Positions 1 to 64,000 of a stretch of 64,000 bases of DNA are shown piece after piece. A model generated the notes under the pieces. It was not told the origin of the DNA and did not search any database. It saw nothing but the letters and a program-made list of their open reading frames with translations. Within the stretch, counting starts at the first letter, position 1, and the number at the start of each line of letters is the position of its first letter. Location of the stretch: the sequence record NC_031126.1; one strand, written 5' to 3'. Position numbers and translations under genes: made by a program.

Positions 1-82
1 ATTCGCCGACGGGAGCTACTGCACCATCGGCATCATTATCAGTCAGCGCTGTAATATTGATAAAGCCTTGTATATCTAACAT
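1..82 (-). CDS. 5' end of a probable virion structural protein running off the left edge (MLDIQGFINITALTDNDADGAVAPVGE...)
   Basis: Not in the ORF track. ATG at 82 on the minus strand, GGAG RBS at 96-93, frame open to the window edge. The N-terminus resembles a phiKZ-like structural family (from memory). Confidence 0.6.
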   Translation of the reverse strand, partial: MLDIQGFINITALTDNDADGAVAPVGE

Positions 83-105
83 TATAAGAAAACTCCGAGG
101 TGAGC

Positions 106-603
106 ATGATAGCTGGAATCGTTAAACTACTTCCATTTCTACAGATACTTCTGGAAGCCTTTCAGCCGGGCGATGGTGAGAGAGTCACCCGCGTCGGTAA
201 AATTACTACACTCGCCTTTGTTTTGCTTTTGACCTATTCGATGTTTGTTTCCTATGCATACGTGGTTCAATACCACTCTCTGGTACAAGTACGTGAGCAC
301 GACCAGTACATGGAACGTCAGTCCAATGACAAAGATAAAACTTTGGACTTGCAAGCTGACGAGTTACGGGCGCTTTACGCACGTATATTCGAATGTCTAA
401 GCAGTCGGCCGCCATATGAAAGTGGCAGTGGACATGCTCAGAAACAACCGGATATGCCTGCGGCTCCAGTAGCAGCGCCCGAAGCTCCGATACATGCTTC
501 GCCGTCGCCCACGAAAAAGGAAAGTGCGGCGAATAAACCTGTTGGTCCTGCCGACATGAATAGGTTCCGTATGGAGATTCTTAAAAATCTTAACGAGGAG
601 TAA
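106..603 (+). CDS. Inner-membrane protein, putative i-spanin
   Basis: GAGG RBS at 97-100, ATG at 106. One TM helix (TTLAFVLLLTYSMFVSYAYVV), then a predicted coiled coil and Pro/Ala-rich linker. Directly upstream of a lipoprotein gene. Confidence 0.55.
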   Translation: MIAGIVKLLPFLQILLEAFQPGDGERVTRVGKITTLAFVLLLTYSMFVSYAYVVQYHSLVQVREHDQYMERQSNDKDKTLDLQADELRALYARIFECLSSRPPYESGSGHAQKQPDMPAAPVAAPEAPIHASPSPTKKESAANKPVGPADMNRFRMEILKNLNEE

Positions 604-605
604 AG

Positions 606-1076
606 ATGAGAGCCCTGTTACTCTGCATGACGCTTTTACTGGTGGCTTGCAGTGGCATGGTTAATGATGACAGAAAGAGCGCAAGCACGGCCTCTGTATG
701 GCCCCTGCGTAACTTGGAGTCTCCACCGACATTGCAAATGGGGATAAGGTCGACCGAAGACCCCGGTTTTCAGACCTACATCTCCGAAGTGAATGCGTAT
801 GCTTATTACGTGTTCGTCTACGCTCGGAATCTCAACGACTATGCGAAAATGCGCAACTGGCGAATCCCACAACCGGCTCCCATTTGTGAACGTTTCGAAA
901 TCGGTTCATTGAATTCCATTCCGAGTAAAGTAGAGCTGTCAGAGACCGCACGAAATCCGCAGGATATCAGTCGGGATTTGGCAACGCAATTGAAACGACT
1001 TCTCGGCAATTATCGCCAGGATAGAACGGCGTTTTCGCGCGCGCTTCAAGCACATTATGCCACTTGTATTAACTGA
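606..1076 (+). CDS. Lipoprotein, putative o-spanin
   Basis: Signal peptide MRALLLCMTLLLVAC with an LVAC lipobox, Pro-rich segment, starts 2 nt after the TM-protein gene. Confidence 0.6.
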   Translation: MRALLLCMTLLLVACSGMVNDDRKSASTASVWPLRNLESPPTLQMGIRSTEDPGFQTYISEVNAYAYYVFVYARNLNDYAKMRNWRIPQPAPICERFEIGSLNSIPSKVELSETARNPQDISRDLATQLKRLLGNYRQDRTAFSRALQAHYATCIN

Positions 1077-1083
1077 AAGAGTT

Positions 1084-1120
1084 ACCTCACTACCTTCGGG
1101 TAGTGAGGTGCTTTATTTTT
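1084..1120 (+). terminator. Intrinsic terminator
   Basis: ACCTCACTACC-TTCG-GGTAGTGAGGT followed by a T-rich tract. Confidence 0.85.
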
Positions 1121-1143
1121 ACAGCACCAACCATTCTAATGTA
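1116..1143 (+). promoter_or_regulatory. Bipartite promoter-like motif TTTTTAC...ATGTA (putative middle, non-virion RNAP)
   Basis: Same motif and spacing at 9358-9385 and 17801-17829, each just upstream of a gene start. Confidence 0.5.
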
Positions 1144-1163
1144 TACCCAAAAGGAGAGTTCAC

Positions 1164-1931
1164 ATGTCCACTGACATCGCTGTAGGCAGTCAACGCACGC
1201 CTTCAATCCACGAAGCAGCACCTGTACGTGTTCCAGTAATTGTTATCGGTGTTGACGCCGAAACCAAATCCATGCGTTCCGATGCCTACCCGATTGCTCT
1301 GGGTATGGCTGCTTGGGATGTAACCACTTTACGCCTCATCGGTGCGTTCTATCAGACCATCGACCCGAATGACGAAAAAGCTAAAGCTATCTTCCATGAA
1401 GACCCAGGCACGATGGCCTGGTGGCGTGGTGAAGGTGATAACCCTGCCTATGCGCCGTCACCGGAAGCGTATAAAGAAGCTTTCTCTGGCACCATGAAGA
1501 TGCCGGAAGTATTGTGGGCCGCCTATAAGTTCCTCGAAGGATTTAAAGCGGGCAACAAGAATGTTACGCTGACTATGCGTGGGCCAGACTTCGATGCACC
1601 GGTTCTGATGAACGCGTTTGCCCAGTGTGACGTCCCGACGAGTATTTTACGACGCTTCTCTATGCTGGACTCTGACCGTACTGCCGAACGTATTGCATCA
1701 GCGATGGGCCTTGAGCCAAACTATGAAGCGGAGTCCCACAACTGGACTCGTGGTAAGGAAGCGTATTTACACCATGCTGGTTACGATGCTGCGCGTGAAG
1801 GTTATGTCACGGCGCGTATCTATCACCTGGCCTTGATTGGCAAGCGTCATGGATTTGAGCGTATGGTTGAAGCACATCATCAGATCTGTACCGGTGAATA
1901 CGCCCCTATGGAATTTTTAAGAGAGGCATAA
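1164..1931 (+). CDS. DEDDh 3'-5' exonuclease (Rv2179c/DUF5051-like)
   Basis: Motifs GVDAET, RGPDFD and HHAGYDA. AGGAG RBS. Confidence 0.8.
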   Translation: MSTDIAVGSQRTPSIHEAAPVRVPVIVIGVDAETKSMRSDAYPIALGMAAWDVTTLRLIGAFYQTIDPNDEKAKAIFHEDPGTMAWWRGEGDNPAYAPSPEAYKEAFSGTMKMPEVLWAAYKFLEGFKAGNKNVTLTMRGPDFDAPVLMNAFAQCDVPTSILRRFSMLDSDRTAERIASAMGLEPNYEAESHNWTRGKEAYLHHAGYDAAREGYVTARIYHLALIGKRHGFERMVEAHHQICTGEYAPMEFLREA

Positions 1932-3457
1932 TGGACATCAAAGATGTAGATGTTGCAATCATCTACACCGATGGTAGTCACCTGAACACCCCGCCCGGAA
2001 CCGGTGCGGGGATTCACGGCTATCTATTTAATCACGGTGTACTCGAAGACAACATGGCTTATCGTTATAACGGTGCTACGGAACACGTCACCACGATGGG
2101 CTACAAGAAGTTTCCGCAAGATGTGAAAGTCCCGGATGTTCCCGATACGGTAGAATTCGTGGATGCGTTTATTCCGGTACCCGCACACTTCTGGTCTGAC
2201 GTGGCTGAATTGACTGCGTTTATCACGCTGTTCGAATCCGCGCCTTTCCGTGCTAAGAACTATGTCGTCTACGTCGATGCGTCTTATCTGGTAAATGCCT
2301 GGAACCTGTGGATTGATAACTGGAAGAAAAAGAATTGGACGAAGGCTGATGGTAGTCCAATTGGCAACCGGGATTTGATTATCAAGATTAGCGAAATCAA
2401 AGACCGTATGCACAGCGAAGGTCGCAGTGTTCGTGTGGTCAAGATTAAAGGCCATGCTGGGCATTATGGTAATGAACGTGCTGATCAGATGGCAGGTAAA
2501 GCATCAGCCATGGTTGCCGCCGGTAAAGGGATTGAGTATCGCCCTTACTGGTCAACCGAAGAGTTGCCTGAGGAACTGACTCTTGAAGGGCCAGAGGAAT
2601 CATTGGCTGCGGGGATTACCGATTTCCCACTTCTGACCTCCACGGTGAAGTTCTGTTATCCGATGGTAAACGAACCACATCCGGAAGTGACAGTTAATGG
2701 TGAGTCCTGGAAGTATATGTTCGGCGGTAACCACGCAAAGAACAAGGATGACGTGGTCTTCATTGGTAAGATGATTCCCGATGCACAATTCGCTGTCTTC
2801 TTTAACAAAGACGGCTGGGATAACGTCTACACATTGGTGAACACGCACTGTGACCGTGCTTGGGAGGGCGTTCCGCGTCTCCAACGTTTTGATCCAATGG
2901 CCATCGTGTACAACGACTTCATTAAGCGTAAGAAGTTTGTTGAAGCGACGAAGGATGGGTTGCCGTTGAGCCACATGCCGTTAAGTGACGACCGTAATGT
3001 TTGCATGTTTGATGATTTGCTAATCACCCGTTTGCTACGACCAGCGTTGCTGTCGTATCGTGCGTTGGAGATTCGCGATGAGTTAGCAGGCTGGTTACGT
3101 GACTCCATTGAAGGGCAACGTGATGTGGTACTGAATGATATCACGGACTTGCTGTTTGACGAGAACGGTAAGCCTCGTAAGGACTTCTACCGTACCGTTG
3201 ACCGTTCGTTCAGTGTAAAGGTGGGCTATGCACATACCGAGAAGACCATCCCGGTGATTCTGACGCGTGGTACCGATATTCCGGGACGTACGGAACTGAA
3301 CCGTATCAAAGAACCTACAGGTCGCTACTACGTCGCTACACGCCGCACACAGGAGCGTTGTGTCGAGTATGCAGTGGTTTACATCGGTGAGCAGCATCAT
3401 GGCCTGTGGTGTGGCTACTACGCTAATAAGCGTATCTTGCAAGAGGAAGAGGTGTGA
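1931..3457 (+). CDS. rnhA: Ribonuclease HI with long C-terminal extension (phiKZ gp155-like)
   Basis: IYTDGS, AELTAF, VYVDASYL, W-K-NW and KGHAGHYGNERADQMA motifs. TAATG coupling to the upstream gene. Confidence 0.88.
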   Translation: MDIKDVDVAIIYTDGSHLNTPPGTGAGIHGYLFNHGVLEDNMAYRYNGATEHVTTMGYKKFPQDVKVPDVPDTVEFVDAFIPVPAHFWSDVAELTAFITLFESAPFRAKNYVVYVDASYLVNAWNLWIDNWKKKNWTKADGSPIGNRDLIIKISEIKDRMHSEGRSVRVVKIKGHAGHYGNERADQMAGKASAMVAAGKGIEYRPYWSTEELPEELTLEGPEESLAAGITDFPLLTSTVKFCYPMVNEPHPEVTVNGESWKYMFGGNHAKNKDDVVFIGKMIPDAQFAVFFNKDGWDNVYTLVNTHCDRAWEGVPRLQRFDPMAIVYNDFIKRKKFVEATKDGLPLSHMPLSDDRNVCMFDDLLITRLLRPALLSYRALEIRDELAGWLRDSIEGQRDVVLNDITDLLFDENGKPRKDFYRTVDRSFSVKVGYAHTEKTIPVILTRGTDIPGRTELNRIKEPTGRYYVATRRTQERCVEYAVVYIGEQHHGLWCGYYANKRILQEEEV

Positions 3458-4212
3458 TAAAACTCATCAGTGAAACATTAACGATGCACAGCCAAACGTT
3501 AATGGAAGCGATGAAAGAGTATGCGTACAAGACGTGGGTGACCAATAGCGCAGAGTGTGGGGTAGGTAATGCTATCCCTAACTTTGACCACGATGCAGTG
3601 AGCCGCGAAGGCATGGCCGGGGTAGTCGCCCGGCTTATCCTCGATGCGCTTGCCGCGACAAACGCGCGCTATGATTACATACACCATCCGGAGGTGGAAC
3701 TCCCGCAAAACCCGACACCCAAGTATAAAGCTTGGCGTGAATCAGGTAATGCCGGTATGTTCACCATCATGGAAATGTACGATGCTCATTGTCGTGAATT
3801 GAAAATGTCACCGTTGTTAAATGCGGCCATCAAATGGTTCACTACGCAGTTTGTCGATGAGATGTATCGTCTCGGATTTGCCGATGACCGTTTCCCAGGT
3901 TGGGATAACGATTCGGTGGTCTATGTCACATGGGAAACACTGACCCAGCAGCTGTTGGATGGACGGGTCATTCTTCCGGTGTTGAGCTACACTGACTACG
4001 ACTGGAAAGCCGAGGCACCTTCTATTGATGGAATCCGTAAGGAGATAGCAGAAACACCATACGGTTTCTTGTTCCAGAACGACAGCTATGTGATGTACGA
4101 TTACGCAGCACGCTACATTCTCGATCCCGATGACCAAGATTCGGATGAAGATCCGGGAGTTGAACTTTACGCCTTGAAGCCCGAGGTAATAGAACAACTC
4201 AAAAATCTCTGA
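3454..4212 (+). CDS. Hypothetical protein
   Basis: 252-aa ORF overlapping the RNase H stop (GTGA), GGAGG-like RBS. Confidence 0.7.
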   Translation: MIKLISETLTMHSQTLMEAMKEYAYKTWVTNSAECGVGNAIPNFDHDAVSREGMAGVVARLILDALAATNARYDYIHHPEVELPQNPTPKYKAWRESGNAGMFTIMEMYDAHCRELKMSPLLNAAIKWFTTQFVDEMYRLGFADDRFPGWDNDSVVYVTWETLTQQLLDGRVILPVLSYTDYDWKAEAPSIDGIRKEIAETPYGFLFQNDSYVMYDYAARYILDPDDQDSDEDPGVELYALKPEVIEQLKNL

Positions 4213-4232
4213 GATAGATATTATCTTGGTGA
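4213..4232 (+). promoter_or_regulatory. Putative early (virion RNAP) promoter GATAGATATTATCTTGGTGA
   Basis: One of four 20-bp copies (13373, 46010, 60119). Resembles the phiKZ early core TATATTAC. Confidence 0.65.
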
Positions 4233-4253
4233 TGTGTTCAGAAGGAGTATCAA

Positions 4254-4991
4254 ATGCTTACCATAGAGGTACCTGAATTACGACGGTACAATCCGGAATT
4301 CTTCCGGCAGCTGTTTGACCAGCTATGGCCCGGATTTCATCTCGGGCATCTTGGTGAGGGTTTGCACGAACCACATCTCGTTGATGTATTCTTTGTGGAT
4401 AGCGTCTCCATTACGATGGAGACGTTTACCCGTTCAATTGATGAGATGGTGCAAGCTGTTAATGTAAGGCGTCCCCTCGACCTGAACTATGTGATTTACG
4501 ACTACAACGATTACATGGATACGTACGCGTTTGAAGACCCCGAGATGCCCAATATCGACATGGAGCGTCTTGAGGGTCTAATGTTTGATTTTTTCCATTA
4601 CCTTATCGAGTACATGATAGCGCCGGAGTTTCTGGCAGCGGTCACCGCAGAACTCACAAGGTCATGGGAGAGTCTCAATAACATCGTTGGGAAATATGGC
4701 GTCATTGGTATTTGGTACGAGCCGTATGTTGGTGCGAACAACATGTGGGTTAGTGGGGACAAAGTCTTCGGTATTCAGGAAGGCGATTTCCGGGTGATGC
4801 ATACCGCGCCTTGGGAGGGGAACCACAGCAACAGTGCTTTCTATCCTCACCTCAGTAATGCAGATGATGAATTCTACTGGCTTGCCCCGTACATGATTAA
4901 ATCAAGTTACGCGAACGATATTATCCCGCGTGGAGAAACCGTTAGCTTATGTCGTCTCAATGAAAGCGTCATCCGTCAGATGGATCAATAA
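4254..4991 (+). CDS. Hypothetical acidic protein
   Basis: 245-aa ORF, AAGGAG RBS. Confidence 0.75.
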   Translation: MLTIEVPELRRYNPEFFRQLFDQLWPGFHLGHLGEGLHEPHLVDVFFVDSVSITMETFTRSIDEMVQAVNVRRPLDLNYVIYDYNDYMDTYAFEDPEMPNIDMERLEGLMFDFFHYLIEYMIAPEFLAAVTAELTRSWESLNNIVGKYGVIGIWYEPYVGANNMWVSGDKVFGIQEGDFRVMHTAPWEGNHSNSAFYPHLSNADDEFYWLAPYMIKSSYANDIIPRGETVSLCRLNESVIRQMDQ

Positions 4992-5001
4992 GGAGAATCA
5001 A

Positions 5002-5367
5002 ATGAATATTTTAGAAACTATAGGTAAGTACGCAGCAGATTTTAATAACCCAGGTGTGATGTTAGTCTTCGTGCCACGCGATCTGAATATGGATGCCGCT
5101 GGCCCACAAAAGCCTGGTGTTTTTGATGCGACCGGCGATAGTCGTTTCGACTGTACACGCCTGCGTAATATTCGTGCGGAGGCAGTGGAGACTAACCAGC
5201 TCCGCATACTGTTTATCGCTTCTGGTACCGGTGGGTCTTTGTTGGAGAACGAAGTCGATGTGTCATTATCGGTAGAATTCGGAATGACTAGCGGCTGGGT
5301 AAAAGTCCAGAAATTCCGTTCCGTTGCTGAGAAACCAAAAGACACGGTATTCATCTACGAGGCGTAA
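5002..5367 (+). CDS. Hypothetical protein
   Basis: Start reassigned to ATG 5002 behind an AAGGAG RBS. Confidence 0.7.
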   Translation: MNILETIGKYAADFNNPGVMLVFVPRDLNMDAAGPQKPGVFDATGDSRFDCTRLRNIRAEAVETNQLRILFIASGTGGSLLENEVDVSLSVEFGMTSGWVKVQKFRSVAEKPKDTVFIYEA

Positions 5368-5369
5368 GC

Positions 5370-6203
5370 ATGAAACGTGTACATCTGCACTTACTGTCGG
5401 CATTACACGATCACCTCCACCGTATGGCTGGGCCTAAATACCATAACGCGGCACAGACCGCGTATTTGGTTGTGGCGAGGGAGATAGCGAAGTTATATCT
5501 CCCGGATATGCACGCGTCTGTCTATCACTCCCTGACGGCCAGACTGTTTGATATTGAACAGTCGGCAGTTGGTCTCGCCCGTATGGCACCACTCGAGTAT
5601 CGCGATGCTTGGTTATGTCAGGACTTGCGTGAGTCGGGCTGTATGTCTGACTGTGAGAAGGCGGTGGAATTAGTCTCACGTATCTGTGGGAATTACGACT
5701 GGGCGGCACGTCACCGTAAACACCACCCTCTGGATTCCAGTTATGAAACAAACATCGGTATTTTGAACACGCTATACGACGTGGCTAACTACTACGATGC
5801 GTATCTGATGTTTGCTACCGACGAAGACCTGTTGCGTTACAGCATGTGGTTCGCTGGAGATATGGAAGAGGAAGCGGAGGGATTCTATGTTCGTTTCTAT
5901 CACGATATCGGTGACGACGCTGAATATGAAGCGTTGCTGAAAGAGTTCCCAGCTAATGGTCTACCACATAAGTTCATGTGGCGACACGACCATGCGCCGT
6001 GCACACCAATCACCGGTGAAACGCGGTACAAGAACATCTCGATTCTCGATTTAGAGAAATACGGGAAACACTGCATCGATAAGCTCTCCAAAGGGGACGA
6101 GTTATGCGTTGTGTTTACAGCCACGCGCTTATGCGATTACAAGTCGGTTATAGCCGTATCCCAGTTTCGGGACAAAATGAAAACGGTGGATGGGAATACT
6201 TGA
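5370..6203 (+). CDS. Hypothetical protein
   Basis: 277-aa ORF tightly packed in the operon. Confidence 0.7.
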   Translation: MKRVHLHLLSALHDHLHRMAGPKYHNAAQTAYLVVAREIAKLYLPDMHASVYHSLTARLFDIEQSAVGLARMAPLEYRDAWLCQDLRESGCMSDCEKAVELVSRICGNYDWAARHRKHHPLDSSYETNIGILNTLYDVANYYDAYLMFATDEDLLRYSMWFAGDMEEEAEGFYVRFYHDIGDDAEYEALLKEFPANGLPHKFMWRHDHAPCTPITGETRYKNISILDLEKYGKHCIDKLSKGDELCVVFTATRLCDYKSVIAVSQFRDKMKTVDGNT

Positions 6204-6565
6204 TGTTAGCGTCGCTGGTGATGGAGTGTGCCACCCGCGGATACATTCTCCCTAGCGTCCGACAACAACATCACGTTACGACGATTCTGCGTGAGAAATA
6301 CAATTTCATGTTCACCACGCATGAAGTCAATTTTAAACGTATCTACGATATTGTACGAGACCATCTAGCCGAAGTCATTTACGAACTCCGTACCGAGTTA
6401 CGAATGATTCTCGACACCCACAACCTGACCCAGACCGATTTGTATTTTACGCCTGTCGACTTAGTGCAGTGTCGTTATCACATTCGGTCTTTAGAAGAAC
6501 AAACCATAGATGCTTTGGCATTAAGGACTAGCGATGCAGTTAATTCTCGATTTCTCGCTCTCTGA
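6203..6565 (+). CDS. Hypothetical protein
   Basis: TGATG coupling at 6201-6205 gives the probable start at 6203. Confidence 0.6.
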   Translation: MLASLVMECATRGYILPSVRQQHHVTTILREKYNFMFTTHEVNFKRIYDIVRDHLAEVIYELRTELRMILDTHNLTQTDLYFTPVDLVQCRYHIRSLEEQTIDALALRTSDAVNSRFLAL

Positions 6566-7079
6566 TTCACGCGTTGCCTTGAATAAGGCTTTGGGTGAAA
6601 TGAAAGCAGAACTGACGTTTGAAGTCAATGAAGCGGTAAGTAAGTACGAAAACAGTAAGAAGTCCGAAACAGGTAAGCCGCACTACCTGGTTGAGTCTGC
6701 TGCTGTAATCGATACGGCTATCTCCTACATCACTGACAAACTCCGGAACATTCTTCAGTTTCCGCATCGTATTCCATTTCTCTGCTACGAATCGATTGAA
6801 GAAATCCTCGCATTGATTCAGTCTGGCTTTACTTCAGCATCGCAATCGCTGGACGAAATTGCCACTATCAACATCAATGAAGTGTACGTCTCGATTCCAC
6901 GCGAGTGGGACGAGTCAGTTAACACGTTTGAAATGGTAGGGTTATCGGAGTTATTTGATTCCGAGTCTATCCTTACCATGGATAACATCATCAAGCACGC
7001 CCAGGATAAAGTCATTCAAATCTGCCGTAACGAATTGGCCTACAATCTGGAGTGCATGCAAAAAGCGACCAGCGTATGA
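6534..7079 (+). CDS. Hypothetical protein
   Basis: 181-aa ORF in the operon. Confidence 0.65.
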   Translation: MQLILDFSLSDSRVALNKALGEMKAELTFEVNEAVSKYENSKKSETGKPHYLVESAAVIDTAISYITDKLRNILQFPHRIPFLCYESIEEILALIQSGFTSASQSLDEIATININEVYVSIPREWDESVNTFEMVGLSELFDSESILTMDNIIKHAQDKVIQICRNELAYNLECMQKATSV

Positions 7080-7558
7080 AATTGATAATCAACTTCACAC
7101 CGGAAGGGCATGAAGACGTCTGGAAGAAATTGATGGGCGATTTGTTCTCCAACTATCGGCCAGTCATTGACCAAATGCTACCAGATATGACCGAAGGTGA
7201 GGTGTGTGCAATACTGCTGGGGATGCTTGACCCTCTGTACACACCGATTCGTAAGTTGTCTGAAGCGGTGCTGGTGTTCGAGTTCGATTCAACCGATGTG
7301 GATGGCGGTATCATTGAAACTAATGTATCTCAATTTACGTTGGACAATCGAGTACAGGTAACCCTGGAGGAAATTCGCCAGGGTATATACAGCGGGCATG
7401 TTAATCATGCGGGCGATACATTAGAAGCCTATGGGCGCGAAGAACGTGAGGCGTTTTACCAGCATGTCGAAAAACAGCTAATGGCATTGGTAAAAGACCT
7501 GTACGAAAAAACCTTCGCTGATGTGTCAGAGATTACATTCCACTTTTCGAAAAAATAA
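7076..7558 (+). CDS. Hypothetical protein
   Basis: ATGA overlap with the upstream stop, followed by a terminator. Confidence 0.7.
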   Translation: MKLIINFTPEGHEDVWKKLMGDLFSNYRPVIDQMLPDMTEGEVCAILLGMLDPLYTPIRKLSEAVLVFEFDSTDVDGGIIETNVSQFTLDNRVQVTLEEIRQGIYSGHVNHAGDTLEAYGREEREAFYQHVEKQLMALVKDLYEKTFADVSEITFHFSKK

Positions 7559-7566
7559 ATAAAGAC

Positions 7567-7603
7567 CACCACTCCGTAAGGGGTGGTGTTGCTTTTACTT
7601 TTT
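7567..7603 (+). terminator. Intrinsic terminator
   Basis: CACCACTCC-GTAA-GGGGTGGTG plus T tract. Confidence 0.75.
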
Positions 7604-7625
7604 AACACCATTAAGGAGAATCACA

Positions 7626-8513
7626 GTGAAATTTTTAACTATGGCTGAGGCTAAACGTATTCCAGAAAGCCGTATCCAGTATCGCGAAGATATTTGGTTT
7701 GGTCTGTTAGCACAAAGTTACGATAAAAAATTTGGTATCTCTTTTGTCGATGATTATCTTAAAACCACGAACGGTGAAATCGATAATACCTTTATCCCAT
7801 TCTCTTACCAAAAGTCCATAATCCACGACGGTCAGCCCTGCGAATCCGCTTCTTTATCATACGGCTACTATTACGGCGGCGTGACAGTCCACATCGATCA
7901 TGGGAAGTTGGTTGAAGTTTTAGAGACTGAGCCTTTAGAGGATGTCCCATTGGCATGGCTTGACTACATACCAGGCTGGACAACGCACTTTCCACTGAAG
8001 GACCCAAAAATATATTCTGGGTTTTTTCTGGCAAGACGCGTCGATGATAGCGGCCAGATTCTTGTCTTTGGGAAGCCGAAGGATGACGGCCACACGGAAA
8101 TCTTTACGTACCGGATAAAAGAAGTCGAGGGTCGGTGCTTTACCTTAACCGATGAAGACGGCACGGTAATTTCACCTGTACTATTTCGATTTTTCCAGGC
8201 TCTGCTGTTCTTCTGCTCACTGATACCACATAAGCCTGCGCTTCCGAAGGTGTCTAAGCAGACACGTAAAGGGGGTGTGGTGGATTACCATATCCAGCCC
8301 CTTAAAGAAACCCGTGAAGTTCCACTCAATGAGGTTGTCGCCGCGTATGTTGCTGAACATCAGTCGGGTAACAGACAAGCGCCAAGTTCAAGGAAGGCTC
8401 ATTTCCGACGTGCCCATTGGCGCTCTGTGTGGTTAGGGCCACGTACGGGTGAACAGATTAAAGATATGCGCTGGATTCCAGCGACTGTTGTTCGGGGTTA
8501 CAAACCCGAATAA
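7626..8513 (+). CDS. Hypothetical protein with basic C-terminal HxRRxHWR motif
   Basis: AAGGAG RBS, GTG start, C-terminal RKAHFRRAHWRSVWLGP...WIPAT. Confidence 0.75.
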   Translation: MKFLTMAEAKRIPESRIQYREDIWFGLLAQSYDKKFGISFVDDYLKTTNGEIDNTFIPFSYQKSIIHDGQPCESASLSYGYYYGGVTVHIDHGKLVEVLETEPLEDVPLAWLDYIPGWTTHFPLKDPKIYSGFFLARRVDDSGQILVFGKPKDDGHTEIFTYRIKEVEGRCFTLTDEDGTVISPVLFRFFQALLFFCSLIPHKPALPKVSKQTRKGGVVDYHIQPLKETREVPLNEVVAAYVAEHQSGNRQAPSSRKAHFRRAHWRSVWLGPRTGEQIKDMRWIPATVVRGYKPE

Positions 8514-8559
8514 AATAGAAAGACTACCACCCCTAACGGAGTGGTAGTTCTTTTTTTTG
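8514..8559. terminator. Bidirectional terminator between convergent genes
   Basis: ACTACCAC-CC/CTAAC/GG-A-GTGGTAGT hairpin flanked by A and T tracts. Confidence 0.8.
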
Positions 8560-9315
8560 CTATTTGCTTTCAGACAACTGCTTGAGCTGGACAGAAGTGG
8601 CTTCCATCGCATTAATCAGTTCGTTAGTCTGTTTCATGAACAGACCGAACAGCTCTACCCAGTCAGACGCATTGTCAACCATCTTGATGATGTCGGCAGC
8701 GTTAGACGCGTGGATAGTGGTTTCACTGATGGTGTCCACACTGACGCTAATCGTTTCGATGTTGCGGTCGATGTTTTTCTTCAGCTTCTTGGTCAGCTCA
8801 GTGTGCAATGCTTTAGCACGAGCCAATACCGTTTCGATATCACCGGCACTGTGATAAACCTTTTCCAGTGGGCGACTGTCTAACGCGGTTGTGGTGTATG
8901 AGGAAGCAAGCTTCTTCACCAGGTCTTGCGGGTCGACGTTTTTCAACGGGAACTTGAAATCTTTATAGCGGAAAGTGCCTGGTACAGACAGACTGGCTTT
9001 GTCGTGTGTGAACGCAGCCAACTGTTTGGTCACTGGGTCTAATACCCCGGTTACGATGTCTTGCAGTACCGACCAGACCGATTCCAGACGTTGGACGTGG
9101 TCAATCATAAACACGTTCATACCCGGCGGCACTGGAACCAACATGCCACGGAAATTCATGAACTTCTCTTTGCGCATCCAGCGGGCCAACTCACCAGCTT
9201 CTTCTACCGTCGCGATAGCTTCGGTAGCTTTTTGGTTGTCAACTAACACACCAGGTAAGACAGTTGCGACCTTCGAGGCAAAAGTCGAAAGCGCAGCAAT
9301 TGGATTCAGGTTCAT
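8560..9315 (-). CDS. Probable virion (head) protein
   Basis: GAGG RBS with ATG at 9315, upstream CTTAGTATG late-type motif, A-T-E motif at residues 30-32. Confidence 0.6.
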   Translation of the reverse strand: MNLNPIAALSTFASKVATVLPGVLVDNQKATEAIATVEEAGELARWMRKEKFMNFRGMLVPVPPGMNVFMIDHVQRLESVWSVLQDIVTGVLDPVTKQLAAFTHDKASLSVPGTFRYKDFKFPLKNVDPQDLVKKLASSYTTTALDSRPLEKVYHSAGDIETVLARAKALHTELTKKLKKNIDRNIETISVSVDTISETTIHASNAADIIKMVDNASDWVELFGLFMKQTNELINAMEATSVQLKQLSESK

Positions 9316-9346
9316 TTTCACCTCGAGGGGAATAAAGGAAGGGCTA

Positions 9347-9355
9347 CATACTAAG
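9347..9355 (-). promoter_or_regulatory. Putative late promoter CTTAGTATG
   Basis: Identical 9-mer upstream of the sheath gene (51182-51190). phiKZ late promoters contain TATG at the start site. Confidence 0.5.
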
Positions 9356-9357
9356 TC

Positions 9358-9385
9358 TTTTTACAGCTGTACCCTGTGTTATGTA
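9358..9385 (+). promoter_or_regulatory. Bipartite promoter-like motif TTTTTACAGC-N13-ATGTA
   Basis: Same flanks and spacing as 1116-1143. Upstream of the uvsX operon. Confidence 0.5.
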
Positions 9386-9409
9386 GACGTCCAACTGAGG
9401 TAATTGAGA

Positions 9410-9682
9410 ATGGAATTGAAAATGTTTACCCGCTCACTGCGCGGGAAAGTTGAACCAGAGATTTACACCACCCCGATCAAGAAGAACCCGGACAACTCTC
9501 AGTTAGTCGTCGGGACGATCAAAGATATCACCGCTCAGTCTGACGGCCGTCGTCTTGTCACTATTGAGATTGACGATCGCAACAAGAACCGCTTCCGTAA
9601 CCTGGAAGGTGAGCAATGGGTTGAGAACCACTTCGAAGTCTGGCACGGTCGCCGTCTGTTGTTACCCATCAAAAAACGTTAA
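9410..9682 (+). CDS. Hypothetical protein
   Basis: GAGGT RBS, ATG at 9410. Confidence 0.7.
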   Translation: MELKMFTRSLRGKVEPEIYTTPIKKNPDNSQLVVGTIKDITAQSDGRRLVTIEIDDRNKNRFRNLEGEQWVENHFEVWHGRRLLLPIKKR

Positions 9683-9702
9683 TATAAAAAACGGAGCGCT
9701 AA

Positions 9703-11199
9703 ATGGCAGGCCCAGCTAAGCAAGTCATGGGGGAAGTAATTCGCCCACGTTTCAACGTGTTTACCATCATGGATCACGCTCTCGGTACGTACGAGAAAGG
9801 TGAGGATGGTCTGTATTACCTGAATGGCGGCTTTGCCCACATCATGGGTTTCGCAGGTCGTGGTAATACCTTTAAGTCCACACTGTTGGACTTCTGTATC
9901 TTCATGATACTCCAACGCTATCAAGCAGATTGGGGGTCGAAGTTTGACACTGAGATCTCAGCTGCGCTTGACCGTTTAGAGCAAGGTTTCATTTCAGCGA
10001 AGAACGCGAATGGCATCCGCGATGATTCTACCGTTCTGTCCCTGATTGAAGCAGGTCGTTATAACTTAGTCGGTGCAGAGATTCTGCCTGGCGAAGAATA
10101 CTACGCCACGTACATTCGTGACGAAGTTGAAGGCCGCTTCAAAACGTATATGGCAGGTAAAGGTGTTCGTGAAACGCCATTCCGTGACCCTATCCGTAAA
10201 GCCAACAAGAAGATGAACGACCCGTGGCTCTACTCCATTGACTCTCTGTCAGAATGGCACTCTTCGAAAATTGAAGATAAACACTCTGAAACCAAAGTCG
10301 GTGACTCTGAGCAGAACGCCCTGAACATGCGTGACTCACTGGAGAAATCCAACATGATGTCGCGCTGGCCAACGGCGTTGGCGCGTGGTGGTTTCTTCCT
10401 GGGCTTTGTAGCACAGCTGGCCGACGACTCTGGCAAAGCCATGTCGAACACCCGTGGTGCTAAACCGGCTAACGCCAAGCTCCTGGATGATGCTGGTGAT
10501 GATCTGAAGTTTGCGGGTATTCCCCGTCGTCAGATTTCCTTCCTGACCAACTCCCTGCTGGTAGCGACCAAGTCCGGTGAGTTGAAGCACGATAACACGT
10601 ACGATGCCAAAACTGGCGTTAACGAAGAGATGTATCCGACCAGTCGTTCTAAGGCAATGAACGCCTCAGTAAACGACTTGAAAGAAATCGTCTTTACGCA
10701 GTACCGTGCGAAGGGTGGTCATACCGGCGTTAAGTTCCGTATGGTGTTCTCACAAGAGATGGGCCTGTTGTACCACCTCTCTCTGTGGCATTACCTGAAC
10801 AAAGTGTTGAAGTCCGATTTCGGGTTTGACAGTTCCGGTTCGGGTGGCGCAATTAAAGAACTGCACATCTTACCGGGTGTTAAGTTCCAGCGTACTACCA
10901 TTCGTGACCTGTGCGATGAGAACAACCGTCTGCGTCGTGCTTTGGAGATTACGGTCGCCCTAGCTTACATGCAGAACAACTATCATCGTCTGGAAATGAA
11001 GTACCACATCACTCCTCAGGAATTGTATGAGAAGATCAATGAGAAGTGGGACTGGAACGAGATTCTCGACAACACGGTTGAATACTGGATGTTCAAAGAC
11101 CAGGAAGTCAAAGGCGGTAAACGTTGCTTAACCGCGATGTCTCTACTGGCGATGGCGGTTGATGGTCTGGAGCCGAAGTTCTTAACCAAGAAAAAATAA
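9703..11199 (+). CDS. uvsX: UvsX/RecA-like recombinase (phiKZ gp152-like)
   Basis: Walker A variant GRGNTFKST, FDTE, Walker B YSIDSLS. Position between RNase H and the vRNAP beta C gene as in phiKZ relatives. Confidence 0.75.
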   Translation: MAGPAKQVMGEVIRPRFNVFTIMDHALGTYEKGEDGLYYLNGGFAHIMGFAGRGNTFKSTLLDFCIFMILQRYQADWGSKFDTEISAALDRLEQGFISAKNANGIRDDSTVLSLIEAGRYNLVGAEILPGEEYYATYIRDEVEGRFKTYMAGKGVRETPFRDPIRKANKKMNDPWLYSIDSLSEWHSSKIEDKHSETKVGDSEQNALNMRDSLEKSNMMSRWPTALARGGFFLGFVAQLADDSGKAMSNTRGAKPANAKLLDDAGDDLKFAGIPRRQISFLTNSLLVATKSGELKHDNTYDAKTGVNEEMYPTSRSKAMNASVNDLKEIVFTQYRAKGGHTGVKFRMVFSQEMGLLYHLSLWHYLNKVLKSDFGFDSSGSGGAIKELHILPGVKFQRTTIRDLCDENNRLRRALEITVALAYMQNNYHRLEMKYHITPQELYEKINEKWDWNEILDNTVEYWMFKDQEVKGGKRCLTAMSLLAMAVDGLEPKFLTKKK

Positions 11200-11238
11200 T
11201 CGTTGACGGCGGGGCAACCCGCCGTTATAGGAGCTGAC

Positions 11239-11529
11239 ATGCGTTATCAAGATAGTATTGTCGAGCGCCTGCGTCAAGGTCTTGCGGCTATTGATCGACA
11301 AGAGAGCGAGAAGTTCGTTGCGAATTTCTCTACCCCACGACAATCGCTGAAAGAGTTCGCTATTGAAGCGAATGCGTATTATACCCAGCTGTTCACTGAT
11401 GCCACCCAAGGCAAAAGTAAAATGCCGGTAATTGGTACGCCTGAAAATGCGGACGCCATCCCGTACTGGATAGAAGATCTGGAGCGTGCTGTGTATCCTG
11501 ATTTACGTCTATCGAGGTTGATTCAATGA
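11239..11529 (+). CDS. Hypothetical protein
   Basis: AGGAG RBS, ATG at 11239. Confidence 0.7.
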   Translation: MRYQDSIVERLRQGLAAIDRQESEKFVANFSTPRQSLKEFAIEANAYYTQLFTDATQGKSKMPVIGTPENADAIPYWIEDLERAVYPDLRLSRLIQ

Positions 11530-12194
11530 GATTAGATCCTGCACGCCGTAAAAAGGCTGAAGCGTATGTGATTCAACTGTTGAAGCTTGTTGACCCCAGC
11601 GGCATAAATGCTGAGGCGATGAAGCGCCGTCTGCCAAAAATGTCAGACGATGATTTCAATAAACTACGCGATGGTATTCCTATTTACAATCCGGCGGGCG
11701 GGAAGGTGCAGATTGACCACATGCGCAACATTGAAATCTGTCGCGTTATGGGGTTAGAGCTGTGCCAGCGTTTGTATTTTACTGAGCCGAAGACGGGGTT
11801 GCTACACCGTACTCGTTGGCCTCACATTGTGATGCCGTTACCTGCTCGTAGACAAACGCAGATGCAGGAAAAGAAAATGGCCGTGGCTAAGAACGACAAA
11901 GTTCGTGACAAGCTATCTGGTCAGGTGGTGGGGCCATCAAAAGCCTCAGGGGTATCCTTCCCGGAAGCCTACATCATGTTCTCTGACGGGCTCGATAACA
12001 CGTTGGAAGAGTTCCTGCATGCACGCGGCGGCAATGAAGCATTGCAACGCGCGTTCTATCAATCCATTCGTCAAACCGGTGCTGGCCGTATTCAGATTCC
12101 TGGTGCAGAACGTACCAGTGCAAAAGCTACACGTACGTGGAGTGCTTATCTGAAGGCCATGGGCATCGGTAACAATATAGGTAACCCGCAATGA
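11526..12194 (+). CDS. Virion RNA polymerase beta subunit, C-terminal piece (phiKZ gp149 / SPN3US gp218-like)
   Basis: RDKLSGQVVGPSKASGVSFPEAYIMFSDGLDNTLEEFLHARGGN aligns with the RpoB C-terminus ([39 protein letters not shown]). Confidence 0.75.
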   Translation: MRLDPARRKKAEAYVIQLLKLVDPSGINAEAMKRRLPKMSDDDFNKLRDGIPIYNPAGGKVQIDHMRNIEICRVMGLELCQRLYFTEPKTGLLHRTRWPHIVMPLPARRQTQMQEKKMAVAKNDKVRDKLSGQVVGPSKASGVSFPEAYIMFSDGLDNTLEEFLHARGGNEALQRAFYQSIRQTGAGRIQIPGAERTSAKATRTWSAYLKAMGIGNNIGNPQ

Positions 12195-12919
12195 GAACTG
12201 GCCGCCGATATCTTGTGTGTGTAGACACCATCTTCGATACCCGTATAGGGTGGGCAAGAGTTACCCATCCCAATGAAATTGCAGCGTTTGACCTGGATGT
12301 TTATCGGGGTCGGCGTTCTGAGTATTGGGCTGAGTTGGCGGGCATCCCTGGTTGGGACAAGCATTACATGAAGCGCGATAAGCGTGCACTAATGAATGCA
12401 GAACCAACTGAGTTCTTGTACGGATTGAAAAATCAGCTGTTGGCCGATATCACGCAGATTCAAATGTCTGCGCCGCTAGAGCCGCCTGTGTTGACCATTA
12501 ACATGTGGCCATATACCGATTTAACTGAGGATGAGGCCGAGCGGTTTAAAGCACACTTCCGTATGTTCTACAACGAGGTGAGGGTCGAGCTGACCTTCAC
12601 TCCATTCGGTAACCTGACCATCGGTCATTTGAATGCGTTGTGGGATACTTGGTATATGTACGACTGGTTCCGTTGGATAGACATTCAGGCAAAAAATTTA
12701 GAAGTAAAAGCACCGGTATTCACAATAGTGATACCGGCACTTCTAGTGTCTGATATTCCCAACTCGTCAGCGGATGCAATTGAGCGAGACAACGTCAACC
12801 CGTTCCTGGCGTTGACGCGGTTTATGGAGGAAATCGTAACCGTTGACCCTGTGGATGCGCGACTGTTTAGTATTCGTCGTCCTCGTCCACAGGACGCTGA
12901 GAAAACGCCGTCTTCATAA
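12191..12919 (+). CDS. Conserved hypothetical protein, degenerate HAD-like N-terminus
   Basis: ATGA coupling, N-terminal YLVCVDTIFDTR. Confidence 0.65.
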   Translation: MRTGRRYLVCVDTIFDTRIGWARVTHPNEIAAFDLDVYRGRRSEYWAELAGIPGWDKHYMKRDKRALMNAEPTEFLYGLKNQLLADITQIQMSAPLEPPVLTINMWPYTDLTEDEAERFKAHFRMFYNEVRVELTFTPFGNLTIGHLNALWDTWYMYDWFRWIDIQAKNLEVKAPVFTIVIPALLVSDIPNSSADAIERDNVNPFLALTRFMEEIVTVDPVDARLFSIRRPRPQDAEKTPSS

Positions 12920-13343
12920 TCTGCTCTACGTCGACTTTCTCTCCTACCGGTGCCAACTCGCCTTCGCCTTGTCCCCCATCAGGGATATGTGGAATGGCGG
13001 GTTGGTACCCACTATTTTCACCTTCCGGTGGGCCATCGTGTCGTTCGATGCGTGCGCCGCGCTTATCACGTACCCAGTTGTTAAGGGCGTTGGCCACGTC
13101 TTGCTGTGCACCGGCTGATTTACTGGCAGCTTCCGCACGCTGCTTACCGAGAATCTGTTTATCGACACCGGCAAGCATTTTCTCCAAAGACCCGACTAAA
13201 TCCTTGTCTTTGTGGACGCCTTGCTCAGCCATGATATCATTGGCAATACGGATACGGGCCTGACGTGTCTGGCGAAGAAGCGACTCTACATCATCTACTT
13301 CGCCGTCGAAGGCTTGGTATTTAACCACTGCTTCTTCGCTCAT
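12867..13343 (-). CDS. Hypothetical protein
   Basis: GAGGA RBS, coiled-coil-like sequence. The 3' end overlaps the convergent gene by 53 bp. Confidence 0.7.
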   Translation of the reverse strand: MSEEAVVKYQAFDGEVDDVESLLRQTRQARIRIANDIMAEQGVHKDKDLVGSLEKMLAGVDKQILGKQRAEAASKSAGAQQDVANALNNWVRDKRGARIERHDGPPEGENSGYQPAIPHIPDGGQGEGELAPVGEKVDVEQIMKTAFSQRPVDEDDEY

Positions 13344-13372
13344 GGATTATTCCTCATCTCAAAAAGAACTCA

Positions 13373-13392
13373 GACAGATATTATCTTCATGA
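13373..13392 (+). promoter_or_regulatory. Putative early promoter GACAGATATTATCTTCATGA
   Basis: Copy of the 20-bp motif, 25 nt before ATG 13418. Confidence 0.6.
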
Positions 13393-13417
13393 GTTACTGC
13401 TCACTAAGGATCAACAT

Positions 13418-13954
13418 ATGTCATTCAAGTGGCTCACAAATCCTTTAAAGCAATACGTCTATAAACGCCGTAGAAGCTTTTTAGAAGGCGAGTTCCATAA
13501 GAATGCCCACAACCTTCACCAACGAGTCATGGTAGGCTTAGAGCTGCTTACAGAGCCGCTGGTATATGGTAAGGAAGATTACCATCCTCTTCCTTTAACG
13601 GGGCATTTAGAACTCCGTTGTGCATCAGTAACCATCGTGTATGAACGACTATTATTCTTAGTTCGTGATTACAATCGCGTTATCGGTGAACCGGGTCACA
13701 ACCCGGAATGGAGTTCCTATCCAACAACCCTGGAGGCAAAAGCAGATGTTACAAATCGCAAGTGGTTAGACGATTATTTCGCGACTCAGGATTCAGAGAA
13801 AGCACGGGATGAACTCCGTAAAATCTTCTGTCTCTTAGATATTTATCGTGAAGCTTTCAATAAAGACGATGGCGACGCTGATAAAGATGTGCTGGCCAAC
13901 CGAGCAGGACATCTCTTGCGCGAGTTAGAGCGTATAGTGGAACACTACCTCTGA
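13418..13954 (+). CDS. Hypothetical protein
   Basis: AAGGA RBS, 178 aa. Confidence 0.7.
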   Translation: MSFKWLTNPLKQYVYKRRRSFLEGEFHKNAHNLHQRVMVGLELLTEPLVYGKEDYHPLPLTGHLELRCASVTIVYERLLFLVRDYNRVIGEPGHNPEWSSYPTTLEAKADVTNRKWLDDYFATQDSEKARDELRKIFCLLDIYREAFNKDDGDADKDVLANRAGHLLRELERIVEHYL

Positions 13955-13984
13955 CAGACTTCCACCCTTGTAACAAGGTGAAGC

Positions 13985-14827
13985 ATGGCAAAGAAACGCG
14001 ATGATAAGGTAGTAATGAGTATACGCCAGGGGGCAGAACGCGACACCCCTATCGGTTTATACCTACAGACTGCCTACTGGAAAACTGTTTCCAAGATGGG
14101 GCTCACCCCTGAGATTTGGAAAGAAAAGGCGAGAGAATTCGCACATGATGAACGTTATCGTGGGCGCTCTACTGCCGAACCGAACGAACGACTCTCCCGA
14201 TTAGCCACTGCACTAACGAGTGGTAACATGCCGGGCGTTGGCGTTGACCTGACCTGGAAGCGTTTCATTGAGGGTCTGGTACTTCTGGGTATTGACACGT
14301 TGACAATAACTATGAAAGGTAAGCGAGGCAAGTTCGGATCGTCTGCAACTGTGTCTGCTTCCTGTCATCCTCATCTCGATTTATTGAAGACGTTAAATCG
14401 TGAAGATGAGGAGAGCGTGAGGCGATCAGCGAGCAATGCTCTCAATCACTATTTCGAGAACCCGCGTAATACGGCGAATAAAGTGATGGAGCATATCCTT
14501 CTAAAGTTACTCTGGGGTTTCTTTGCCGAATACGATATTCGTGCAGACATGTGGCGACGTTTAGCAGCTGCCTATGTGAATAACCCTAAGAACTGTCCTG
14601 CGTTGTCTAACCGACGCAGTGATATGCGCCACAATCTAGAATCGGCTATTCGTTATACGAAGAAACTGACCTGGAAACGCTTTCTTCAGGCATTGAAAGC
14701 GATGGACATGCGGGAAGTAACCTGTGTGTTCTTGGTGCGTGACTCTAGAGGATGGGAACATGAAGTTGAGCTGGCGATTGACTTAACCAAACTCGTACTA
14801 CGGAGTAATAGCGATGGCACAGAATAG
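13985..14827 (+). CDS. Conserved hypothetical protein with two internal repeats
   Basis: LTWKRFIEGL and LTWKRFLQAL each end a similar ~100-aa unit. Confidence 0.7.
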   Translation: MAKKRDDKVVMSIRQGAERDTPIGLYLQTAYWKTVSKMGLTPEIWKEKAREFAHDERYRGRSTAEPNERLSRLATALTSGNMPGVGVDLTWKRFIEGLVLLGIDTLTITMKGKRGKFGSSATVSASCHPHLDLLKTLNREDEESVRRSASNALNHYFENPRNTANKVMEHILLKLLWGFFAEYDIRADMWRRLAAAYVNNPKNCPALSNRRSDMRHNLESAIRYTKKLTWKRFLQALKAMDMREVTCVFLVRDSRGWEHEVELAIDLTKLVLRSNSDGTE

Positions 14828-16097
14828 TTTTGAAAACTTCACCGGTCGTATCAGTGATGTCGGTAATGCTGCCGACCAGGTGCAGTATAAAGCCGCTGAT
14901 GCCGTTAACCGTGTCCAGAATACCGTCGACAGTGCGCAGCGTGGTGTTGATGCTGCGACTAACCTCTATGATAACGTAACTGAAAAGGCCGGGGAAACCT
15001 GGAACAGTATCAGCGAGGGGGCAAGTGGACTCACCAGTAAGGTGGGCAACTTGTTTGGGGGTAGTGACTTAGCATCCACTAACGCAGTTCAATCTGCGGG
15101 CTCCGGTGACTCAGGCGCATCGCCTACTAACCGTATTGCCGGATTCGCTAACGATCCGAAAGGAACACTACCAACCCTCGACCCGATGAAACGTGATGTC
15201 TCCGAACCGTTCAAAGCGGCGAACGAGGCAGCCAACGGGGTGATGGGTTATCTGCAACCTGGCAAGGCAGGCAATTTGCTGTCTCAGGGTTTCCAGAAAC
15301 TGAAAGACATTCGCGATGGGGCACTCAGCGCAGTAGGGACAAACTACGACGCTGTGAAGAAACGGCTGGAATCCACCATGCAGTTGGCGGGACAGCTCTC
15401 ACGGCTACCTGGGGAAATCCAGCAGGAAGTGTATGGTTATACATCGGCATTTAACAATGCTAAGTATGAAATCACTTCGGTTATCGATGGAACAAAACAC
15501 ACCTTCGACAGCTTCAAGGATTTCGATGACTATTTGGCCATTGACAATCTGATTAATAGTTTTACCGGAAAGTCAGACGATATTCGTAGTCTGGATATCG
15601 GCACCTCGTCTGCACTCATCTACGGTATCTCAAGCAAGTTGTCTGAATATGGCTTGCCTGCGAAGACCGATCCGATGGTGGACGCCATCACTGACCCTGT
15701 AGCAAAAGCCGCGCTATATGGCGAGCTACTGGTTCAAGCGGCGGGGATTGGTAAACTCGAATCGGTCGAGTATTACATTACCAAGCTCCAGCCGGGTCAA
15801 GGGCGTGAGTTAGCGCCTGATGTGATTCCTGCTTTACTGCGGAATCTTCAGACTAATGATGGTGAGGGGTTTAAAGCATTAGGCCAGCGTGTATTGGCTC
15901 TGTGCAACTCACTGAATCCAAACTGGGATAAATCCACTAAGACGCCAGTGCGTACTGAACTGTTGCCGTACACCTATTGCAACAGCAATGCTATCCAGGC
16001 ATTGATTACAACCGTCAAGCGGCCGTTTGTTTGCGCTGCGGGTAATCGTCGCTTAGTGTCCACCGATATCCTGGTAGACCAGTTCTTTCCGATTTAA
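14814..16097 (+). CDS. Probable virion protein with Ala/Asn/Ser-rich amphipathic N-terminus
   Basis: 427 aa, repetitive helical N-terminus. Function inferred from composition only. Confidence 0.55.
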   Translation: MAQNSFENFTGRISDVGNAADQVQYKAADAVNRVQNTVDSAQRGVDAATNLYDNVTEKAGETWNSISEGASGLTSKVGNLFGGSDLASTNAVQSAGSGDSGASPTNRIAGFANDPKGTLPTLDPMKRDVSEPFKAANEAANGVMGYLQPGKAGNLLSQGFQKLKDIRDGALSAVGTNYDAVKKRLESTMQLAGQLSRLPGEIQQEVYGYTSAFNNAKYEITSVIDGTKHTFDSFKDFDDYLAIDNLINSFTGKSDDIRSLDIGTSSALIYGISSKLSEYGLPAKTDPMVDAITDPVAKAALYGELLVQAAGIGKLESVEYYITKLQPGQGRELAPDVIPALLRNLQTNDGEGFKALGQRVLALCNSLNPNWDKSTKTPVRTELLPYTYCNSNAIQALITTVKRPFVCAAGNRRLVSTDILVDQFFPI

Positions 16098-16106
16098 GGT
16101 GTAAAC

Positions 16107-17102
16107 ATGTCGAAGAATGAAATGCAGGCACGGGAACAGTTAGTAAACGAGTTGTTTCGTGCGGGTGAATGGGATGGCACGGTTTGTCGGCAAATTGCCG
16201 GACGTCTGTTACATAACCAATTTTTGAAGTTCATCAAAGAAGAGAAGGCGTTTGATTCGTCTCTTCCTCTGTCTGAAAGGATAGAAGCATTTCGCAGTAA
16301 AGAGCATGATGCGTTATTCGGCAACGGTATGGCGCACCGCTTTGGTTTCGATTCTAACGAAGGTATCTTGGCGTATGATGTGACGCGACTCCCAGATAAT
16401 CTCGGGTCTGTCGCTCGCGAGTGCTATGTACGTTATCTGCGTTCGTTAGGCTGTCGTTCCATGCATGCTGACCGTAACCCGTCAAGCGATGGCCTTAATC
16501 ACTACAACATCTATTCTCAGGCACGTACTGAGGTAGGTAAGATGGCCAGCAACTTTGAGTCAGCGGAAGGTGTTGGGTTTGATACCCCACACGGCCGATT
16601 CAAAACGTTGGAAGGCTATTACCATGTTCTTCGGGTGTTGGATTATTTCATCGCCATGGGTGAGGGGTCGAAAGACGTTGATCCGTTGATGCGGGATATC
16701 TGTATTCTGCAAGACCACATCCGGGCGTTCCCGGAGCTGGATGAACTGTATCGTCTCGATGGTGCAACTTCTATCCGTGTTGGTCGTGAAGTGAAACGCA
16801 ATATCTACGGTGGCAGTAACTACCGTCCAGGGGCGTTCTCTGAGCATGCCGAGCGTTGTTTTATGATAGCGCTGGTACGCAAGTTGCACGTCTTACAGTA
16901 CGATGGCCGTTGTCTGGGTAACGTGCTGGCTGAGATTGTTCAGCAGGGTGTACCGTTAGACCACTACTACGTGATGAATGGTCGTATCATGCGGCCGAAG
17001 TTCTCGGAGTGGTTGCCTAATTTGATTACTCGGATTGTTGAACATATCGATCCGTACTCAAACACGTTTGACCCCGAAGAGGTCATTAAACTACTGGAGT
17101 AA
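16107..17102 (+). CDS. NADAR-family (YbiA / T4 gp30.3-like) domain protein
   Basis: ASNF...GFDTPHGRFKTLEGYYHVLR and LYRLDGATSIRVGR match the NADAR pattern SNF...F..xEGF...K...L.G..A...GR. Confidence 0.6.
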   Translation: MSKNEMQAREQLVNELFRAGEWDGTVCRQIAGRLLHNQFLKFIKEEKAFDSSLPLSERIEAFRSKEHDALFGNGMAHRFGFDSNEGILAYDVTRLPDNLGSVARECYVRYLRSLGCRSMHADRNPSSDGLNHYNIYSQARTEVGKMASNFESAEGVGFDTPHGRFKTLEGYYHVLRVLDYFIAMGEGSKDVDPLMRDICILQDHIRAFPELDELYRLDGATSIRVGREVKRNIYGGSNYRPGAFSEHAERCFMIALVRKLHVLQYDGRCLGNVLAEIVQQGVPLDHYYVMNGRIMRPKFSEWLPNLITRIVEHIDPYSNTFDPEEVIKLLE

Positions 17103-17105
17103 TCC

Positions 17106-17765
17106 ATGTCATTACTGGATGTGTTGGATGAAGTGGAGAAGAAGATGGAGGGCGAGGTTGTTAAAGTCGCTCGTGAGTCTATCTCCACTGAGAAAGAGAA
17201 AGAATACTGCATGTGGGTCAAGCCGACTGTTGAAGGTTGGCGTTGGCTGTATGAGCAGAAGGGTGAGTTCCATCTGGATGTTCTGATGCCTATCGCGGGT
17301 GGACGCCGTCGTGTTCGTATCCATACGGACAAAGCACAGCTTACGCTCAAGCGTTGGACAGAAGAAACCGGCACGGTGGAAGAGAACTCTGACATCGGTC
17401 TGGCGACTGCACTGACCTTCTACGGTGACGGCCATGCTGCTCACTTGGTACGCCGCATCTCTTTGGATGCAGGTGAACTGAAAGAGAAAGGTGGAAAGCA
17501 CTGGGACATCGATGTGTTCTACGCTTATCAGGGACGCCCGATGATTCCTGACCAGCAAGCTCTCAACGATGTCGTAAGCACTGCCGAAGCAGGCACCTCT
17601 TACGGCGAGTGGGTGAAGGTTGAGCTGGAAGTCGAGCGCTTTGAACTGGAGACCATTCGTGATCTCATTCCGTTCGAAGTTGAAGAAGCGATGCCGAGTC
17701 GTCCGAGCAATCAGGAAGACCAGGTGTTTCTTCGAGATTATTGGGATAACGTCATCAGTCTGTAA
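17106..17765 (+). CDS. CYTH-like triphosphate tunnel metalloenzyme
   Basis: N-terminal EKEKEY (ExExK-like), RVRI, LTLK, WDIDVF and C-terminal VELEV. Confidence 0.65.
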   Translation: MSLLDVLDEVEKKMEGEVVKVARESISTEKEKEYCMWVKPTVEGWRWLYEQKGEFHLDVLMPIAGGRRRVRIHTDKAQLTLKRWTEETGTVEENSDIGLATALTFYGDGHAAHLVRRISLDAGELKEKGGKHWDIDVFYAYQGRPMIPDQQALNDVVSTAEAGTSYGEWVKVELEVERFELETIRDLIPFEVEEAMPSRPSNQEDQVFLRDYWDNVISL

Positions 17766-17769
17766 GCGA

Positions 17770-17805
17770 GTCCACCCTTCGGGGTGGATTCCTTTTTTCT
17801 TTTTT
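17770..17805 (+). terminator. Intrinsic terminator
   Basis: TCCACCC-TTCG-GGGTGGA plus long T tract. Confidence 0.85.
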
Positions 17806-17829
17806 CACGTATAGTGCGCAGATTATGTA
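17801..17829 (+). promoter_or_regulatory. Bipartite promoter-like motif TTTTTCAC...TATGTA
   Basis: AC-to-ATGTA distance of 18 nt, as at 1121/1139 and 9363/9381. Confidence 0.45.
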
Positions 17830-17853
17830 CAAAACCTCAATGGAATAATAATC

Positions 17854-18303
17854 ATGAATAACTTGACGTTTTCCCCATCTGTTGGCTTGCTGTTAAACGG
17901 CAAACGTATCGACTCTACCTTTAACCATCACTGGCAGGTGTTGGTGAAGCGTCTGGGTGAGAAAGCCCGTATTGTTGTTACGAACGAAATCAATCTGAAT
18001 GCGAATGTGGAGAAGTGCGGTCAGATGTTTGCCTTCCACATCCCACGCACGACCGGTAAGGCGCTGCTCAAGCACGGTGAGTTCACTAGCCGAGTTAGTA
18101 GCTGGCGTATGCTTGGGGCGCTGTCTAAGGCCGCTGAGCGTCCTGTATCGCAGGGTATGGCACCAACCTTATTAGAGGACGGTGTGATTAGCATCCTGGT
18201 TTACCGTTCTAATGAAGATAACGAGCTGTCGTACATGATCAGCTATGCTCACGCCGCCGTTCGTTTGGAAGATGCGCTCGAGGAGATTGAACATGCCGGA
18301 TAA
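17854..18303 (+). CDS. Hypothetical protein
   Basis: 149 aa, first gene after the terminator/promoter. Confidence 0.7.
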   Translation: MNNLTFSPSVGLLLNGKRIDSTFNHHWQVLVKRLGEKARIVVTNEINLNANVEKCGQMFAFHIPRTTGKALLKHGEFTSRVSSWRMLGALSKAAERPVSQGMAPTLLEDGVISILVYRSNEDNELSYMISYAHAAVRLEDALEEIEHAG

Positions 18304-19204
18304 AATTCATCCGACTCTAATTCAGTTCCAGCGTCTACACGCGTGGAATCAAAATGCATTGGTTTATCGACACGGGTCGCTCGACCAGCAATGTTTGAAA
18401 ATATATCGCTACCTCGGCACGCTGGCCGAGGGTGTACAAAAGATGAACGGGTTAGACGTCGCTGCGGGTGCCGGTAATCTACTGGCGAACTTATTTACCT
18501 GCTGTGCGTTCACTGGCATCACTGCTGAGGAGTTTGAGTATCAATTCCAAAGAGATACAACATCCACCCGTTTCGATAAGCAGACGCCTGCAATGCAAGT
18601 GAAACTTTTGGTTGCGGAGACCGTTCGCGCCTTATCGGATTTGAGTCACTGGGATTCGGTAGCCGGTACTCGTTTATCTCGTGCTGTAGCATTAGAGTCC
18701 GTGGGTCTGGTTATCGAGGCGTTAAAAGCGATAGCCAGTAAAGGCGGTTTTTATCTTGACCGCTGTGTGGTGAATGCCGTGACTTCCATCGTTAAGAAAG
18801 AAGGGCAGCTCAATGAATTCGGCCAGTTCGGGTCGGTACCGGAACCGGAAATGATGTTTGTCGATCCGAACGGTAACCCGCCGGTCGTGTCTAAACCTTC
18901 GGGTCAGGCCATTTACCAATACATCATTGTCGCGCTGCGTGGTCGCTTCGAAGAACTCCGCCAGGAAATGGTAGGTGAGGTACTCGGTACATCCCGCATC
19001 GAGAAAGTCGACCGTGAGATAAATCTTCGTCTGGATGACTTGCTCGATAAATACATTCGTGCTGATGACGAGCGCCGTAAAATGCTCTTTGAGCGTGCCC
19101 CACATTTTATCGTCATAGTCGAGCAGGGCGAACTTAACGTTAACGCTAACGAAGACTTGGCGTGGCTATTAGAAGAACTGAAAAAGGATCAACGAAAAAT
19201 ATGA
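18293..19204 (+). CDS. MazG-like paralogue lacking catalytic acidic residues, with extra C-terminal domain
   Basis: AGGAG RBS, ATG at 18293. Ungapped alignment to the MazG core of 22597..23520. Confidence 0.7.
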
Positions 19205-20319
19205 ACCAGTATCTCATCCTCCTAAATCAAGTCCGTCGCGACGGGCATGTAAAGAAAGACCGTACCGGTACCGGTACCACGTCTATTTTCGGTGCACAGA
19301 TGCGCTTCAATCTACAAGACGGCTTCCCATTGGTGACGACCAAGAAGTGCCATCTCCGTTCCATCATTCACGAGCTGTTGTGGTTCCTTAACGGTGACAC
19401 CAATATCAAGTATCTGAACGATAACAATGTCACCATTTGGGACGAATGGGCGCGAGACGAAACTCGCCAGGTTCCGTGCGTTTACACCGTGGAAGAGCGA
19501 GTTGCTATTTTACGCGAGCGTAGTAGTATCGACGGTAAGACTACCGACTGGTACAACGAATGGGAAGCGGGTCTATTAAGTGGTGATGACGATGAAGCGA
19601 AGATGGCGGTACTCGATTCGCAAAACGTGCCGCGCGAAGGATTCCGTGAAGAAACCTTCCATGGTGAGTTAGGGCCTGTGTATGGTAAGCAGTGGCGTGA
19701 TTGGATCGGGCCAGATGGTCAACACCACGACCAAATCAGCACGGTCATCGACCAGCTACGTAATGATCCGGACAGTCGTCGCATTATCGTTAGTGCATGG
19801 AATGTGGGTGAGTTGGATAAAATGGCTTTAGCGCCTTGCCATTCCTTCTTCCAGTTCTACACGCGTGAGTTGTCTTTAGAAGAACGGCTTCTTTATGTTC
19901 ACGACCATGTTGACTTCTACGAAGACTGGGCAGGTTCTGGTCTTACCCAAACCGATGCCGAAGCCTGGCTTGATGCAAACAATATGCCTAAGCGCGAGCT
20001 TTCCTGTCAGCTGTATCAGCGTAGCGCTGATATGTTTTTAGGCGTGCCGTTCAACATTGCATCATACGCACTACTGATTCACATGGTAGCCCAACAGGTC
20101 AATATGACTGTCGGTGATTTCGTATGGACGGGTGGTGACGTACACATCTACAGCAATCACGAAGAGCAGGTTCGTCTGCAACTGTCTCGTGATCCGCGTC
20201 CTTTACCGAAGTTGAAAATTCTTCGTAAGCCGGACTCTATCTTCGATTACAAGTTCGAAGACTTTGAGCTTACTGGTTACGAACCGCATCCTGCGATAAA
20301 AGCACCGGTGGCGATATGA
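19201..20319 (+). CDS. thyA: Thymidylate synthase with two insertions
   Basis: [42 protein letters not shown] and GDVHIY motifs. Confidence 0.97.
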
Positions 20320-20558
20320 AGCAGAGCGAAACGCGTGGTCTAACCGCACGACTGCCACGAAAAGGAAATCCAGATAATTTCCCTTTTACCTCCGAACAAT
20401 TCGATGACTTAAAAGCGCTGGTTCCCGATTGGTCTGTAAACTTGTTGGTTGCCAAAGCCCTCGAACATTACAGTAAAGTTCTTCCAGACCTTTTACTCGC
20501 TGAGAAGGAAGCCGAATTGGCGGACTTTCGCAAAAAGGTAAAAAAAGTAACCGGCTAA
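20316..20558 (+). CDS. Hypothetical protein
   Basis: ATGA coupling to thyA, 80 aa. Confidence 0.65.
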
Positions 20559-20567
20559 GGAGACCCT

Positions 20568-21029
20568 ATGGGTGACGTATTGAAGTTCCAACCTAAGAAG
20601 TTGGAGGATGCTGCAATTTGGATTCCTGACCCACAGGGCGGGGAACCGAAAGTATTTACAGTACCACCAACTGATATGTACTGGTGGGCACTGATACTCG
20701 ACCGTATCAGTAGCGTAAGTCGGACATTCGAAGGTTGCGTTTACTTCTTTTCCGATCCCTACGGTTTCATGAATGCTTGTTACGCCGGGCGTACGCGGTT
20801 ATTGGAAATTGAAGTGACCCGTGCGAATCTGGAAGGCATTTTGAAAGCTGTGCCTTACACCCACGTCGGTAGCCTTTCTGGTATTCTGAATGACGATGAT
20901 TACCACTTGGTACACGACAATGCGCTGATGTACATTGGCGACGATCTTGACCTGGTCTATGAGATGGGGTTGTTTATTACTCCGACCGATAAATCGGGCA
21001 TCTTTAAAATCACATACGTGGAAACCTAA
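20568..21029 (+). CDS. Hypothetical protein
   Basis: AAGGAG RBS. Confidence 0.7.
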   Translation: MGDVLKFQPKKLEDAAIWIPDPQGGEPKVFTVPPTDMYWWALILDRISSVSRTFEGCVYFFSDPYGFMNACYAGRTRLLEIEVTRANLEGILKAVPYTHVGSLSGILNDDDYHLVHDNALMYIGDDLDLVYEMGLFITPTDKSGIFKITYVET

Positions 21030-21863
21030 ATGACAAACAAACTGTTCTTCTTCACCGATTGCGCTTACTCTGCTCCGATGGCTCCTTATTTCTACGGCGC
21101 TGTGGGTGCCCGTGACCTGGCGCACCTCCACGAACTGCTGGGTACCAATAAGGTTGACTCGGTGGTTCTGGGCGACACCACTTACGAAGGTCAGATTACC
21201 GTGGGGCAGGACTTCCGACAGATTGAAGGTCGTACCTACGATGACCCGCGCAAGACGCAGGTTCCGGTTTATCGTGTGAATGAAGGCGTTGACCTGACCG
21301 AACGTAAAGCAACCCTGGTGAAGTTACTGTGTCAGCAATACGGCTGGACAGAAGAAGCGGTCATCGTCCACATGGACGTAATGGAACGCATTCCAGCAGA
21401 AGCGTCCAGCTCCGGTAAAGAAATGTGGCGTGGTTGGGTTAACGTTGAAGTGCACCCGGATCGACTGCCAATGTTTATCACCTTCGAAGGTGACGATGAT
21501 AAGAACTTCTCCCCGACTGGTGAGATGGTTGAGTACGATTACAAAATCATTGTTGATCGCGAACTGACGCCAATCTGGCATATGGTCGACCTGCTCGAAG
21601 CAAATGAGCTGGAAGAGTTCTTTAGTGAAGCGGCGTACATCTGCCGTAAAGGAACTCTCTCTGACTCTCCGGTAGAAGGCTGGAAAGAAGTCTTTGAAGT
21701 TTACGGCAACCATTCCATTCAGCTGTGGCTGAACCCGGACTGGAAAGCAATTCAGGAAAAGCTGATTGCTGGTCTAAACGAAGAAGTAGAACGCCAACAG
21801 GCGGAAAAAGAAGCGGCGGGTGAAGTTGCTCCTGCTACCGACCTCCCTAACATCGACGAATAA
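21030..21863 (+). CDS. Hypothetical acidic protein
   Basis: 277 aa, abuts the upstream stop. Confidence 0.7.
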   Translation: MTNKLFFFTDCAYSAPMAPYFYGAVGARDLAHLHELLGTNKVDSVVLGDTTYEGQITVGQDFRQIEGRTYDDPRKTQVPVYRVNEGVDLTERKATLVKLLCQQYGWTEEAVIVHMDVMERIPAEASSSGKEMWRGWVNVEVHPDRLPMFITFEGDDDKNFSPTGEMVEYDYKIIVDRELTPIWHMVDLLEANELEEFFSEAAYICRKGTLSDSPVEGWKEVFEVYGNHSIQLWLNPDWKAIQEKLIAGLNEEVERQQAEKEAAGEVAPATDLPNIDE

Positions 21864-21873
21864 GGTAAATACA

Positions 21874-22317
21874 GTGTCTAAGACCCTAATCAATTATGAT
21901 ATCGTGGTGCAAGAGCTGACTAAAAACATGGACAGCATTTCAAGCCAGGCTGTAAGGAACATGGCACCAACTCGTGAAGTCTTCTTGGGTGAATTCCGTA
22001 CGATTCGCTTAGGTGCGGGGCGTCAGAAAGGAATGACTTCCTGGATGTACTCTCAGCTGACAGAAGACACATTGGTTCTAGCCCACGGGCGGTTGTATGG
22101 CTTCATCAAAGATGAATACGCGCAACGCTTCCCTAATGGCCCGAAGGCCACTTTCATGCCCGGCAAGACGTTCCACCAATTTGTCATTACGCGTAAGTGG
22201 AAGAAAGTGTTTGTTGTGGATTCGGGAATTTATTTCTACCACAACAAGTACAATACTTTCTATAAGCGTCTGGCTGATATGGTCGACGACGATGTTGTAA
22301 TTTACATGTTGAACTGA
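21874..22317 (+). CDS. Hypothetical protein with P-loop-like RQxGxT segment
   Basis: AAGGT RBS, GTG at 21874, motif RLGAGRQKGMTSW. Confidence 0.6.
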   Translation: MSKTLINYDIVVQELTKNMDSISSQAVRNMAPTREVFLGEFRTIRLGAGRQKGMTSWMYSQLTEDTLVLAHGRLYGFIKDEYAQRFPNGPKATFMPGKTFHQFVITRKWKKVFVVDSGIYFYHNKYNTFYKRLADMVDDDVVIYMLN

Positions 22318-22324
22318 GGTAGCT

Positions 22325-22534
22325 ATGTCTGGAAAAGATTTATCGAAATATTTGGTTGGGGGCGGCATCGGTCGGGGTCTAACTCCTGCCGGTACGCAAG
22401 AATTAATCAAGCAGCAGAACCCGCTGGATGAATTCGACCTTAGTCATTTAGGTTTAGACGGCGTTACCGTAGAGGGTGGCGTGGATGCTGCGATGGACGA
22501 CGAAAGTTGCCCCTCCGGTGCCTGCAAAATTTAA
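22325..22534 (+). CDS. Small protein ending in an NrdA-type C-terminal redox tail (DDESCPSGACKI)
   Basis: GAGGT RBS at 22316-22320, stop followed by a terminator. 7 of the last 8 residues match E. coli NrdA CESGACKI. Confidence 0.8.
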   Translation: MSGKDLSKYLVGGGIGRGLTPAGTQELIKQQNPLDEFDLSHLGLDGVTVEGGVDAAMDDESCPSGACKI

Positions 22535-22541
22535 CGTATTC

Positions 22542-22580
22542 GGGTGTCCTTATGGACACCCCCTTTTCTTTTCTTTTTTT
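22542..22580 (+). terminator. Intrinsic terminator
   Basis: GGGTGTCC-TTAT-GGACACCC plus long T tract. Confidence 0.9.
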
Positions 22581-22596
22581 CTAACAAGGATTAATC

Positions 22597-23520
22597 ATGA
22601 CCATTGTTAATAGCTTCACTATTCCAGTTAAATACGACATCATCGTTGATGCCAACAAACATTTAAAAGAAGTCAACGAACAGCTGGCTAAAGTACCTGG
22701 CATCTTTGCGAGTCTTGGCGCAGAGAAGGGTTTGCAGTTTGATGTTCTGTACACCGCATGCCGTAACACGGAAACCGGTGACTTCCGTGTTGAAGGCAAA
22801 CCAATTCTGGACAACGCTCGCCTGGACATCATCTCCGTCGAAGTGAAAAACGTCTCGCTAACCGATCCTGTATACTCCGGCGTGCAGACTACGCACCCAC
22901 GCGACATTCCTTTATACAGCATCGACGAATGTGTGAACAAGGTTAAAGGCTGGTCTAAAGAACGCGGTATTCTGGAAAACGGCGTTTGGTATACGCAGGG
23001 TACCAAGCTGTATGAAGAAGACGGCGAAGCAGCAACAGGCGTAGGTAAAAATAAACATCCGCTTATCATGGATGGGGTCGGTGACGCAATTGTGGTACTG
23101 GTCAACCTGATGGAATTGACTGGCTACGATGCTGTAAATATCCCGCGTCTTTTGGGTGAAGCTCGATTAACGTCGGGAACCACCATTCACGGCAACGCCC
23201 ACCGTTTATTCCACAAGATGCGCTATAGCATCACCTGCGCCATTGATCTACTTTGGGATATGGCGGCCGTCGATTCACCGAAGAAACTGAACTTCGATAC
23301 GTTCGATAACGGCACGAAAGAAAGCGTCGAGTTCTACTTCGAAGAAATGTTGGTGTATGCTGACAGCCTGGCTAACGCCTACGACATGACACTGGAGCAA
23401 TGCTTCTCTCTGGCATGGGATGAAATCAAAGACCGTAAAGGTTTCCTGAATGCCGATGGTATCTTTGTGAAAGAAGCTGATATGACCGCTGAGCAGAAAG
23501 CTGCCCAGGGTTCCCTTTAA
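22597..23520 (+). CDS. mazG: MazG-like nucleotide pyrophosphohydrolase (phage type) with N-terminal extension
   Basis: WSKERG..Q..KLYEEDGEAA..IMDGVGD and CFSLAWDEIKDRKG..GIFVKEAD motifs. Confidence 0.82.
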   Translation: MTIVNSFTIPVKYDIIVDANKHLKEVNEQLAKVPGIFASLGAEKGLQFDVLYTACRNTETGDFRVEGKPILDNARLDIISVEVKNVSLTDPVYSGVQTTHPRDIPLYSIDECVNKVKGWSKERGILENGVWYTQGTKLYEEDGEAATGVGKNKHPLIMDGVGDAIVVLVNLMELTGYDAVNIPRLLGEARLTSGTTIHGNAHRLFHKMRYSITCAIDLLWDMAAVDSPKKLNFDTFDNGTKESVEFYFEEMLVYADSLANAYDMTLEQCFSLAWDEIKDRKGFLNADGIFVKEADMTAEQKAAQGSL

Positions 23521-23546
23521 TACGTTAACTCTTGCAGGAGAGTCGC

Positions 23547-24371
23547 ATGAAACTTTTTCTCATTACTGATGAATTCAACAAATCCACAATGGAGCGTTCT
23601 TTTCGCGCTACCGTCATTGCGAAAGAAGAAAACTCCGCACGTTGGTTAGTTGGCCAACGCAGTCGCGCATTCCAGATTGCGGATGTTGCTGCTGCTGCGG
23701 CATTTTGTATCGGAGAACTTACTGCTGAAGAAGAAGGTGTGTTAACCGTGGTGCATGACAACGGAGCCCAACAGCTCGCGACATCACAGTTCGCAAAACC
23801 ACGCTTCAAGGAGGAAATGTACTTCGAAGTCAAAATTCTCGATAGCAGTATTCTGCCATATCGTGACCAATCTTATCGTGATGAGAAATGGTTCGCCGCC
23901 AAGGGGGAGCCTGACTATCTGCTTCGTCGCGTTGAACTCGGTTTCGGGGTAAACGACGGCAAGGTCGAACGTAAAGTCATTGCGCATCAAACCATCCCTG
24001 TGGATGTGAAACGTAAAGACCAGTGGAGCTACGTCAATTTAGGCGAGTCCTACAAAACACAAATCGTTGATGTGCATCAGGCTTCCTTGTTGGAACTCCG
24101 TGCTGTCATCTTGCGTGCTGTCGCAGCCTTACCGGGTGACCAATGCGGTGAACGTGAGCTGCGTAAGCTCTGGAGCTATGTCAGTGAGAAAGACGGTGAT
24201 GGCGCAATTCTGGTAACAGACCTGGCGTTCTATCCTGGACAGGAACTCTTCTGGCGTGCAGCAGAAGCCCGTCAGTGGGTTTCGACATTGCCGCAGATCG
24301 TTACCGTGGACTCAATAGTTGACGAAGCTGCGCTAACCGATGTTCCTGGGACGAACTGCCAAACGCTTTAA
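23547..24371 (+). CDS. Hypothetical protein
   Basis: AGGAG RBS, ATG at 23547. Confidence 0.7.
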   Translation: MKLFLITDEFNKSTMERSFRATVIAKEENSARWLVGQRSRAFQIADVAAAAAFCIGELTAEEEGVLTVVHDNGAQQLATSQFAKPRFKEEMYFEVKILDSSILPYRDQSYRDEKWFAAKGEPDYLLRRVELGFGVNDGKVERKVIAHQTIPVDVKRKDQWSYVNLGESYKTQIVDVHQASLLELRAVILRAVAALPGDQCGERELRKLWSYVSEKDGDGAILVTDLAFYPGQELFWRAAEARQWVSTLPQIVTVDSIVDEAALTDVPGTNCQTL

Positions 24372-24379
24372 GGAGTGCT

Positions 24380-24871
24380 ATGTTCACTGTAGAGATTGAA
24401 CAAGCTGGTTTCCTTGCGTGCACACACGCCATTAAGGTTAATGGCGCACACGTTGCTGACGTTGACGAACGTACGGCCAACTTGTGGCGTGTTATCGCGG
24501 ATGCTGACCAAGTCTTCGTTAGTGACGATATGTCGTTGACAACTGAACGTGAACCGTTGGTATTAGTTCGCTTCCGGCTTGAACAGAAAGAGATGACTGC
24601 CTTTCTGAATGCGGTGATGTTTGATTACGACGCGCACACGGAAGGGCCTCTGCATATGGGCTGGGATGAGATTGACCCTAGCCTACGTTCGATGTTTCGT
24701 TTGAAAGCAGAGAATCTCTTTGAGTCAGACGTCTGGGAACTTGATATCGGGAATCATTACCCACGTCACGTTCCTATCATTATTGTCCATCCTGAGAAGG
24801 TTGGCGGTAACGATATGACACCGTTCATTGAATTGTACTACGCGATTCTTGATAGTGAGACACCGGCTTAA
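24380..24871 (+). CDS. Hypothetical protein
   Basis: AAGGAG RBS. Confidence 0.7.
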   Translation: MFTVEIEQAGFLACTHAIKVNGAHVADVDERTANLWRVIADADQVFVSDDMSLTTEREPLVLVRFRLEQKEMTAFLNAVMFDYDAHTEGPLHMGWDEIDPSLRSMFRLKAENLFESDVWELDIGNHYPRHVPIIIVHPEKVGGNDMTPFIELYYAILDSETPA

Positions 24872-24921
24872 AAAATATAATACAACACCTACCCTTAGCG
24901 GGTAGGTGTTTCTTTTTTATT
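24872..24921. terminator. Bidirectional terminator
   Basis: AACACCTACCC-TTAGC-GGGTAGGTGTT flanked by A and T tracts, between convergent genes. Confidence 0.85.
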
Positions 24922-25477
24922 CAGCTGGAGTAATAGGGCCTATACCATCAACACTATAAGCAAGACCTTCCAACTCAGTGACTTTAGCCATTGCAGTAAG
25001 GTCGGTAGTGTCAGCTGGCATGTCTGTAAGAAATATGTCAAAGTTACCAATCCACACCAGGGAGCTGCCGTTCATCGTTACGGTGACTTTACTGCCACTG
25101 ACTGGCTGGCTCTTGACTTCACTGGCCTGTAGAATGATTCCATATTTCTCTTCAATTTTCGGCAATAGGTCTAACGTTGTAGTTGCCCCAGTGCCATCAA
25201 CAGACAATACCATGCCGTCGAACAGATGGTCTAAGAAAATTCTACGGTAGTTTAACTCAACATCACCGATGACATTCTGGTCGGTATCGCCACTCACTTT
25301 TAATGACGTGTTCAATCGTCCATATTTTTCTTCGGGGGTGGTATCCGAACCACCAATGTGACTTGGGGTGTCGAAGATTAACTTATCGATGGTCACGTTC
25401 TTTTCGGCTAAGAGCGGGTTCTTTGAAACGAGTAAATCATAAACCAGTTCCTTTGCCGTTTTTCCAAAAAGGCTCAT
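24917..25477 (-). CDS. Probable virion structural protein (phiKZ-like tail-associated family)
   Basis: GAGGG RBS, ATG at 25477, ELNYRRIFLDHLF and LPKIEEKYGI segments, downstream of the tape measure operon. Confidence 0.6.
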   Translation of the reverse strand: MSLFGKTAKELVYDLLVSKNPLLAEKNVTIDKLIFDTPSHIGGSDTTPEEKYGRLNTSLKVSGDTDQNVIGDVELNYRRIFLDHLFDGMVLSVDGTGATTTLDLLPKIEEKYGIILQASEVKSQPVSGSKVTVTMNGSSLVWIGNFDIFLTDMPADTTDLTAMAKVTELEGLAYSVDGIGPITPAE

Positions 25478-25543
25478 CTTAATTCCCTCTATTAAGGCCA
25501 TCACCATGACGGCATATTAACCCTAATTTGACTTAGGGTAAAA

Positions 25544-25571
25544 CTCCCTACCGCCCAAAGGCGGTAGGGAG
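25544..25571. terminator. Terminator hairpin after the baseplate-hub-like gene
   Basis: CTCCCTACCGCC-CAAA-GGCGGTAGGGAG. Confidence 0.8.
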
Positions 25572-25584
25572 GCACTTATTTTTT

Positions 25585-27768
25585 TTACCGCTGTGAACCA
25601 CTGAAAGACGTAAAGATGTTCGCGGCAACACGAGCCGGTGGTAAGTCGAAGAACTTATTCACCAACGCGCCCTGTGAGAACGCAGACTTCCATGACTGGT
25701 ATTGGGAGTTCGCATTCATCGCCATACGGGCGATACCGCTTGTGCGTTCATGCAGTGTTGCTGCACCCAACACAGCCATGAATTCCGAGAACTTGTTATC
25801 ATCATCGAAAACAGACTGGTCGGTGACAATCGGCATATACATCACACGAGACATATCGCGAATGGTTACACTGATATCACAAGACAACGGCACACCATCT
25901 ACACGCCAACCCATCCCACCCACACCGAAGTTAAAGCCCACGTTAGTCACCATGGCATTACGCATAGAGTAACGCCCGCGAGAATATGCTTCGAGATAGA
26001 ATGGGTGTGTAAACGATTGTTTACCGGTTGCCAGTGGACATACCGCCGCTAACCAGAAGGAGAGCGGCAGAATCAAATCCTGGAACACGTCCAGGTCGCC
26101 GCCCGACCAACACCGTAGGGGGATGGTGAATGTAATGTCATCGCCTGAGGTATCAGAGGAATCCCACACTTCCGGGAAATCAATTACCGAGGAGTTGTAC
26201 AGCGACACGATACCAGACAGGTGAAGGAAGTCCAGTGCGCCAGTAAAGGCAGATTTCAGTCCGGTAATCAAACCATCGACCGCATCAAAACCTGTAACAC
26301 CACCAGAAAGGTTAACCTCCAGAGAACGGGCTTTCTGAGTCATGGCGTTAACCGTGCCTGAGATTTCCGGTTCTTTGGTGTTGTTACTAAAGCTACGGGA
26401 CGTGGTGTCACGACCGTTAATCTTCCAGGTAACCCACTGCGACCCATTCTCCAGTTCAGATTTGAACTGTTCACCCACACCCTCACCAATTTTCGAGAAG
26501 TCACCGAACATGGTAGAGAAACTTTCTTTCTGTCCCTCATTCATCCAGTTCTGAATCTTCCCGATATCGCGGGCTGTCGTCTCACCGTTTTCGTCACCGT
26601 TGTTTGCTGCGTCACTTGCCATCTGAGCTTTAACCTGCCGCTCTTGGAGTTCCGCCTCACTGGTGAATGATTTCTCAGTACCCCCGGAAGCATCCGCTGC
26701 AACGAACGCCCCGGTCATTTGGTCAACGGCTGCCGCTTCCATAGTGTCAGGGTCAACCTTGGCTTTATAGCCATCGGCTGTCTTAGCCACGTCTTCCAAA
26801 CGTGATAGTGAGATTTCCATCTGCCCTACGCGCTTCAAATGCACATCACTGTACAGCATCTGCTTGTAGTATTGTTGGATTTTCTGGTTCATCTCAGCTT
26901 CGTTCGCCGAGTCAGCCTGAATCTCTGCAATACGAGCGGCCTGGTAGTTTGCTAACACGTTATAGCGGTTAATCATGCGGTAGACATCAAACTCACCGTT
27001 TGCTTTCCAGATGTCCGGCAACATCCCGTAGACATCTTTCTTGCTTGCGTTGTATTTGTTGTCTTTATCATTGATGTCCTTCGGTAAGTTAAACATTCCG
27101 AGGATACCAGTCGGTACCAGACGACGGTACAGCAGCTGGGTGTTCACGATGTTCTGCACAGCACGTAAGTAAAGGTGCATCGCTGGCTTAACGTAGTAAT
27201 AACGAGAAGCTTCTTTGTTCAGTACCATTTTCATGATACGTGGCGTAATCAGGATAAGAGCAAACGCGGCCGTCCCCACGGTTGCCCAGATAGCAGCAGC
27301 CGCAGTCCAACCTGCTAACTCGCGCACCACGCCCGGATAGTCACCGGTACGTGCCAGATAAGCCAATTTGGAATCATACATGTTCGCAAAGAACGCGGCT
27401 ACCCCGAGGTAGCGTGGTTTACCAAAGCGACAATGCAGATAGAAAGCATTTTGTTCAATGGACTCCCAGTAGTACGCACCTTGTCGATACGACCCTTGTC
27501 CACGGAACGATTCAAACCAACCCGCGTTTTGATCACCACCCGGAGCATTTTCCGGGACAGCGATTGCACCGGTAATCGGTGGGTCAGCAAAGAACGTGAA
27601 TTGCGGTGGCGCATTCAGTGCGATGTTCCCGCCCACGGTGGTATCCGAGAAACTGAGCACCGCATTGGAATACGTACGCAAGTTCACGAAACGGGTATCA
27701 CGCGGAAGTTTCATACCGCCGAACAGGCCGTCAATCCACGTAATATCATTTATCGAACGTGCATCCAC
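25585..27768 (-). CDS. Tail/baseplate structural protein (phiKZ gp182-like)
   Basis: 727 aa directly after the tape measure gene. C-terminal FPEVWDSS...IPLRCWSG...PLSCDISVTIRDM resembles tube-initiator/hub-type folds. Synteny. Confidence 0.6.
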   Translation of the reverse strand: MDARSINDITWIDGLFGGMKLPRDTRFVNLRTYSNAVLSFSDTTVGGNIALNAPPQFTFFADPPITGAIAVPENAPGGDQNAGWFESFRGQGSYRQGAYYWESIEQNAFYLHCRFGKPRYLGVAAFFANMYDSKLAYLARTGDYPGVVRELAGWTAAAAIWATVGTAAFALILITPRIMKMVLNKEASRYYYVKPAMHLYLRAVQNIVNTQLLYRRLVPTGILGMFNLPKDINDKDNKYNASKKDVYGMLPDIWKANGEFDVYRMINRYNVLANYQAARIAEIQADSANEAEMNQKIQQYYKQMLYSDVHLKRVGQMEISLSRLEDVAKTADGYKAKVDPDTMEAAAVDQMTGAFVAADASGGTEKSFTSEAELQERQVKAQMASDAANNGDENGETTARDIGKIQNWMNEGQKESFSTMFGDFSKIGEGVGEQFKSELENGSQWVTWKINGRDTTSRSFSNNTKEPEISGTVNAMTQKARSLEVNLSGGVTGFDAVDGLITGLKSAFTGALDFLHLSGIVSLYNSSVIDFPEVWDSSDTSGDDITFTIPLRCWSGGDLDVFQDLILPLSFWLAAVCPLATGKQSFTHPFYLEAYSRGRYSMRNAMVTNVGFNFGVGGMGWRVDGVPLSCDISVTIRDMSRVMYMPIVTDQSVFDDDNKFSEFMAVLGAATLHERTSGIARMAMNANSQYQSWKSAFSQGALVNKFFDLPPARVAANIFTSFSGSQR

Positions 27769-27783
27769 AGTAACCTCACTTGT

Positions 27784-27810
27784 AAAGAAGAGGGGGAGTT
27801 GCCTCCCCCT
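27784..27810 (-). terminator. Terminator after the tape measure gene
   Basis: AGGGGGAG-loop-CTCCCCCT with CTTCTTT downstream on the minus strand. Confidence 0.65.
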
Positions 27811-27814
27811 TTAG

Positions 27815-30800
27815 TTAACTAGCCTTGCGAGACACATCAAGGCTAGGGGTTGGTTGGGTGTACGACCCAGCAGGTTGCTGTTTGGCAGGTGGTGTCTGAT
27901 TACCACCACCCGGTTGGAGACTACCGCCATTTTTCATCATGTCACGCATCTCAGTAAGCAGAGTACGCATGTCTTTCTGAACGGCCAGTTGTTGTTCCCC
28001 AACAGTGCCGGTACCGAGACCACCGCCTGCGGCAGAAACGTCAGATGTAGGAGCAGGAGCACCCTGTGCAGATTTCGCTGCCTGAGCACGCTGTTCCGCC
28101 GCAGCACGTACCTTCGCTGCGTCTGCGTCAGATAGTCCATCGGCTTTCGCCTGACCTTCTACCGTGTCGCCTACATTACTCACGTCCCCGCCACCGGCAG
28201 CGCCGCCTCCGCCAGGCACACTACCACCGCCAGCACCTGCAAGGGCATCGTCTGCCCCCATGGTACCTTTCGTCGCTAAAGCTTCATCACGACGGGCTGC
28301 GTTGTCTGCTGGCAGGTCATTTGCAGCACCCGCTGCCCCACCGATAGATGGGTCGTTCGCTGCTGCACCGGCGTTGACCGCAGGGCTGGACGATTGTGGA
28401 CTGAGTCCACCCGTCAACTCCTTGGTCAGTTTCGGATCGGCATTCATGGAGTTAGCTGTCACGCTACCCATACGCCCGTTCAACTCCTGCATGACTTCAT
28501 TCAGCGTACGCATCTTACCGGTTCTGGTGAAGAAGACGTTCTTGTTGCCCGCAAGCACTTTACGAGTAACAGAGGCTGCTGCTGTTGCTGGAGCATTCGG
28601 GTTTTTCTGCCAGGCTTGTAAGAACTGGCGTCCACCGCCTGCGCCCAAGAAGTGGTACAGGTAAGCCACCGCTGGAGGTGGTGCCTTCCCGCCCAAGTCT
28701 CGTTGTGCTGACTTAATGTTATCTCGAATGAACTGCAATCCAAGAATCGCATTGGCGTGTGGATCGAACTGACCTCGACCGGCTGACAACGTTCCAGGGA
28801 TACCGAAGTTGTTAGCGTATTTACCCATCATGCCGTCCCATGTTCCGTTGACAAACTGGAACAGACCGGCTGCGGACGCATACGGGTTCTTTGCCTTGTA
28901 GTTGAACTTGGATTCAGCATACGCCATTCCCAAGGCCACACCCGGCGGAACCCCCATCGAGTTTGCCACATCAATAATCATCTTCTTCACGTTTTCGGTG
29001 TTGTTGAGACTACTGATAGGATATTTCTCTGCCAGTTCCTTGTAGTTACCTTCGGCAACATCGCCAAGATTGATAGCTACGTTACCGGTGGACAGCTGAG
29101 CGTATTTAGACACCCCACCAACCGCGTTGACGTTATCCGCAATGTCGTTTGGAATCCCGGTAAAACCACTACCGCCAAAGCCATTCGCGTTATTCATCTT
29201 CGCTTGTTCTTCCGCCGTATACGTCTGACGTTCTGCACTGTCCTTAGTTTCGTAAATGTGGGTACGTGGGTCTTTTTTCTGCCATTGGGCAATTTTCTTG
29301 TTATCCGCTTTCTTCTCATTGAGTAGATTGCGGATGTTCAAGTCAGCTTGCTTAGACAGTTCTTTCAGCGTGATGAGTTCCTTCTCGACCGAGTTAGGGT
29401 CGGTGTTCGCGCCGTCTTCAGACCAAGGTACCAACGCCACTTCCCACACGGACTGACGAATACCGGCACGCATGTTGTAAGCACGCGAAGTCAGCAAGCC
29501 AAGTTCGTACAGGTAGCCACCGGTCATCTTCACATTGAGAGGGTCACCGGCAGGGTCGTAGCGTTTAAAGCCACACACGTAGAACATAAACGTCGGCAGG
29601 AAGCGGTTAACAAACCAGTGGTGTACGGAATCCCCACGAGGGGTCTGCCACACTTGAGGCGCAACGATATCCGTTGCCTCTGTCCACTTACCGTTATACG
29701 AGCCGGTTTTGGTGTTGATAAATGGCAAGACGAATCTCTCCATCTCTTTCAGCATTGCCACATAGCCCGAATCCAGATTCTTCAACCCGTAGGTCTTCAT
29801 CCTAACGGACTCCAGCGCATCGACATCACGCTGGTTCAACGTACCCAAGGCATCGACCTGAATCGTGATGGATTCAGTCCCGTCTTCCCAACCTTCCTTC
29901 TTCACATAGTTTTTCTGCGTATCGGCATCCATGGTGTTCAGAGCTTTGAAGGCATCTTGCACCCCCGCAGACTCTTGACCTTTAGCCAACAAAGTACGCA
30001 TCTTACGGTTCTTCTTGTCGTCCATGCGTTTGTTGATTTCACGCAAGGTATCTTCCTGTACTTCCATTACTTCGGAAGCATCGAGGAATTGTGGGGACGT
30101 GAAGGTGACCGTATCCCAAGCTTTAGACCAGAAGCCCTGGTTGACCTTACGTGGGTCTTCCAGTGAACGCAACTGCACCGCGTCTTTAGTAAGGACGGTT
30201 TTTGCATGGATGGCAAGCATCTCCGCTTTCGTTACCTTCTGCGGGTCGCCTACCTCGGACAATTGAATGTCCCTGTCCATCGCTTTTAGCGTGGTCAGCC
30301 AACGCAAATAAACCGGGATGAAGCGTTGGAGCATATGGGCTTGGAAGGCCAACATCTCCCCTTTATCTTCGACGTTGAGGCCGTAGCCCTCCGCCAAGGT
30401 CTGAACCTCTTTCCCACCTAAGCCACGGCAGCTGGCTTGTCCTTCACCGTTGAACGCAACGAATTGTTTCAGGTTGTCTTCCAGATAACGTACTTTTGCA
30501 CCGTCCTCACTTGACCACTTGTCGTAATCACGATAACCGTACTGCGCGATACGCATCGTGTCGAGATACGAGGTGTACGTTGATGTCGCAATACGGTACG
30601 CGGCAATCCCCAGACCAACAGTAGCACCAACCAACAAGGTGACCGGCCAGCCCAGTGTGGCTACTACCGAGGCCGCTGCTGTGGCGACAGGGGCGATAAG
30701 CGAACGGGCTACAAACGGTAACGCTCGCGTGACCGCAAACTTACCAAGACCCCACGCGCCTTGCGCCAACAGTTTACCTGGTTTGAAAATGCCCCATTTC

Positions 30801-33800
30801 GCAACGGTGCCCAGGATACTACCGACGCTGCCCAACACAGACACCAGTGGGCCAATCAATGGCAAGGACTTGAAGAAGTCCATAATCCCTTTACCCTTGC
30901 CTTTACCGCCACCGGTGGAGCCTGCGGCCGCACCATCGTCGTGCTCACCACGACGTCGACGGAACCACTGGAAGTAGTCGCGTTTCTCACCACCGCTATT
31001 GAATTTCACACGACGTGAGAACTTACTCATCATCCCCCGCACGAAACCTTCGTTCGCCCCGTTGTTTTCCAACGAGGAACGCATCGTGTTAAACCAGGTG
31101 ACTTCTTGCAGATCAACCATCTTGTTCAGACGATCGAGTACGCGGGCACCGACAGATTGAACTTTCTTACGCCCGGTGTTAATGACATTACCGGCTGCGT
31201 CCTTTGCATCTTCCACGTCGTCCATTACTGCTGAACGCACCTTGGTTTTAGAGATACCACCCCGGCGATGCAAACGGTCACGATAGAATGCTGCTACGTC
31301 GTCGTCACGACCCAACAGATGCTTCTCGATTTCGTAACGCGTACCGATGTCGTGCTCTGCACCACGGAAAGAATCCAAAACGTTATTTGCTCGACCACCC
31401 AAGCGGCCGAACCAGCCCTTCAATGCATCGCGCTTTCCGCCTAACCAACTCCGACCAGAATCGATACGACCGCCGAAGCGGTTACGGAAACGACGTTTCA
31501 ACAACCGACCAGCAACCTTCCCTTTACGCATAGCGCGTTCAAGAGATTTCGAACCACCTGTCCCCTTCTCCATCTCTTCTGTCCAAGAATCGTCTTCCGG
31601 TTCCCCGGCAAGTCTTTGGTTCAAAAGTTTGTAGATGCGAATCAAGATATGGTTCGTTTTGCGGCCACTGGACATTCCCCCAAACAGTGTGTTACCACTG
31701 AACCAGCTTCCACCCTTACCGCCGCCTTTAAACCAGTTAGCGACCGGGTTATTGAGTGCCATGTTCTTCAAGCTCGAACCGGCCGCACGTAAACGTCCAG
31801 GAATACCCATGATCAGGTCGCGACCCCAACCAGCAATACGTCCTATACGTCCTACAATGCGCCCTAACGGGCTCTTGACTTCACGGCCCCACTTGTCTAC
31901 CAGTTTGAACTCGGGGTTCTGTAGCTCGCTTGCAGAGATGACATTGTTGCCATTGATATCATCGATTGGACCGGTAATGTCCTCGACTTTATACACTGGC
32001 TGTTTAGATGCCACGTTAATGTAGTGCCCTTGCCGCATCAGATTGGCGTACAGGCGAGGTTGCGTGTCACCTTTAACGTAAATGTCAGGGACGTTGGTGA
32101 ACCACTCCCGTGCGGATTTAAACCGTGGGGCGATTTTGTCAAGTATACGTTTCGGTGCACCCAGTACCTTATTACCGAACTCACCGCCTTTACGGGCGAT
32201 GGCTTGGAACAGACTCTGAATCTTACCACCTTTATAGTAGCTCAACTTACCGGCTGAGGCTAAGTCAGCCGCAGACAGGATGATGTTCCCTTCTGAGTCG
32301 ACGATATCACGACCGAGACGAATGTCATCCAACGTCTTCAACTGAACAGGTCTACCGCCTTGTCCGTTAGAGGACATCTGGTAATATTCCCCGGCTTCCA
32401 GTTTACTGCCCTGGAGGACGACTTTACCTTGTTCGTTGAAGATGTCTTTAATACCGAGTAACCCTTGGCCAAACGCCAAAGCAGAGTTAAAGGCACCACC
32501 AACCCCACCGGTCACCAAACCTTTCATACGTTCGAACACGCTTGGCCCAGTGGAAGGACCACCGAACTTACCACGTACCCAACCGCCGAATTTCCCTAAG
32601 CGATCTTTCGCACCGAGGACACCACGCTTACCGAGGTTGAATGCACCCCCGGCAGTATCGGCCAGAATACCACCCCAACGACGCAACAGGCCGGTTTCAC
32701 CCAGCACGATACGACGACGGCGTGGGCCTGCACCTGGACGTGGTGGTCCCATCTCATCAGTACCGCCTTCCCCACCACCCTCGCCACCGGCGAGAGATGC
32801 GAGCAAGACACCCTGCTCATCCATTGACTTCACATGACTCAGGATTTTCTCCTGGATGGTGGTCAGGGAGTTCAGGTTAATACCACGGACGGCCTCAACG
32901 ATGCGATCGGTCTCAGTACCATCGTTACTGTTCGTGCCTTTCAGCAGGTCAACAAAGTTGGTTTCTGTTTCGCCGTAAAGCACACGAGCCAGTTGGACTG
33001 GGGACATGCCTTTACCGCGACCTTTGCCGCCACCACCACCGCCTTTTGGCCCACCCCCTAAAGGACTGCCTTCCGCTAACGGGTCATCGAAGTCACCACC
33101 GTTGTTAAATTTACGGCGCAGTAAGTCAGCCAGGGCTGAGTTACCTTTTAGCTTCTTCTGAATTTCCTGGTCAAGCGTCAGCGATTTACCGCTACGGGTT
33201 TTGCCCATGCGTGTATCGTTAAACAACGTGAATGGATCGGCGAAGTCTTTGTCGATATCGAACGTGTCATTCTTTTTATCGTAGCGGAAGATACCTGCAT
33301 CGCGTAGTGCACGTTCACCATAAATGGCGGCAGCTTCATCAATGCTTTTCTGGTACCCTTTAACAGACGTACGCGCATTGGAGAACTTCCCTTCCAATTC
33401 GTTAGATAACTCGTACGTCCCGCCTTTCATTCCTGTCGATTTTTCTCTCAACAAATCAACCACACGGTCAGCCGTACCGGACGGCATGTAACGCATTAAG
33501 TGGTTGCTGTCTTTGAGAATGCTTTCGACATTCATGGAGCGACCGAGAGAGACGCGGCTTTCTAAATAGTTAGCCAGACCTTGGCGGTCTTTCTCACTCA
33601 GGGTCTTTTTGTCATCCAGGTAGTTAACGATTTCCCAGATGTTCTCCTGTTGACGAACTCGACCCTTGTCATCTGCCACACCCTTACGGATACGGTCAGA
33701 CAACTGACGACGTGAAGTAAACCCACGCGTTGTGATGTCGTATTCTTGGTCGGCGTGTTCGCCGTAGCCACGCCGGATAGATTTGTTAATCTCGGATAAC

Positions 33801-35185
33801 CAAGCCGGGATAACTTCTACCAACGCCAAATGTGCACGTCGGTCGAATTTGGCTACCCGGTTTAAGGCTTCACCATCACGGGCATCCAGGAATCCCTTTT
33901 CACGTCCCATCGGGTTAATGATCCCGAAGTCACGCCCCATGCGAAACACGTTAGCCGCTGTGCCGTCTTCTTCTCCGGCTAGGGATGAGTTCGAGATTGT
34001 GCCTTGCGTCCAACCACGGGCTTTAAATTGCGCCTGGTGGAGCTTTGACATGTACTCGGGTCTATCTTCTAACCACTGCTTGGTTTTTCCCTGCACTTTG
34101 GCAAGTTGAGGCCCAATCAGTTTCTTGGTTAAGAAACTGGTTAACCAACCCACCCCTTTATCACGGCTGTTCTTTTTACGGTTGTCTGGCGACAGGCTGG
34201 AATCATCTTCCATCCCGAAGTCATCCTCGACCGCGTTCCCCATGAGCATCTCAATTGCCATTCGGCCGTCGCCAAATGCTTGTGAGATTTTCTTGGTCAT
34301 GTTATCGCGGACGTTGTTCATGAACTCTTCGCCGTAACGAAGTGGGTTCATCCATTCAGCCGCTTTACGTTTAATGTTCGCCCAGTGAATTTCCGAGAAT
34401 TCTTCTTTCGCGTAATCTGGCAAAGCGGTGTTCTTCACAATCGCTTCAAGTGCAGGGGTATTACGATCGAACTCGGTTTGTTTCAGCTTAGCAATATCTT
34501 GCAAGGCGAACAACGTACGGTATTGCAGTTCGAGCTTCTTACGCTCGATGTTTAAGAACACGCCTTTGGAAAGACCGGTTTGCATGTGAACGTCACGGGC
34601 GATGCCCAGGACGGTGTTCATTAGTGCATCGGATTTCATTTCCCGGACAGCATCACGCAGACGATCTTCGGTGGCAGATTCCCGCGCTTCGGTTTGTTGC
34701 TCTTGGGTCATTTGTTGACCCGCACCGAAGACTTCACCCATCATCCGGTCAAGACCGGCTTGTTGTGGATCGTACTGTGCGTACTCAGTTTCCTGTCCTG
34801 AGCGTGCCCATTTGTTGATTCGGTTTGTCAGGCTATCGGGCAGATAGCGTTTCAGCGTTGGGCCCAATTGACGAGCCTGTTGCTTGACCAGACGCTCAGT
34901 CTTGATGATCTCGTCTTTGGTATGAGCGTACACGTCTTTTGCCACACCCTTCGCGTCCTGATAGCCCTTGTAGGCTTCGCTCGCAGGTTGTGGCATACCT
35001 TTTAAAATGACCTGGTCTCGCTTCCCACGCGGCCATATGGTCGCCAGAGCAGATTTGCGTACCTGCTTCGCTGTGTCGAGGATAGGGTTGCGTGATTTAC
35101 CGTTGTTCTGGCGGGGCGGTTCGTCGAAATCATCCCAATCGACATCATCAAAACCGATATCGTCGAAATCGTCTTTTTTTGCCAT
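27815..35185 (-). CDS. Tape measure protein with C-terminal lytic transglycosylase (phiKZ gp181-like)
   Basis: ~2456 aa, hydrophobic stretches near residues 1450-1550, SLT motifs AYAESKFN, SAAGLFQF and YLYHFLG. Start set at MAKKDD. Confidence 0.88.
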   Translation of the reverse strand: MAKKDDFDDIGFDDVDWDDFDEPPRQNNGKSRNPILDTAKQVRKSALATIWPRGKRDQVILKGMPQPASEAYKGYQDAKGVAKDVYAHTKDEIIKTERLVKQQARQLGPTLKRYLPDSLTNRINKWARSGQETEYAQYDPQQAGLDRMMGEVFGAGQQMTQEQQTEARESATEDRLRDAVREMKSDALMNTVLGIARDVHMQTGLSKGVFLNIERKKLELQYRTLFALQDIAKLKQTEFDRNTPALEAIVKNTALPDYAKEEFSEIHWANIKRKAAEWMNPLRYGEEFMNNVRDNMTKKISQAFGDGRMAIEMLMGNAVEDDFGMEDDSSLSPDNRKKNSRDKGVGWLTSFLTKKLIGPQLAKVQGKTKQWLEDRPEYMSKLHQAQFKARGWTQGTISNSSLAGEEDGTAANVFRMGRDFGIINPMGREKGFLDARDGEALNRVAKFDRRAHLALVEVIPAWLSEINKSIRRGYGEHADQEYDITTRGFTSRRQLSDRIRKGVADDKGRVRQQENIWEIVNYLDDKKTLSEKDRQGLANYLESRVSLGRSMNVESILKDSNHLMRYMPSGTADRVVDLLREKSTGMKGGTYELSNELEGKFSNARTSVKGYQKSIDEAAAIYGERALRDAGIFRYDKKNDTFDIDKDFADPFTLFNDTRMGKTRSGKSLTLDQEIQKKLKGNSALADLLRRKFNNGGDFDDPLAEGSPLGGGPKGGGGGGKGRGKGMSPVQLARVLYGETETNFVDLLKGTNSNDGTETDRIVEAVRGINLNSLTTIQEKILSHVKSMDEQGVLLASLAGGEGGGEGGTDEMGPPRPGAGPRRRRIVLGETGLLRRWGGILADTAGGAFNLGKRGVLGAKDRLGKFGGWVRGKFGGPSTGPSVFERMKGLVTGGVGGAFNSALAFGQGLLGIKDIFNEQGKVVLQGSKLEAGEYYQMSSNGQGGRPVQLKTLDDIRLGRDIVDSEGNIILSAADLASAGKLSYYKGGKIQSLFQAIARKGGEFGNKVLGAPKRILDKIAPRFKSAREWFTNVPDIYVKGDTQPRLYANLMRQGHYINVASKQPVYKVEDITGPIDDINGNNVISASELQNPEFKLVDKWGREVKSPLGRIVGRIGRIAGWGRDLIMGIPGRLRAAGSSLKNMALNNPVANWFKGGGKGGSWFSGNTLFGGMSSGRKTNHILIRIYKLLNQRLAGEPEDDSWTEEMEKGTGGSKSLERAMRKGKVAGRLLKRRFRNRFGGRIDSGRSWLGGKRDALKGWFGRLGGRANNVLDSFRGAEHDIGTRYEIEKHLLGRDDDVAAFYRDRLHRRGGISKTKVRSAVMDDVEDAKDAAGNVINTGRKKVQSVGARVLDRLNKMVDLQEVTWFNTMRSSLENNGANEGFVRGMMSKFSRRVKFNSGGEKRDYFQWFRRRRGEHDDGAAAGSTGGGKGKGKGIMDFFKSLPLIGPLVSVLGSVGSILGTVAKWGIFKPGKLLAQGAWGLGKFAVTRALPFVARSLIAPVATAAASVVATLGWPVTLLVGATVGLGIAAYRIATSTYTSYLDTMRIAQYGYRDYDKWSSEDGAKVRYLEDNLKQFVAFNGEGQASCRGLGGKEVQTLAEGYGLNVEDKGEMLAFQAHMLQRFIPVYLRWLTTLKAMDRDIQLSEVGDPQKVTKAEMLAIHAKTVLTKDAVQLRSLEDPRKVNQGFWSKAWDTVTFTSPQFLDASEVMEVQEDTLREINKRMDDKKNRKMRTLLAKGQESAGVQDAFKALNTMDADTQKNYVKKEGWEDGTESITIQVDALGTLNQRDVDALESVRMKTYGLKNLDSGYVAMLKEMERFVLPFINTKTGSYNGKWTEATDIVAPQVWQTPRGDSVHHWFVNRFLPTFMFYVCGFKRYDPAGDPLNVKMTGGYLYELGLLTSRAYNMRAGIRQSVWEVALVPWSEDGANTDPNSVEKELITLKELSKQADLNIRNLLNEKKADNKKIAQWQKKDPRTHIYETKDSAERQTYTAEEQAKMNNANGFGGSGFTGIPNDIADNVNAVGGVSKYAQLSTGNVAINLGDVAEGNYKELAEKYPISSLNNTENVKKMIIDVANSMGVPPGVALGMAYAESKFNYKAKNPYASAAGLFQFVNGTWDGMMGKYANNFGIPGTLSAGRGQFDPHANAILGLQFIRDNIKSAQRDLGGKAPPPAVAYLYHFLGAGGGRQFLQAWQKNPNAPATAAASVTRKVLAGNKNVFFTRTGKMRTLNEVMQELNGRMGSVTANSMNADPKLTKELTGGLSPQSSSPAVNAGAAANDPSIGGAAGAANDLPADNAARRDEALATKGTMGADDALAGAGGGSVPGGGGAAGGGDVSNVGDTVEGQAKADGLSDADAAKVRAAAEQRAQAAKSAQGAPAPTSDVSAAGGGLGTGTVGEQQLAVQKDMRTLLTEMRDMMKNGGSLQPGGGNQTPPAKQQPAGSYTQPTPSLDVSRKAS

Positions 35186-35214
35186 TTTCATTACTTCCAA
35201 TTCAGGAGCTTAAC

Positions 35215-36828
35215 GTGAAGAAGCTAAACTGGGTTGACATTTACCTGTTAAACGTCAACAAGTCCCTGGTGTCACAATTGAAGCCTGTGACTACGACCGA
35301 CACCTTCCAGGGCATGACGAAAAACTTTCACCCGGAAGGTCTTTATTCAACCGAAATATTCGGCTTAACAGGTAGCGAAGAGCGTGACGCTACATTCGCG
35401 TACATTGATGTAAAACTTGACATCATTTCTCCTACTGTCTGTTTAGGGCTGTTTGGTTTAAAACAACTCTACGAGGAAGTCTGTGCCGGTAAACGGTTTG
35501 CGGTATGGGGAGAAAAAGAAAAAGACTTCCTGCCAGCGCTGCCCGGTGATAAAGGTGCAGACACCGGCATGAACTTCTTCTTGCGTCACTATAAGGAGTT
35601 AGCGCCTGCGCGCAATGACTCTATGCGACGCGATGACTCTCTCGACTTCTTCTACAAATTCCGTGACGTGAGCGTAAACCGCCATGTCTTAGTTTTGCCC
35701 GCAGGTCTGCGTGACCTGATTGTGCGAGACGACGGTCGTGACCAGGAAGAAGAAATCGGTGGTATGTACCGCCGCCTCATCTCATTAGCTCGTGCTGTCC
35801 CAGACCGCAATATTCAAACGGAACTGACTGACCCACTACGTTGGAAACTTCAACAAGCGTACAACGACATCTGGATGTACTTCTTTAACATCCTCGATGG
35901 TAAGGGCGGCTTTACCCGCCGTAAAGTGACTTCCCGTAAGTTAATGAACGGCACACGTAACGTGTTGTCTTCGTTCTCAACCGGTTCGAAAGTCATGGGT
36001 CGTGAAGACCAGGTGCGGGCGACCGACACGCGTGTCGGTTTGTTCCAAGGGTTGAAGTCACTGTTGCCGGTGGCGCAGTATAACATTCGCGAACGTTATC
36101 TGAGCAATATCCGAGCAGGTGACGGGAACCTTTACGGTATCAACACCAAAACCCTGCGAAGGGAACTCCTCGAAGTCCGTGGGAAGGTTTATGACCTGTA
36201 CACCACCGACGACGGGATAGAGAAGTTGATTAACCGTCTGGAAGCTCGCGAACTGCGCCATGCTCCACTGATGATTGACAAAGACCACTACGTGGCCCTG
36301 ATCTATCAGGACGCCAAACACTTTAAGGTGTTCTTTGACATTGAGGATTTGCCTGCGAAGTTTGACCGTAAAAACGTTCGTGGTATTTCTCTCGGCGAGT
36401 TGTTGTACCTATCCGGGTATGACCTCTGGAATAATTACTTCATGTTCGTCACGCGTTACCCAATTATCGGGCGCGGTTCGACGTACTCCTCGACCATAAG
36501 ATTGGAGACCACGGTCTCTTCCTTGTATCTCCATGAGTTGGAAGATGACTGGGAAACCACGAAGAAGAAGGGGGCTGTTAGCTTCCCGGATCGCAATGTT
36601 CCGACGTGGGTTGAATCTATGGCACCGCACCCTTCGCGATTGAAAGGGTTGAACGGTGACTACGACGGCGATACCGGTTCCGGTAACGTTCCGTTCTCGC
36701 AGGAAGCAATGGAAGAAAACCAGCGCTGGGTGAATTCCAAGAACTACTGGTTCACAACTAACGGCAAGTTTAAAGTAGCCCCCGTTAACGACGTTATTGA
36801 GCGTGCGATCAACTCGCTGCTCCAGTAG
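35215..36828 (+). CDS. Virion RNA polymerase beta' subunit, N-terminal piece (phiKZ gp180-like)
   Basis: Catalytic NGDYDGD (NADFDGD variant), HPEGLYSTEIFG, GFTRRKVTSRKLMNGTR. AGGAG RBS with GTG at 35215. Confidence 0.9.
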   Translation: MKKLNWVDIYLLNVNKSLVSQLKPVTTTDTFQGMTKNFHPEGLYSTEIFGLTGSEERDATFAYIDVKLDIISPTVCLGLFGLKQLYEEVCAGKRFAVWGEKEKDFLPALPGDKGADTGMNFFLRHYKELAPARNDSMRRDDSLDFFYKFRDVSVNRHVLVLPAGLRDLIVRDDGRDQEEEIGGMYRRLISLARAVPDRNIQTELTDPLRWKLQQAYNDIWMYFFNILDGKGGFTRRKVTSRKLMNGTRNVLSSFSTGSKVMGREDQVRATDTRVGLFQGLKSLLPVAQYNIRERYLSNIRAGDGNLYGINTKTLRRELLEVRGKVYDLYTTDDGIEKLINRLEARELRHAPLMIDKDHYVALIYQDAKHFKVFFDIEDLPAKFDRKNVRGISLGELLYLSGYDLWNNYFMFVTRYPIIGRGSTYSSTIRLETTVSSLYLHELEDDWETTKKKGAVSFPDRNVPTWVESMAPHPSRLKGLNGDYDGDTGSGNVPFSQEAMEENQRWVNSKNYWFTTNGKFKVAPVNDVIERAINSLLQ

Positions 36829-36849
36829 CGCGAGTAATTAAGGACCATC

Positions 36850-39800
36850 ATGCTTCTCCTTAAACAGTTTAACCAACGCTTCTCCGTGCGTAAGACGGAT
36901 GAGTTCGGGAAGCCGCGAATTATTCCGCTGGAAAAGTTCCAGATACCTCGCGGTTCTATTTTCCATACCGTGGATTTAGACCAGGTGGTGTTAGCACCGC
37001 CGGTCTCCACACCGTACTTCCAGGAGCTGGAAAAGCCTGCACAAATACGTCATCACTTTAAACTGCCAGAAGACGGGATTTCGGGTCGCCCAATCCCCGT
37101 TCCAGTGCAAGGTCAGGAACGTCAGATTCTGGCATACCACCGTGCCAACCGTCGCTTCCGTCGACTGTCCCAGTCAGACGAGTTAGTGCGTAAAGACCCA
37201 AAAGTGCTGCTCATCGAGAACTACACCCCGATGTTACCGCACTACCGTTACCCGGACACGATGATGTCTTGGTACGACCGTTTGCGCAACGTTCAGGTAT
37301 TAATGTCTAATCAGCTCAAGTACGACACGGCTGAATACCTGCGTCAGAACTACATGATTATTGATATCGGTTCGACGTTGCCTGCGTATGACAAATTCAA
37401 GAACACTTTCAACGACCGTGTGAAGACTAAGCTGGAGCGTTTCCAGTCCTTCAACTTACTGTGGTTGCTCGAGCTGTTTGCTTGGGCTATCGGTCAGCAA
37501 GAGACATCGTTGTTTGCTGGTATGGACATGACCCAACTGTCTCGTACCAACTTTGTGTTCGTGCACAACTCCGGGTTCAGTGTAATGAACATGGGTGTGG
37601 TTGAGAAGATGCGTAAGTCTGCCGGTGGTCGTCTGAATGATGAACAAATGGCACGCGCATTCTACCGTACCCTGATTCGCGTCATGACCGCCAAACCAGA
37701 CATGGTGTCTGAGCTGGAAGTGATTGATGAAGAGACCGGTGAAGAAAAAGTCATTGTTCAGGACGTTGAGAACGACGACATCGTCGACGGTGCGGATGAC
37801 CTGGTGGGCGATGAAGACATCGTTAATCAGGCTGATGTAGTGGAAGACGATTTCGATACCAAGGAAGACTTGGTAATCGACGTACCGAAAGAAGATATTA
37901 AGCCCACGACTATCGTTGTCGAGAAAGCGATTAATCACGCCGACGTTATCAAACAGGAAGTTGAGAAACTGGCCGAAGCCGGACGTGTATCTGCTAAGCA
38001 GTACAAGTTCCTGAATGATGCTACCGAGCGCTTTGAAGCGCTGCCTAACCCGTACAACCCGAAAGAGACGTACGGCCAGGCAATGGTTGTCGACGCTAAG
38101 AAAGTTGAAATTAAACCCGTGACTACGCTGCGGGAACCTGTCGTTACCACCACGGACTGGACGCAGTCTAGTGTGGATGCGATGGACAAGCAGTACAACA
38201 CCGAAATCCTGCCAAAAGACATCTTGGCGGCTGTGGCGTCATCCCAACGGTTGGGTCTGGCGATTCACAACCACACGGTCGAAAAAGAAGTTTCTGTAAC
38301 CGGTAGTCTCGAACACCACACCCTCCGTATTCAGCCAATCGGCGGGGAACCAGTAACGGTCCGTTTCCAGGTTCCTGCATTGACTGAAGATGGTACGTGG
38401 GTTGCGAATGGTACTGAATACACCATGCGTCGCCAACGTGTCGATATTCCGATTCGTAAAGTTGACCACGAGACCGTGGCCCTAACTACCGCTTATGGTA
38501 AGAACTTCGTCCGTCGTAGTGACAAAGTCGTGAACGACTATGGTCGCTGGCTGACGAATGCAATTATCGTTCGTGCGGTTGACCCGAAAGATACAACGAT
38601 TACCGATGCCAAATTGGCTAACGTGTTCGACCCGCTGGCAACCTTGCCGCGTCAGTACACGATGGTGTCTCGACGTATCTCTACCTTTAATGCTGTTGGT
38701 TATCAGTGGAGCTTTGATTCTAAATCAATGCCTGGGTTCTTCGGTGAGGACAATGTTAAGTCCATGACGAAGAAAGAACTGGTGCCGCTGGCGAAGGGTC
38801 GTAGTGGGGTAATGATTGGAATGGATGATCATTCCCAGGTGTATAAAGTTAACGGGGACAAGATTGAACCACAGGGTGCGCTGGCTGATGTTTTAGGCAT
38901 CGACCAATCGAAAACCCCACGGGAGATGACGGAACTATCACTGATGGGTAAATCCCTGTCACTCGGTTTCATCTTCGCCTTCTATCTCGGCCTGACCGGC
39001 ATGATGCGACACTTCGGTATTCGCTTCGAGATTCTCCCGCCGGGTCAGCGTATTGACAAATCAACCTACGATTCCATCTTCCGTTTATCAGATGCGAAAA
39101 TCGTAGCCATGTGTGACAATGATAAACAGCGTATGATTCTTAATGGCTTGGACAAGTACATTAAACACTTGACCACGTATACGGAATCCGAAGTTGACCG
39201 TGAAGACATTTATCTCAACCTTATTCGTGATGCAGATGGCCTGACGCCTCGGTACATCAATGAGCTTCGACTAATGCGGACCGCATTCGTGGATGACATG
39301 CACGCGCGTATCTTGAGAAAGATGGGCGAACCGGAAACCTTCATTGGTCTGTTGGAACGTTCCAACGAACTGTTGCAAACCGACCACACTCTCCCGGAAA
39401 TCAACGGTGATGAAATGATGTTTGTGGGCAATCAACGTATTGCGTACCACATCTACACTGCACTGGTGAGGGCCCAGCGTAACTACATCAACGCCCCAGG
39501 CAGTAACCGCCGATTCGAACTGTCGCAGGACATGATCTGGGGGGCAATCAACTCCGATCCGTCAGTCTTGCTGGCACCGGGGGCCAACCCGATTCAGTTC
39601 ATTAAAGAAAAAGACGTTATCACCATGGGTGGTACCGGAGGACGTAACCGTAAGACCATGGTGTACCACACGCGTGAATTCCAGAAATCTGACCTGGGCA
39701 TCGTGTCTGGCAACACCGTCGATAACGGTGACGTAGGTATCACAGCCTTCTTAACGAATAACCCGCGCTTCGACTCAGTCGATGGTACCACCAAGCCCCT

Positions 39801-41025
39801 GGAGGGGGAAGGTAAGCCGGGTGAGCTGCTGTCCTTTATTGACGGCCTGGCACCTGACACTCTGATGGACGATGCGAAACGTCAAAACTTCGTAGGTATT
39901 CAGATGGGTTCAGCCACAACGTGTATCGGTGCAACTGTTGCCCCTTACCGTACCGAACAGGAGAAAGTAGTCGCCCACCGTACATCGGTGAAACATGCAC
40001 GCGCTATTGATAAACCGGGTAAAGTTATCCGGGTAACCGAGGATACCATCACCATCAAATACGACGACAAGACGGAAGAGACTTTCGAATTGGGTCGTTG
40101 GTTTGGTGCGCATGAAGGTACGTTCTATCCACACACAGTTGTGACTAAATGGAAGGCAGGTGACAAACTCCCCGCTGGGGCTATCATCACGTATAACGAA
40201 CAGCACTTCGAGCCAGACCTGCTCGATCCGTTCCAGGTGAACTGGAAAGGTGTCATCATGGCCAATGTAGCGTTGATTGAATCTGAAGAGGTAATTGAAG
40301 ACTCGAATGCGATTAGTGAGCGGTTCGCTGCGAAAGCACAGTCTGACGTAACCAAAATCAAAGAAGTCACTGTTACATCTAGCCAGAATCTGATGGAGAT
40401 TGTGAAAAACGGCGAGCACGTAGACGTGGACACAATTCTATGCACCTTTAGCGACAACCTGAGCGAAGATATGAGCGGGTTCAGTAATGAAGCTGCCGCA
40501 ACCCTGTACGAACTGAGTGCTTACTCTCCACAAGCCGGTGTACGCGGCCACATCGATAAAATCGAAGTGGTGTACCACGGTGACCCGGAAGACTTCACAG
40601 CCTCCGTACAGACCCTGATTAACCAACACGACCGCCAACGTCGCAAAATGGCAAATGCCTTAGGCGACCACATCCCGAAATCGGGTAGTGTGAACGGCGA
40701 CTACCGTGTTGACGGTGTACCGTTAGCCTACAACAGCATGGTGATTCGATTCTACATCACTCACCGTGTCGAGATGGCGGCTGCGGATAAGATGGTTATT
40801 GCTAACCAGCTGAAGACCACCGTCCAGGAAGTTATGCGTGGTGTTAACCGAACAGAGAACGGCGAGGACATTGATATCATCTTCGGGCGTAACTCGGTTG
40901 ATGCGCGTATCGTAGGTTCATTGATGCGTATCGGTACCTCGAACGGTGCTGCTATGCAGGGCGGTATCATGATTGGGAAGATTTTGGATGGCGAGAGCGT
41001 TCCTGCACTCCCTGCCAAGATTTAA
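36850..41025 (+). CDS. Virion RNA polymerase beta subunit, N-terminal piece (phiKZ gp178-like)
   Basis: 1391 aa with RpoB-like segments TVDNGDVG, RQNFVGIQMGSAT, EDSNAISERF, ADKMVIANQLKT and DIDIIF. Confidence 0.88.
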   Translation: MLLLKQFNQRFSVRKTDEFGKPRIIPLEKFQIPRGSIFHTVDLDQVVLAPPVSTPYFQELEKPAQIRHHFKLPEDGISGRPIPVPVQGQERQILAYHRANRRFRRLSQSDELVRKDPKVLLIENYTPMLPHYRYPDTMMSWYDRLRNVQVLMSNQLKYDTAEYLRQNYMIIDIGSTLPAYDKFKNTFNDRVKTKLERFQSFNLLWLLELFAWAIGQQETSLFAGMDMTQLSRTNFVFVHNSGFSVMNMGVVEKMRKSAGGRLNDEQMARAFYRTLIRVMTAKPDMVSELEVIDEETGEEKVIVQDVENDDIVDGADDLVGDEDIVNQADVVEDDFDTKEDLVIDVPKEDIKPTTIVVEKAINHADVIKQEVEKLAEAGRVSAKQYKFLNDATERFEALPNPYNPKETYGQAMVVDAKKVEIKPVTTLREPVVTTTDWTQSSVDAMDKQYNTEILPKDILAAVASSQRLGLAIHNHTVEKEVSVTGSLEHHTLRIQPIGGEPVTVRFQVPALTEDGTWVANGTEYTMRRQRVDIPIRKVDHETVALTTAYGKNFVRRSDKVVNDYGRWLTNAIIVRAVDPKDTTITDAKLANVFDPLATLPRQYTMVSRRISTFNAVGYQWSFDSKSMPGFFGEDNVKSMTKKELVPLAKGRSGVMIGMDDHSQVYKVNGDKIEPQGALADVLGIDQSKTPREMTELSLMGKSLSLGFIFAFYLGLTGMMRHFGIRFEILPPGQRIDKSTYDSIFRLSDAKIVAMCDNDKQRMILNGLDKYIKHLTTYTESEVDREDIYLNLIRDADGLTPRYINELRLMRTAFVDDMHARILRKMGEPETFIGLLERSNELLQTDHTLPEINGDEMMFVGNQRIAYHIYTALVRAQRNYINAPGSNRRFELSQDMIWGAINSDPSVLLAPGANPIQFIKEKDVITMGGTGGRNRKTMVYHTREFQKSDLGIVSGNTVDNGDVGITAFLTNNPRFDSVDGTTKPLEGEGKPGELLSFIDGLAPDTLMDDAKRQNFVGIQMGSATTCIGATVAPYRTEQEKVVAHRTSVKHARAIDKPGKVIRVTEDTITIKYDDKTEETFELGRWFGAHEGTFYPHTVVTKWKAGDKLPAGAIITYNEQHFEPDLLDPFQVNWKGVIMANVALIESEEVIEDSNAISERFAAKAQSDVTKIKEVTVTSSQNLMEIVKNGEHVDVDTILCTFSDNLSEDMSGFSNEAAATLYELSAYSPQAGVRGHIDKIEVVYHGDPEDFTASVQTLINQHDRQRRKMANALGDHIPKSGSVNGDYRVDGVPLAYNSMVIRFYITHRVEMAAADKMVIANQLKTTVQEVMRGVNRTENGEDIDIIFGRNSVDARIVGSLMRIGTSNGAAMQGGIMIGKILDGESVPALPAKI

Positions 41026-41032
41026 CTCACAC

Positions 41033-41062
41033 CCCAGACGGGTCGCTCCCGTCTGGTTTTCT
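41033..41062 (+). terminator. Possible terminator
   Basis: CCAGACGGG-TCGCT-CCCGTCTGG-TTTT. Confidence 0.55.
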
Positions 41063-41079
41063 AACTCCCGGAGTTTACA

Positions 41080-41373
41080 ATGAGTATCTTAGATGACATC
41101 CGCGCACGTCACAACATTCCAAAGCGTGGGAATACCCAGGCTCAGGAAACTGACAGCTTCTCACCCCAACAGCGCTTGAATGCCGTTACCCTGGGTAACG
41201 TAGTTGAGCTGACCACCGAAGTGGTTTACGACCTGATGAAAGGCAGCAATGGACTGAGCAGCCAGGTCGGTGAACAGCGTCTGCTGAAACGCGACATTGC
41301 CGATATGGTCGGTAACCGTCTGGCAGCACGTATCCAGGAAGTAGCAAGTTCTGAGAATGGGGGTCAAGCGTGA
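41080..41373 (+). CDS. Small probable virion protein
   Basis: GGAG RBS, contains an AQE motif. Confidence 0.6.
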   Translation: MSILDDIRARHNIPKRGNTQAQETDSFSPQQRLNAVTLGNVVELTTEVVYDLMKGSNGLSSQVGEQRLLKRDIADMVGNRLAARIQEVASSENGGQA

Positions 41374-42827
41374 TTCGTTTATATTCCTTGAATGCCTGCA
41401 CTAATGCACTGCGCATTCTGAAACAAAGTGGCCTCCGTCTGAGCGTTGATGCTGATTCACCGGTCGCGGTATTGAACCGTGCAACTAGCCAGCAATCTGT
41501 ACTGGACAGCAGCATTACTGACGAGCAGTTCTTCCAAGAGCTGCCGAACATTACCGCACTAGCGCAACCTGCGCAGGGTACTGGTGATGCTTCCGTTATT
41601 GCCGATGGCGCTGCTGGCGTCAATGTGTTGAACGTGGAAGACCACGAACCAACGCTGTTCGAGTTGAAGAAAATGGCCGTAGGTCGTTGTGCCGGTCTGT
41701 TGGACTTCTCCCGTAACGTGGTACAGCCATTCATTCAGAACGTGATTCAGAATAACAATGCTGCGCCGGTTGAAGAAGTGAAAGAAGACTGGGCACTGGT
41801 ACCGGTTGATTCTGACCCCGCCATTAACGAACCTGTTGTTCAGGCGTTGATTAATCGTCTGGATAACCCAGCAGGTGCTGGCTTCATTCACGATCGCATT
41901 GATGCGCGCGTTCCGGATGTGCTGGAACAGCCTGAAACCGGTAAAGCAACCTTCGACCGTCTGGTTGGCCGTCTGCTGGAAGAACTGGGTCTGTCTGTCT
42001 CTGATGCAGCTAAGCTGTTGGTTGAGCCGTTGAAGATTGTCCCTAACTCTGACCAGGCTCCGAAAGAAGTCAAGAAGAACGTGCTATTCCTGTTGCTGTC
42101 TGCCTATTGGCTGGACAATCCGTGGGAAAACTCTGACCTGTCTGCTGAGAAGTGGAAAACGCAATTCCAGCGTGCGCATTACTCACTGTGCGGTTGGTTG
42201 TACCTGTACGCCGAAGCGATCGTAACGCGTGTCAAGCTTGGGAACATTGTGTTCTCTTACGACAGCCAGGAAAAACAGGTCTTCATCTGCCAAGAAGCGT
42301 TTGACGATTACACTTCCGCAGGTGGTACCGTTGAAGCGCTATTGGGTGCAATTTATGCACTGGATGACGGCGACGAAGCAAACACCACTAAAGGTGCGTT
42401 GCTGGACAATGCTGCTGCCTACACACAAGTGTGGAACCGCCGCAGTTCTATCCGTCGCATGAATGCGGATACCGACTGGTTACACCGTAACCGCGAATCC
42501 CTGAAAGTGGCGTTCTCTTCTGCAATCGATGTGCTTGACCCAGGTTACCTGAATGCGGGTGATGCTGAGCCGCGTACTCCAGCAGAAGTGAAGAAAGGCG
42601 TTAACAGCGCTATCGATCATCTCTTCGGTAAAACCACGACCGATGTCACTGAGTTCATCATCCAGGTTTCTTCTGGTGAAGTCTTCGGTGAATACGACGC
42701 GGCCAATCTGTTGACGGCTATCCACCACGGTATGATTAAAGGCATCAAGCCTGACGTTACTGCCAGTGACTGGATTACCAACTACGCGATGGACTGGATG
42801 CTGGCTGGCGTTCTTATCGAAGCTTAA
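41370..42827 (+). CDS. Probable internal head/ejection protein (SPN3US gp243-like position)
   Basis: 485 aa, located between vRNAP subunit genes. Synteny only. Confidence 0.55.
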   Translation: MIRLYSLNACTNALRILKQSGLRLSVDADSPVAVLNRATSQQSVLDSSITDEQFFQELPNITALAQPAQGTGDASVIADGAAGVNVLNVEDHEPTLFELKKMAVGRCAGLLDFSRNVVQPFIQNVIQNNNAAPVEEVKEDWALVPVDSDPAINEPVVQALINRLDNPAGAGFIHDRIDARVPDVLEQPETGKATFDRLVGRLLEELGLSVSDAAKLLVEPLKIVPNSDQAPKEVKKNVLFLLLSAYWLDNPWENSDLSAEKWKTQFQRAHYSLCGWLYLYAEAIVTRVKLGNIVFSYDSQEKQVFICQEAFDDYTSAGGTVEALLGAIYALDDGDEANTTKGALLDNAAAYTQVWNRRSSIRRMNADTDWLHRNRESLKVAFSSAIDVLDPGYLNAGDAEPRTPAEVKKGVNSAIDHLFGKTTTDVTEFIIQVSSGEVFGEYDAANLLTAIHHGMIKGIKPDVTASDWITNYAMDWMLAGVLIEA

Positions 42828-42842
42828 CAATAGGAGGCGGAA

Positions 42843-43565
42843 GTGAGTGCTATTGAAACTGCACGTCGCGACCCGAAAAAGGTTCACGCCGATTTAGTTG
42901 ATACCGGGGCCGCCACCATTACCAAAGGGGGGTGTTATCTTTACATCCCCGTTGGCTTTACCTCGAAAGAATTGGCCTTTATTTCTTCGACTGTCGAAAT
43001 CGTTGGCTTGTTTGCCATCTCGACAGACCGGAAAACTTACGGGGTGTCGAACGTAACCACGTTCATTGAAATTACCCCGTCATCGTTTGAAGAAGTGGAT
43101 GTCAACGGCGAACCTTATTACGAGTTCCGCTTTGATCCGGGGACGGTAGTATTCCCGAACCGGATGTTACAGGTGGTTTCCAACCCGGTGTACAACATCG
43201 CATCTTACATCTACGACTTCGGTAACCGGCCTTTCTGGTTCACTGTGGTAGAGGATGCTGAGCTGTTGTCTGATGCACCGCTCTGGAACGGTTTCCAGGT
43301 CTTTGCTGACCAGATTACCGCAGACTGTTACGCAGCACACACCCAACGCAAATGGGGTGACCCGCGTACATTCTTCCGTGCTTCGCTGAAGAAAGATAGC
43401 GACATTTTTGGCGCTTGTCAGTTTATCCCTCTCCGTGACGGATCTCTTAACAAAACTTCCCGATTGGCGAAGCTCGCTGATGTTGAACTGAAACGTGGTA
43501 TCCGCTCCGCGTTGTCAGTTGACCCAGTACGTGCTGAACCACTCGAGGATCTCTTCATGCGATAA
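42843..43565 (+). CDS. Virion RNA polymerase beta' C-terminal piece (phiKZ gp176 / SPN3US gp244-like)
   Basis: C-terminus GSLNKTSRLAKLADVELKRGIRSAL...EPLEDL parallels RpoC [25 protein letters not shown]...RGLKEN. Synteny with the protease. Confidence 0.6.
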   Translation: MSAIETARRDPKKVHADLVDTGAATITKGGCYLYIPVGFTSKELAFISSTVEIVGLFAISTDRKTYGVSNVTTFIEITPSSFEEVDVNGEPYYEFRFDPGTVVFPNRMLQVVSNPVYNIASYIYDFGNRPFWFTVVEDAELLSDAPLWNGFQVFADQITADCYAAHTQRKWGDPRTFFRASLKKDSDIFGACQFIPLRDGSLNKTSRLAKLADVELKRGIRSALSVDPVRAEPLEDLFMR

Positions 43566-43573
43566 GGTGCATT

Positions 43574-44377
43574 ATGGAAAACTTAACGATGCGCTACAAC
43601 TGCGTAGCGTTGGCCGGGGTAAACAAAGGGGCAACCCTGAAGAAAGACGCGGATGGGTATTACTACTGCCTGCTGGGCGCGTTGAACATTTTCAACTCTG
43701 AAGGTATCTTCTATGCCTTCAATGAGTCGAAGCATGTCTTCGACCGTTCAAGTGTCTTCATGCGTAAAATTCAGGCAGGGAACCTGTTTGGTGAAGAAGA
43801 CCACCCTCCGTTTGAACCGGGGATGTCTGATGCACAATGGATTGAACGTAACGAATGGATTGAAACCAAGAACGTGGCAATGCATATCCGTGAAATCGAG
43901 CTGAAGCCGACTGACCAGATGTGTAACAACTTGCCCGTGGTGGAAATCTGGGGATGGGTTAAACCTAACCGCGATCGTGGCCCGCTGTTGGCGGAAGCGT
44001 TAGAGAACCCACATCAAAACGTGTGCTTCTCTCTGCGTGCGATTGTACGTGAAGGGTTTGTTGGTGGGGTACGTACGCGTCGTATCGATCGCATGGTCAC
44101 ATTTGACTGGGTTATCGAAGACGGTCTGCAAATCTGTAACAAATACTCCGCAATGCAACGCGGTAGTCAGGTTGCGCAGGAATCTACCCGCACTTACGTT
44201 GACCGTCCTATCTCTCGCCAGGCGTTGGAAGATATCATCTTCAAGCCGGAAGCGGCACAGACAGTTGCGACAGAATCCCGCCGGGGTAATCTGCGTGCAA
44301 TCGCCCGTGAGTATCTGGACATTGACAAACAACAGTCTAATGTGAAGATCATGGGACTGGGTGCGGGGAAATGGTAA
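43574..44377 (+). CDS. Prohead protease (T4 gp21 / phiKZ gp175-like)
   Basis: GEEDHP, FSLRA and TFDWV catalytic H/S/D motifs. C-terminal AQE and ATE candidate autocleavage sites. Confidence 0.85.
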   Translation: MENLTMRYNCVALAGVNKGATLKKDADGYYYCLLGALNIFNSEGIFYAFNESKHVFDRSSVFMRKIQAGNLFGEEDHPPFEPGMSDAQWIERNEWIETKNVAMHIREIELKPTDQMCNNLPVVEIWGWVKPNRDRGPLLAEALENPHQNVCFSLRAIVREGFVGGVRTRRIDRMVTFDWVIEDGLQICNKYSAMQRGSQVAQESTRTYVDRPISRQALEDIIFKPEAAQTVATESRRGNLRAIAREYLDIDKQQSNVKIMGLGAGKW

Positions 44378-44998
44378 ATGGCTGACTACGACGCTTCGTT
44401 AGTGAAGTGGTACGAGAATCAGATGCCTAAGGTGGCCAAGAAATTGGCCCTTAAAGGTTTGGATACTCCGCCGCTCCACATTGGGGGCAAGGTGAAAATC
44501 TTTTCGCCACGCATCCCGTATTCACCGGCTGACGGTGAAGATTTAACTATCCCGCGCGTTTGTTGTTCGTTGGCGTTGAAGAACTGTATCATTGGTGCCC
44601 GTCACAACTTTCGTTCGCTGGATATTCAACAGCGTATTCACATCTACGCTTTTGACGAACGCAGTGTAGTCCAGCCGTCGGTAGACGTTACCAAAGAACC
44701 TAACCGGGCTGGTGAAGTGTGGATTGTTCCACACCGCATGGCCAACTGGGAAATCAAACCCAAAGTTCTGGGGGAAATGCGCCTTGTCATGCTCAGTCAC
44801 GATAGTTCTGAGTTTATGTACGCGGTGCAAGTGGGCGAGACGATTGCATTCGACTCCAGTAAAAAACTGGAAGCGGGTCAAACATATCTGATACGCATCA
44901 CCATCAAAATGGGTGAGGTAACGAATGTTACCGATCCTGAACTTACGTCCGTGGACCATTATCACGGTGCGTTAAACGCTTACACTGTCGCCTCCTGA
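44378..44998 (+). CDS. Probable virion protein, possible ADP-ribosyltransferase-like fold
   Basis: LHIG...FSPRIP...GED..IPRVCCS...GEVW pattern, abutting the protease gene. Confidence 0.5.
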   Translation: MADYDASLVKWYENQMPKVAKKLALKGLDTPPLHIGGKVKIFSPRIPYSPADGEDLTIPRVCCSLALKNCIIGARHNFRSLDIQQRIHIYAFDERSVVQPSVDVTKEPNRAGEVWIVPHRMANWEIKPKVLGEMRLVMLSHDSSEFMYAVQVGETIAFDSSKKLEAGQTYLIRITIKMGEVTNVTDPELTSVDHYHGALNAYTVAS

Positions 44999-45044
44999 TG
45001 TCGGTTCGTGGTCTGCAAATCACTACTAGCACTGGAGGCATTGA

Positions 45045-45341
45045 ATGAAAGCTGTGAACATTGTCATACCTCCGACCCTTACAGTCCTGGCACCCGATGA
45101 GATTAAAGCTATTGCTTTTAATGCCATCCAGGGCCGGGTTGGTAAAGACGTACTGGCAGTTGTGCTGTCAGGTCGACTGGATACCAAACGCAAAATCAAT
45201 AACGCGATTGCGAGTTTGTCTACTCAAGACTTGACTGAGTTTTATCTTGCACTACAACAGGCGGGTGTGGGAATCGACTACACCCGCACTTACTTCCTCC
45301 TAACAGAATCGTATCGGAGCATTCTAACCGTCAAGCAGTAA
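45045..45341 (+). CDS. Hypothetical protein
   Basis: GGAGG RBS. Confidence 0.65.
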   Translation: MKAVNIVIPPTLTVLAPDEIKAIAFNAIQGRVGKDVLAVVLSGRLDTKRKINNAIASLSTQDLTEFYLALQQAGVGIDYTRTYFLLTESYRSILTVKQ

Positions 45342-45398
45342 AGTTTTTTTACGCAGGTGGTTCTTAATGTGAACGTGAGAATACGAAGGATAAAAAGG

Positions 45399-45950
45399 AT
45401 GGTTCATTTAGATAGCGACGGAGTGTTTGCAGTGTGGAGTGGGTACGTTGTACCTAAATACTTCCCAACGATGACACTCAGGGAATTCAATGCAATTCCC
45501 GAAATCAAACGGCGAGCATTGGTACGCGAGATATACCAGAAAGAACCGAATCTGTTTTACAACCTTCCGGCATTAAAGGAAATGGGTGTGGTATTGGACG
45601 CGCTGGAGAAAGCGGGTACACCTTGGTGTATTCTGACCTCGGGAGCAGAAGACCACTTCGATCATGAACTCGTGGTTGAAAGTAAACAGTTGTGGTTTGA
45701 TAAACATTTTGGTGTGCCTGCGGATCGAATCATTGTCACGGAAACTTCCGGACAGAAAAAAGACTACGCTGGACGAGGGTTGTTACTTGTTGATGACTTT
45801 GGTCGAAACTGTCGCGAATGGGCACTCGCCGGTGGTACGGCTTTCTGGGTACGAACCGAGAAACCGAACACTCGTGACCTCATCCGGCATATTGGTTGCT
45901 TTGTGGAAACGCCGCATGATAGTGCTGGCTCCATTCTACAAATCCAATAA
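45399..45950 (+). CDS. HAD-family 5'(3')-deoxyribonucleotidase (NT5C-like)
   Basis: HLDSDGV, ILTS, K..W and LLVDD...N..EW..AGG motifs. Confidence 0.8.
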   Translation: MVHLDSDGVFAVWSGYVVPKYFPTMTLREFNAIPEIKRRALVREIYQKEPNLFYNLPALKEMGVVLDALEKAGTPWCILTSGAEDHFDHELVVESKQLWFDKHFGVPADRIIVTETSGQKKDYAGRGLLLVDDFGRNCREWALAGGTAFWVRTEKPNTRDLIRHIGCFVETPHDSAGSILQIQ

Positions 45951-46009
45951 CTACCTATGGTGACCTCGTTCCCTCATGGAACAGGTCGCCCTCTTTCTAA
46001 TATTTTTTG

Positions 46010-46029
46010 GATATATATTACCTAGGTGA
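46010..46029 (+). promoter_or_regulatory. Putative early promoter GATATATATTACCTAGGTGA
   Basis: Contains the exact TATATTAC core, copy of the 20-bp motif. Confidence 0.7.
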
Positions 46030-46072
46030 ACTTGCATCAGTAAGTTTTAAATCGACTATCAAGGAGCACACT

Positions 46073-46744
46073 ATGTCACCAGAAGAAGTTCGTAAATTAC
46101 ATGACCGTCTCATCAAACAGTTTTACGATTTCTATCGTTACACCGATAGCGCACATCGAATCGATCACATTCGTAGTGTGATGTCCAACGTCATTCGTAT
46201 CTGTTACATGCAGGGCTGGCAAGAACATTTGAAACTGGCGCTGATTGCAGCGGCAGTTCACGATATCTTTTCGACTAAAGAATTTCGGTCTGAGCACCAC
46301 ATCAAAGCGTTCAACTGGGTGTTGGATAACAAGGCCGTGCTTGCTCGGAAATACAAACTGACTTTCGAAGAATGTTACACCGTGGCATATGCTGCCATGG
46401 AACATCGTGGGTCTTTCAAAGGTAATTACAACAGCATCGTTTCTGAAATTGTGGCTGCCGCTGACCGTGGTATCCCATCGAAGGAAGATGTGACGTCGTA
46501 TCTGTCTCGCAGTTACCTGTATGCGCGGGACAATCAGGGCAAGAGTATTAGCGATTCGAAATTCCATGCGGTGAACCACATCCAGGATAAGTTCGGTCGT
46601 AATGCGTATGCCAAAGTACCAGACTGGTACGAGAAGATATTCGCCACTCAATTGGCTGAACGTCTTGAAGTTATTGAAATGCTCGACATCGACTTCTTCA
46701 CCACTGAGTTGGTTGAAGAGTTAGAACAACGTCTTAAACACTAA
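46073..46744 (+). CDS. HD-domain phosphohydrolase
   Basis: H..DH..SV, AAAVHDI, EHR and AAADR motifs. AAGGAG RBS. Confidence 0.85.
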   Translation: MSPEEVRKLHDRLIKQFYDFYRYTDSAHRIDHIRSVMSNVIRICYMQGWQEHLKLALIAAAVHDIFSTKEFRSEHHIKAFNWVLDNKAVLARKYKLTFEECYTVAYAAMEHRGSFKGNYNSIVSEIVAAADRGIPSKEDVTSYLSRSYLYARDNQGKSISDSKFHAVNHIQDKFGRNAYAKVPDWYEKIFATQLAERLEVIEMLDIDFFTTELVEELEQRLKH

Positions 46745-46764
46745 CCCCATGTAAGGATAATTTG

Positions 46765-47280
46765 ATGACTACCAAAATTCACTCAGTAAAAGACCTCATC
46801 GCTGCAATCAACAAAGACGCAGAAACGCCTGTCGTTCTGGATGCAGAAAATGCATACAGTGCGGAAAGCGAAGCGAAGCTGATTACTGAATTCTCGGAAG
46901 GGCTCCCAGTAATCAAAGTGGAGCCTAACGACAAAGGCGAGCATAAGCTGACCATCGAAAACATGGACACGCTGGACAAGTACCGTGCTAACTTCCACGA
47001 AGCGCTGGGTACCATTACCGCGCCACTGATTGCGGACAAAGCGAAAAACGATCCAGAAATCGGTGCGATGGAAGTGAAACTGAAAGTGGGTGAAACCACC
47101 TTCTCCACTGCCTTCGCTCGCCCGACCGGCGATGCGCCGTCCCAGAAAGAACTGGCGGCTTCTATCGGCTTCGGCTATAGCACCATCAAGAACAAAGGGC
47201 TGGAAGGTAAAGTCCGTAAAGAGTTCGCGAAGCTGTGGCTGGAAGCGGACGAAGAAGAAGACGAGGGTGATGACGAGTAA
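46765..47280 (+). CDS. Hypothetical protein with acidic C-terminal tail
   Basis: AAGGA RBS, ends EADEEEDEGDDE. Confidence 0.75.
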   Translation: MTTKIHSVKDLIAAINKDAETPVVLDAENAYSAESEAKLITEFSEGLPVIKVEPNDKGEHKLTIENMDTLDKYRANFHEALGTITAPLIADKAKNDPEIGAMEVKLKVGETTFSTAFARPTGDAPSQKELAASIGFGYSTIKNKGLEGKVRKEFAKLWLEADEEEDEGDDE

Positions 47281-47303
47281 TCGTCGCACTTAATAACAGA
47301 ATT

Positions 47304-47333
47304 GGGTGGTCTTATGACCACCCTCTTTTTTTT
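47304..47333 (+). terminator. Intrinsic terminator
   Basis: GGGTGGTC-TTAT-GACCACCC plus T tract. Confidence 0.85.
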
Positions 47334-47351
47334 GTTTCAGGAGCTACAACA

Positions 47352-47879
47352 ATGTCCGATCCATTTGCGGCAAAAGTACAAACCCCACTTGATTGTGTAC
47401 TGACGCGTGACCAGGTTATTACCCGCATCAACGTACTGGCAGAAACGCATCTCATGTCCATGAAAAATACAGTGGCTGATGAAGTGTTTGAATCAGTAGC
47501 GGATTTCCCAGTTGAACTCATCAACAACTCTGTTAACGGGTATCAACGTTTTTTGACCGACATCAGTGGTTCCGGTGGCGATAGCGCTGCTATAATCGCA
47601 GGTTTCATTCTTCGGTTCAAAACTGCCATCGTCTATGAATTCGGGACTGCCGTTATTGATGGTCTGAAAGACGAAGTATTCGTTAAGATGAACGACCAGC
47701 AATACACCGAAGCTTTTGGTAAAGAAGATATGCCTACGCTTTGGGGTGTGGCTAATCCTAAATTGGAAAAAACGCCCGTCAATCGCGACTACGACATGAT
47801 TGCTACGTGGTTGTTCATCAATAATGCCAAGTGGTTAATCGTGCGTGTTGGTGCTGCCCTGGATGAGGTGAATAAATGA
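47352..47879 (+). CDS. Hypothetical protein
   Basis: AGGAG RBS. Confidence 0.7.
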   Translation: MSDPFAAKVQTPLDCVLTRDQVITRINVLAETHLMSMKNTVADEVFESVADFPVELINNSVNGYQRFLTDISGSGGDSAAIIAGFILRFKTAIVYEFGTAVIDGLKDEVFVKMNDQQYTEAFGKEDMPTLWGVANPKLEKTPVNRDYDMIATWLFINNAKWLIVRVGAALDEVNK

Positions 47880-48157
47880 TGGAATCAATGGCCGTTAAGG
47901 AAATGTTAGTTTGGCACATCGTCGGGGGGTTGGTTCGCGATAACAACAACACTGTAATGAACGATGAAGATTTCATTCCGCTGGATGCCGAAGTCCATCT
48001 GATGAATGAAGTGAATGCATCGGTCCCAGAAACCGCCTGTGCACCTTGCCCGGATGACAAAGTTGTTCGTGTTAAGCAGTTCCTAATACCGCCACACCAT
48101 GCGCAAGAGTGCGGTTATCATGCGGCGTATGTTATCTGGCATTTTGACAAAAAATAA
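47876..48157 (+). CDS. Hypothetical protein
   Basis: Overlaps the upstream stop, 93 aa. Confidence 0.6.
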   Translation: MMESMAVKEMLVWHIVGGLVRDNNNTVMNDEDFIPLDAEVHLMNEVNASVPETACAPCPDDKVVRVKQFLIPPHHAQECGYHAAYVIWHFDKK

Positions 48158-48206
48158 ATAAGACCACCCACTCCCGAAGGAGTGGGTGTATCTTTCTTTT
48201 TTTTGC
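48158..48206. terminator. Bidirectional terminator
   Basis: CACCCACTCC-CGAA-GGAGTGGGTG flanked by A and T tracts. Confidence 0.85.
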
Positions 48207-49082
48207 TTAACGCATCTGGTTAGCCATGAACTCATCAGACACAGTGTTGAAGCCACCGGAGGTAGCATTAACATCTGGGTTGATACCGTCATTCTGCTGA
48301 GACGGAGTCAGCCACAGTTTACGTTCCATAGGACGCAGACCGTACAGCTTCATACGTTCCAGTTCAGACTGAGCAGCCTGCATCGGGCCCCAACCTGTCC
48401 ATTGCTGGGAGGTGAAGCTGATAGACAGTTCGTTCGTCTGTGGACCGGCGTTCGGATCACGTTCGCCGATATCCTGGCCAGCAGTTTCCGGAATCATGTT
48501 GGTCAACCACCAGGCGTTCTGCGCTTTACGCTGATACGCATCCGGTTCGATATACAGCACAGTAAGGCTGTACATATCCGGCAAGTGGTCTGGCACATTC
48601 GGGTTGATTGCCGCGATACCTGGATGACCAGTTTGCGGGTCACAAAGACCGTAGATGAGCCATGCGGCTAACATGTTCTGGAACACCTTACCATACTTAT
48701 CCGGCGTGGTGTGGGTCACAGAAGACAGTGCTTCGGTTACCAGACCTGCTTCGTACTGAACACGGTTGTTACGACCCTGTTGGGTCTGAACAGCTTCGTG
48801 ACTCAGGGTCTTATCCAGACCAGTGATGGTAGTGTGCACTTCGATGAAGGACTTGATTGCCTGACGCCAGATTGACGGGTTCGGCATGTAGTCCACCCAA
48901 CGAGGGAACTCCATTACGCGCGCAATAACGTTACGGCGCAGACGGTGGGCGTTCGTTACAAACTTGCCGACCTGACCAACGGGACCGTTCTGGCCGGAGC
49001 CGAACGCGTTGACCATGTCGTACTTACCACCGTCGAGATGGAAGCCCTGGTTAGGCTGAATCAAACGTTCTTTAATCGCCAT
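48207..49082 (-). CDS. Tail tube protein (phiKZ gp30-like)
   Basis: 291 aa directly downstream of the sheath, TLYIEPD...AWWLTNMIP tube-like segment. Confidence 0.78.
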   Translation of the reverse strand: MAIKERLIQPNQGFHLDGGKYDMVNAFGSGQNGPVGQVGKFVTNAHRLRRNVIARVMEFPRWVDYMPNPSIWRQAIKSFIEVHTTITGLDKTLSHEAVQTQQGRNNRVQYEAGLVTEALSSVTHTTPDKYGKVFQNMLAAWLIYGLCDPQTGHPGIAAINPNVPDHLPDMYSLTVLYIEPDAYQRKAQNAWWLTNMIPETAGQDIGERDPNAGPQTNELSISFTSQQWTGWGPMQAAQSELERMKLYGLRPMERKLWLTPSQQNDGINPDVNATSGGFNTVSDEFMANQMR

Positions 49083-49085
49083 TTA

Positions 49086-51143
49086 TCAGCTCTCCCGACG
49101 GTAAACTTTGATGGTGGTGTTGAACTGAGTCAGCAACACACCGCCGTACGCGTTCAGATCCAGAGTTACAGAGTAACCGTTGGAAATGTCTTCCGCTGTG
49201 AAGTATGCGTTCGGAGTCACATCAGCGATGCCGTCGAGTTTGCCATTCAGGCGCTCAACGATACGCTTATTGATTTCCTTCGCAATTTCATCACGAGTCA
49301 GACGGCTTTCACCTGACATGTCCGCCCACACACGGTCAGAGACGCGGTAGACGTAAGTCATGATGAAGTTGAACAGCGCGTTGTTCAGTACCGAGCGTTC
49401 TTCGTCGTAGATAGACTGGAACGCTGGGATGAACAAACGGTAGTAGTCGTAGGAACGGGCAGTGACCAGTGACACATCCCAGTCGGATGCATATACGTCG
49501 TTACCTTTCCACGGCATGCTCAGGTCTGCCAGGTCTTCAATGACCGTCTGCTCACCACGGCTGAAACGCATGGCCGGATCGGCCTGCCCTTCGCCAGCAC
49601 CGAGGTACTTGGAGAAGAAGTTTGCCAGGGTGTAGTTCATCGGCACGGCTTTCTTGTAAGAAGAGCCACGGATGATAGCAGTCTGACCAGTCACCATCCC
49701 ACGCGCTGCGGCAGTGCCGTAACGTGCAGATTCCGGAACGGAAGTGATGAGTTCGATCAGGGCAATCTTCGCACCTTCTTCGGTCTGAAGGTCATTACGG
49801 CCTTGATCGAATACGTGCGTTGCCAGGGTCAGGAAGGTGTTGCGAGACTTACCAATGAAGTTCACGCAGGCAGCTTTGGTATCGAAGCTGAAGCCGGAGT
49901 CCCAGAAACAACCCAGGGAGTATTTCAGTTCGTTATCATAGCTGACTTTACCACCGTCAGGGAACAGCAGCATTTCGCGACGCACCAGTTCATCATAAGC
50001 TTCATTGCCCATGGTGCCATCGTCACCACCTTGCAGGTAGTGGATGTTGCTGGCGCTGTATACCGTTTTACCGGTTTCAGTCGCTGGGTTAACCTGGAAA
50101 CCGTCATACGGTTGACCAGTGAGATCCATACCGCCGAACAGGTCGATGAGGTACGGGTCAGAAACCTGAGAAGTGGTATTAGCAGCATTAACAGCAGCCT
50201 GTGCCAGCTTCAGTACCGTTTCGAGATCATCATGATAAACATGGAAACCTTCGAACGGACCGTAGTTTGGCAGCTGACCAACCTCTGGCGTAGTCTTACG
50301 ATACGCGTCCGCAACGACTTCTTCGAAGTCCAGCGGAGTTCTCATCGGCTGATAGTATGCATCGGGCTTAAAGCTGAAGTTGATGCTGGACATGGATGTG
50401 AGGGTCTTCCAGATAACTGGAGACGACACACCTGCCAGAGTTTCAAACCACTGGAGCGTGTAAACACGACCACCTACCGCCTGCTGGTATGCAGAGGTGA
50501 GTGCCGGAGATGTTTTCTCGTTCAGCGGAATCAGCTTATGGCCGAAGCCGTTACAGTCTGCGCCAGCGTACGGTGCCTTGATATCGTAAATCGGATACAT
50601 CTTAGACTTCGCACCACCGGTGCCGGTCAAAGTGCCTTCGATTTGAATCGCAGTCCCGAATTCAGGTGCGGTATCATCAATCAGCAGACTGCGAAGCACG
50701 ACCAGGATACCGTCCACCTGAGCGGTGACTTTCGGTTTGCCTGCGGCGTCGTACACCACTTTACCACCTGCGTCGCGTTCGTACTGAGGCACTTTCGTGG
50801 CCAGGACGTCAGCGTACAGACGGTAAGTTGCGGTTTTCGCATCGTCTGGGATCAGACGTTGGTACATACATTCGTTGCCGTTCGCATTGAACATTGCCTG
50901 GTAAGGCGAGTTGAACGTTGCGTACGGACCACGAAGGTCGAACACGCTGCGGCCAAGCAGATCGAGCGCGTTATCCCCGAATAACGGGAACGCTTCGTTA
51001 TCTACCCCACGCGCAGCGAAGGTGAAGATCAGCGGCTTATGAATCGGATCGCCCGTAGGCGTCCGTACAAGTTCGGGTACAGAGTTATCTTGCATCCCTT
51101 CCTTGTAATTCAACGGCGCAGCGTTACGTGGAATATAGGTCAT
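49086..51143 (-). CDS. Contractile tail sheath protein (phiKZ gp29-like)
   Basis: ~685 aa, YLQGGDDG and FWDSGF motifs, GGAG RBS with ATG at 51143. Confidence 0.85.
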   Translation of the reverse strand: MTYIPRNAAPLNYKEGMQDNSVPELVRTPTGDPIHKPLIFTFAARGVDNEAFPLFGDNALDLLGRSVFDLRGPYATFNSPYQAMFNANGNECMYQRLIPDDAKTATYRLYADVLATKVPQYERDAGGKVVYDAAGKPKVTAQVDGILVVLRSLLIDDTAPEFGTAIQIEGTLTGTGGAKSKMYPIYDIKAPYAGADCNGFGHKLIPLNEKTSPALTSAYQQAVGGRVYTLQWFETLAGVSSPVIWKTLTSMSSINFSFKPDAYYQPMRTPLDFEEVVADAYRKTTPEVGQLPNYGPFEGFHVYHDDLETVLKLAQAAVNAANTTSQVSDPYLIDLFGGMDLTGQPYDGFQVNPATETGKTVYSASNIHYLQGGDDGTMGNEAYDELVRREMLLFPDGGKVSYDNELKYSLGCFWDSGFSFDTKAACVNFIGKSRNTFLTLATHVFDQGRNDLQTEEGAKIALIELITSVPESARYGTAAARGMVTGQTAIIRGSSYKKAVPMNYTLANFFSKYLGAGEGQADPAMRFSRGEQTVIEDLADLSMPWKGNDVYASDWDVSLVTARSYDYYRLFIPAFQSIYDEERSVLNNALFNFIMTYVYRVSDRVWADMSGESRLTRDEIAKEINKRIVERLNGKLDGIADVTPNAYFTAEDISNGYSVTLDLNAYGGVLLTQFNTTIKVYRRES

Positions 51144-51181
51144 GGAACATCTCCATAAATCGTCTTTTAAGACCAATTGGT

Positions 51182-51190
51182 CATACTAAG
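51182..51190 (-). promoter_or_regulatory. Putative late promoter CTTAGTATG
   Basis: 39 nt upstream of the sheath start, identical to 9347-9355. Confidence 0.55.
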
Positions 51191-51200
51191 GTAGCATCTC

Positions 51201-52109
51201 ATGGCACTCGAAAACGCATACACAGGTAATATTTTCCGCAGCTTTGACTTGGTTAGCCTCGCGGCCAGCCTGGAATTAGCCCGTAAACTTAATCAAACCA
51301 GACAGCAGTCTGAGGAAGTTCACTACGTAGTTGAGACTGCCGATGTGAAACCATTTCCTTTACCGATTGTTATCGGTGACGACGTGTATGTTGATGCACG
51401 TACGTTTACCACGCTGGACAAATCCGGCGAGCTAAAAATTCGTAACCCGATCGAGCACGCATTGCGACTCGACCAGGCACGTTGGGAACTGGTGTGGAAA
51501 CGGAACAATGGGAAGCATGGTTCCTTGATGGCGCAACTTCCTTACCACCATGAGATTTACAGTAAATGGGTGGGGGATGCGATCACTCACGCGCATTCAC
51601 TCACTCCATATCAAAGTGGGCAAATCCGCGCAGCGGCTGCTTTGTTCTCTGTAGGTCAATTCTACAACAACTTCGAAGACGAGCTGAAGATGATGCGTTT
51701 GCAGCAAGAGCTGTCGCGTCAACTGGGTTATCCTATCGAAATGTTCGAAGCCGTAACTGGCCACACAGAGTTTCTGTTCCCACGTAACATTGAAGAATTT
51801 GTTGAGATGGTTCGAGCGGCTGACATTACGCCACGTCTTGCAGATTTCAGTGTTCTCGGTTTACAGCAGTTGCTCGGTACCAGCTTCTTCGGTATCAGCT
51901 ACGATAAACAGCTCTGCACCAGTGCGCTGGAATATCCGCCGTCTCTGCTGGTTATGATTGCAGCGTCGCTGGAGAACAATATGTTTAACCGCTCCCGCTT
52001 AGGTGGCACGGTGAAGAAATCAGACACGGCGAAACGGAAAGATAAATTCCTGTTCACCTACAACCTGATCATGAACCAAAACACCAAGCCACCGAAAGTA
52101 CAAGACTAA
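51201..52109 (+). CDS. Virion structural protein (phiKZ gp28-like position)
   Basis: Synteny: divergent from the sheath, upstream of terminase. Confidence 0.6.
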   Translation: MALENAYTGNIFRSFDLVSLAASLELARKLNQTRQQSEEVHYVVETADVKPFPLPIVIGDDVYVDARTFTTLDKSGELKIRNPIEHALRLDQARWELVWKRNNGKHGSLMAQLPYHHEIYSKWVGDAITHAHSLTPYQSGQIRAAAALFSVGQFYNNFEDELKMMRLQQELSRQLGYPIEMFEAVTGHTEFLFPRNIEEFVEMVRAADITPRLADFSVLGLQQLLGTSFFGISYDKQLCTSALEYPPSLLVMIAASLENNMFNRSRLGGTVKKSDTAKRKDKFLFTYNLIMNQNTKPPKVQD

Positions 52110-52119
52110 GAGGTTCGCT

Positions 52120-54630
52120 ATGGAGAACTGGCTGGTCGCTCATGCGGTGCGAAACGCATGGCAGCGTCCAAGTAACGATGGGGTGCTTAACATCGCCCCT
52201 AATCGCATCACTCCGAATTCAGGGGCTATCGGTTTTATCCGTGATGGACGAGCGTCCATGCCACTCCCAGGTGAAGGTTGGTGGCACGTCTACACGGTAG
52301 ACAAACTGCACCTCAATTTCGGTAATATTAAACTTCCCCCCGACCGCTGGAAGAAACTCAGTACCTGCGTCAATGCTTTCAGCTCATTTATGCTGTTGTA
52401 CAATGACCGGGGCACCACGTTCCCATTGGATAAGGCACGCGTCATTCGTCGGGCCTCGGGGCAGATTCTGTTAGCCTTACCACAAAGTGAGCGCTATAAC
52501 TGGTTGGACACCGAAACATTGTACTGGCGAATCTATGCCGGTTACGACGGCGGGGATTATGCAGGTCTTCCACTACCGACCACAGTTGAGTTCTGGGACA
52601 CGCCGAACGGCACGCAGATTCAACGTGCGTGTGATCGCTATCGTGAACTCCAGGCTGCTAAGAAAGGACACGTTACTTTCTGGCTCAATGGGGTAATGCT
52701 TGAGTCGCCTGTTCCAAGTGACATTGCCACTTGGGATGACGTAGAGATTCATGTCGATGGGCGTGTGAAGCGAGTGGTGGATTTCCGTTGTGGCGATTTG
52801 TCTACATTCCAATCGACTTTGGACAGTAAGCGTAAGTACCTGCTGCATTTACCAAAAGGGTCGGAGAACTGGACGTTCAACAACGATGTAGAAATCCACG
52901 TTCTGCGTGAACGCGACGGGCGCTACTACTGGAAGCATCGCCATCTGTCGATTCGACAGGTAACGTTTAACGACTTGAGCATACCAACCGAGCGTATCAG
53001 CCAGCTGCGCAATAGCTTTAAGAATCTGAACGACATCGACGATTTAATTATTCGTGTGGTGATTCGTGATGACTACTTGCGTACGCCTGTGTTGTTTAAC
53101 GCCCGACACATTCATGACCTGTATCGTCTCGAAGACCCGTTGATTGTTTCTGCGATGACTGGGGTTAACTCCACGATGCCGGAATGGTTAGCGAAGAACC
53201 TCGAGTTGGCCGATTACAACAAACTGGCTGCCGCACAGTTCCAGAACATCACGCGGGACCTGTGTACCGATGCGTATGGTTATAACGCAACGTCTCGCTA
53301 TTCGGCGGATACGCCACAACGGCTGTCGTTAGACAACGGCGTTTGGCGCTGTACGTTGCCAGACTTGTTGGCCGTTCGTTCTGTTGTGTATGAGTACGAC
53401 GGTAACGGTATGTTGTTGGGCTGGAACCGCCACGCTGGTACAACGGACTACCATGCGAAGAATCCTGCTGCACGGATTGTGGAAGCAATTGCTGGTGATG
53501 TGGATGACGCGGTTCACATTGTGGACAATGCACCGGACTTCGATATTCCGGAAGGCATTAACGTCACATTGTGGGTACGTAAAGTTGTCAGTGGTGCGCC
53601 CACGAACGAGTATACGTTGGCCGTAGAAGGTACGGACTACACTCGAGTGGATGCAACCATCACTTGGACGGTTGACCGGACACGGCGTTGGCCGACGGTG
53701 ATTTACGATGATGTGCACCTGTTGTTCGAACAGACTGTCAATGTAAACCAAGGGCAAATTCGTGTGCCGATTCTGGGTCGGAGTGAATCCGAGCCGATTC
53801 GTACGCTATGGACGCCGATGGAAACCGTTGAGGTGTGGTTAAACAAACACCCGCTGGTCTACGGTATTGACTACGTGGTGGTGTGGCCTGAGATTGTGAT
53901 TGTGGCCAAGACCTGGATGTCGGACGGTGACACGAACGATGTGACTGTACGCGCACGCGGTGTAACTGGCATTACCCGTTCGCCGAAGACGGGATTCGTA
54001 TCCAGCGGCTTGCTGTCGAATAACAGTCGTTTCGATGTTCGCGACGACAAAGTGATTCGTGTGGTTGCAGGCGGCGGTTTATTGCTGCGTGAAGATGTGG
54101 TGTTCCGTGAGGACAACTCAGTAGGGACTGACATCGTGCCCGATGGTTTCCCGTTCTCGGTGGATGACCCAACTATTCCGCTACGCACGTTGGTTAGTCA
54201 GGATACCTATGACATGCGTGATGTTTCGCGTGACCTGGATTCCCGAACCGAAGAATATCTCACTACCTTCTTCCCAACGCCACCGCCGGTTAACCCAGTA
54301 CCGCTGAAAGGCTGGTACCACTTGTTCAGTCCACTGCTGAATAAACTGCTGTGGGACTACAAGAATAAAAATCTGATACTGGTAGAAGACGATCCGGAAT
54401 ATCGTATCTCAACTACCCAGCTGGACAGAGTCATGGTTGGCTACATTAGCCTTCTGCAATTCGACCCGGCTTACATTGGCTATGATAAAGCCTTTGTGCG
54501 TGTGCATCCGCATTCGCTGTACCAGGTTGTAGAAGTTGATGAGTTGGGCTTTGCTTTCTTAGACCGTGTGAATGCACGGTATCTAAACGGTGAAGTTCAG
54601 CTGAACCAGTATCTGAAAATCAAAGGTTAA
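52120..54630 (+). CDS. Virion/baseplate structural protein (phiKZ gp27-like position)
   Basis: 836 aa beta-rich. Synteny. Confidence 0.6.
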   Translation: MENWLVAHAVRNAWQRPSNDGVLNIAPNRITPNSGAIGFIRDGRASMPLPGEGWWHVYTVDKLHLNFGNIKLPPDRWKKLSTCVNAFSSFMLLYNDRGTTFPLDKARVIRRASGQILLALPQSERYNWLDTETLYWRIYAGYDGGDYAGLPLPTTVEFWDTPNGTQIQRACDRYRELQAAKKGHVTFWLNGVMLESPVPSDIATWDDVEIHVDGRVKRVVDFRCGDLSTFQSTLDSKRKYLLHLPKGSENWTFNNDVEIHVLRERDGRYYWKHRHLSIRQVTFNDLSIPTERISQLRNSFKNLNDIDDLIIRVVIRDDYLRTPVLFNARHIHDLYRLEDPLIVSAMTGVNSTMPEWLAKNLELADYNKLAAAQFQNITRDLCTDAYGYNATSRYSADTPQRLSLDNGVWRCTLPDLLAVRSVVYEYDGNGMLLGWNRHAGTTDYHAKNPAARIVEAIAGDVDDAVHIVDNAPDFDIPEGINVTLWVRKVVSGAPTNEYTLAVEGTDYTRVDATITWTVDRTRRWPTVIYDDVHLLFEQTVNVNQGQIRVPILGRSESEPIRTLWTPMETVEVWLNKHPLVYGIDYVVVWPEIVIVAKTWMSDGDTNDVTVRARGVTGITRSPKTGFVSSGLLSNNSRFDVRDDKVIRVVAGGGLLLREDVVFREDNSVGTDIVPDGFPFSVDDPTIPLRTLVSQDTYDMRDVSRDLDSRTEEYLTTFFPTPPPVNPVPLKGWYHLFSPLLNKLLWDYKNKNLILVEDDPEYRISTTQLDRVMVGYISLLQFDPAYIGYDKAFVRVHPHSLYQVVEVDELGFAFLDRVNARYLNGEVQLNQYLKIKG

Positions 54631-54633
54631 CAC

Positions 54634-56277
54634 ATGACGACTTTGAAAACTGATATCATCGATCCCGATCGTGGGTGGCGGCCGTGGGGTCTACCCGACC
54701 TTTACGACATCAACAAGCCCACTGGGTTTGTGCCTAACCCAAAAGACTGGATTATCGATCCCGATACCGATATCGTCTACCGTGTCGAAACCGTAAACTA
54801 TTCGGTTCCTTCCTGGACGACGAAGGTTATCAATGGTATCCCGGCTAACAACACCAATAAAGTGTTGGGTGGCCACTATCCTCTGCGTTCTGACAAGTAT
54901 CGCATTTACGTGGATACCTCTAAGAATCCTGCGAGTATGGTTGTTGATAACAACCTGACCTGGAACGGCCCAGACATTGATGGGATTCGTATCTTCCGTG
55001 GCGCGGACGTTTCAGACAAAGCGGAGATTCTGTCCGGCTTCTACAAAAACGGTCGCCTAGACAAAAACTACCTGCCGATGCAAACCATCTCTAAAGATGA
55101 CGTAGACACGGTAGTTAAGTCTCCGCTTCCAGGCAGCTGCTTGGCTCCGGTTAAGCACGGTGAGGAATTCTCTTACATCGTGTATGCCGACTCGGGCGAA
55201 GTGGTTGACATGGGTACAGGGTACATTATCCTTACCAACCTGGTTATGGCGCAGGAAACTCCGTCACGACAGGTTGTGGATATTCGCCTCGACTCTCCGT
55301 TCATCGTGGATGACAACTCGACAGTTTTAACTCTGCCGATTAACATTCCGTTAGACTCTATTCCGTTGAAAGCCAAAGTGCGATATACCGACGGTGAGAA
55401 GACGTTGCCGATTGACGGTGCCCGTGTGAAATTGAATGGCCTGCGAAATGCCGGTGCCCACGATACGTACTACATCGCGTCTAACGCTGGTGCAGAACTA
55501 CCGTTGTTACTGAGCTACCAGCTGGCGAAAGGGGAGAGCTTTGTTGGGCCTAACGTGAACGACGGGATGATTTGGAAAGAATATACCGCCGTTACCGAAG
55601 CGACCGACGGGGCGTACTCGATGAAACTGTTCGTGGTGCCGAAGTGGCTTGATGCTTCTCGCGGCTACCGCCTACAGTTCTTCCTGTACAGCCTGACCCG
55701 TGGCATGGTATATGACGCAACCGCAGCATGTGCTTTCACCACAGGTACTTTGTTCGACCCACTCCTGATGGGTGTCAAGCAGCGCTTAAATGTGCAGTGC
55801 GACATCAGCAAGGTTGATCCGAAATTCGTGGCCTTTATTCAGTCGCAGTCGTTTGCCATTACCCTGATTAATCCGGGTAATGAGTTGAACACCAACTACC
55901 TGATTGAGTATCTGCCAGATGGTCTGAAATACGGCGAAAATGTATGGGCGGAGTTCAAATACTCTAACGTCACCTACTCCGAAATCGATGTCTCCATTAA
56001 AGCGACAACGAAAGCGCAGTGGTTGCAAACCCTGTACGATCCGATTTACCCGCTGTATGACCGCCGTAACGAAACTGGCCCATTAGAACCAACCCATTTT
56101 GAAATTCACGTCGGTGGCCAGGTTTATACCTACGCTGTTGATGACTGGATGACGAAGAAGGTGGTTGACTATCGTGTGGCGCTGGACGATGTGTTGGTAA
56201 TCCGCTGGATTCGCCGCACACCGACGGACGACCTGCAATTAGGTTGCTCGCCAATGTTGGCGCACAACATCACGTAA
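54634..56277 (+). CDS. Virion/baseplate structural protein (phiKZ gp26-like position)
   Basis: 547 aa. Synteny. Confidence 0.6.
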   Translation: MTTLKTDIIDPDRGWRPWGLPDLYDINKPTGFVPNPKDWIIDPDTDIVYRVETVNYSVPSWTTKVINGIPANNTNKVLGGHYPLRSDKYRIYVDTSKNPASMVVDNNLTWNGPDIDGIRIFRGADVSDKAEILSGFYKNGRLDKNYLPMQTISKDDVDTVVKSPLPGSCLAPVKHGEEFSYIVYADSGEVVDMGTGYIILTNLVMAQETPSRQVVDIRLDSPFIVDDNSTVLTLPINIPLDSIPLKAKVRYTDGEKTLPIDGARVKLNGLRNAGAHDTYYIASNAGAELPLLLSYQLAKGESFVGPNVNDGMIWKEYTAVTEATDGAYSMKLFVVPKWLDASRGYRLQFFLYSLTRGMVYDATAACAFTTGTLFDPLLMGVKQRLNVQCDISKVDPKFVAFIQSQSFAITLINPGNELNTNYLIEYLPDGLKYGENVWAEFKYSNVTYSEIDVSIKATTKAQWLQTLYDPIYPLYDRRNETGPLEPTHFEIHVGGQVYTYAVDDWMTKKVVDYRVALDDVLVIRWIRRTPTDDLQLGCSPMLAHNIT

Positions 56278-56281
56278 TAAG

Positions 56282-56316
56282 ACTCCTCCTCCCCGAAAGG
56301 GGAGGAGTGAGGAGGA
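56282..56316 (+). promoter_or_regulatory. Hairpin abutting the terminase RBS
   Basis: CTCCTCCCC-GAAA-GGGGAGGAG stem with no U tract. The 5' arm is also complementary to the SD at 56309-56316. Confidence 0.5.
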
Positions 56317-56319
56317 TAT

Positions 56320-58431
56320 ATGATTCTACGCGAGTCGGACTGGGGCTACTATCCGGGAGCCATTGTCGACGATACAACACGCAACACGCACTTTATTCGG
56401 TTTGCGGACAGCTTACGTAAGTTGGGTGTAAAGCACTGGTATTTGGTACTTGCATTACACAATCCGGAACTGCAAGGTATTAATCCCCACGCGCCCGATT
56501 TGACTTTACAGCAACAAGGGATGATTGTTGAGGAGTGTGCAGAGAACCCATGGTACTACCTGCGTGAATGTGTGCGAGTGCCTGCGGATGGTACCGATGG
56601 TGTGCCGTTCAAGATTGACCGTGGTAACTTTGCGATGTTCTGGATTTTCTTCAACAACATCGACTCCGGTATCGAGTTCCTCCGTCAGCACGGTAAGACG
56701 GTCGGTATGTGTTCCCTGATGAGCTGGCTGCTGCGTTTCCTGGAGAAGTCACGTACCATTCTGGTTACCAAAGGGCCTGTGCTGCGCGAGGAAACTATTA
56801 CCAAGCTGAAAGAGCTGCGCAATAGCTTACCGAAGTATCTGTGGCCAGTACATCCGGATGACCCAGATAACAAAGAAGCCTTTGCGTGCATGGCGCAGGG
56901 TAACAAACTGATTACGGCCATCGGTCAGAACGATGAACAATCGGCAAACGGTGTGGGGCGTGGCTTAACAGCCGGTCGTCTGTTCTCGGATGAAGGCCCC
57001 TTCACCAACAATATCCACATCATCTTACCTGCGGCACTGGCATCCGGTACGGCGGCACGTAACATCAACGAAGCTAACGGTGTACCTTACGGTAACGTGT
57101 TCGCTACAACACCTGGGGACTTAGCAACACCGGAAGGCGCGTACATGTACGAGCTGATGAACTCCGGCATCGTTTGGGATGAACGTTTTATCGATATCCC
57201 AACACGCGAACGTTTAATCGCGTTGATTCTGAAGAACTCCATGCGCCCGAAAATGCCGCGTGTCATGTTCTACGTTAAGTTCAACCATCGTCAGTTAGGC
57301 ACCTCGGATGAGAAACTTGCTGCGATGATTGCCAACGCCACCGGTAGTGGTGATCAGATTCGTCGTGACTTTGGTGGTGAATGGACAACGGGTGGTTTCA
57401 ACAAACCTTTCTCGGGTGAAGATGCGAAACGTATGAACGGGTCTCGTATCCGTCCTGTGTTCAAGGATGTCAGTCCCTCGAACTACATCACTGACTGGTT
57501 CTACAAAGAAGAAGACATGACTATCAAACTCCAGGATCGGCATATCCTCGGACTCGATACGTCAGAAGCGGTTGGTCGCGACGCCATCGCAATGTCTATT
57601 GTTAACTCCGTGACTGCCGAGTATGCGGGTAAGTTAACCATCAACGAAACCAACGTTATCGGCTTTGCCATTCACTTGGCAGAGTTCATGATACGTTATC
57701 CAAACACTGTTCTGATTCTGGAGCGTCGTTCTACCGGGTCATCCGTGGCCGATGCAATTATTCTCCAGATGCAGTCCAAGGTACCGGACTTGCATCGCCG
57801 TCTGTATGTGAAGATTACCCAAGACTACAGTCGTAACGACGAATTGTATAAGGAGTACGCACGCGGACCAGGAAACAGACCAGAAATCTTCTGGGACAAA
57901 TTCCGCAAATATATCGGTTTTGCGACCGATGGAGAAAAACGTAAGAAATTATATGGTGAGGTATTCACCATGGCCCTGCGACTCTCGGCACACCTGTTGC
58001 GCAGCGGCGAATTGATCGACCAAATCCTGAGCCTAGTCGAGCGGAACGGACGTATCGACCACCAACGGTCCGGCCACGATGACTTAGTCATTTCGTGGCT
58101 ACTGGCGATGTGGTTACTAATCTTCGGCAAGAACTTAAACCATTACGGGATAAGTAATAACCGACTGATGATTCGTAACCGTAACATGCTTACGGGCGAT
58201 GGAATAGACAAGGACGAGGACGCACAGGTCGAGCAAGAGGAGCGGCAACAAGAACTGATGGGGGAAATCGAATCCGTCATGAAACAAATGGTAGGGGTTA
58301 CCTGCCCTGTTCGCCATATGTCCATTCACGCGCGGTTGCAATCCCTTATCGATCAACTCGAAACTGACGTGAGAAACGTCGCATCGATGGAAAGCTTGAA
58401 AGAGCTTATCCAGCGCCAGAGGATGAAGTGA
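56320..58431 (+). CDS. terL: Terminase large subunit
   Basis: ENPWYYLRE, Walker A RQHGKT, Walker B LFSDEGPF, nuclease ILGLDTS and HDDLVISW. Confidence 0.92.
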   Translation: MILRESDWGYYPGAIVDDTTRNTHFIRFADSLRKLGVKHWYLVLALHNPELQGINPHAPDLTLQQQGMIVEECAENPWYYLRECVRVPADGTDGVPFKIDRGNFAMFWIFFNNIDSGIEFLRQHGKTVGMCSLMSWLLRFLEKSRTILVTKGPVLREETITKLKELRNSLPKYLWPVHPDDPDNKEAFACMAQGNKLITAIGQNDEQSANGVGRGLTAGRLFSDEGPFTNNIHIILPAALASGTAARNINEANGVPYGNVFATTPGDLATPEGAYMYELMNSGIVWDERFIDIPTRERLIALILKNSMRPKMPRVMFYVKFNHRQLGTSDEKLAAMIANATGSGDQIRRDFGGEWTTGGFNKPFSGEDAKRMNGSRIRPVFKDVSPSNYITDWFYKEEDMTIKLQDRHILGLDTSEAVGRDAIAMSIVNSVTAEYAGKLTINETNVIGFAIHLAEFMIRYPNTVLILERRSTGSSVADAIILQMQSKVPDLHRRLYVKITQDYSRNDELYKEYARGPGNRPEIFWDKFRKYIGFATDGEKRKKLYGEVFTMALRLSAHLLRSGELIDQILSLVERNGRIDHQRSGHDDLVISWLLAMWLLIFGKNLNHYGISNNRLMIRNRNMLTGDGIDKDEDAQVEQEERQQELMGEIESVMKQMVGVTCPVRHMSIHARLQSLIDQLETDVRNVASMESLKELIQRQRMK

Positions 58432-58658
58432 TGACCGAACTTTATTACCTTGCAGTCGTAATCCTGTGGATCGCACTGTTTATGTGCATACGCCACATGT
58501 ACGGTGTGGTGATTGACCACGCTACTAAGAACAATATCTCACGCATGGCTACCAGACGTTCGCTGACGTTTGTAGTTGGGTGCATGATGATGTTTGGTTC
58601 CGCAGCAACCTATGGGATGAGTCACGTATATACGTTACATCAACTGTCTGTACTGTAA
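58431..58658 (+). CDS. Small two-TM membrane protein
   Basis: TGATG coupling to terL, two hydrophobic helices. Confidence 0.6.
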   Translation: MTELYYLAVVILWIALFMCIRHMYGVVIDHATKNNISRMATRRSLTFVVGCMMMFGSAATYGMSHVYTLHQLSVL

Positions 58659-58664
58659 AGCTGG

Positions 58665-58724
58665 CAAAAAATAAAGAGAACTAGGTACCTACCCGTCGCG
58701 GGGTAGGTACCTATTATCTTTTTT
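58665..58724. terminator. Bidirectional terminator
   Basis: TAGGTACCTACCC-GTCGCG-GGGTAGGTACCTA flanked by A and T tracts. Confidence 0.85.
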
Positions 58725-60096
58725 AACTTGCAATACCGCGAATCAAGAAATACAACAAGAGTGCATTACGTACCGCAGCCAATGCTGCGTTATTGGTCAA
58801 GTGCGTTTCTTTTTTCACTAACTTCTCGATGCGTTCACGCAACGACAGAACATATTCGTTGGTGGTCTTCGATGACTGATACAGGGCACGCATACGGTTC
58901 AGCAAGAACGCCACGTCTTTGAAGTTGATGCGGTTGGACACAATCAAATCGAAGGCGTGGGCCAGAGCATCCTCCATAATCGACTCCATGTCTTTGCGAG
59001 TCTTGCCCAACGGTTGGCTGGCGATGTACACCAACACCGTCTTCATGGCCACTGGGGATGCCTTAGGCACCATCTCTAGACATACGCGGGCTAACTCCTC
59101 CTTGTAGAAGTTGTTAATGTCCCACGAGGCATCCAAGAGTGTTTGCTTGGCGGTGTTCAATGCGGTCACTTTATCGCGGATGATAGTTTCACCATCGAGA
59201 TCAATCTTCGACGATTGATTTACCACGCGCGAGTTCTCACGACGCACCCGGTCAAGTACCGCGTAGTAGTCTTTCACCGTTTGTTTGGTACGGGTGTTCA
59301 AGTCGGTGATAAAACGGATCAGCAGGTCGGGGTGGTTGAACGCTTTCACTTCGTTATAATGCGGTGATTCCTTCGAAACGAAATACTCCGCTCGTTCAGT
59401 CAGGTGTTGTCCCCAGTTACCCATACGGCGGATGTCGAACTTCAATGACAACTGTGAGTATGCTGCATCAGCGGCATTCATATCCACCGGCTTTGGGAAG
59501 AAGTGATAGTAGATACTGGAGTAAAATTTGAACTGGAGTAGCTTCACCAAATCGACACAGGCGTTGTAGATATTTCGATCAGCGAACAGGGGCATCATGC
59601 GATGTACCATGTAAGTAATCGCCAGATTGAACGTGTTACCGGCTACCGCCCATTCGCCGTTAATGGTTTTGGTTTGGTCGATGTTGGCCTGCAATAAATC
59701 CTCGTCAACCTCCAGCACCTGGTCGAACAGTTTGTTTCTGTCGCTGTCAAAGAACCGAATGGTGTGAACCCCTAAAAGGTTTGAACCAAACCATTCAACG
59801 TTACCTTCACGGCTGAATATCCCATCCACGTACGAACGTATCGCGGTGGCCAGGCGTTTATCGAACGTAACTTTCTTAAAGGCATCGTCAAAGGCTTTGC
59901 GCAGCGCATCGGTTTTAATGGCTTCTGATGCGACTATCTGCCGGGTGGGTAAATATCCACCAAATCCGTAATCGTAATAGAGGCCATCACCTTCATCATA
60001 CTCGTCATCAAAGAATCCACGACGGGCTTCTTGGGCGACTTGTCCACTGGACTCTATATACATGCCTTTGTCGAAATCAAATATTAATTCTGACAT
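58723..60096 (-). CDS. Probable head protein with acidic N-terminal propeptide
   Basis: GAGG RBS, AQE at 21-23 and ASE at 56-58 bracket an acidic Tyr/Gly-rich N-terminus. Confidence 0.65.
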   Translation of the reverse strand: MSELIFDFDKGMYIESSGQVAQEARRGFFDDEYDEGDGLYYDYGFGGYLPTRQIVASEAIKTDALRKAFDDAFKKVTFDKRLATAIRSYVDGIFSREGNVEWFGSNLLGVHTIRFFDSDRNKLFDQVLEVDEDLLQANIDQTKTINGEWAVAGNTFNLAITYMVHRMMPLFADRNIYNACVDLVKLLQFKFYSSIYYHFFPKPVDMNAADAAYSQLSLKFDIRRMGNWGQHLTERAEYFVSKESPHYNEVKAFNHPDLLIRFITDLNTRTKQTVKDYYAVLDRVRRENSRVVNQSSKIDLDGETIIRDKVTALNTAKQTLLDASWDINNFYKEELARVCLEMVPKASPVAMKTVLVYIASQPLGKTRKDMESIMEDALAHAFDLIVSNRINFKDVAFLLNRMRALYQSSKTTNEYVLSLRERIEKLVKKETHLTNNAALAAVRNALLLYFLIRGIAS

Positions 60097-60118
60097 GCTA
60101 AACCTCTAAATTTTTACG

Positions 60119-60138
60119 GATAGATATTATCCTTGTGA
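60119..60138 (+). promoter_or_regulatory. Putative early promoter GATAGATATTATCCTTGTGA
   Basis: Copy of the 20-bp motif, 24 nt before ATG 60163. Confidence 0.65.
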
Positions 60139-60162
60139 CTATACCATAAGGAGTTTTAAGCC

Positions 60163-61290
60163 ATGAATAACTTACAACGCAAAGCTGTATGGCGTCGACG
60201 GTACGCCACCCCCGGTTATGACCGCACAAAGTCTGTTACCATGTGGGTATTACCACACGGCTGCATGTGTACCTTGCAGCAAGTTGGGGGTCAACCTATC
60301 CTGGATAATGGAACGTATTCAGCAGCGAATACGCTGCTGGCGAATCTGTTGAATGAAGCCGGTATTACCGGTTCGGTGATTGTTTACTCCACCGAAGTAA
60401 TTCCACAGAACACATCACGTTGGCTCACCTGGTGGATGTCCACCAACCCAACGCTTGATGATCCGCTTTTACGGACTATCACGGTGACATCGTTTGGGCA
60501 AGTTCCGAAGAAGATCCTGCCATTCCATGTCAATGTGATTGAGCCGTTAAACTTACGGGCATGTGATGTATTGGACACCATCCGTACACAGTCCCGTAAT
60601 CCTGCGGTATCTATCTTCATTCTTGAAGAAGATGGCGTGAAGTACCGGATGGAACCCGAAAGACGAATGGATGCCAAGGTGATCGATTGCACTAAATACG
60701 GGTACGTGCTACGTACTCCATCGAATCACGTCTTCCTATCGTCTATGGTTTCCCGTCGCGTACAGGGACAGTTGGCCCAGCACGGCCTGCGTCCCGAAGA
60801 CCTTATCGGTGCTACCGTAAAGGTCGAGTACACAATGTTCACAGACGGCAATCGCTTATGCAATTACAAGTCACCCATTGTGTACCGCTGCGTGTCACTC
60901 GATAACATGAGTGACGGAATCGTCCCCCCATACCATGGCCCCTATCTGTTTATATCGAACACCCCGGAGGAAAAGGCGCTGCTGACCGCCACCCGTTGTG
61001 GTCGTGCGAAAATAAACGTTTTTGATGGGGCACTTGTGGGGCGTGACGATGAGACCGACTTGAATCTGTTCGCCTTCCGTAAAGGAGCGGAGGAGGGGTT
61101 GTATTCTGCAACCTTAGAACGTGATGGCAAGACGGAAGAATGGCGTTTCGATTCTGACTTTGCGATAGATGCCCTTGATCCTGAGGCTTTTATCCGTTGT
61201 GTGGACAGCAATCTGTTTTACGCAACCGGGTATAACGTCGTGAAGATTGGTCTCCGATACGTCGATCATACACAGTCGCCGATATCATAG
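60163..61290 (+). CDS. ATP-dependent DNA ligase-like fold lacking KxDG (putative pseudo-ligase)
   Basis: AAGGAG RBS. Colinear resemblance to minimal viral ligases, including an OB-fold end LIGATVKVEY..TDG...PIVYR. Confidence 0.5.
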   Translation: MNNLQRKAVWRRRYATPGYDRTKSVTMWVLPHGCMCTLQQVGGQPILDNGTYSAANTLLANLLNEAGITGSVIVYSTEVIPQNTSRWLTWWMSTNPTLDDPLLRTITVTSFGQVPKKILPFHVNVIEPLNLRACDVLDTIRTQSRNPAVSIFILEEDGVKYRMEPERRMDAKVIDCTKYGYVLRTPSNHVFLSSMVSRRVQGQLAQHGLRPEDLIGATVKVEYTMFTDGNRLCNYKSPIVYRCVSLDNMSDGIVPPYHGPYLFISNTPEEKALLTATRCGRAKINVFDGALVGRDDETDLNLFAFRKGAEEGLYSATLERDGKTEEWRFDSDFAIDALDPEAFIRCVDSNLFYATGYNVVKIGLRYVDHTQSPIS

Positions 61291-61299
61291 GAGTGCGTT

Positions 61300-61809
61300 A
61301 TGTTCACTGCACCGACAATCAGTTCCGTACAGGAGTTGCGTGTAGTCTGCCAGGACAATCGTCTCGCTCAGCTATGCGACGAAGGCATCATTACTGCAAT
61401 GATGAGCTATAACCCGAATGGAAACTACAGTAATACAGTCGAAATACTGACCGTGGCCGCTGTCCTGAAACGGTTGAAAGGTAACCTCACTGTTGAGAGC
61501 CTTTGCATGTTCCTGGACAACCACGGTGCAATAGCCAAAGGTATGTTGGCATTAGTGCAAGACGGAGTGTCTACTTTCGATAACAGTATTGGTAACTTCC
61601 TGGACATCAGTTCCGGATTCGAAAATGGCAAGTTCTTCGTAAGCAAAGAGCGGTACGATAGTGTATGGACTTATCTGGGGATGTGCGGTGTTGCCGTTCC
61701 TCAGGGAGTCCGAAACTTTCAGCTGTACGACATCAACGTCTTCGGCGAACCAGGACTCTGGATTGAGCCGGTTACCTTAGGTCTTGATGGCTACAGCATC
61801 CGTGCTTGA
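61300..61809 (+). CDS. Hypothetical protein
   Basis: AGGAG RBS. Confidence 0.7.
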   Translation: MFTAPTISSVQELRVVCQDNRLAQLCDEGIITAMMSYNPNGNYSNTVEILTVAAVLKRLKGNLTVESLCMFLDNHGAIAKGMLALVQDGVSTFDNSIGNFLDISSGFENGKFFVSKERYDSVWTYLGMCGVAVPQGVRNFQLYDINVFGEPGLWIEPVTLGLDGYSIRA

Positions 61810-61814
61810 TAACT

Positions 61815-61850
61815 AACCTGTACTGCTTCGGCAGTACAGGTTTTATTTTA
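61815..61850 (+). terminator. Intrinsic terminator
   Basis: AACCTGTACTGC-TTCG-GCAGTACAGGTT plus T tract. Confidence 0.88.
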
Positions 61851-61875
61851 TTTATTTCACCATTGAGGATTAACC

Positions 61876-62403
61876 ATGTATCAAATCGTTGACATCATCG
61901 ACATCATGACTGGAAACTACGACCACTGCCAGACCTGGAAAGATATGGAGTTGGGTACGAAGGCAGTTTTAGATGTTGGACACCGATATAAAAATACACC
62001 GGTGCTCGTTTGGAGTGTGGATGGTGTGGCTCAAGATTTCCAACTGTTGGAACTGAACGGTGATAAACTCTTTATCTACCTCAGAGAGCCCTTCACAGAG
62101 GCTGTAAGCGACGAACTCAAGAAAGTCTTACACCTGCAACCACTGGTAGAGAAAAACGCCGTGTACGCCGTTGTGGACGTCGAGTTCGTGTCTGAAGAAT
62201 ACCGGGCGGATATGGTCAGCATGAAAGTGCCTGATGAAGTTCGCAACAACCCAGCGTTCCAGGAAACATTTGGTGAGCTGATTAAGTATCAGCCCGCAGG
62301 TACCGACATGATTGTGGTGATACCTTACACCGAAGAAGCTATGGCGGAGATGTTGCCAATGGGATGGGTTATCATGGACTACGTTTACTCACTAGACGTA
62401 TAA
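61876..62403 (+). CDS. Hypothetical protein
   Basis: GAGGA RBS. Confidence 0.7.
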   Translation: MYQIVDIIDIMTGNYDHCQTWKDMELGTKAVLDVGHRYKNTPVLVWSVDGVAQDFQLLELNGDKLFIYLREPFTEAVSDELKKVLHLQPLVEKNAVYAVVDVEFVSEEYRADMVSMKVPDEVRNNPAFQETFGELIKYQPAGTDMIVVIPYTEEAMAEMLPMGWVIMDYVYSLDV

Positions 62404-62424
62404 TACCAATTAACCTGAATTAAT

Positions 62425-62457
62425 AAAACCGGGGAGCTTCGGCTCCCTGTTTTTTTT
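62425..62457 (+). terminator. Intrinsic terminator
   Basis: GGGAGC-TTCG-GCTCCC plus T tract. Confidence 0.85.
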
Positions 62458-62799
62458 GTTCCGAGCCTTGGTACTGCTCACTTTTTAATCAACAATTGGT
62501 TACAAAATAGCCAGTGCGAAATAGCTCCTAGAATCGCTCAGAAGGCAACGATAACCTAACCCGGTACACTTGGGTTCCCAAGGGTGAGATAATGCATTAC
62601 AGCGCCATACAGGAACGATAAGCGCTATCGTCGACCCGGTGTTCCGACCACGATGCCCGTCGTCGAGGCCGAATCGCCGATCTAAAACTGGGTACCGCTT
62701 TGCGGAATTGGAGATTTAAAACAGGGAAATCTGACAAACGAATCTTGGTGAGTTTGTCCTGGATTTGGTTACTTTTTAACCGATTACACTGCCAGCCTT

Positions 62800-63070
62800 C
62801 AGCTGGCTAAGTTTTAATCACTTTAAAAAAATTCTCTTTTAAAAACAGTTACTTACATTCTATCTACCCTACCCCTCCGGGGGTAGGGAAAAGATCCCTT
62901 CTATTAGTCGCGACGCGCAGGCGCGCCATTTCCTACAGGATCTTTTAAAAGAATATATTTATATTAATTATAATTATCCCGTAGGGATAATAATTAAATA
63001 TAATTAAAACTAATAAACTCTTTGAGTTATAAATTACTATCGCGGGCGTGTGGGCGCGCACGAGTCCTTA
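62800..63070. other. Palindrome-rich AT core flanked by CG boxes, candidate replication origin or packaging site
   Basis: 62941-63040 is 85% AT by count, several inverted repeats, no ORF. Confidence 0.45.
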
Positions 63071-63802
63071 GCTTGCCGTTGACCTGGTTAAAAAATAACC
63101 AGCGGAAATCCAATTACAGATTTTCCCAGTGTTATGCTCGATGGCATGACTCGACCCATGTCGTCATCCAAACCCCTGGTCGGTAAGTTTGGCCAGGGGA
63201 CTTTTCGAGCCCACCTCACGACAGGGTGAGACGCGCTTACTGGCGATGGTTGCCGGGTACGGTCCCGCTGTGCTGATCCCGCAGCGGGTATTTTTCTCAT
63301 CCTGCACTGGATTGCTGTGTTCGCCTCGGTACGCGGGGCGCTTTTTCGAGAGTCCTCACCAGGGTTGTCGACAAAGCGAAAATACGTTCGACCTAACACC
63401 GACGTGATTTTGTTTTAGTATGTTCAAGCGTTTCAGGTTCCAGTCGGGCTTTCACCCCGTACCGGTACCGCGGTAGCCCCAGGCAGAGCCTTGCCCTGGC
63501 GGACCGTCATCCGTCGTCCTTGCCGGTGAACTTACCACTGGCCTATCGTCGGTGAGCGTTCTCCTGGGGTGCGACCGAATTCGGCGTTGCGTCGAAAAAC
63601 TCCCAGCGTGTAGAACCGCTGGGTTGGGGGGATATCTCCGAAGCGAGGTGGTCCATTGGTCTTGGCGGCTCGGAAAGACGAGAGGGGGGTGTCTGCACTC
63701 TGTGAAGCGTTCGGACATCGCTGAACCAAATTCGGATTATTTTTTACAGGTTGGGGTGTTCTTGTGTTCGAACCCAACTTGCCAACACCAGGGAAAATAA
63801 TC

Positions 63803-63988
63803 ATGTCACTGACACCAGAACAAAAACGACGCAAGGCCGAAGAGCTACGACGTCGGGAACAGAACATGCGTGGCGGCTCGATGTCGTACTACGTCGACCA
63901 AAGCGACGACATGGTCGAAGCGCACACCACCCCTTCCAGCCCAAGTAGCTGTGATTCCGGCTCGGATAGCGGCGGTAGCTGCGACTGA
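63803..63988 (+). CDS. Small protein with Ser/Gly/Asp/Cys low-complexity tail
   Basis: ATG at 63803 after GGGA, basic N-terminal helix, ends SSCDSGSDSGGSCD. Confidence 0.55.
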   Translation: MSLTPEQKRRKAEELRRREQNMRGGSMSYYVDQSDDMVEAHTTPSSPSSCDSGSDSGGSCD

Positions 63989-64000
63989 CCAGGAGGTCTC

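Follow-up and report, generated by a model that had tools for sequence, protein, structure and literature searches.

The Erwinia jumbo phage vB_EamM_ChrisDB (NC_031126; 244,840 bp) encodes, just ahead of its thymidylate synthase gene thyA, a protein of 303 amino acids, gp250, which a preliminary description of the locus had taken for a catalytically dead paralogue of MazG. This raises the question of what such a protein is, and why a phage should keep the nucleotide pocket of an enzyme from which the catalytic residues have been lost. We studied the last 64 kb of the genome, below called the window, to which all coordinates refer, together with homologues of gp250 and of the MazG protein gp257 gathered from 15 related phage genomes plus several metagenome contigs. 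ChrisDB, to which positions 17800-23600 of the window are 100% identical, belongs to the genus Machinavirus, and its host is Erwinia amylovora.

Gene boundaries and distribution of the gp250 family

The gp250 gene occupies positions 18293..19204 of the plus strand. Its ATG at 18293 is preceded, 8 nt upstream, by the Shine-Dalgarno sequence GAGGAG, and its stop codon TGA (19202-19204) overlaps the ATG of thyA (19201) in the tetranucleotide ATGA. The overlap had been reported earlier, and the GenBank bounds of the gene agree with it and with our ORF. The product is called a 'hypothetical protein' in GenBank, and 'hypothetical' is the label of the gp250-family gene in every public record that we fetched. 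Over its full length, gp250 matches PHROG 10269, a family of unknown function (E = 2.1e-126, residues 1-300 against positions 1-298 of the 299-position profile).

Three parts can be distinguished in the protein: an N-terminal MazG-like all-alpha domain devoid of the acidic metal site (residues 1-180; 18293..18832, plus strand), a linker modelled with low confidence (residues ~181-203; 18833..18901, plus strand), and a C-terminal orphan domain (residues ~204-303; 18902..19201, plus strand).

Among 1.84 billion proteins, the family forms 21 clusters at 50% identity, one of which (P0024) is a true MazG-like protein. It was found in 52 phage records, all of them jumbo phages of the SPN3US kind infecting Erwinia, Salmonella, Escherichia, and Proteus, and at nine loci in IMG/VR. 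CR5-like phages have the same layout from thyA to MazG, and the MazG itself is common to both groups (∼43% identity), while the paralogue is missing. We considered that a paralogue could be hidden upstream of thyA in these phages and rejected this, as the two upstream ORFs have no similarity to it. Given its absence from CR5-like phages, the copy must have originated in the SPN3US-like lineage or have been retained in this lineage alone.

Homology to the MazG of the same phage

The second gene in question, encoding gp257 (22597..23520, plus strand; 307 aa; PHROG 7855, E = 8e-130), had been presented as an intact MazG, and this proved right. The protein consists of a beta-rich N-terminal domain (residues 1-105) followed by a MazG-like domain with all acidic residues in place, and given this complete motif it is predicted to act as a pyrophosphohydrolase. 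It is nevertheless divergent among MazGs: gp257 itself has no Pfam match, and 17 of the 24 members of its family match PF03819 only weakly, with the best E-value of 0.0013.

BLASTP aligned residues 13-78 of gp250 to residues 114-179 of gp257 (24% identity, E = 0.002 in a single comparison), and this alignment is ungapped, as the one originally proposed. Profile-profile comparison of 13 paralogues with nine MazGs by hhalign yielded a probability of 96.9% and an E-value of 1.4e-10 over 182 columns. The C-terminal signature, which had been pointed out as a second region of resemblance, lies within this alignment (residues 154-187 of gp250 against 265-298 of MazG). When the 533 six-frame ORFs of the window were scanned with the HMM of the paralogues, MazG was the sole other match (6.9e-13), and the MazG HMM in turn matched gp250 at 8.8e-9. 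Likewise, gp250 weakly matches three MazG PHROGs (E from 7.5e-5 to 1e-3), gp257 matches PHROG 10269 at 1.4e-8, and these PHROG cross-matches are reciprocal. The agreement of profile-profile alignment, reciprocal HMM matches, and PHROG cross-matches indicates that the similarity is due to real homology and not to chance. Judged from the sequences, the relationship of residues 1-180 of gp250 to the MazG-type domain of the same phage is a genuine, though distant, homology.

Neither the Pfam models, including those for MazG (PF03819), nor the NCBIfam models match gp250. Sequence and profile matches to PDB chains were limited to designed helical repeats and ATP-synthase stalks and were rejected as compositional. 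We also rejected a third MazG-like candidate, the ORF at 46007-46744, which was the sole further match below E = 0.01 in the HMM scan of the 533 ORFs; its HMM E-value was 0.0011, the hhalign probability was 20%, and its PHROG is one of unknown function.

Predicted fold

AlphaFold2 (AF2) models were obtained for gp250 (24 sequences; mean pLDDT 88.9) and for gp257 (mean pLDDT 90.2). In the model of gp250, helices span residues 9-21, 24-27, 30-50, 53-73, 78-86, 99-121, 127-151, and 155-168, and are followed by a hairpin. The order of the helices and of the terminal hairpin is identical in the two models; relative to gp250, MazG is shifted by 100-101 residues in the first four helices and by increasing amounts thereafter, up to 111 in the last one. 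Hence, the comparison of profiles and of AlphaFold models, which the preliminary description had suggested for both proteins, came out in favor of a MazG-like structure of gp250.

A Foldseek search of the gp250 model against the predicted viral structures of BFVD produced 16 matches at E ≤ 1e-3. The top-ranked ones belonged to the gp250 family itself, followed by the MazGs of the clade and by proteins named NTP pyrophosphohydrolase or NTP-PPase-like (E from 8e-8 to 5e-4), several of these MazG/NTP-PPase-type matches having an rmsd of 3-4 Å. They include the MazG of phage Wellington (2.6e-6), an NTP pyrophosphohydrolase of phage Joad (2.2e-5, rmsd 3.8), and 'NTP-PPase-like' proteins (6e-5, rmsd 3.1), while the dimeric-type dUTPases appear lower in the list with weaker scores. 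Against the PDB, the gp250 model had no significant matches, and MazGs were missing from the first 50; this result carries no weight, since the model of the true MazG, gp257, was also non-significant in the same search, retrieving the MazG entries 3cra, 1vmg, and 2yxh at E-values of only 0.4-1.5.

By descent and by its modelled fold, the N-terminal domain of gp250 belongs to the all-alpha NTP pyrophosphohydrolase superfamily. It resembles the known members (MazG of PF03819, HisE/PRA-PH, and the dimeric dUTPases) in the predicted fold and in the Foldseek matches. Unlike them, it is missed by the Pfam models and lacks the metal-binding motif by which these enzymes are defined.

Loss of the metal site and retention of the pocket

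MazG enzymes bind Mg2+ through a cluster of Glu/Asp residues located on the two central helices and, in this lineage, also on the last helix. In 23 MazGs, the acidic positions E140, E141, E144, D159, D163, D275, E276, and D279 are 91-100% conserved. The residues of gp250 aligned to them are R, Y, T, A, N, T, S, and K, so that none of the eight is acidic. Five of these substitutions (E140>R39, E141>Y40, E144>T43, D159>A58, and D163>N62) had been listed in the preliminary description, all of them correctly; three further losses occur in the last helix (D275 to T164, E276 to S165, and D279 to K168). In each of 20 representatives of the gp250 family, from zero to two of the eight metal-site positions are acidic, and at the position equivalent to E144, ∼45% of the family members retain one acidic residue.

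It had been envisaged that alternative acidic residues might restore a metal site. Within the N-domain, only the positions E46, D156, and E175 carry an acidic residue in 80% or more of the members. D156 occupies the position of a conserved Glu in MazGs, and E46 is flanked by the conserved R39 and K50, all three on one face of a helix. The conserved acidic residues of the family form no visible carboxylate cluster that could replace the lost one. With the metal ligands gone, gp250 has presumably lost the hydrolytic activity.

The rest of the pocket has been treated differently. In all, 24 columns are conserved in the one family as well as in the other, and 13 of them contain the same residue, including W18, Q33, K36, Y38, and K50; these five and a basic residue at position 169 are pocket residues common to gp250 and MazG. 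Within the gp250 family, R157 and N161 never vary, and R39 is conserved. The net charge is +1 for the N-domain of gp250 versus -12 for the MazG domain.

Selection and constraint

To estimate selection, dN/dS was calculated by the Nei-Gojobori method, on seven related pairs for the whole gene and on eight pairs for the two domains separately. For the five of the seven pairs in which dS could be estimated, the whole-gene ratio was 0.06-0.30. Taken separately, the N-domain had a ratio of 0.02-0.10 and the C-domain one of 0.05-0.31. These values resemble those of thyA, which were 0.08-0.24 in the whole-gene analysis; the ratios are rough, as dS is near saturation in several pairs. As an example, the N-domain proteins of Huxley and Machina are 94% identical despite dS of 0.42. 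The ratios are thus far below 1, and the dN/dS comparison across homologues, which had been put forward as a check, gives no sign of relaxed selection. The gp250 gene is, by all appearances, under purifying selection and is not decaying.

The constraint is uneven. Of the 21 columns of the helix 30-50, nine are conserved at 85% or more, and so are six of the 29 columns of the last helix with the hairpin, while each of the three middle segments (residues 74-151) has at most one. In other words, conservation of the N-domain is concentrated on the helices that in the enzyme form the active site. The most constrained part of gp250 would then be the former nucleotide pocket, now devoid of metal ligands, and this fits a pseudo-enzyme. 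Pseudo-enzymes are catalytically dead paralogues retained as binders, scaffolds, or regulators, and gp250 resembles them: it has lost the catalytic residues but is under strong purifying selection, with conservation of what was once the active-site region. Alternatively, the old cleft could be conserved because it contacts another protein, and not because it holds a small molecule. Taken together, the homology, the family-wide loss of carboxylates, and dN/dS well below 1 support the initial view of gp250 as a catalytically dead MazG paralogue maintained by selection.

C-terminal domain

Behind the MazG-like part, an additional helical domain of ∼110 amino acids had been noted. The domain does exist (residues ~204-303), but it is mostly and not purely helical, as the AF2 model contains three helices, a beta hairpin, and one more helix. 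The linker in front of it is modelled poorly (pLDDT 54-59 for the block, below 50 for residues 186-188), and its position coincides with the point at which the protein is split in natural two-gene versions. In searches of Pfam, PDB sequences, and annotated PHROGs, no relatives of the C-domain were found beyond PHROG 10269.

The C-domain is missing from the proteins of the Wellington/Kwan type (191 aa) and from the protein of phage Caitlin (224 aa). In three metagenome contigs (L013, L014, and L016), the N-domain (181-182 aa) and the C-domain (102-103 aa) are encoded by adjacent genes preceding thyA, and a fourth contig (L015) carries a full-length gene and, in addition, a second, stand-alone gene for the C-domain. 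In the Machina group, the N-domains are 92-96% identical, whereas the C-domains fall into three alleles that are ∼42% identical. Correspondingly, in plots of nucleotide identity (SPN3US vs. Lh1B; Huxley vs. Machina), the otherwise 94-100% identical phages diverge abruptly at the gp250-family gene. Divergence is elevated at synonymous sites as well, which speaks for an exchange of alleles and against fast evolution in place; the MazG gene and the inserts of thyA have also been exchanged in this region. The C-domain thus appears from its sequence distribution to be a separable, exchangeable cassette, a point absent from the preliminary description. Being dispensable, separable, and swapped among close phages, it can be read as an adaptor or a specificity module.

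Such cassette-like behavior is compatible with a role in the conflict between phage and host. Under this explanation, gp250 would be a counter-defence protein whose dead pocket soaks up or senses a signalling nucleotide of the host (an alarmone, a cyclic nucleotide, or an ADPR derivative), with the C-domain setting the target. The existence of several ∼42% identical C-domain alleles in nearly identical phages would be in line with it, as would the occurrence of the C-domain as separate, duplicated, or missing in relatives and the shift of a still conserved pocket from acidic to neutral or basic. Moreover, an anti-defence role has been published for Atd1, a phage MazG that is catalytically active (bioRxiv 10.1101/2022.06.09.495361). 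However, no family of the PADLOC models matched gp250 at E ≤ 1, and none of the neighboring genes has a known anti-defence role. The divergence is seen at synonymous sites as well, which indicates allele exchange of the same kind as at the thyA inserts and MazG, and the dN/dS of the C-domain stays below 0.35. On these grounds, we find a counter-defence function of gp250 improbable.

The comparison with Atd1 is instructive in another respect. Atd1 is a MazG-like (p)ppGpp pyrophosphatase that counteracts defence by depleting (p)ppGpp and needs its catalytic motifs to do so (bioRxiv 10.1101/2022.06.09.495361). gp250 is also encoded by a phage and is predicted to have the MazG fold. Unlike Atd1, which is active and requires these motifs, gp250 does not have them.

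Linkage to thyA and to MazG

The product of thyA (gp251; 19201..20319, plus strand; 372 aa) is a thymidylate synthase with extra inserts (PF00303, E = 2e-115). It scores 463 against the NCBIfam equivalog model (cutoff 405), matching this 264-position model in three pieces; the variable surface inserts are absent from the model. In all loci checked, thyA starts from -29 to +3 nt relative to the stop of the paralogue, and in every locus that reaches far enough, MazG is found 2-4 kb downstream of the paralogue.

Two terminator-like hairpins, both on the plus strand, occupy the only two sizeable intergenic gaps. One, at 17768..17791 (10-bp stem with six G-C pairs, T tract), sits in the 88-nt gap after gp248, upstream of the gp249-gp256 block; the other, at 22542..22561 (8-bp stem with six G-C pairs, T tract), sits in the 62-nt gap before gp257, at the boundary between this block and the MazG gene. 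These are pattern matches only, and their regional total is not above the expectation from shuffled sequences. The arrangement suggests that gp249-gp256, with gp250 and thyA among them, may form one unit, and MazG a separate one. Given the overlap with thyA and the shared block between the hairpins, gp250 is probably produced together with the thymidylate synthase. Adjacency to thyA as such is weak evidence, as the whole region is collinear across these phages. The gene context does not help, since no functional assignment was found for the neighbors gp246-gp248, gp252-gp256, gp258, and gp259.

The linkage brings up the reading of gp250 as an accessory subunit of ThyA, which would dock on the enzyme and hold or hand over ligands of the dUMP/dUTP type, or regulate it. 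There is a precedent: the dNTP-synthesising complex of phage T4 physically couples a MazG-fold dCTPase/dUTPase with enzymes of the ThyA fold. A direct coupling would also agree with thyA following the paralogue in every locus with overlapping or abutting codons, with both genes being flanked by the same two hairpins, and with the variable surface inserts of the phage ThyA. But the adjacency is not specific in a clade collinear throughout the region, and ThyA is similar in CR5-like phages that have no gp250 homologue. Furthermore, no co-variation was seen between the alleles of the C-domain and the inserts of ThyA. Between Huxley and SNUABM_43, the C-domains are 42% identical, and the ThyA inserts are 100% and 90% identical; conversely, between Machina and SNUABM_43, the C-domains are 93% identical, and one ThyA insert is 30% identical. 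Overall, the Spearman correlation of C-domain identity with the identity of the inserts is 0.10 and 0.32. The ThyA adaptor proposed in the preliminary description is therefore not established, and we consider a ThyA subunit unlikely, although worth keeping in mind.

A similar test can be applied to MazG. Enzymes of the MazG fold act as dimers or tetramers, and gp250, having a homologous domain, could enter mixed oligomers with gp257 through the shared helical-bundle interface and regulate or inhibit it. Consistent with this, all paralogue loci of sufficient extent carry MazG at the above distance. Yet in the pairs ChrisDB vs. SNUABM_8 and SNUABM_9, and Asesino vs. phiEaH2, MazG identity is as low as 47-54%, and the neighboring paralogue N-domains are 86-92% identical. 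MazG alleles of 47-49% identity next to almost unchanged N-domains of 89-92% identity are a weak argument against an obligate heteromer. The Spearman correlation of N-domain identity with MazG identity is 0.38, compared with 0.81 for the upstream neighbor. In addition, a terminator-like hairpin separates the two genes, and a simple poison subunit would need neither the loss of all carboxylates nor the gain of conserved Arg and Asn. The heteromeric regulator of MazG suggested earlier has thus not been substantiated, no co-variation of N-domain and MazG alleles having been found, and we give this explanation little credence. gp250 might still bind conserved surfaces of ThyA or MazG, yet, as far as allele comparisons go, neither partner model is supported by the co-variation results.

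Discussion

What remains as the most likely identity of gp250 is a non-hydrolysing, ligand-binding pseudo-enzyme. In its complete form, the explanation that we favor, and hold to be somewhat better than even, is that gp250 is a pseudo-enzyme of SPN3US-like jumbo phages in which a non-hydrolysing binder of the MazG fold is joined to an adaptor domain and is probably made together with ThyA. Residues 1-180 would share their lineage with the MazG-type NTP pyrophosphohydrolase domain of the phage itself and would have kept its fold. The replacement of the carboxylates that hold Mg2+ by neutral or basic residues would have abolished nucleotide hydrolysis, while the old active-site cleft may still bind a ligand, most plausibly a phosphate-bearing nucleotide. 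A poorly predicted and probably flexible linker would connect the dead domain to the orphan domain of ∼100 residues, which may serve as an adaptor or a specificity module, and the whole protein would be produced along with the thymidylate synthase from the same block.

Compared with the MazGs of SPN3US-like phages (PHROG 7855, gp257), the pseudo-enzyme has a similar helical domain of ∼180 residues with the same helix order and C-terminal hairpin signature, the 13 conserved residues in common, and the same genome neighborhood. Unlike gp257, it lacks the eight conserved acids and the beta-rich N-terminal domain and has acquired an unrelated C-terminal domain. Our literature searches yielded neither a description of an inactive phage MazG paralogue nor expression data for the gp250 gene. 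A gene so far labelled 'hypothetical' can be placed as a conserved, strongly constrained, catalytically disabled copy of MazG fused to a domain that is being exchanged among nearly identical phages.

In a narrower version of the ligand-binding explanation, the dead pocket would capture, as a receptor or sponge and with no hydrolysis, a signalling nucleotide of the host or the phage, and the swappable C-domain would direct it to variable partners. A nucleotide or alarmone sponge had also been proposed in the preliminary description. We regard this narrower version as a long shot. If it were true, gp250 would represent a new modular class of phage pseudo-enzymes acting in conflict, derived by duplication of a house-cleaning enzyme of the phage's own.

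At present, the practical gain is modest, consisting of an improved annotation and three testable hypotheses. [quoted passage not shown] As natural N-domain-only, split, and duplicated versions exist, it offers a compact case for asking why a dead nucleotide pocket is kept.

Gene boundaries and the C-domain near thyA

We found three strong terminator-like hairpins in the window, at 17768-17791, 22542-22561 and 24884-24910, each matching the pattern of a stem with 6 G-C pairs and a T tract, with stems of 8-11 bp. All three lie exactly in gaps between tightly packed co-directional genes; the one at 24884-24910 is symmetric, with a score on either strand.

On the metagenome contig SRR28562032_197 (L015:4141-5339), the gene order is a full-length pseudo-MazG (286 aa), a stand-alone C-domain gene (112 aa) and thyA. 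The 112-aa gene is a second copy of the C-domain, in addition to the one carried by the pseudo-MazG itself.

Inserts in thymidylate synthase

Three separate segments of the ChrisDB ThyA (372 aa; 19201-20319) match a thymidylate synthase model of 264 positions, and the alignment of 16 phage ThyAs from this clade has three variable insert sites. The first insert, of ∼65 aa after the WDEW region, is present only in ChrisDB, SNUABM_9 and SNUABM_29. The second, after the GKQWR region, is absent wherever the first is present, with the exception of SNUABM_9. The third, of ∼50 aa, is hypervariable and occurs in all 16 aligned proteins.

MazG proteins and exchange of the MazG gene

In an HMM search, the ORF at 46007-46744 (245 aa; PHROG 3921, unknown function) weakly matched the MazG profile in its C-terminal portion (E-value 0.0011). 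As the hhalign probability was just 20%, we consider it unrelated to MazG. A short true MazG-like protein of 203 aa with the intact acidic motif, P0024, is encoded on the metagenome contig SRR27258064_13078 (L022:7492-10531), another large contig of phage-like character, and its neighbors include SspB-like, Tad3-family and TubZ-like genes.

The intact-motif MazG of ChrisDB carries a beta-rich N-terminal domain (residues 1-105, 22597-22911) with no assigned function; this region is covered by PHROG 7855 and by no annotated family. The MazG of Erwinia phage Wellington (L006:8748-10130) is 459-460 aa long and has a C-terminal extension of ∼150 aa, a feature that the other MazGs lack. The translation of the Escherichia phage Lh1B MazG (L009:10195-11136) contains several X, reflecting ambiguous bases in the deposited record.

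The MazG proteins of ChrisDB and of SNUABM_8 and SNUABM_9 are 47-54% identical, and the genes adjoining MazG in the same phages are 78-96% identical. Similarly, the MazG proteins of Asesino and phiEaH2 are 49-54% identical. Judging from sequence comparison of the MazG gene at 22597-23520 with its counterparts in related phages (loci L004, L007, L010, and L011), close relatives swap this gene.

What the first reader, a model, noticed from the sequence alone, without database searches (positions are those of the whole stretch)
22325..22534. Standalone mimic of the host ribonucleotide reductase (NrdA) redox tail
Seen: a 69-aa gene with its own GAGGT RBS and a downstream terminator, ending ...AAMDDESCPSGACKI-stop. 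Established: E. coli class Ia NrdA ends ...DDGCESGACKI, and that flexible CxxxxC pair carries electrons from thioredoxin/glutaredoxin to the active-site disulfide. The acidic run, cysteine spacing, SGACKI and the free C-terminus are all preserved, while the other ~55 aa look unstructured and unlike NrdA. Inference: a trans-acting RNR tail that either speeds re-reduction of host RNR to raise dNTP supply, or acts as a decoy competing for the active site or Trx/Grx. It sits downstream of thyA and just upstream of mazG.
Basis: partly seen in the sequence, partly recalled or inferred. Interest (0 to 1): 0.85.

Follow-up and report, generated by a model that had tools for sequence, protein, structure and literature searches.

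The report
Free-standing copy of RNR redox tail
A giant Erwinia phage that has no ribonucleotide reductase of its own carries a small, disordered, acidic protein whose last dozen residues copy the cysteine-pair tail that recharges the bacterial enzyme; the same unstudied protein family turns up in related phages and in Neisseria and Moraxella chromosomes.

Summary
Window 22325-22534 (+) is gp256 of Erwinia phage vB_EamM_ChrisDB, a 69-aa 'hypothetical protein' with an RBS and a strong terminator hairpin. Its C-terminus matches the last 15 residues of E. coli class Ia NrdA, end to end; a family profile searched against the PDB returns essentially only NrdA tails. The gene is under purifying selection and is syntenic in five jumbo-phage genera. 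Both cysteines are invariant in 63 aligned relatives. ChrisDB and SPN3US encode no RNR, thioredoxin or glutaredoxin.

- A second conserved motif lies upstream of the tail.
- 38-55-aa versions sit in Neisseria, Kingella and Moraxella chromosomes, usually between iscS and iscU.
- In four metagenomic phage relatives the tail is fused in frame to the neighbouring gp254-family protein.

Best reading (about 0.4): a portable dithiol tail, recharged by host thioredoxin or glutaredoxin, that serves host NrdA in trans. Inhibition, or delivery to another acceptor, is not excluded. No function is shown. I found no literature, Pfam or NCBIfam entry for the family.

The parts
22316..22320 (+). Shine-Dalgarno-like GAGGT, 4 nt before the ATG; overlaps the stop codon of gp255
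   Evidence: read directly
22325..22534 (+). gp256 (YP_009292945.1), 69 aa, pI 4.3, exactly 2 Cys; the tail-bearing small protein (stop codon included)
   Evidence: purifying selection pN 0.063 / pS 0.40 against pEa_SNUABM_9; AlphaFold2 mean pLDDT 59.5, largely unstructured
22325..22426 (+). variable N-terminal part (residues 1-34), with length and sequence differences between genera; one predicted short helix at residues 21-31
   Evidence: alignments A1 and A5; this part is missing where the tail is fused to the gp254 family
22427..22486 (+). conserved motif 1 (residues 35-54), acidic/hydrophobic stretch ending in E-G-G-V-D; G52 and D54 invariant in 63 sequences; not found in NrdA
22487..22531 (+). 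NrdA-like redox tail (residues 55-69): acidic pair, C62, G65, A66, C67, K68 invariant; last residue I (L in 8 of 74 relatives)
22542..22580 (+). intrinsic-terminator-like hairpin (8 bp stem, 6 G-C pairs, 22542-22561) plus T-rich tract
21030..21863 (+). gp254 (PHROG 10453, unknown function); the family that carries the tail as an in-frame C-terminal fusion in four metagenomic relatives
21874..22317 (+). gp255 (PHROG 2586, unknown); lies between gp254 and the tail gene; absent in the three fusion-bearing relatives whose downstream context is held (L076, L087)
19201..20319 (+). thymidylate synthase (gp251), start of the conserved nucleotide-metabolism block
22597..23520 (+). MazG-like nucleotide pyrophosphohydrolase (gp257), immediately downstream in 11 of the 14 phage genomes inspected (one or two ORFs intervene in the Derbicusvirus loci; none is annotated in the Alexandravirus locus)

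Best explanation
gp256 is a free-standing, portable version of the class Ia RNR alpha-subunit redox tail: a disordered acidic peptide whose C-terminal cysteine pair cycles between dithiol and disulfide. The most likely mechanism has three steps. (1) Host thioredoxin or glutaredoxin reduces the peptide as it reduces the NrdA tail. (2) The reduced peptide enters the active site of host NrdA in trans and reduces the disulfide left after each turnover. (3) This adds capacity to the re-reduction half-cycle and so to dNDP supply, for a 245-kb phage that makes its own dTMP-pathway enzymes but no RNR. The gp254-family neighbour, to which the tail is fused in some relatives, may act as a carrier or docking partner.

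Shown: the sequence copy, its conservation and selection, the absence of a phage RNR, the genomic context, and the fusions. Inferred: every binding and electron-transfer step, and the direction of the effect.
For: Tail identity:
- Family profiles hit essentially only NrdA C-termini in the PDB, end to end.
- One hit is the 25-mer NrdA tail peptide of 1QFN (by my own recollection, the glutaredoxin-1 complex).

Conservation:
- C62, G65, A66, C67 and K68 are invariant in 63 sequences.
- 70 of 74 members have exactly two Cys.
- In the last 8 codons pS = 0.68 against pN = 0.09. Keeping both Cys fits a cycling dithiol better than a one-cysteine trap.
- The same G-A-C-K-I-COOH ending is kept in the peptides and in genuine NrdAs, which argues for the same docking partners.

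Dependence on host RNR:
- No RNR, Trx or Grx is annotated in ChrisDB or SPN3US.
- tblastn with a Shewanella NrdA, NrdB and YfaE finds nothing in ChrisDB, and in SPN3US only the peptide's own tail.

Context:
- The gene is always in the thyA...mazG nucleotide block, next to dCMP deaminase in Alexandravirus.
- Beside a CxxC thioredoxin-family ORF in Moraxella bovoculi.
- Next to a YfbR-like deoxynucleotidase in one Neisseria-type locus.

The established role of the alpha tail (active-site disulfide reduced by the tail pair, which thioredoxin reduces) is stated in PMC11903788.
Against: - No experiment or structure bears on the peptide.
- A tethered tail has a large local-concentration advantage, so a free one may add little unless it is abundant or docked.
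- Most bacterial homologues sit in the isc (Fe-S assembly) operon, not by nrdAB, which points to a role not limited to RNR.
- The recurrent fusion to the gp254 family suggests a phage partner of unknown function. That family has no universally conserved cysteine, so it is not an obvious electron acceptor.
- The same evidence fits a competitive inhibitor equally well at the level of binding.
Confidence: 0.4

Rival explanations
1. Competitive inhibitor or decoy. The free tail occupies the NrdA active site, or soaks up thioredoxin or glutaredoxin, and so lowers RNR activity. This would be a regulator analogous in effect to the small disordered RNR inhibitors of yeast. In bacteria it would be switched on with the isc operon; in phages it would be used to shut down host DNA precursor synthesis or to keep dNTP levels low.
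For: The binding logic is the same as in the best explanation. A small, acidic, disordered protein is the usual make-up of such regulators. Expression inside a stress-responsive operon in Neisseria would suit a brake. Some defence systems are triggered by RNR-driven dNTP rises (bioRxiv 10.64898/2026.10.27.754916), so restraint could pay.
Against: The carriers checked have no RNR of their own yet invest in thyA, DHFR, dTMP kinase and MazG, so blocking the only RNR in the cell looks self-defeating. A pure blocker would not need both cysteines invariant.
Confidence: 0.2
2. Portable thioredoxin/glutaredoxin handle for a different acceptor. The NrdA-type tail is reused as a general reducible shuttle that passes electrons to something other than RNR: a partner bound by the gp254 family in phages, or the IscS/IscU persulfide chemistry in Neisseria.
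For: Four independent in-frame fusions of the tail to the gp254 family, in relatives lacking gp255 where the downstream context is held. At least 11 Neisseria loci have the gene about 70 nt upstream of iscU. One metagenomic ORF joins an IscU N-terminal part to the peptide (P0070; possibly a chimera). A thioredoxin-family neighbour in M. bovoculi.
Against: The gp254 family has no conserved cysteine and no recognisable fold. The peptide occurs without gp254 in Derbicusvirus and Alexandravirus neighbourhoods, in other phage types and in bacteria. Exact retention of the NrdA ending is hard to explain if NrdA is not a partner.
Confidence: 0.25
3. Non-redox role of the Cys pair: for example a metal- or Fe-S-binding acidic peptide, or a secreted or processed peptide whose G-G motif is a double-glycine cleavage site (RiPP-like precursor).
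For: The isc operon context. Acidic composition. A G-G pair inside motif 1. Two radical-SAM genes exist in ChrisDB and SPN3US.
Against: The radical-SAM genes lie about 60 kb away. No peptidase-transporter or maturase lies next to any copy examined. The identity with the NrdA tail would be a coincidence.
Confidence: 0.08
4. Decayed 3' remnant of a lost phage nrdA gene, with no function of its own.
For: Only the likeness of the last 15 residues.
Against: Own start codon, RBS and terminator. pN/pS about 0.16 over the whole gene. Conserved in five genera and beyond. No NrdA similarity upstream at E <= 10.
Confidence: 0.02

Closest known systems
C-terminal redox tail of class Ia RNR alpha (E. coli NrdA residues 747-761; N. 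gonorrhoeae NrdA, 7MDI)
   Same: Exact C-terminal position, acidic pair, C-x4-C spacing and identical G-A-C-K-I ending. Presumably the same partners.
   Different: Not attached to the RNR catalytic barrel. It is a separate 38-120-aa protein, or is fused to an unrelated phage protein. It has its own upstream motif that NrdA lacks.
Small disordered RNR regulators of eukaryotes (Sml1, Spd1, Hug1, Dif1); from my own knowledge, not tested here
   Same: Small, disordered proteins that act on the large RNR subunit. Sml1 is reported to interfere with the function of the R1 C-terminal cysteine pair.
   Different: No sequence relation was found or expected. Those proteins do not copy the tail and carry no cysteine pair. 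They are inhibitors, whereas the direction here is unknown.
Peptide inhibitors copying the RNR beta C-terminus (own knowledge)
   Same: A short copy of a flexible RNR tail acting in trans on alpha.
   Different: They copy the other subunit's tail. A test for beta-tail likeness in this family was negative (hhalign probability 0.5%).
Small acidic accessory proteins of the ISC system (IscX, CyaY); own knowledge
   Same: A small acidic protein encoded within the isc operon in Neisseria.
   Different: No sequence similarity detected. Those are folded proteins without a C-terminal cysteine pair.

Membership tests
Class Ia RNR alpha subunit (NrdA) | Ribonucleotide reductase catalytic barrel and ATP-cone | tested here: not met
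   No Pfam hit for gp256. tblastn with a 762-aa NrdA finds nothing upstream of the tail or anywhere in ChrisDB.
Class Ia RNR alpha subunit (NrdA) | C-terminal C-x4-C pair two residues from the free C-terminus, preceded by acidic residues | tested here: met
   Profile-to-PDB alignments end on the last residue of the NrdA chain. Invariant columns.
Class Ia RNR alpha subunit (NrdA) | Tail is reduced by thioredoxin/glutaredoxin and reduces the active-site disulfide | not testable with these tools
   No complex-prediction or assay tool was available. Only context hints.
Decayed nrdA pseudogene remnant | Residual NrdA similarity upstream and relaxed selection | tested here: not met
   No similarity at E <= 10. 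pN 0.063 against pS 0.40.
RiPP / double-glycine-leader peptide precursor | Adjacent maturase or peptidase-domain transporter | tested here: not met
   None in any of the phage or bacterial neighbourhoods examined.
Small disordered RNR regulators (Sml1-like) | Small, intrinsically disordered | tested here: met
   Mean pLDDT 59.5, pTM 0.23, one 11-residue helix. Family median pI 4.05.
Small disordered RNR regulators (Sml1-like) | Binds the large RNR subunit and changes its activity | not testable with these tools
   No interaction data.
RNR beta C-terminal tail mimic | Similarity of the acidic/aromatic upstream motif to NrdB C-termini | tested here: not met
   hhalign of A1 and A2 against 12 tool-derived NrdB tails: probability 0.5%, 1-2 aligned columns. 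No NrdB chain among the PDB hits.

The most novel reading that the evidence does not exclude
The family is a new class of trans-acting 'redox tails': a detachable module, free or fused to carrier proteins, that bacteria (Neisseria and Moraxella, often under isc control) and RNR-less phages use to couple the thioredoxin/glutaredoxin pool to class Ia RNR. The phages would use it, with the gp254-family protein as adaptor, to take over re-reduction of the host enzyme.
Probability: 0.3. Interest if true: 0.85.

Novelty: new variant of a known kind. Interest (0 to 1): 0.68.

Why it matters
Re-reduction through the alpha tail is half of the class I RNR turnover cycle, and it differs between lineages (PMC11903788). 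A natural, free-standing copy of that tail would show that this half-cycle can be supplied or disturbed in trans. That gives a simple handle on a step that is hard to study in the tethered enzyme. For phage biology, it would explain how nucleus-forming jumbo phages that lack RNR secure or control dNTP supply. The chromosomal copies in Neisseria and Moraxella, mostly inside the Fe-S assembly operon, suggest an unrecognised link between Fe-S status, thiol redox carriers and DNA precursor synthesis. RNR is already under study as a drug target in that genus (PMC8865847, seen).

Tried and rejected
- Single-sequence searches of gp256 against Pfam, NCBIfam and the PDB, and of its last 25 residues against the PDB, found nothing relevant. 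Only profiles recover NrdA.
- PHROGs gives three families of unknown function.
- Six literature searches (tail mimic, tail letters, phage inhibitors of host RNR, ChrisDB, SPN3US, 7MDI) found no description of the family.
- Beta-tail mimicry: NrdB tails taken from 12 fetched loci look alike by eye (acidic residues plus F), but profile-profile comparison is null. Rejected as unsupported.
- gp254 function: only 6 close and 9 distant relatives. AlphaFold2 model poor (pLDDT 59). Foldseek against the PDB gave no hit at E <= 0.001. Profile against PDB sequences gave nothing. Function stays unknown.
- gp255: a Walker-B-like stretch seen by eye, with no Pfam or PDB support.
- Cluster look-up gave no organism names, and one spurious 375-aa thiolase member.
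- Host tracking of the variable tail positions is not informative. Phages of Erwinia amylovora alone show P/A/T/E at the first x and S/G at the second.
- The Erwinia amylovora NrdA itself could not be fetched. E. coli and N. gonorrhoeae (PDB) and 17 gamma- and beta-proteobacterial NrdAs served as comparators.

Slip: while reasoning I wrote from memory an eight-letter piece of the C-terminus of E. coli NrdB. All NrdB comparators used were read from fetched loci.

Full report
WHAT IS THERE. The window is the last 64 kb of Erwinia phage vB_EamM_ChrisDB (NC_031126.1, 244,840 bp, Machinavirus). Window position equals record position minus 180,840. The finding is gp256 (YP_009292945.1), annotated 'hypothetical protein': 22325-22534 (+), 69 aa. 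GAGGT sits 4 nt before the ATG. An 8-bp G+C-rich hairpin followed by a T-rich tract comes 8 nt after the stop (dG -16.4 kcal/mol, z = -4.9). The gene lies in a co-oriented block: a MazG-like gp250, thyA, gp252, gp253, gp254, gp255, gp256, then mazG.

IS THE NrdA LIKENESS REAL. I used no remembered NrdA letters.
- A profile of 16 phage homologues (A1) searched against 177,635 PDB sequences returned, as its top 14 hits (a Nup120 chain at E = 6.2 follows), C-termini of class Ia alpha subunits: E. coli NrdA 747-761 (E = 0.028), the 25-residue NrdA tail peptide of 1QFN, 7MDI and 8VHP. Each alignment ends on the last residue of the NrdA chain, and all but 8VHP on the last profile position.
- A profile built from the bacterial relatives (A2) puts 7MDI first. 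7MDI is N. gonorrhoeae NrdA (PMC11226230).
- gp256 shares 8 of 15 positions with the E. coli tail as printed by the tool, including the last six residues and the cysteine spacing.
- The bare C-x4-C-x2-stop pattern is common by chance (6 in the window, 5.8 expected). The full motif is unique in the window.

A CONSERVED, SELECTED FAMILY.
- tblastn finds syntenic copies in 61 phage records of Machinavirus, Seoulvirus (SPN3US), Erskinevirus, Derbicusvirus and Alexandravirus. Their hosts are Erwinia, Salmonella, Escherichia, Cronobacter and Proteus. Every match runs to residue 69.
- In a 63-sequence alignment G52, D54, C62, G65, A66, C67 and K68 are invariant, and D59 nearly so.
- 70 of 74 members have exactly two cysteines. 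Median pI is 4.05.
- The N-terminal half varies in length and sequence. Residues about 35-54 form a second conserved motif that NrdA lacks.
- Selection is purifying. Against pEa_SNUABM_9, pS = 0.40 and pN = 0.063. Over the last 8 codons in all 13-genome pairs, pS = 0.68 and pN = 0.09.
- AlphaFold2 with 63 sequences gives pLDDT 59.5, pTM 0.23 and one short helix, as expected for a disordered protein.
- Pfam and NCBIfam have no model. PHROGs files it in three families of unknown function.

NO RNR IN THE CARRIERS. The full annotations of ChrisDB and SPN3US list thymidylate synthase, dihydrofolate reductase, thymidylate kinase, MazG and an HD protein, but no RNR, thioredoxin or glutaredoxin. tblastn with a Shewanella NrdA, NrdB and YfaE (read from locus L056) finds nothing in ChrisDB. 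In SPN3US it finds only the peptide's own tail (13 aa). So these phages depend on host NrdAB for ribonucleotide reduction, or on recycled host DNA. The gene is not a decayed nrdA.

The profile search of 5.8 billion proteins gave 85 small proteins. Besides jumbo-phage forms there is a 38-55-aa class with the same two motifs.
- A genome scan placed it in Neisseria (oralis, subflava, flavescens, viridiae, one record labelled meningitidis, and MAGs), Kingella, and Moraxella (bovoculi, cuniculi, bovis). Seventeen of the other hits (one cut by its contig end) were genuine 756-782-aa NrdAs ending in the same tail.
- In at least 11 Neisseria loci the gene lies about 70 nt upstream of iscU and downstream of iscS, inside iscR-iscS-X-iscU-iscA-hscB.
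- Elsewhere it follows mnmG, next to a convergent YfbR-like deoxynucleotidase. In another locus it lies by DUF3079 and HxlR.
- In M. bovoculi it lies between a flavin oxidoreductase and a 106-aa thioredoxin-family ORF with a CxxC site.
- It also occurs in unrelated phage contigs, one with an SU10-type portal.

FUSIONS. In an IMG/VR jumbo contig (L076) and three metagenomic proteins (P0101, P0102 with 27 member sequences, P0103), the gp254-family protein continues in frame into motif 1 plus the tail. In L076 and L087 gp255 is absent and mazG follows directly. L088, which carries P0101, ends 53 bp after the fusion gene, so its downstream context is unknown. The variable N-terminal part of the free peptides is missing in the fusions, so it is dispensable. 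The gp254 family is confined to these phages: 9 relatives among 1.84 billion representatives and 25 phage records. It has no universally conserved cysteine, gave a poor model and has no structural neighbour. The peptide also occurs where no gp254 homologue was detected.

HOW IT MOST LIKELY WORKS. It is established that the alpha-tail cysteine pair reduces the active-site disulfide and is itself reduced by thioredoxin-type proteins (PMC11903788). The peptides and NrdAs keep the same ending, both cysteines and the acidic pair, which argues for the same partners. Two invariant cysteines argue for a cycling dithiol.
- For an RNR-less phage with a nucleotide-metabolism block around the gene, the most economical reading is a trans-acting tail that adds re-reduction capacity to host NrdA (confidence about 0.4).
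- A competitive inhibitor or decoy fits the binding evidence equally, but fits the biology of these phages less well (0.2).
- The isc linkage and the gp254 fusions keep open a shuttle to another acceptor (0.25).
- Metal-binding or processed-peptide roles (0.08) and a dead remnant (0.02) are unlikely.
- None of the binding or electron-transfer steps is shown.

COMPARISON AND NOVELTY. It works like the NrdA tail but is not an NrdA: the catalytic domain is absent. It resembles in kind the small disordered RNR regulators of eukaryotes (my own knowledge), but copies the tail instead of competing with it by another surface. A beta-tail likeness that I suspected by eye was tested and not supported. 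I found no paper, Pfam or NCBIfam entry for the family. I rate it a new variant of a known kind: a detached version of the RNR redox tail.

LIMITS AND A SLIP.
- The Erwinia amylovora NrdA could not be fetched.
- Host tracking of the variable positions is uninformative in this host range.
- Retrieval of bacterial NrdAs was biased by the search pattern.
It was used nowhere.

Noticed in passing
L023-L025, L039, L041, L043, L045-L052 (Neisseria loci); small gene at about 5001-5129 in most: A 42-aa gene with the NrdA-type tail sits about 70 nt upstream of iscU inside the isc operon of many commensal Neisseria. The spacer between iscS and this gene varies from about 80 to 1200 bp.
   Followed up: partly
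L076:9086-10153; P0101, P0102, P0103 (L087:2750-3682, L088:8001-8900): Natural in-frame fusions of the gp254-family protein to motif 1 plus the tail. gp255 is absent in L076 and L087; L088 ends just after the fusion gene. ChrisDB gp254 itself ends in a short acidic stretch that aligns with the start of the fused module.
   Followed up: yes
window 21874-22317 (gp255) and homologues, e.g. L008:1940-2419: Most homologues carry a hydrophobic run followed by D-E-A-G and three F residues near the C-terminus, resembling a Walker B / nucleoside-kinase-type motif. The ChrisDB copy has D-S-G instead. No Pfam or PDB support.
   Followed up: partly
window 18293-19204 (gp250): A second MazG-like protein (PHROG 10269, weak hits to MazG PHROGs) lies directly upstream of thyA, so the block is flanked by two MazG-type genes.
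   Followed up: no
window 19201-20319 (thyA): The thymidylate synthase is 372 aa against a 266-position Pfam model matched end to end, so it carries about 100 residues of insertion. The SPN3US and Asesino copies are about 340 aa.
   Followed up: no
L017:42049-44284 (ChrisDB gp183/gp184); SPN3US gp102/gp103 in L091: A conserved pair of radical-SAM proteins of unknown role next to a DUF4376 protein, about 60 kb from the tail gene. No link to it was found.
   Followed up: partly
L037:4093-5494 (Moraxella bovoculi): The small tail gene lies between an Old-Yellow-Enzyme-type flavin oxidoreductase ORF and a 106-aa thioredoxin-family ORF with a C-G-V-C site. M. bovis keeps the oxidoreductase neighbour but not the thioredoxin.
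   Followed up: partly
P0044, P0076, P0081, P0085 (SPFM-series Salmonella phage records): Four cluster representatives from these records show rearranged or truncated versions of the peptide ORF, probably sequencing or assembly problems. Not analysed.
   Followed up: no
P0070 (878-bp ENA contig): An 89-aa ORF joins an IscU N-terminal part (PF01592) to the small protein. It could be a real fusion or an assembly chimera.
   Followed up: no
P0037-P0040, P0024, P0006 and gp256 residues 16-33: Longer family members share further N-terminal short motifs (an S-L-T-G-D-P stretch and a G-R-G-x-T stretch followed by a predicted helix). These hint at additional docking elements in some lineages.
   Followed up: no

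Follow-up and report, generated by a model that had tools for sequence, protein, structure and literature searches.

Judging from predicted structures and sequence profiles, the protein gp284 of Erwinia phage vB_EamM_ChrisDB belongs to a family that clearly descends from an ATP-dependent DNA ligase and whose orthologues show successive stages of decay. In the model the fold of the ligase core is retained, the residues that carry out the chemistry have been replaced, and the core is fused to a small partner that appears as a separate protein in related phages. We think that gp284 is probably an early-made, non-catalytic binder or scaffold, in which the OB domain and the former active-site cleft would hold nucleic acid and the partner domain would hold another protein.

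The window analysed here is the last 64 kb of the 244,840-bp genome of ChrisDB, a jumbo phage and kin of Salmonella phage SPN3US. The ORF under study is 100% identical to gp284 of ChrisDB (KX397366) and matches phrog_8136, a family of unknown function, with an E of 6.7e-189 (residues 1-374 aligned to positions 1-375 of a 377-position profile). By tblastn, 61 records of jumbo phages of Erwinia, Salmonella, Escherichia, Cronobacter and Proteus contain gp284 homologues; the annotation is nearly always hypothetical, and one record says 'putative DNA ligase'. Pfam gave no significant match for gp284, and even with a cut-off of E ≤ 10 the ligase families PF01068 and PF01653 recognised neither gp284 nor one of the 42 proteins of the family. 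Searches of PDB sequences with the gp284 sequence and two profiles likewise returned no match, and an ESM Atlas search gave scores of 0.77, which are meaningless. No paper on SPN3US gp263 was found in the literature searched.

Table 1 Features of the gp284 locus, in coordinates of the 64-kb window.
Feature	Position	Strand	Description	Basis
gp283	58723..60096	-	457 aa, phrog_2921; divergent neighbour of gp284	
Promoter-like motif core GATAGATATTAT	60119..60130	+	A/T-rich stretch upstream, CTnGTGA downstream	
Ribosome-binding site AAGGAG	60148..60153	+	9 nt 5' of the gp284 ATG	Read from sequence
gp284	60163..61290	+	Single ORF, 375 aa; 'hypothetical protein' in the record	
Nucleotidyltransferase-like domain	60163..60657	+	gp284 residues 1-165	Model, fold searches, motif tables, hhalign
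Degenerate motifs, nucleotidyltransferase-like domain			I, L30-P-H32-G33; III, T69-G70-S71; IV, S150-I151; V, R162, E164, P165, R167	
OB-fold domain	60658..60906	+	gp284 residues 166-248; basic, pI 9.2	Fold searches, charge, alignment
Motif VI relic, OB domain			G229, R231, L232, K236	hhalign
Linker at fusion joint	60907..60978	+	gp284 residues 249-272	Reduced model confidence
C-terminal domain and stop codon	60979..61290	+	gp284 residues 273-375; acidic, pI 4.6	Separate model, HMM homology
gp285	61300..61809	+	169 aa, phrog_9731, function unknown; 9-nt gap after gp284	
Intrinsic-terminator-like hairpin	61815..61852	+	12-bp stem and T-rich tail, directly 3' of gp285	

The AlphaFold2 model of gp284, for which 24 homologues were used as input, has a mean pLDDT of 88. 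A first-pass annotation of this DNA had proposed a ligase fold from the letters alone and held that the absence of any ligase or OB-fold structural match would speak against it; the opposite was found, with ligases at the top of both the Foldseek and the VIA-align rankings. Foldseek against the PDB returned 38 matches at E ≤ 1e-3, nearly all of them DNA ligases, led by the Chlorella virus ligase 1p8l (E 1.9e-6). In VIA-align, run over 48,161 representative chains, T4 ligase came first (Z 10.6, 235 residues aligned), followed by Pmar-Lig (Z 10.4) and the Chlorella virus ligase (Z 10.2). All three alignments span residues 1-248 of the model, and matches to the OB fold alone span residues 166-250. 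Furthermore, about 50 viral DNA ligases in the viral fold library BFVD match the model. An ATP-dependent DNA ligase is expected to have a nucleotidyltransferase (NTase) domain followed by an OB-fold domain, and this is the arrangement found in gp284. In the model, residues 1-248 are thus the NTase and OB core of ATP-dependent DNA ligases, with a similarity well above chance. The linker that follows is modelled with a pLDDT of 76-82 in the full model and of 64-69 in the domain model. The OB domain has a pI of 9-10 in most family members. In many members, the NTase-like domain has a neutral to acidic character.

In ligases, the K-x-D-G of motif I is located in a β-hairpin equivalent to residues 24-41 of gp284. 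The model has a β-hairpin at these residues, with H32-G33 held in its turn, and the site reads W28-V-L30-P-H32-G33. This is the WVLPHG that had been placed at motif I in the first-pass annotation, at the same position and with the same two replacements, K>L30 at the site expected for the catalytic lysine and D>H32. G33 is the sole invariant residue in an alignment of 42 family sequences. In addition, the start points of the VIA-align alignments put the established catalytic lysine of many superfamily members within a few residues of position 30. The equation of L30 with the motif I lysine rests on this hairpin topology in the model, on the invariant glycine, on the K-x-x-G of 15 of the 29 short orthologues described below and on the alignment ranges.

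The adenylated lysine had also been predicted to be absent, and indeed none of 36 distinct long forms of the protein has a lysine at position 30 or 31. The close clade shares an invariant H32, together with the aromatic residues W28, W87, W91 and Y161. Position 30 is occupied by K, L, M, V, I, Y or Q in the orthologues, position 32 by T, S, V, R, H or K and position 7 by K or R. The residues conserved family-wide are G33, G67, G70, W87, S144, P165, R167, G216, Y223 and G229, with no lysine among them.

For the remaining motifs we used a profile-profile alignment (hhalign) of the gp284 family with T7-type ligases, which is weak but collinear (pairwise E of 0.012 in the local and 0.005 in the extended alignment) and is useful for motifs III-VI alone; its register is of low confidence in the N-terminal and motif I region, where it pairs K7 of gp284 with a lysine close to the T7 ligase N terminus. 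In the extended alignment, the segments that the first-pass annotation had compared with the minimal Chlorella-virus-type ligase fall, in the expected order, on motifs III to VI. In motif III of ligases, D-G-E, the glutamate contacts the ribose. G70 is paired with the glycine of the T7 D-G-E, and gp284 has T69-G70-S71, of which position 71 varies across the family. The S150-I151 strand is paired with E-G-L-I-V-K of T7 motif IV, and the T7 motif V sequence W-K-M-K-P-E aligns with Y-R-M-E-P-E, which places R162, a variable position, and E164 where the two lysines stand. The motif III glutamate and both motif V lysines are absent from every family member.

None of the ligase motifs I (K-x-D-G), III (D-G-E), IV (E/D-G-x-x-x-K) and V (K-x-K) is present in gp284. 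Judged from the alignments and the model, gp284 cannot follow the classical lysyl-AMP route: the lysine of motif I, the glutamate of motif III, the acidic residue and the lysine of motif IV and the two lysines of motif V are all replaced. The first-pass annotation had named a spatially equivalent lysine with normal ligase activity as the finding that would count against it, and a displaced nucleophile of this kind is unlikely because no lysine is conserved anywhere in the family. The loss of these motifs together with the lack of a conserved lysine argues for a non-catalytic role, as had been suggested. The Ser-Arg of ligase motif Ia contacts DNA. The position that matches it by pattern in gp284 is Asn-Gly, and canonical nick clamping may therefore be lost too. 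The residues that are still conserved in the family cluster at the former active-site motifs, in the cleft.

A profile search over 1.8 billion representatives found just 46 family proteins. These fall into long forms of 340-416 aa, like gp284, and short forms of 241-272 aa (n about 29) that consist of the ligase-like core alone. Two short forms, one from Vibrio phage pVa-21 and one from a metagenomic contig of 235 kb, are positional orthologues of gp284; in both, terL is followed by small genes, an opposite-strand gp283 orthologue and then the gp284-family gene. At motif I, K-P-x-G is present in 15 of the 29 short forms, and its lysine stands at the canonical position; the background frequency of lysine is 6%. 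The 'DG' of motif IV is retained in 27 of the 29, and the motif V lysines are missing in all. The conservation of position 30, proposed earlier as a check, thus gave a divided answer, with the lysine gone from the long forms and present in about half of the short ones.

On a maximum-likelihood tree, the motif I lysine requires about seven to eight gains or losses, which suggests that it is a decaying relic and not a requirement. The long forms make one clade (support 99/97), and its sister is a short clade that bears the lysine. As read from these sequences, half of the short forms still have the lysine, which has been lost repeatedly and is gone after the fusion described next.

A further domain of about 125 residues had been noted behind the ligase-like part, and it is real in the models. 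Modelled alone, the C-terminal domain has a pLDDT of 87.6. It matched no known fold in the PDB, where the best VIA-align Z was 3.6 and the best Foldseek E was 0.3. Its pI lies between 4.3 and 5.7 in 12 of 13 long forms. The BFVD fold search identified a 134-aa protein of pVa-21, and BFVD entry A0A1S6L228 matched the domain. An HMM of the domain matched pVa21_192, encoded 9 nt 3' of the pVa-21 short form (E 2e-10), and a 123-aa gene of L003 that lies 10 nt 3' of the short form on the metagenomic contig (E 6e-9). The genes that come after these two, used as controls, gave E > 0.3. By this homology gp284 is a fusion of the ligase-like core with a small partner that is encoded separately beside the short forms. 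A single fusion event, in the SPN3US/Erwinia lineage, accounts for the long forms, which make one clade on the tree. Fused proteins usually work together, by Rosetta-stone logic, and the ligase-like core and the small protein therefore probably act together. That the C-terminal domain is a fused partner and that some orthologues still carry the lysine had both escaped the first-pass annotation.

With up to one mismatch, the genome contains 16 copies of the GATAGATATTAT motif seen upstream of gp284. Every copy lies on the + strand, most of them 30-90 nt 5' of an ORF, and shuffled genomes contain 0-4. Nearly all genes that follow the other copies are of unknown function. According to a review of jumbo-phage RNA polymerases (PMC7598289), the sole conserved motif that sequence analysis can detect in such phages is an AT-rich early promoter, which the virion polymerase reads. 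Because the motif upstream of gp284 fits this type, early expression of gp284 is likely, and the GATAGATATTAT site is a probable early promoter for the virion RNA polymerase by analogy. The 'early-type promoter' of the first-pass annotation is therefore a real repeated motif, with its early timing taken from the type of motif. No sigma-70-type promoter was found 5' of gp284.

Between gp284 and gp285 no terminator was found, and the two genes appear, from their sequence arrangement, to share one transcript ending at the hairpin behind gp285. Homologues of gp285 occur in 54 phage records and, in those checked, lie immediately 3' of a gp284 homologue; none was found beside the short forms. Searches of Pfam and the PDB with gp285 gave no match. 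On the other side, gp283 has orthologues in phiKZ (gp32), PhiPA3, 201phi2-1, Moabite, phiKT1019, FLC1-1B, pVa-21 and RAY. Judged by this spread it is a core gene of the phage group and marks a conserved gp284 slot near terL, which is three genes away from gp284. The proteins encoded in the same slot in phiKZ (gp33), PhiPA3 (gp18) and RAY (gp188) have no sequence relation to the gp284 family or to one another. RAY gp188 is 285 aa long, equal to a ligase-like RAY protein that Foldseek matched in BFVD (E 4.9e-4), and the two are linked by length alone.

The gp284 family and phage-encoded LigA are mutually exclusive in the phages tested. The family is present, and no NAD- or ATP-dependent ligase domain is found, in ChrisDB, SPN3US, pVa-21, CR5, Wellington and Asesino; for ChrisDB, a Pfam scan of the whole genome found no PF01068 or PF01653 ligase domain. 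PhiPA3, 201phi2-1, Moabite, phiKT1019 and FLC1-1B have LigA and lack the family. None of the 12 phages examined has both, and phiKZ has neither, which means that the phage group can use the host ligase. Because the family-bearing phages may form one lineage, the pattern could reflect a single historical event.

The minimal ATP-dependent ligases (PBCV-1, T7, T4 and Lig E) share with gp284 the NTase-then-OB core, its size and its strand order, and remnants of motifs I and III-VI stand in gp284 in the order seen in these enzymes. Unlike these enzymes, gp284 lacks the catalytic motif residues and any Pfam or PDB sequence match, and it has the extra C-terminal domain; by sequence and model it would therefore not be an ATP-dependent DNA ligase in the enzymatic sense. 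The LigA proteins of PhiPA3 (gp257) and 201phi2-1 (gp332/333) have the adenylation-domain fold of the same superfamily (Z 7.5-7.9), and PhiPA3 gp257 is a replication protein localised to the phage nucleus (PMC10643120). In contrast to gp284, which Pfam does not detect, LigA-type proteins are about 700 aa long, have intact motifs and are readily detected by Pfam.

The nearest working analogy might be found in poxviruses, in which the DNA polymerase processivity factor A20, called A22 in monkeypox virus, has a middle domain described as 'an inactive DNA ligase' (PMC11142717). Poxvirus processivity factors are among the fold matches of gp284 (8q3r_A; 8wpf_B, Z 6.3; Q6TV90, E 2.5e-5). Both proteins are viral ligase folds, NTase plus OB, that lack the catalytic residues, and the A20 module is a structural part of a larger replisome assembly. 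However, the two have no sequence relation, different flanking domains and independent origins, and A20 bridges the polymerase and uracil-DNA glycosylase, whereas gp284 is likened to it by fold and lost catalysis only. In the m3G-cap-binding domain of snurportin-1, too, a covalent nucleotidyltransferase fold has lost its activity and persists as a binding module. In VIA-align, residues 1-166 of gp284 match snurportin with a Z of 6.2 at 13% identity and capping enzymes with a Z of 6.3. Snurportin is of capping-enzyme origin and lacks an OB arrangement of the gp284 type, and the match is far weaker than those to DNA ligases.

In the explanation that we favour, gp284 would be a catalytically dead ligase descendant, fused to a small partner protein and made early from a motif of the 16-copy type. 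Its action as a binder or scaffold would involve no lysyl-AMP intermediate. The basic OB domain, and with it the cleft of the former active site, which is still conserved, would hold nucleic acid, which could be a nick, an end or a duplex, and the acidic C-terminal domain would contact another protein, possibly gp285, a replication protein or the host ligase. That most family members have a basic OB domain makes nucleic-acid binding by gp284 plausible. Two roles named in the first-pass annotation, encircling DNA and protecting the ends of the genome, found no support in the analysis. Two features speak against a binder or scaffold, namely the neutral to acidic charge of the NTase-like domain and the Asn-Gly at the motif Ia position. 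A plain scaffold is also harder to reconcile with the residues conserved at the former active-site motifs, which could mean a ligand or new chemistry.

The absence of a canonical ligase from the six family-bearing phages could mean that the gp284 family still joins DNA. The protein would then be the real and active ligase or nucleotidyltransferase of the clade, with an unconventional nucleophile or cofactor (H32 or K7, for example) and a partner domain that supplies the missing functions. This would suit the absence of the family from the five related jumbo phages with LigA, the conserved residues at the former motifs and the GenBank homologue already named as a putative ligase. We nevertheless consider it unlikely. 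Positions 7, 30 and 32 vary, so no candidate nucleophile is common to all orthologues, the motif III glutamate and both motif V lysines are missing throughout, and the motif I lysine has come or gone about seven to eight times on the tree. Furthermore, phiKZ does without both the family and a canonical ligase, and the phyletic pattern may be one event in one clade. The same pattern bears on the idea that gp284 is an adaptor that brings the NAD-dependent LigA of the host to phage DNA or into the phage nucleus, in line with the recruitment of host ligase suggested in the first-pass annotation. Mutual exclusion with phage LigA and the acidic fused domain, which has the character of a protein-interaction module, would both fit such an adaptor, and Iyer et al. 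suggested that a ligase DNA-binding domain encoded alone in other jumbo phages has a similar part in recruitment (PMC7824862). However, phiKZ lacks both proteins and the pattern is a correlation within one clade, confounded by phylogeny, which leaves this adaptor role improbable in our view.

The conserved cleft motifs, with W28, W87, W91 and Y161 invariant in the close clade, and the snurportin and capping-enzyme matches of residues 1-166 could instead point to a pocket for a small nucleotide or an RNA 5' end, for instance in a snurportin-like protein or in an anti-defence protein that soaks up nucleotide signals or NAD-derived molecules early in infection. A probable early promoter would suit such a host-takeover gene. 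The best and longest matches are nevertheless to DNA ligases and include the OB domain (Z of 10 compared with 6), the basic OB domain indicates a polymer ligand, and gp284 matched no known nucleotide-sponge or cap-binder family by sequence; a pocket protein thus seems a poor prospect. A purely structural or assembly role, for example in packaging or in the head and unrelated to nucleic-acid handling, is suggested by the proximity of gp284 to terL and by phiKZ gp32, the gp283 orthologue, whose record carries the note 'structural head protein'. We regard this as very improbable, since the upstream motif is of the early-gene and not the late-gene type, the basic OB domain is conserved and no gp284 homologue bears a virion annotation.

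Nucleus-forming jumbo phages seclude their DNA from host proteins. Many of them, including the gp284 clade and phiKZ, lack a recognisable DNA ligase, which raises the question of how nicks and the lagging strand are sealed. The gp284 family is a concrete and testable candidate for a role in this problem because it is conserved, probably early, ligase-derived, linked to a Rosetta-stone partner and, among the phages tested, exclusive with phage LigA. One could speculate, with a low expectation of being right, that the relic and its partner form a dedicated device which takes the place of a phage-encoded ligase in this clade. The device would either capture host LigA and bring it to replicating phage DNA in the phage nucleus or seal DNA by chemistry that bypasses lysyl-AMP, and RAY gp188 and perhaps phiKZ gp33 and PhiPA3 gp18, in the same slot of more distant nucleus-forming phages, would be even more diverged versions. 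The literature searched held no paper describing an inactive ligase-fold protein in a jumbo phage. As a probable binder, the gp284 family would provide a clear case of an enzyme fold turned to binding.

gp283 is a core gene, and an orthologue was found in each related jumbo phage tested, for example phiKZ gp32, PhiPA3 gp17 and RAY gp187. In these phages a divergently transcribed gene encoding 250–400 residues always lies next to the gp283 orthologue; in some lineages it is the ligase relic, the ligase fold without catalytic residues seen in ChrisDB gp284, and in others its product is unrecognizable by sequence. On its other side in ChrisDB, gp283 is separated from the convergent gene gp282 (+) by a perfect hairpin with a 13-bp stem, which is terminator-like when read on either strand.

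The gp284 position in Erwinia phage RAY is occupied by gp188 (285 residues), which has the same length as a RAY protein matched to the gp284 model by Foldseek (E 4.9e-4), and it is only by this length that the two are linked. RAY gp189 begins 9 nt after gp188, a spacing like that of the partner gene that follows the short, core-only gp284 orthologues. No sequence similarity was detectable between RAY gp188 or gp189 and the gp284 family.

The gp284 homologues deposited for Salmonella phages SPFM1 and SPFM7 (P0025 and P0026) match the family profile only as many short stretches, 15 separate ones in P0025. Because the matches are broken up in this way, they suggest that the assemblies or gene calls contain frameshift errors, and not that the proteins have truly diverged. 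In SEGD1, too, the gene is apparently present only as a partial copy.

A promoter-like motif, GATAGATATTAT, bordered by A/T-rich sequence on the left and by a CTnGGTGA-like stretch on the right, occurs 16 times in the ChrisDB genome with at most one mismatch, compared to 0–4 copies in shuffled genomes. All 16 lie on the + strand, nearly all directly upstream of ORFs of unknown function. These copies are probably the ChrisDB early promoters, used by the virion RNA polymerase.

Coordinates of the features discussed
Feature	Coordinates	Strand	Details
gp283	window 58723-60096	-	457 aa, phrog_2921
Hairpin	window 58682-58713		
RAY gp188 + gp189	L115 (RAY sequence):6339-7679		
GATAGATATTAT copies	window 4213, 13373, 60119 (three of the 16 copies whose genome coordinates are given below)	+	
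GATAGATATTAT copies, first eight	genome 8452, 25264, 26671, 57749, 72376, 73181, 92700, 94973	+	
GATAGATATTAT copies, other eight	genome 102474, 107411, 132932, 166774, 175860, 185053, 194213, 240959	+	
Region past gp286	window 62450-63760		~1.3 kb

The region past gp286, which the first-pass annotation labelled origin-like, lies close to the end of the deposited ChrisDB genome and holds a single small annotated gene, gp287.
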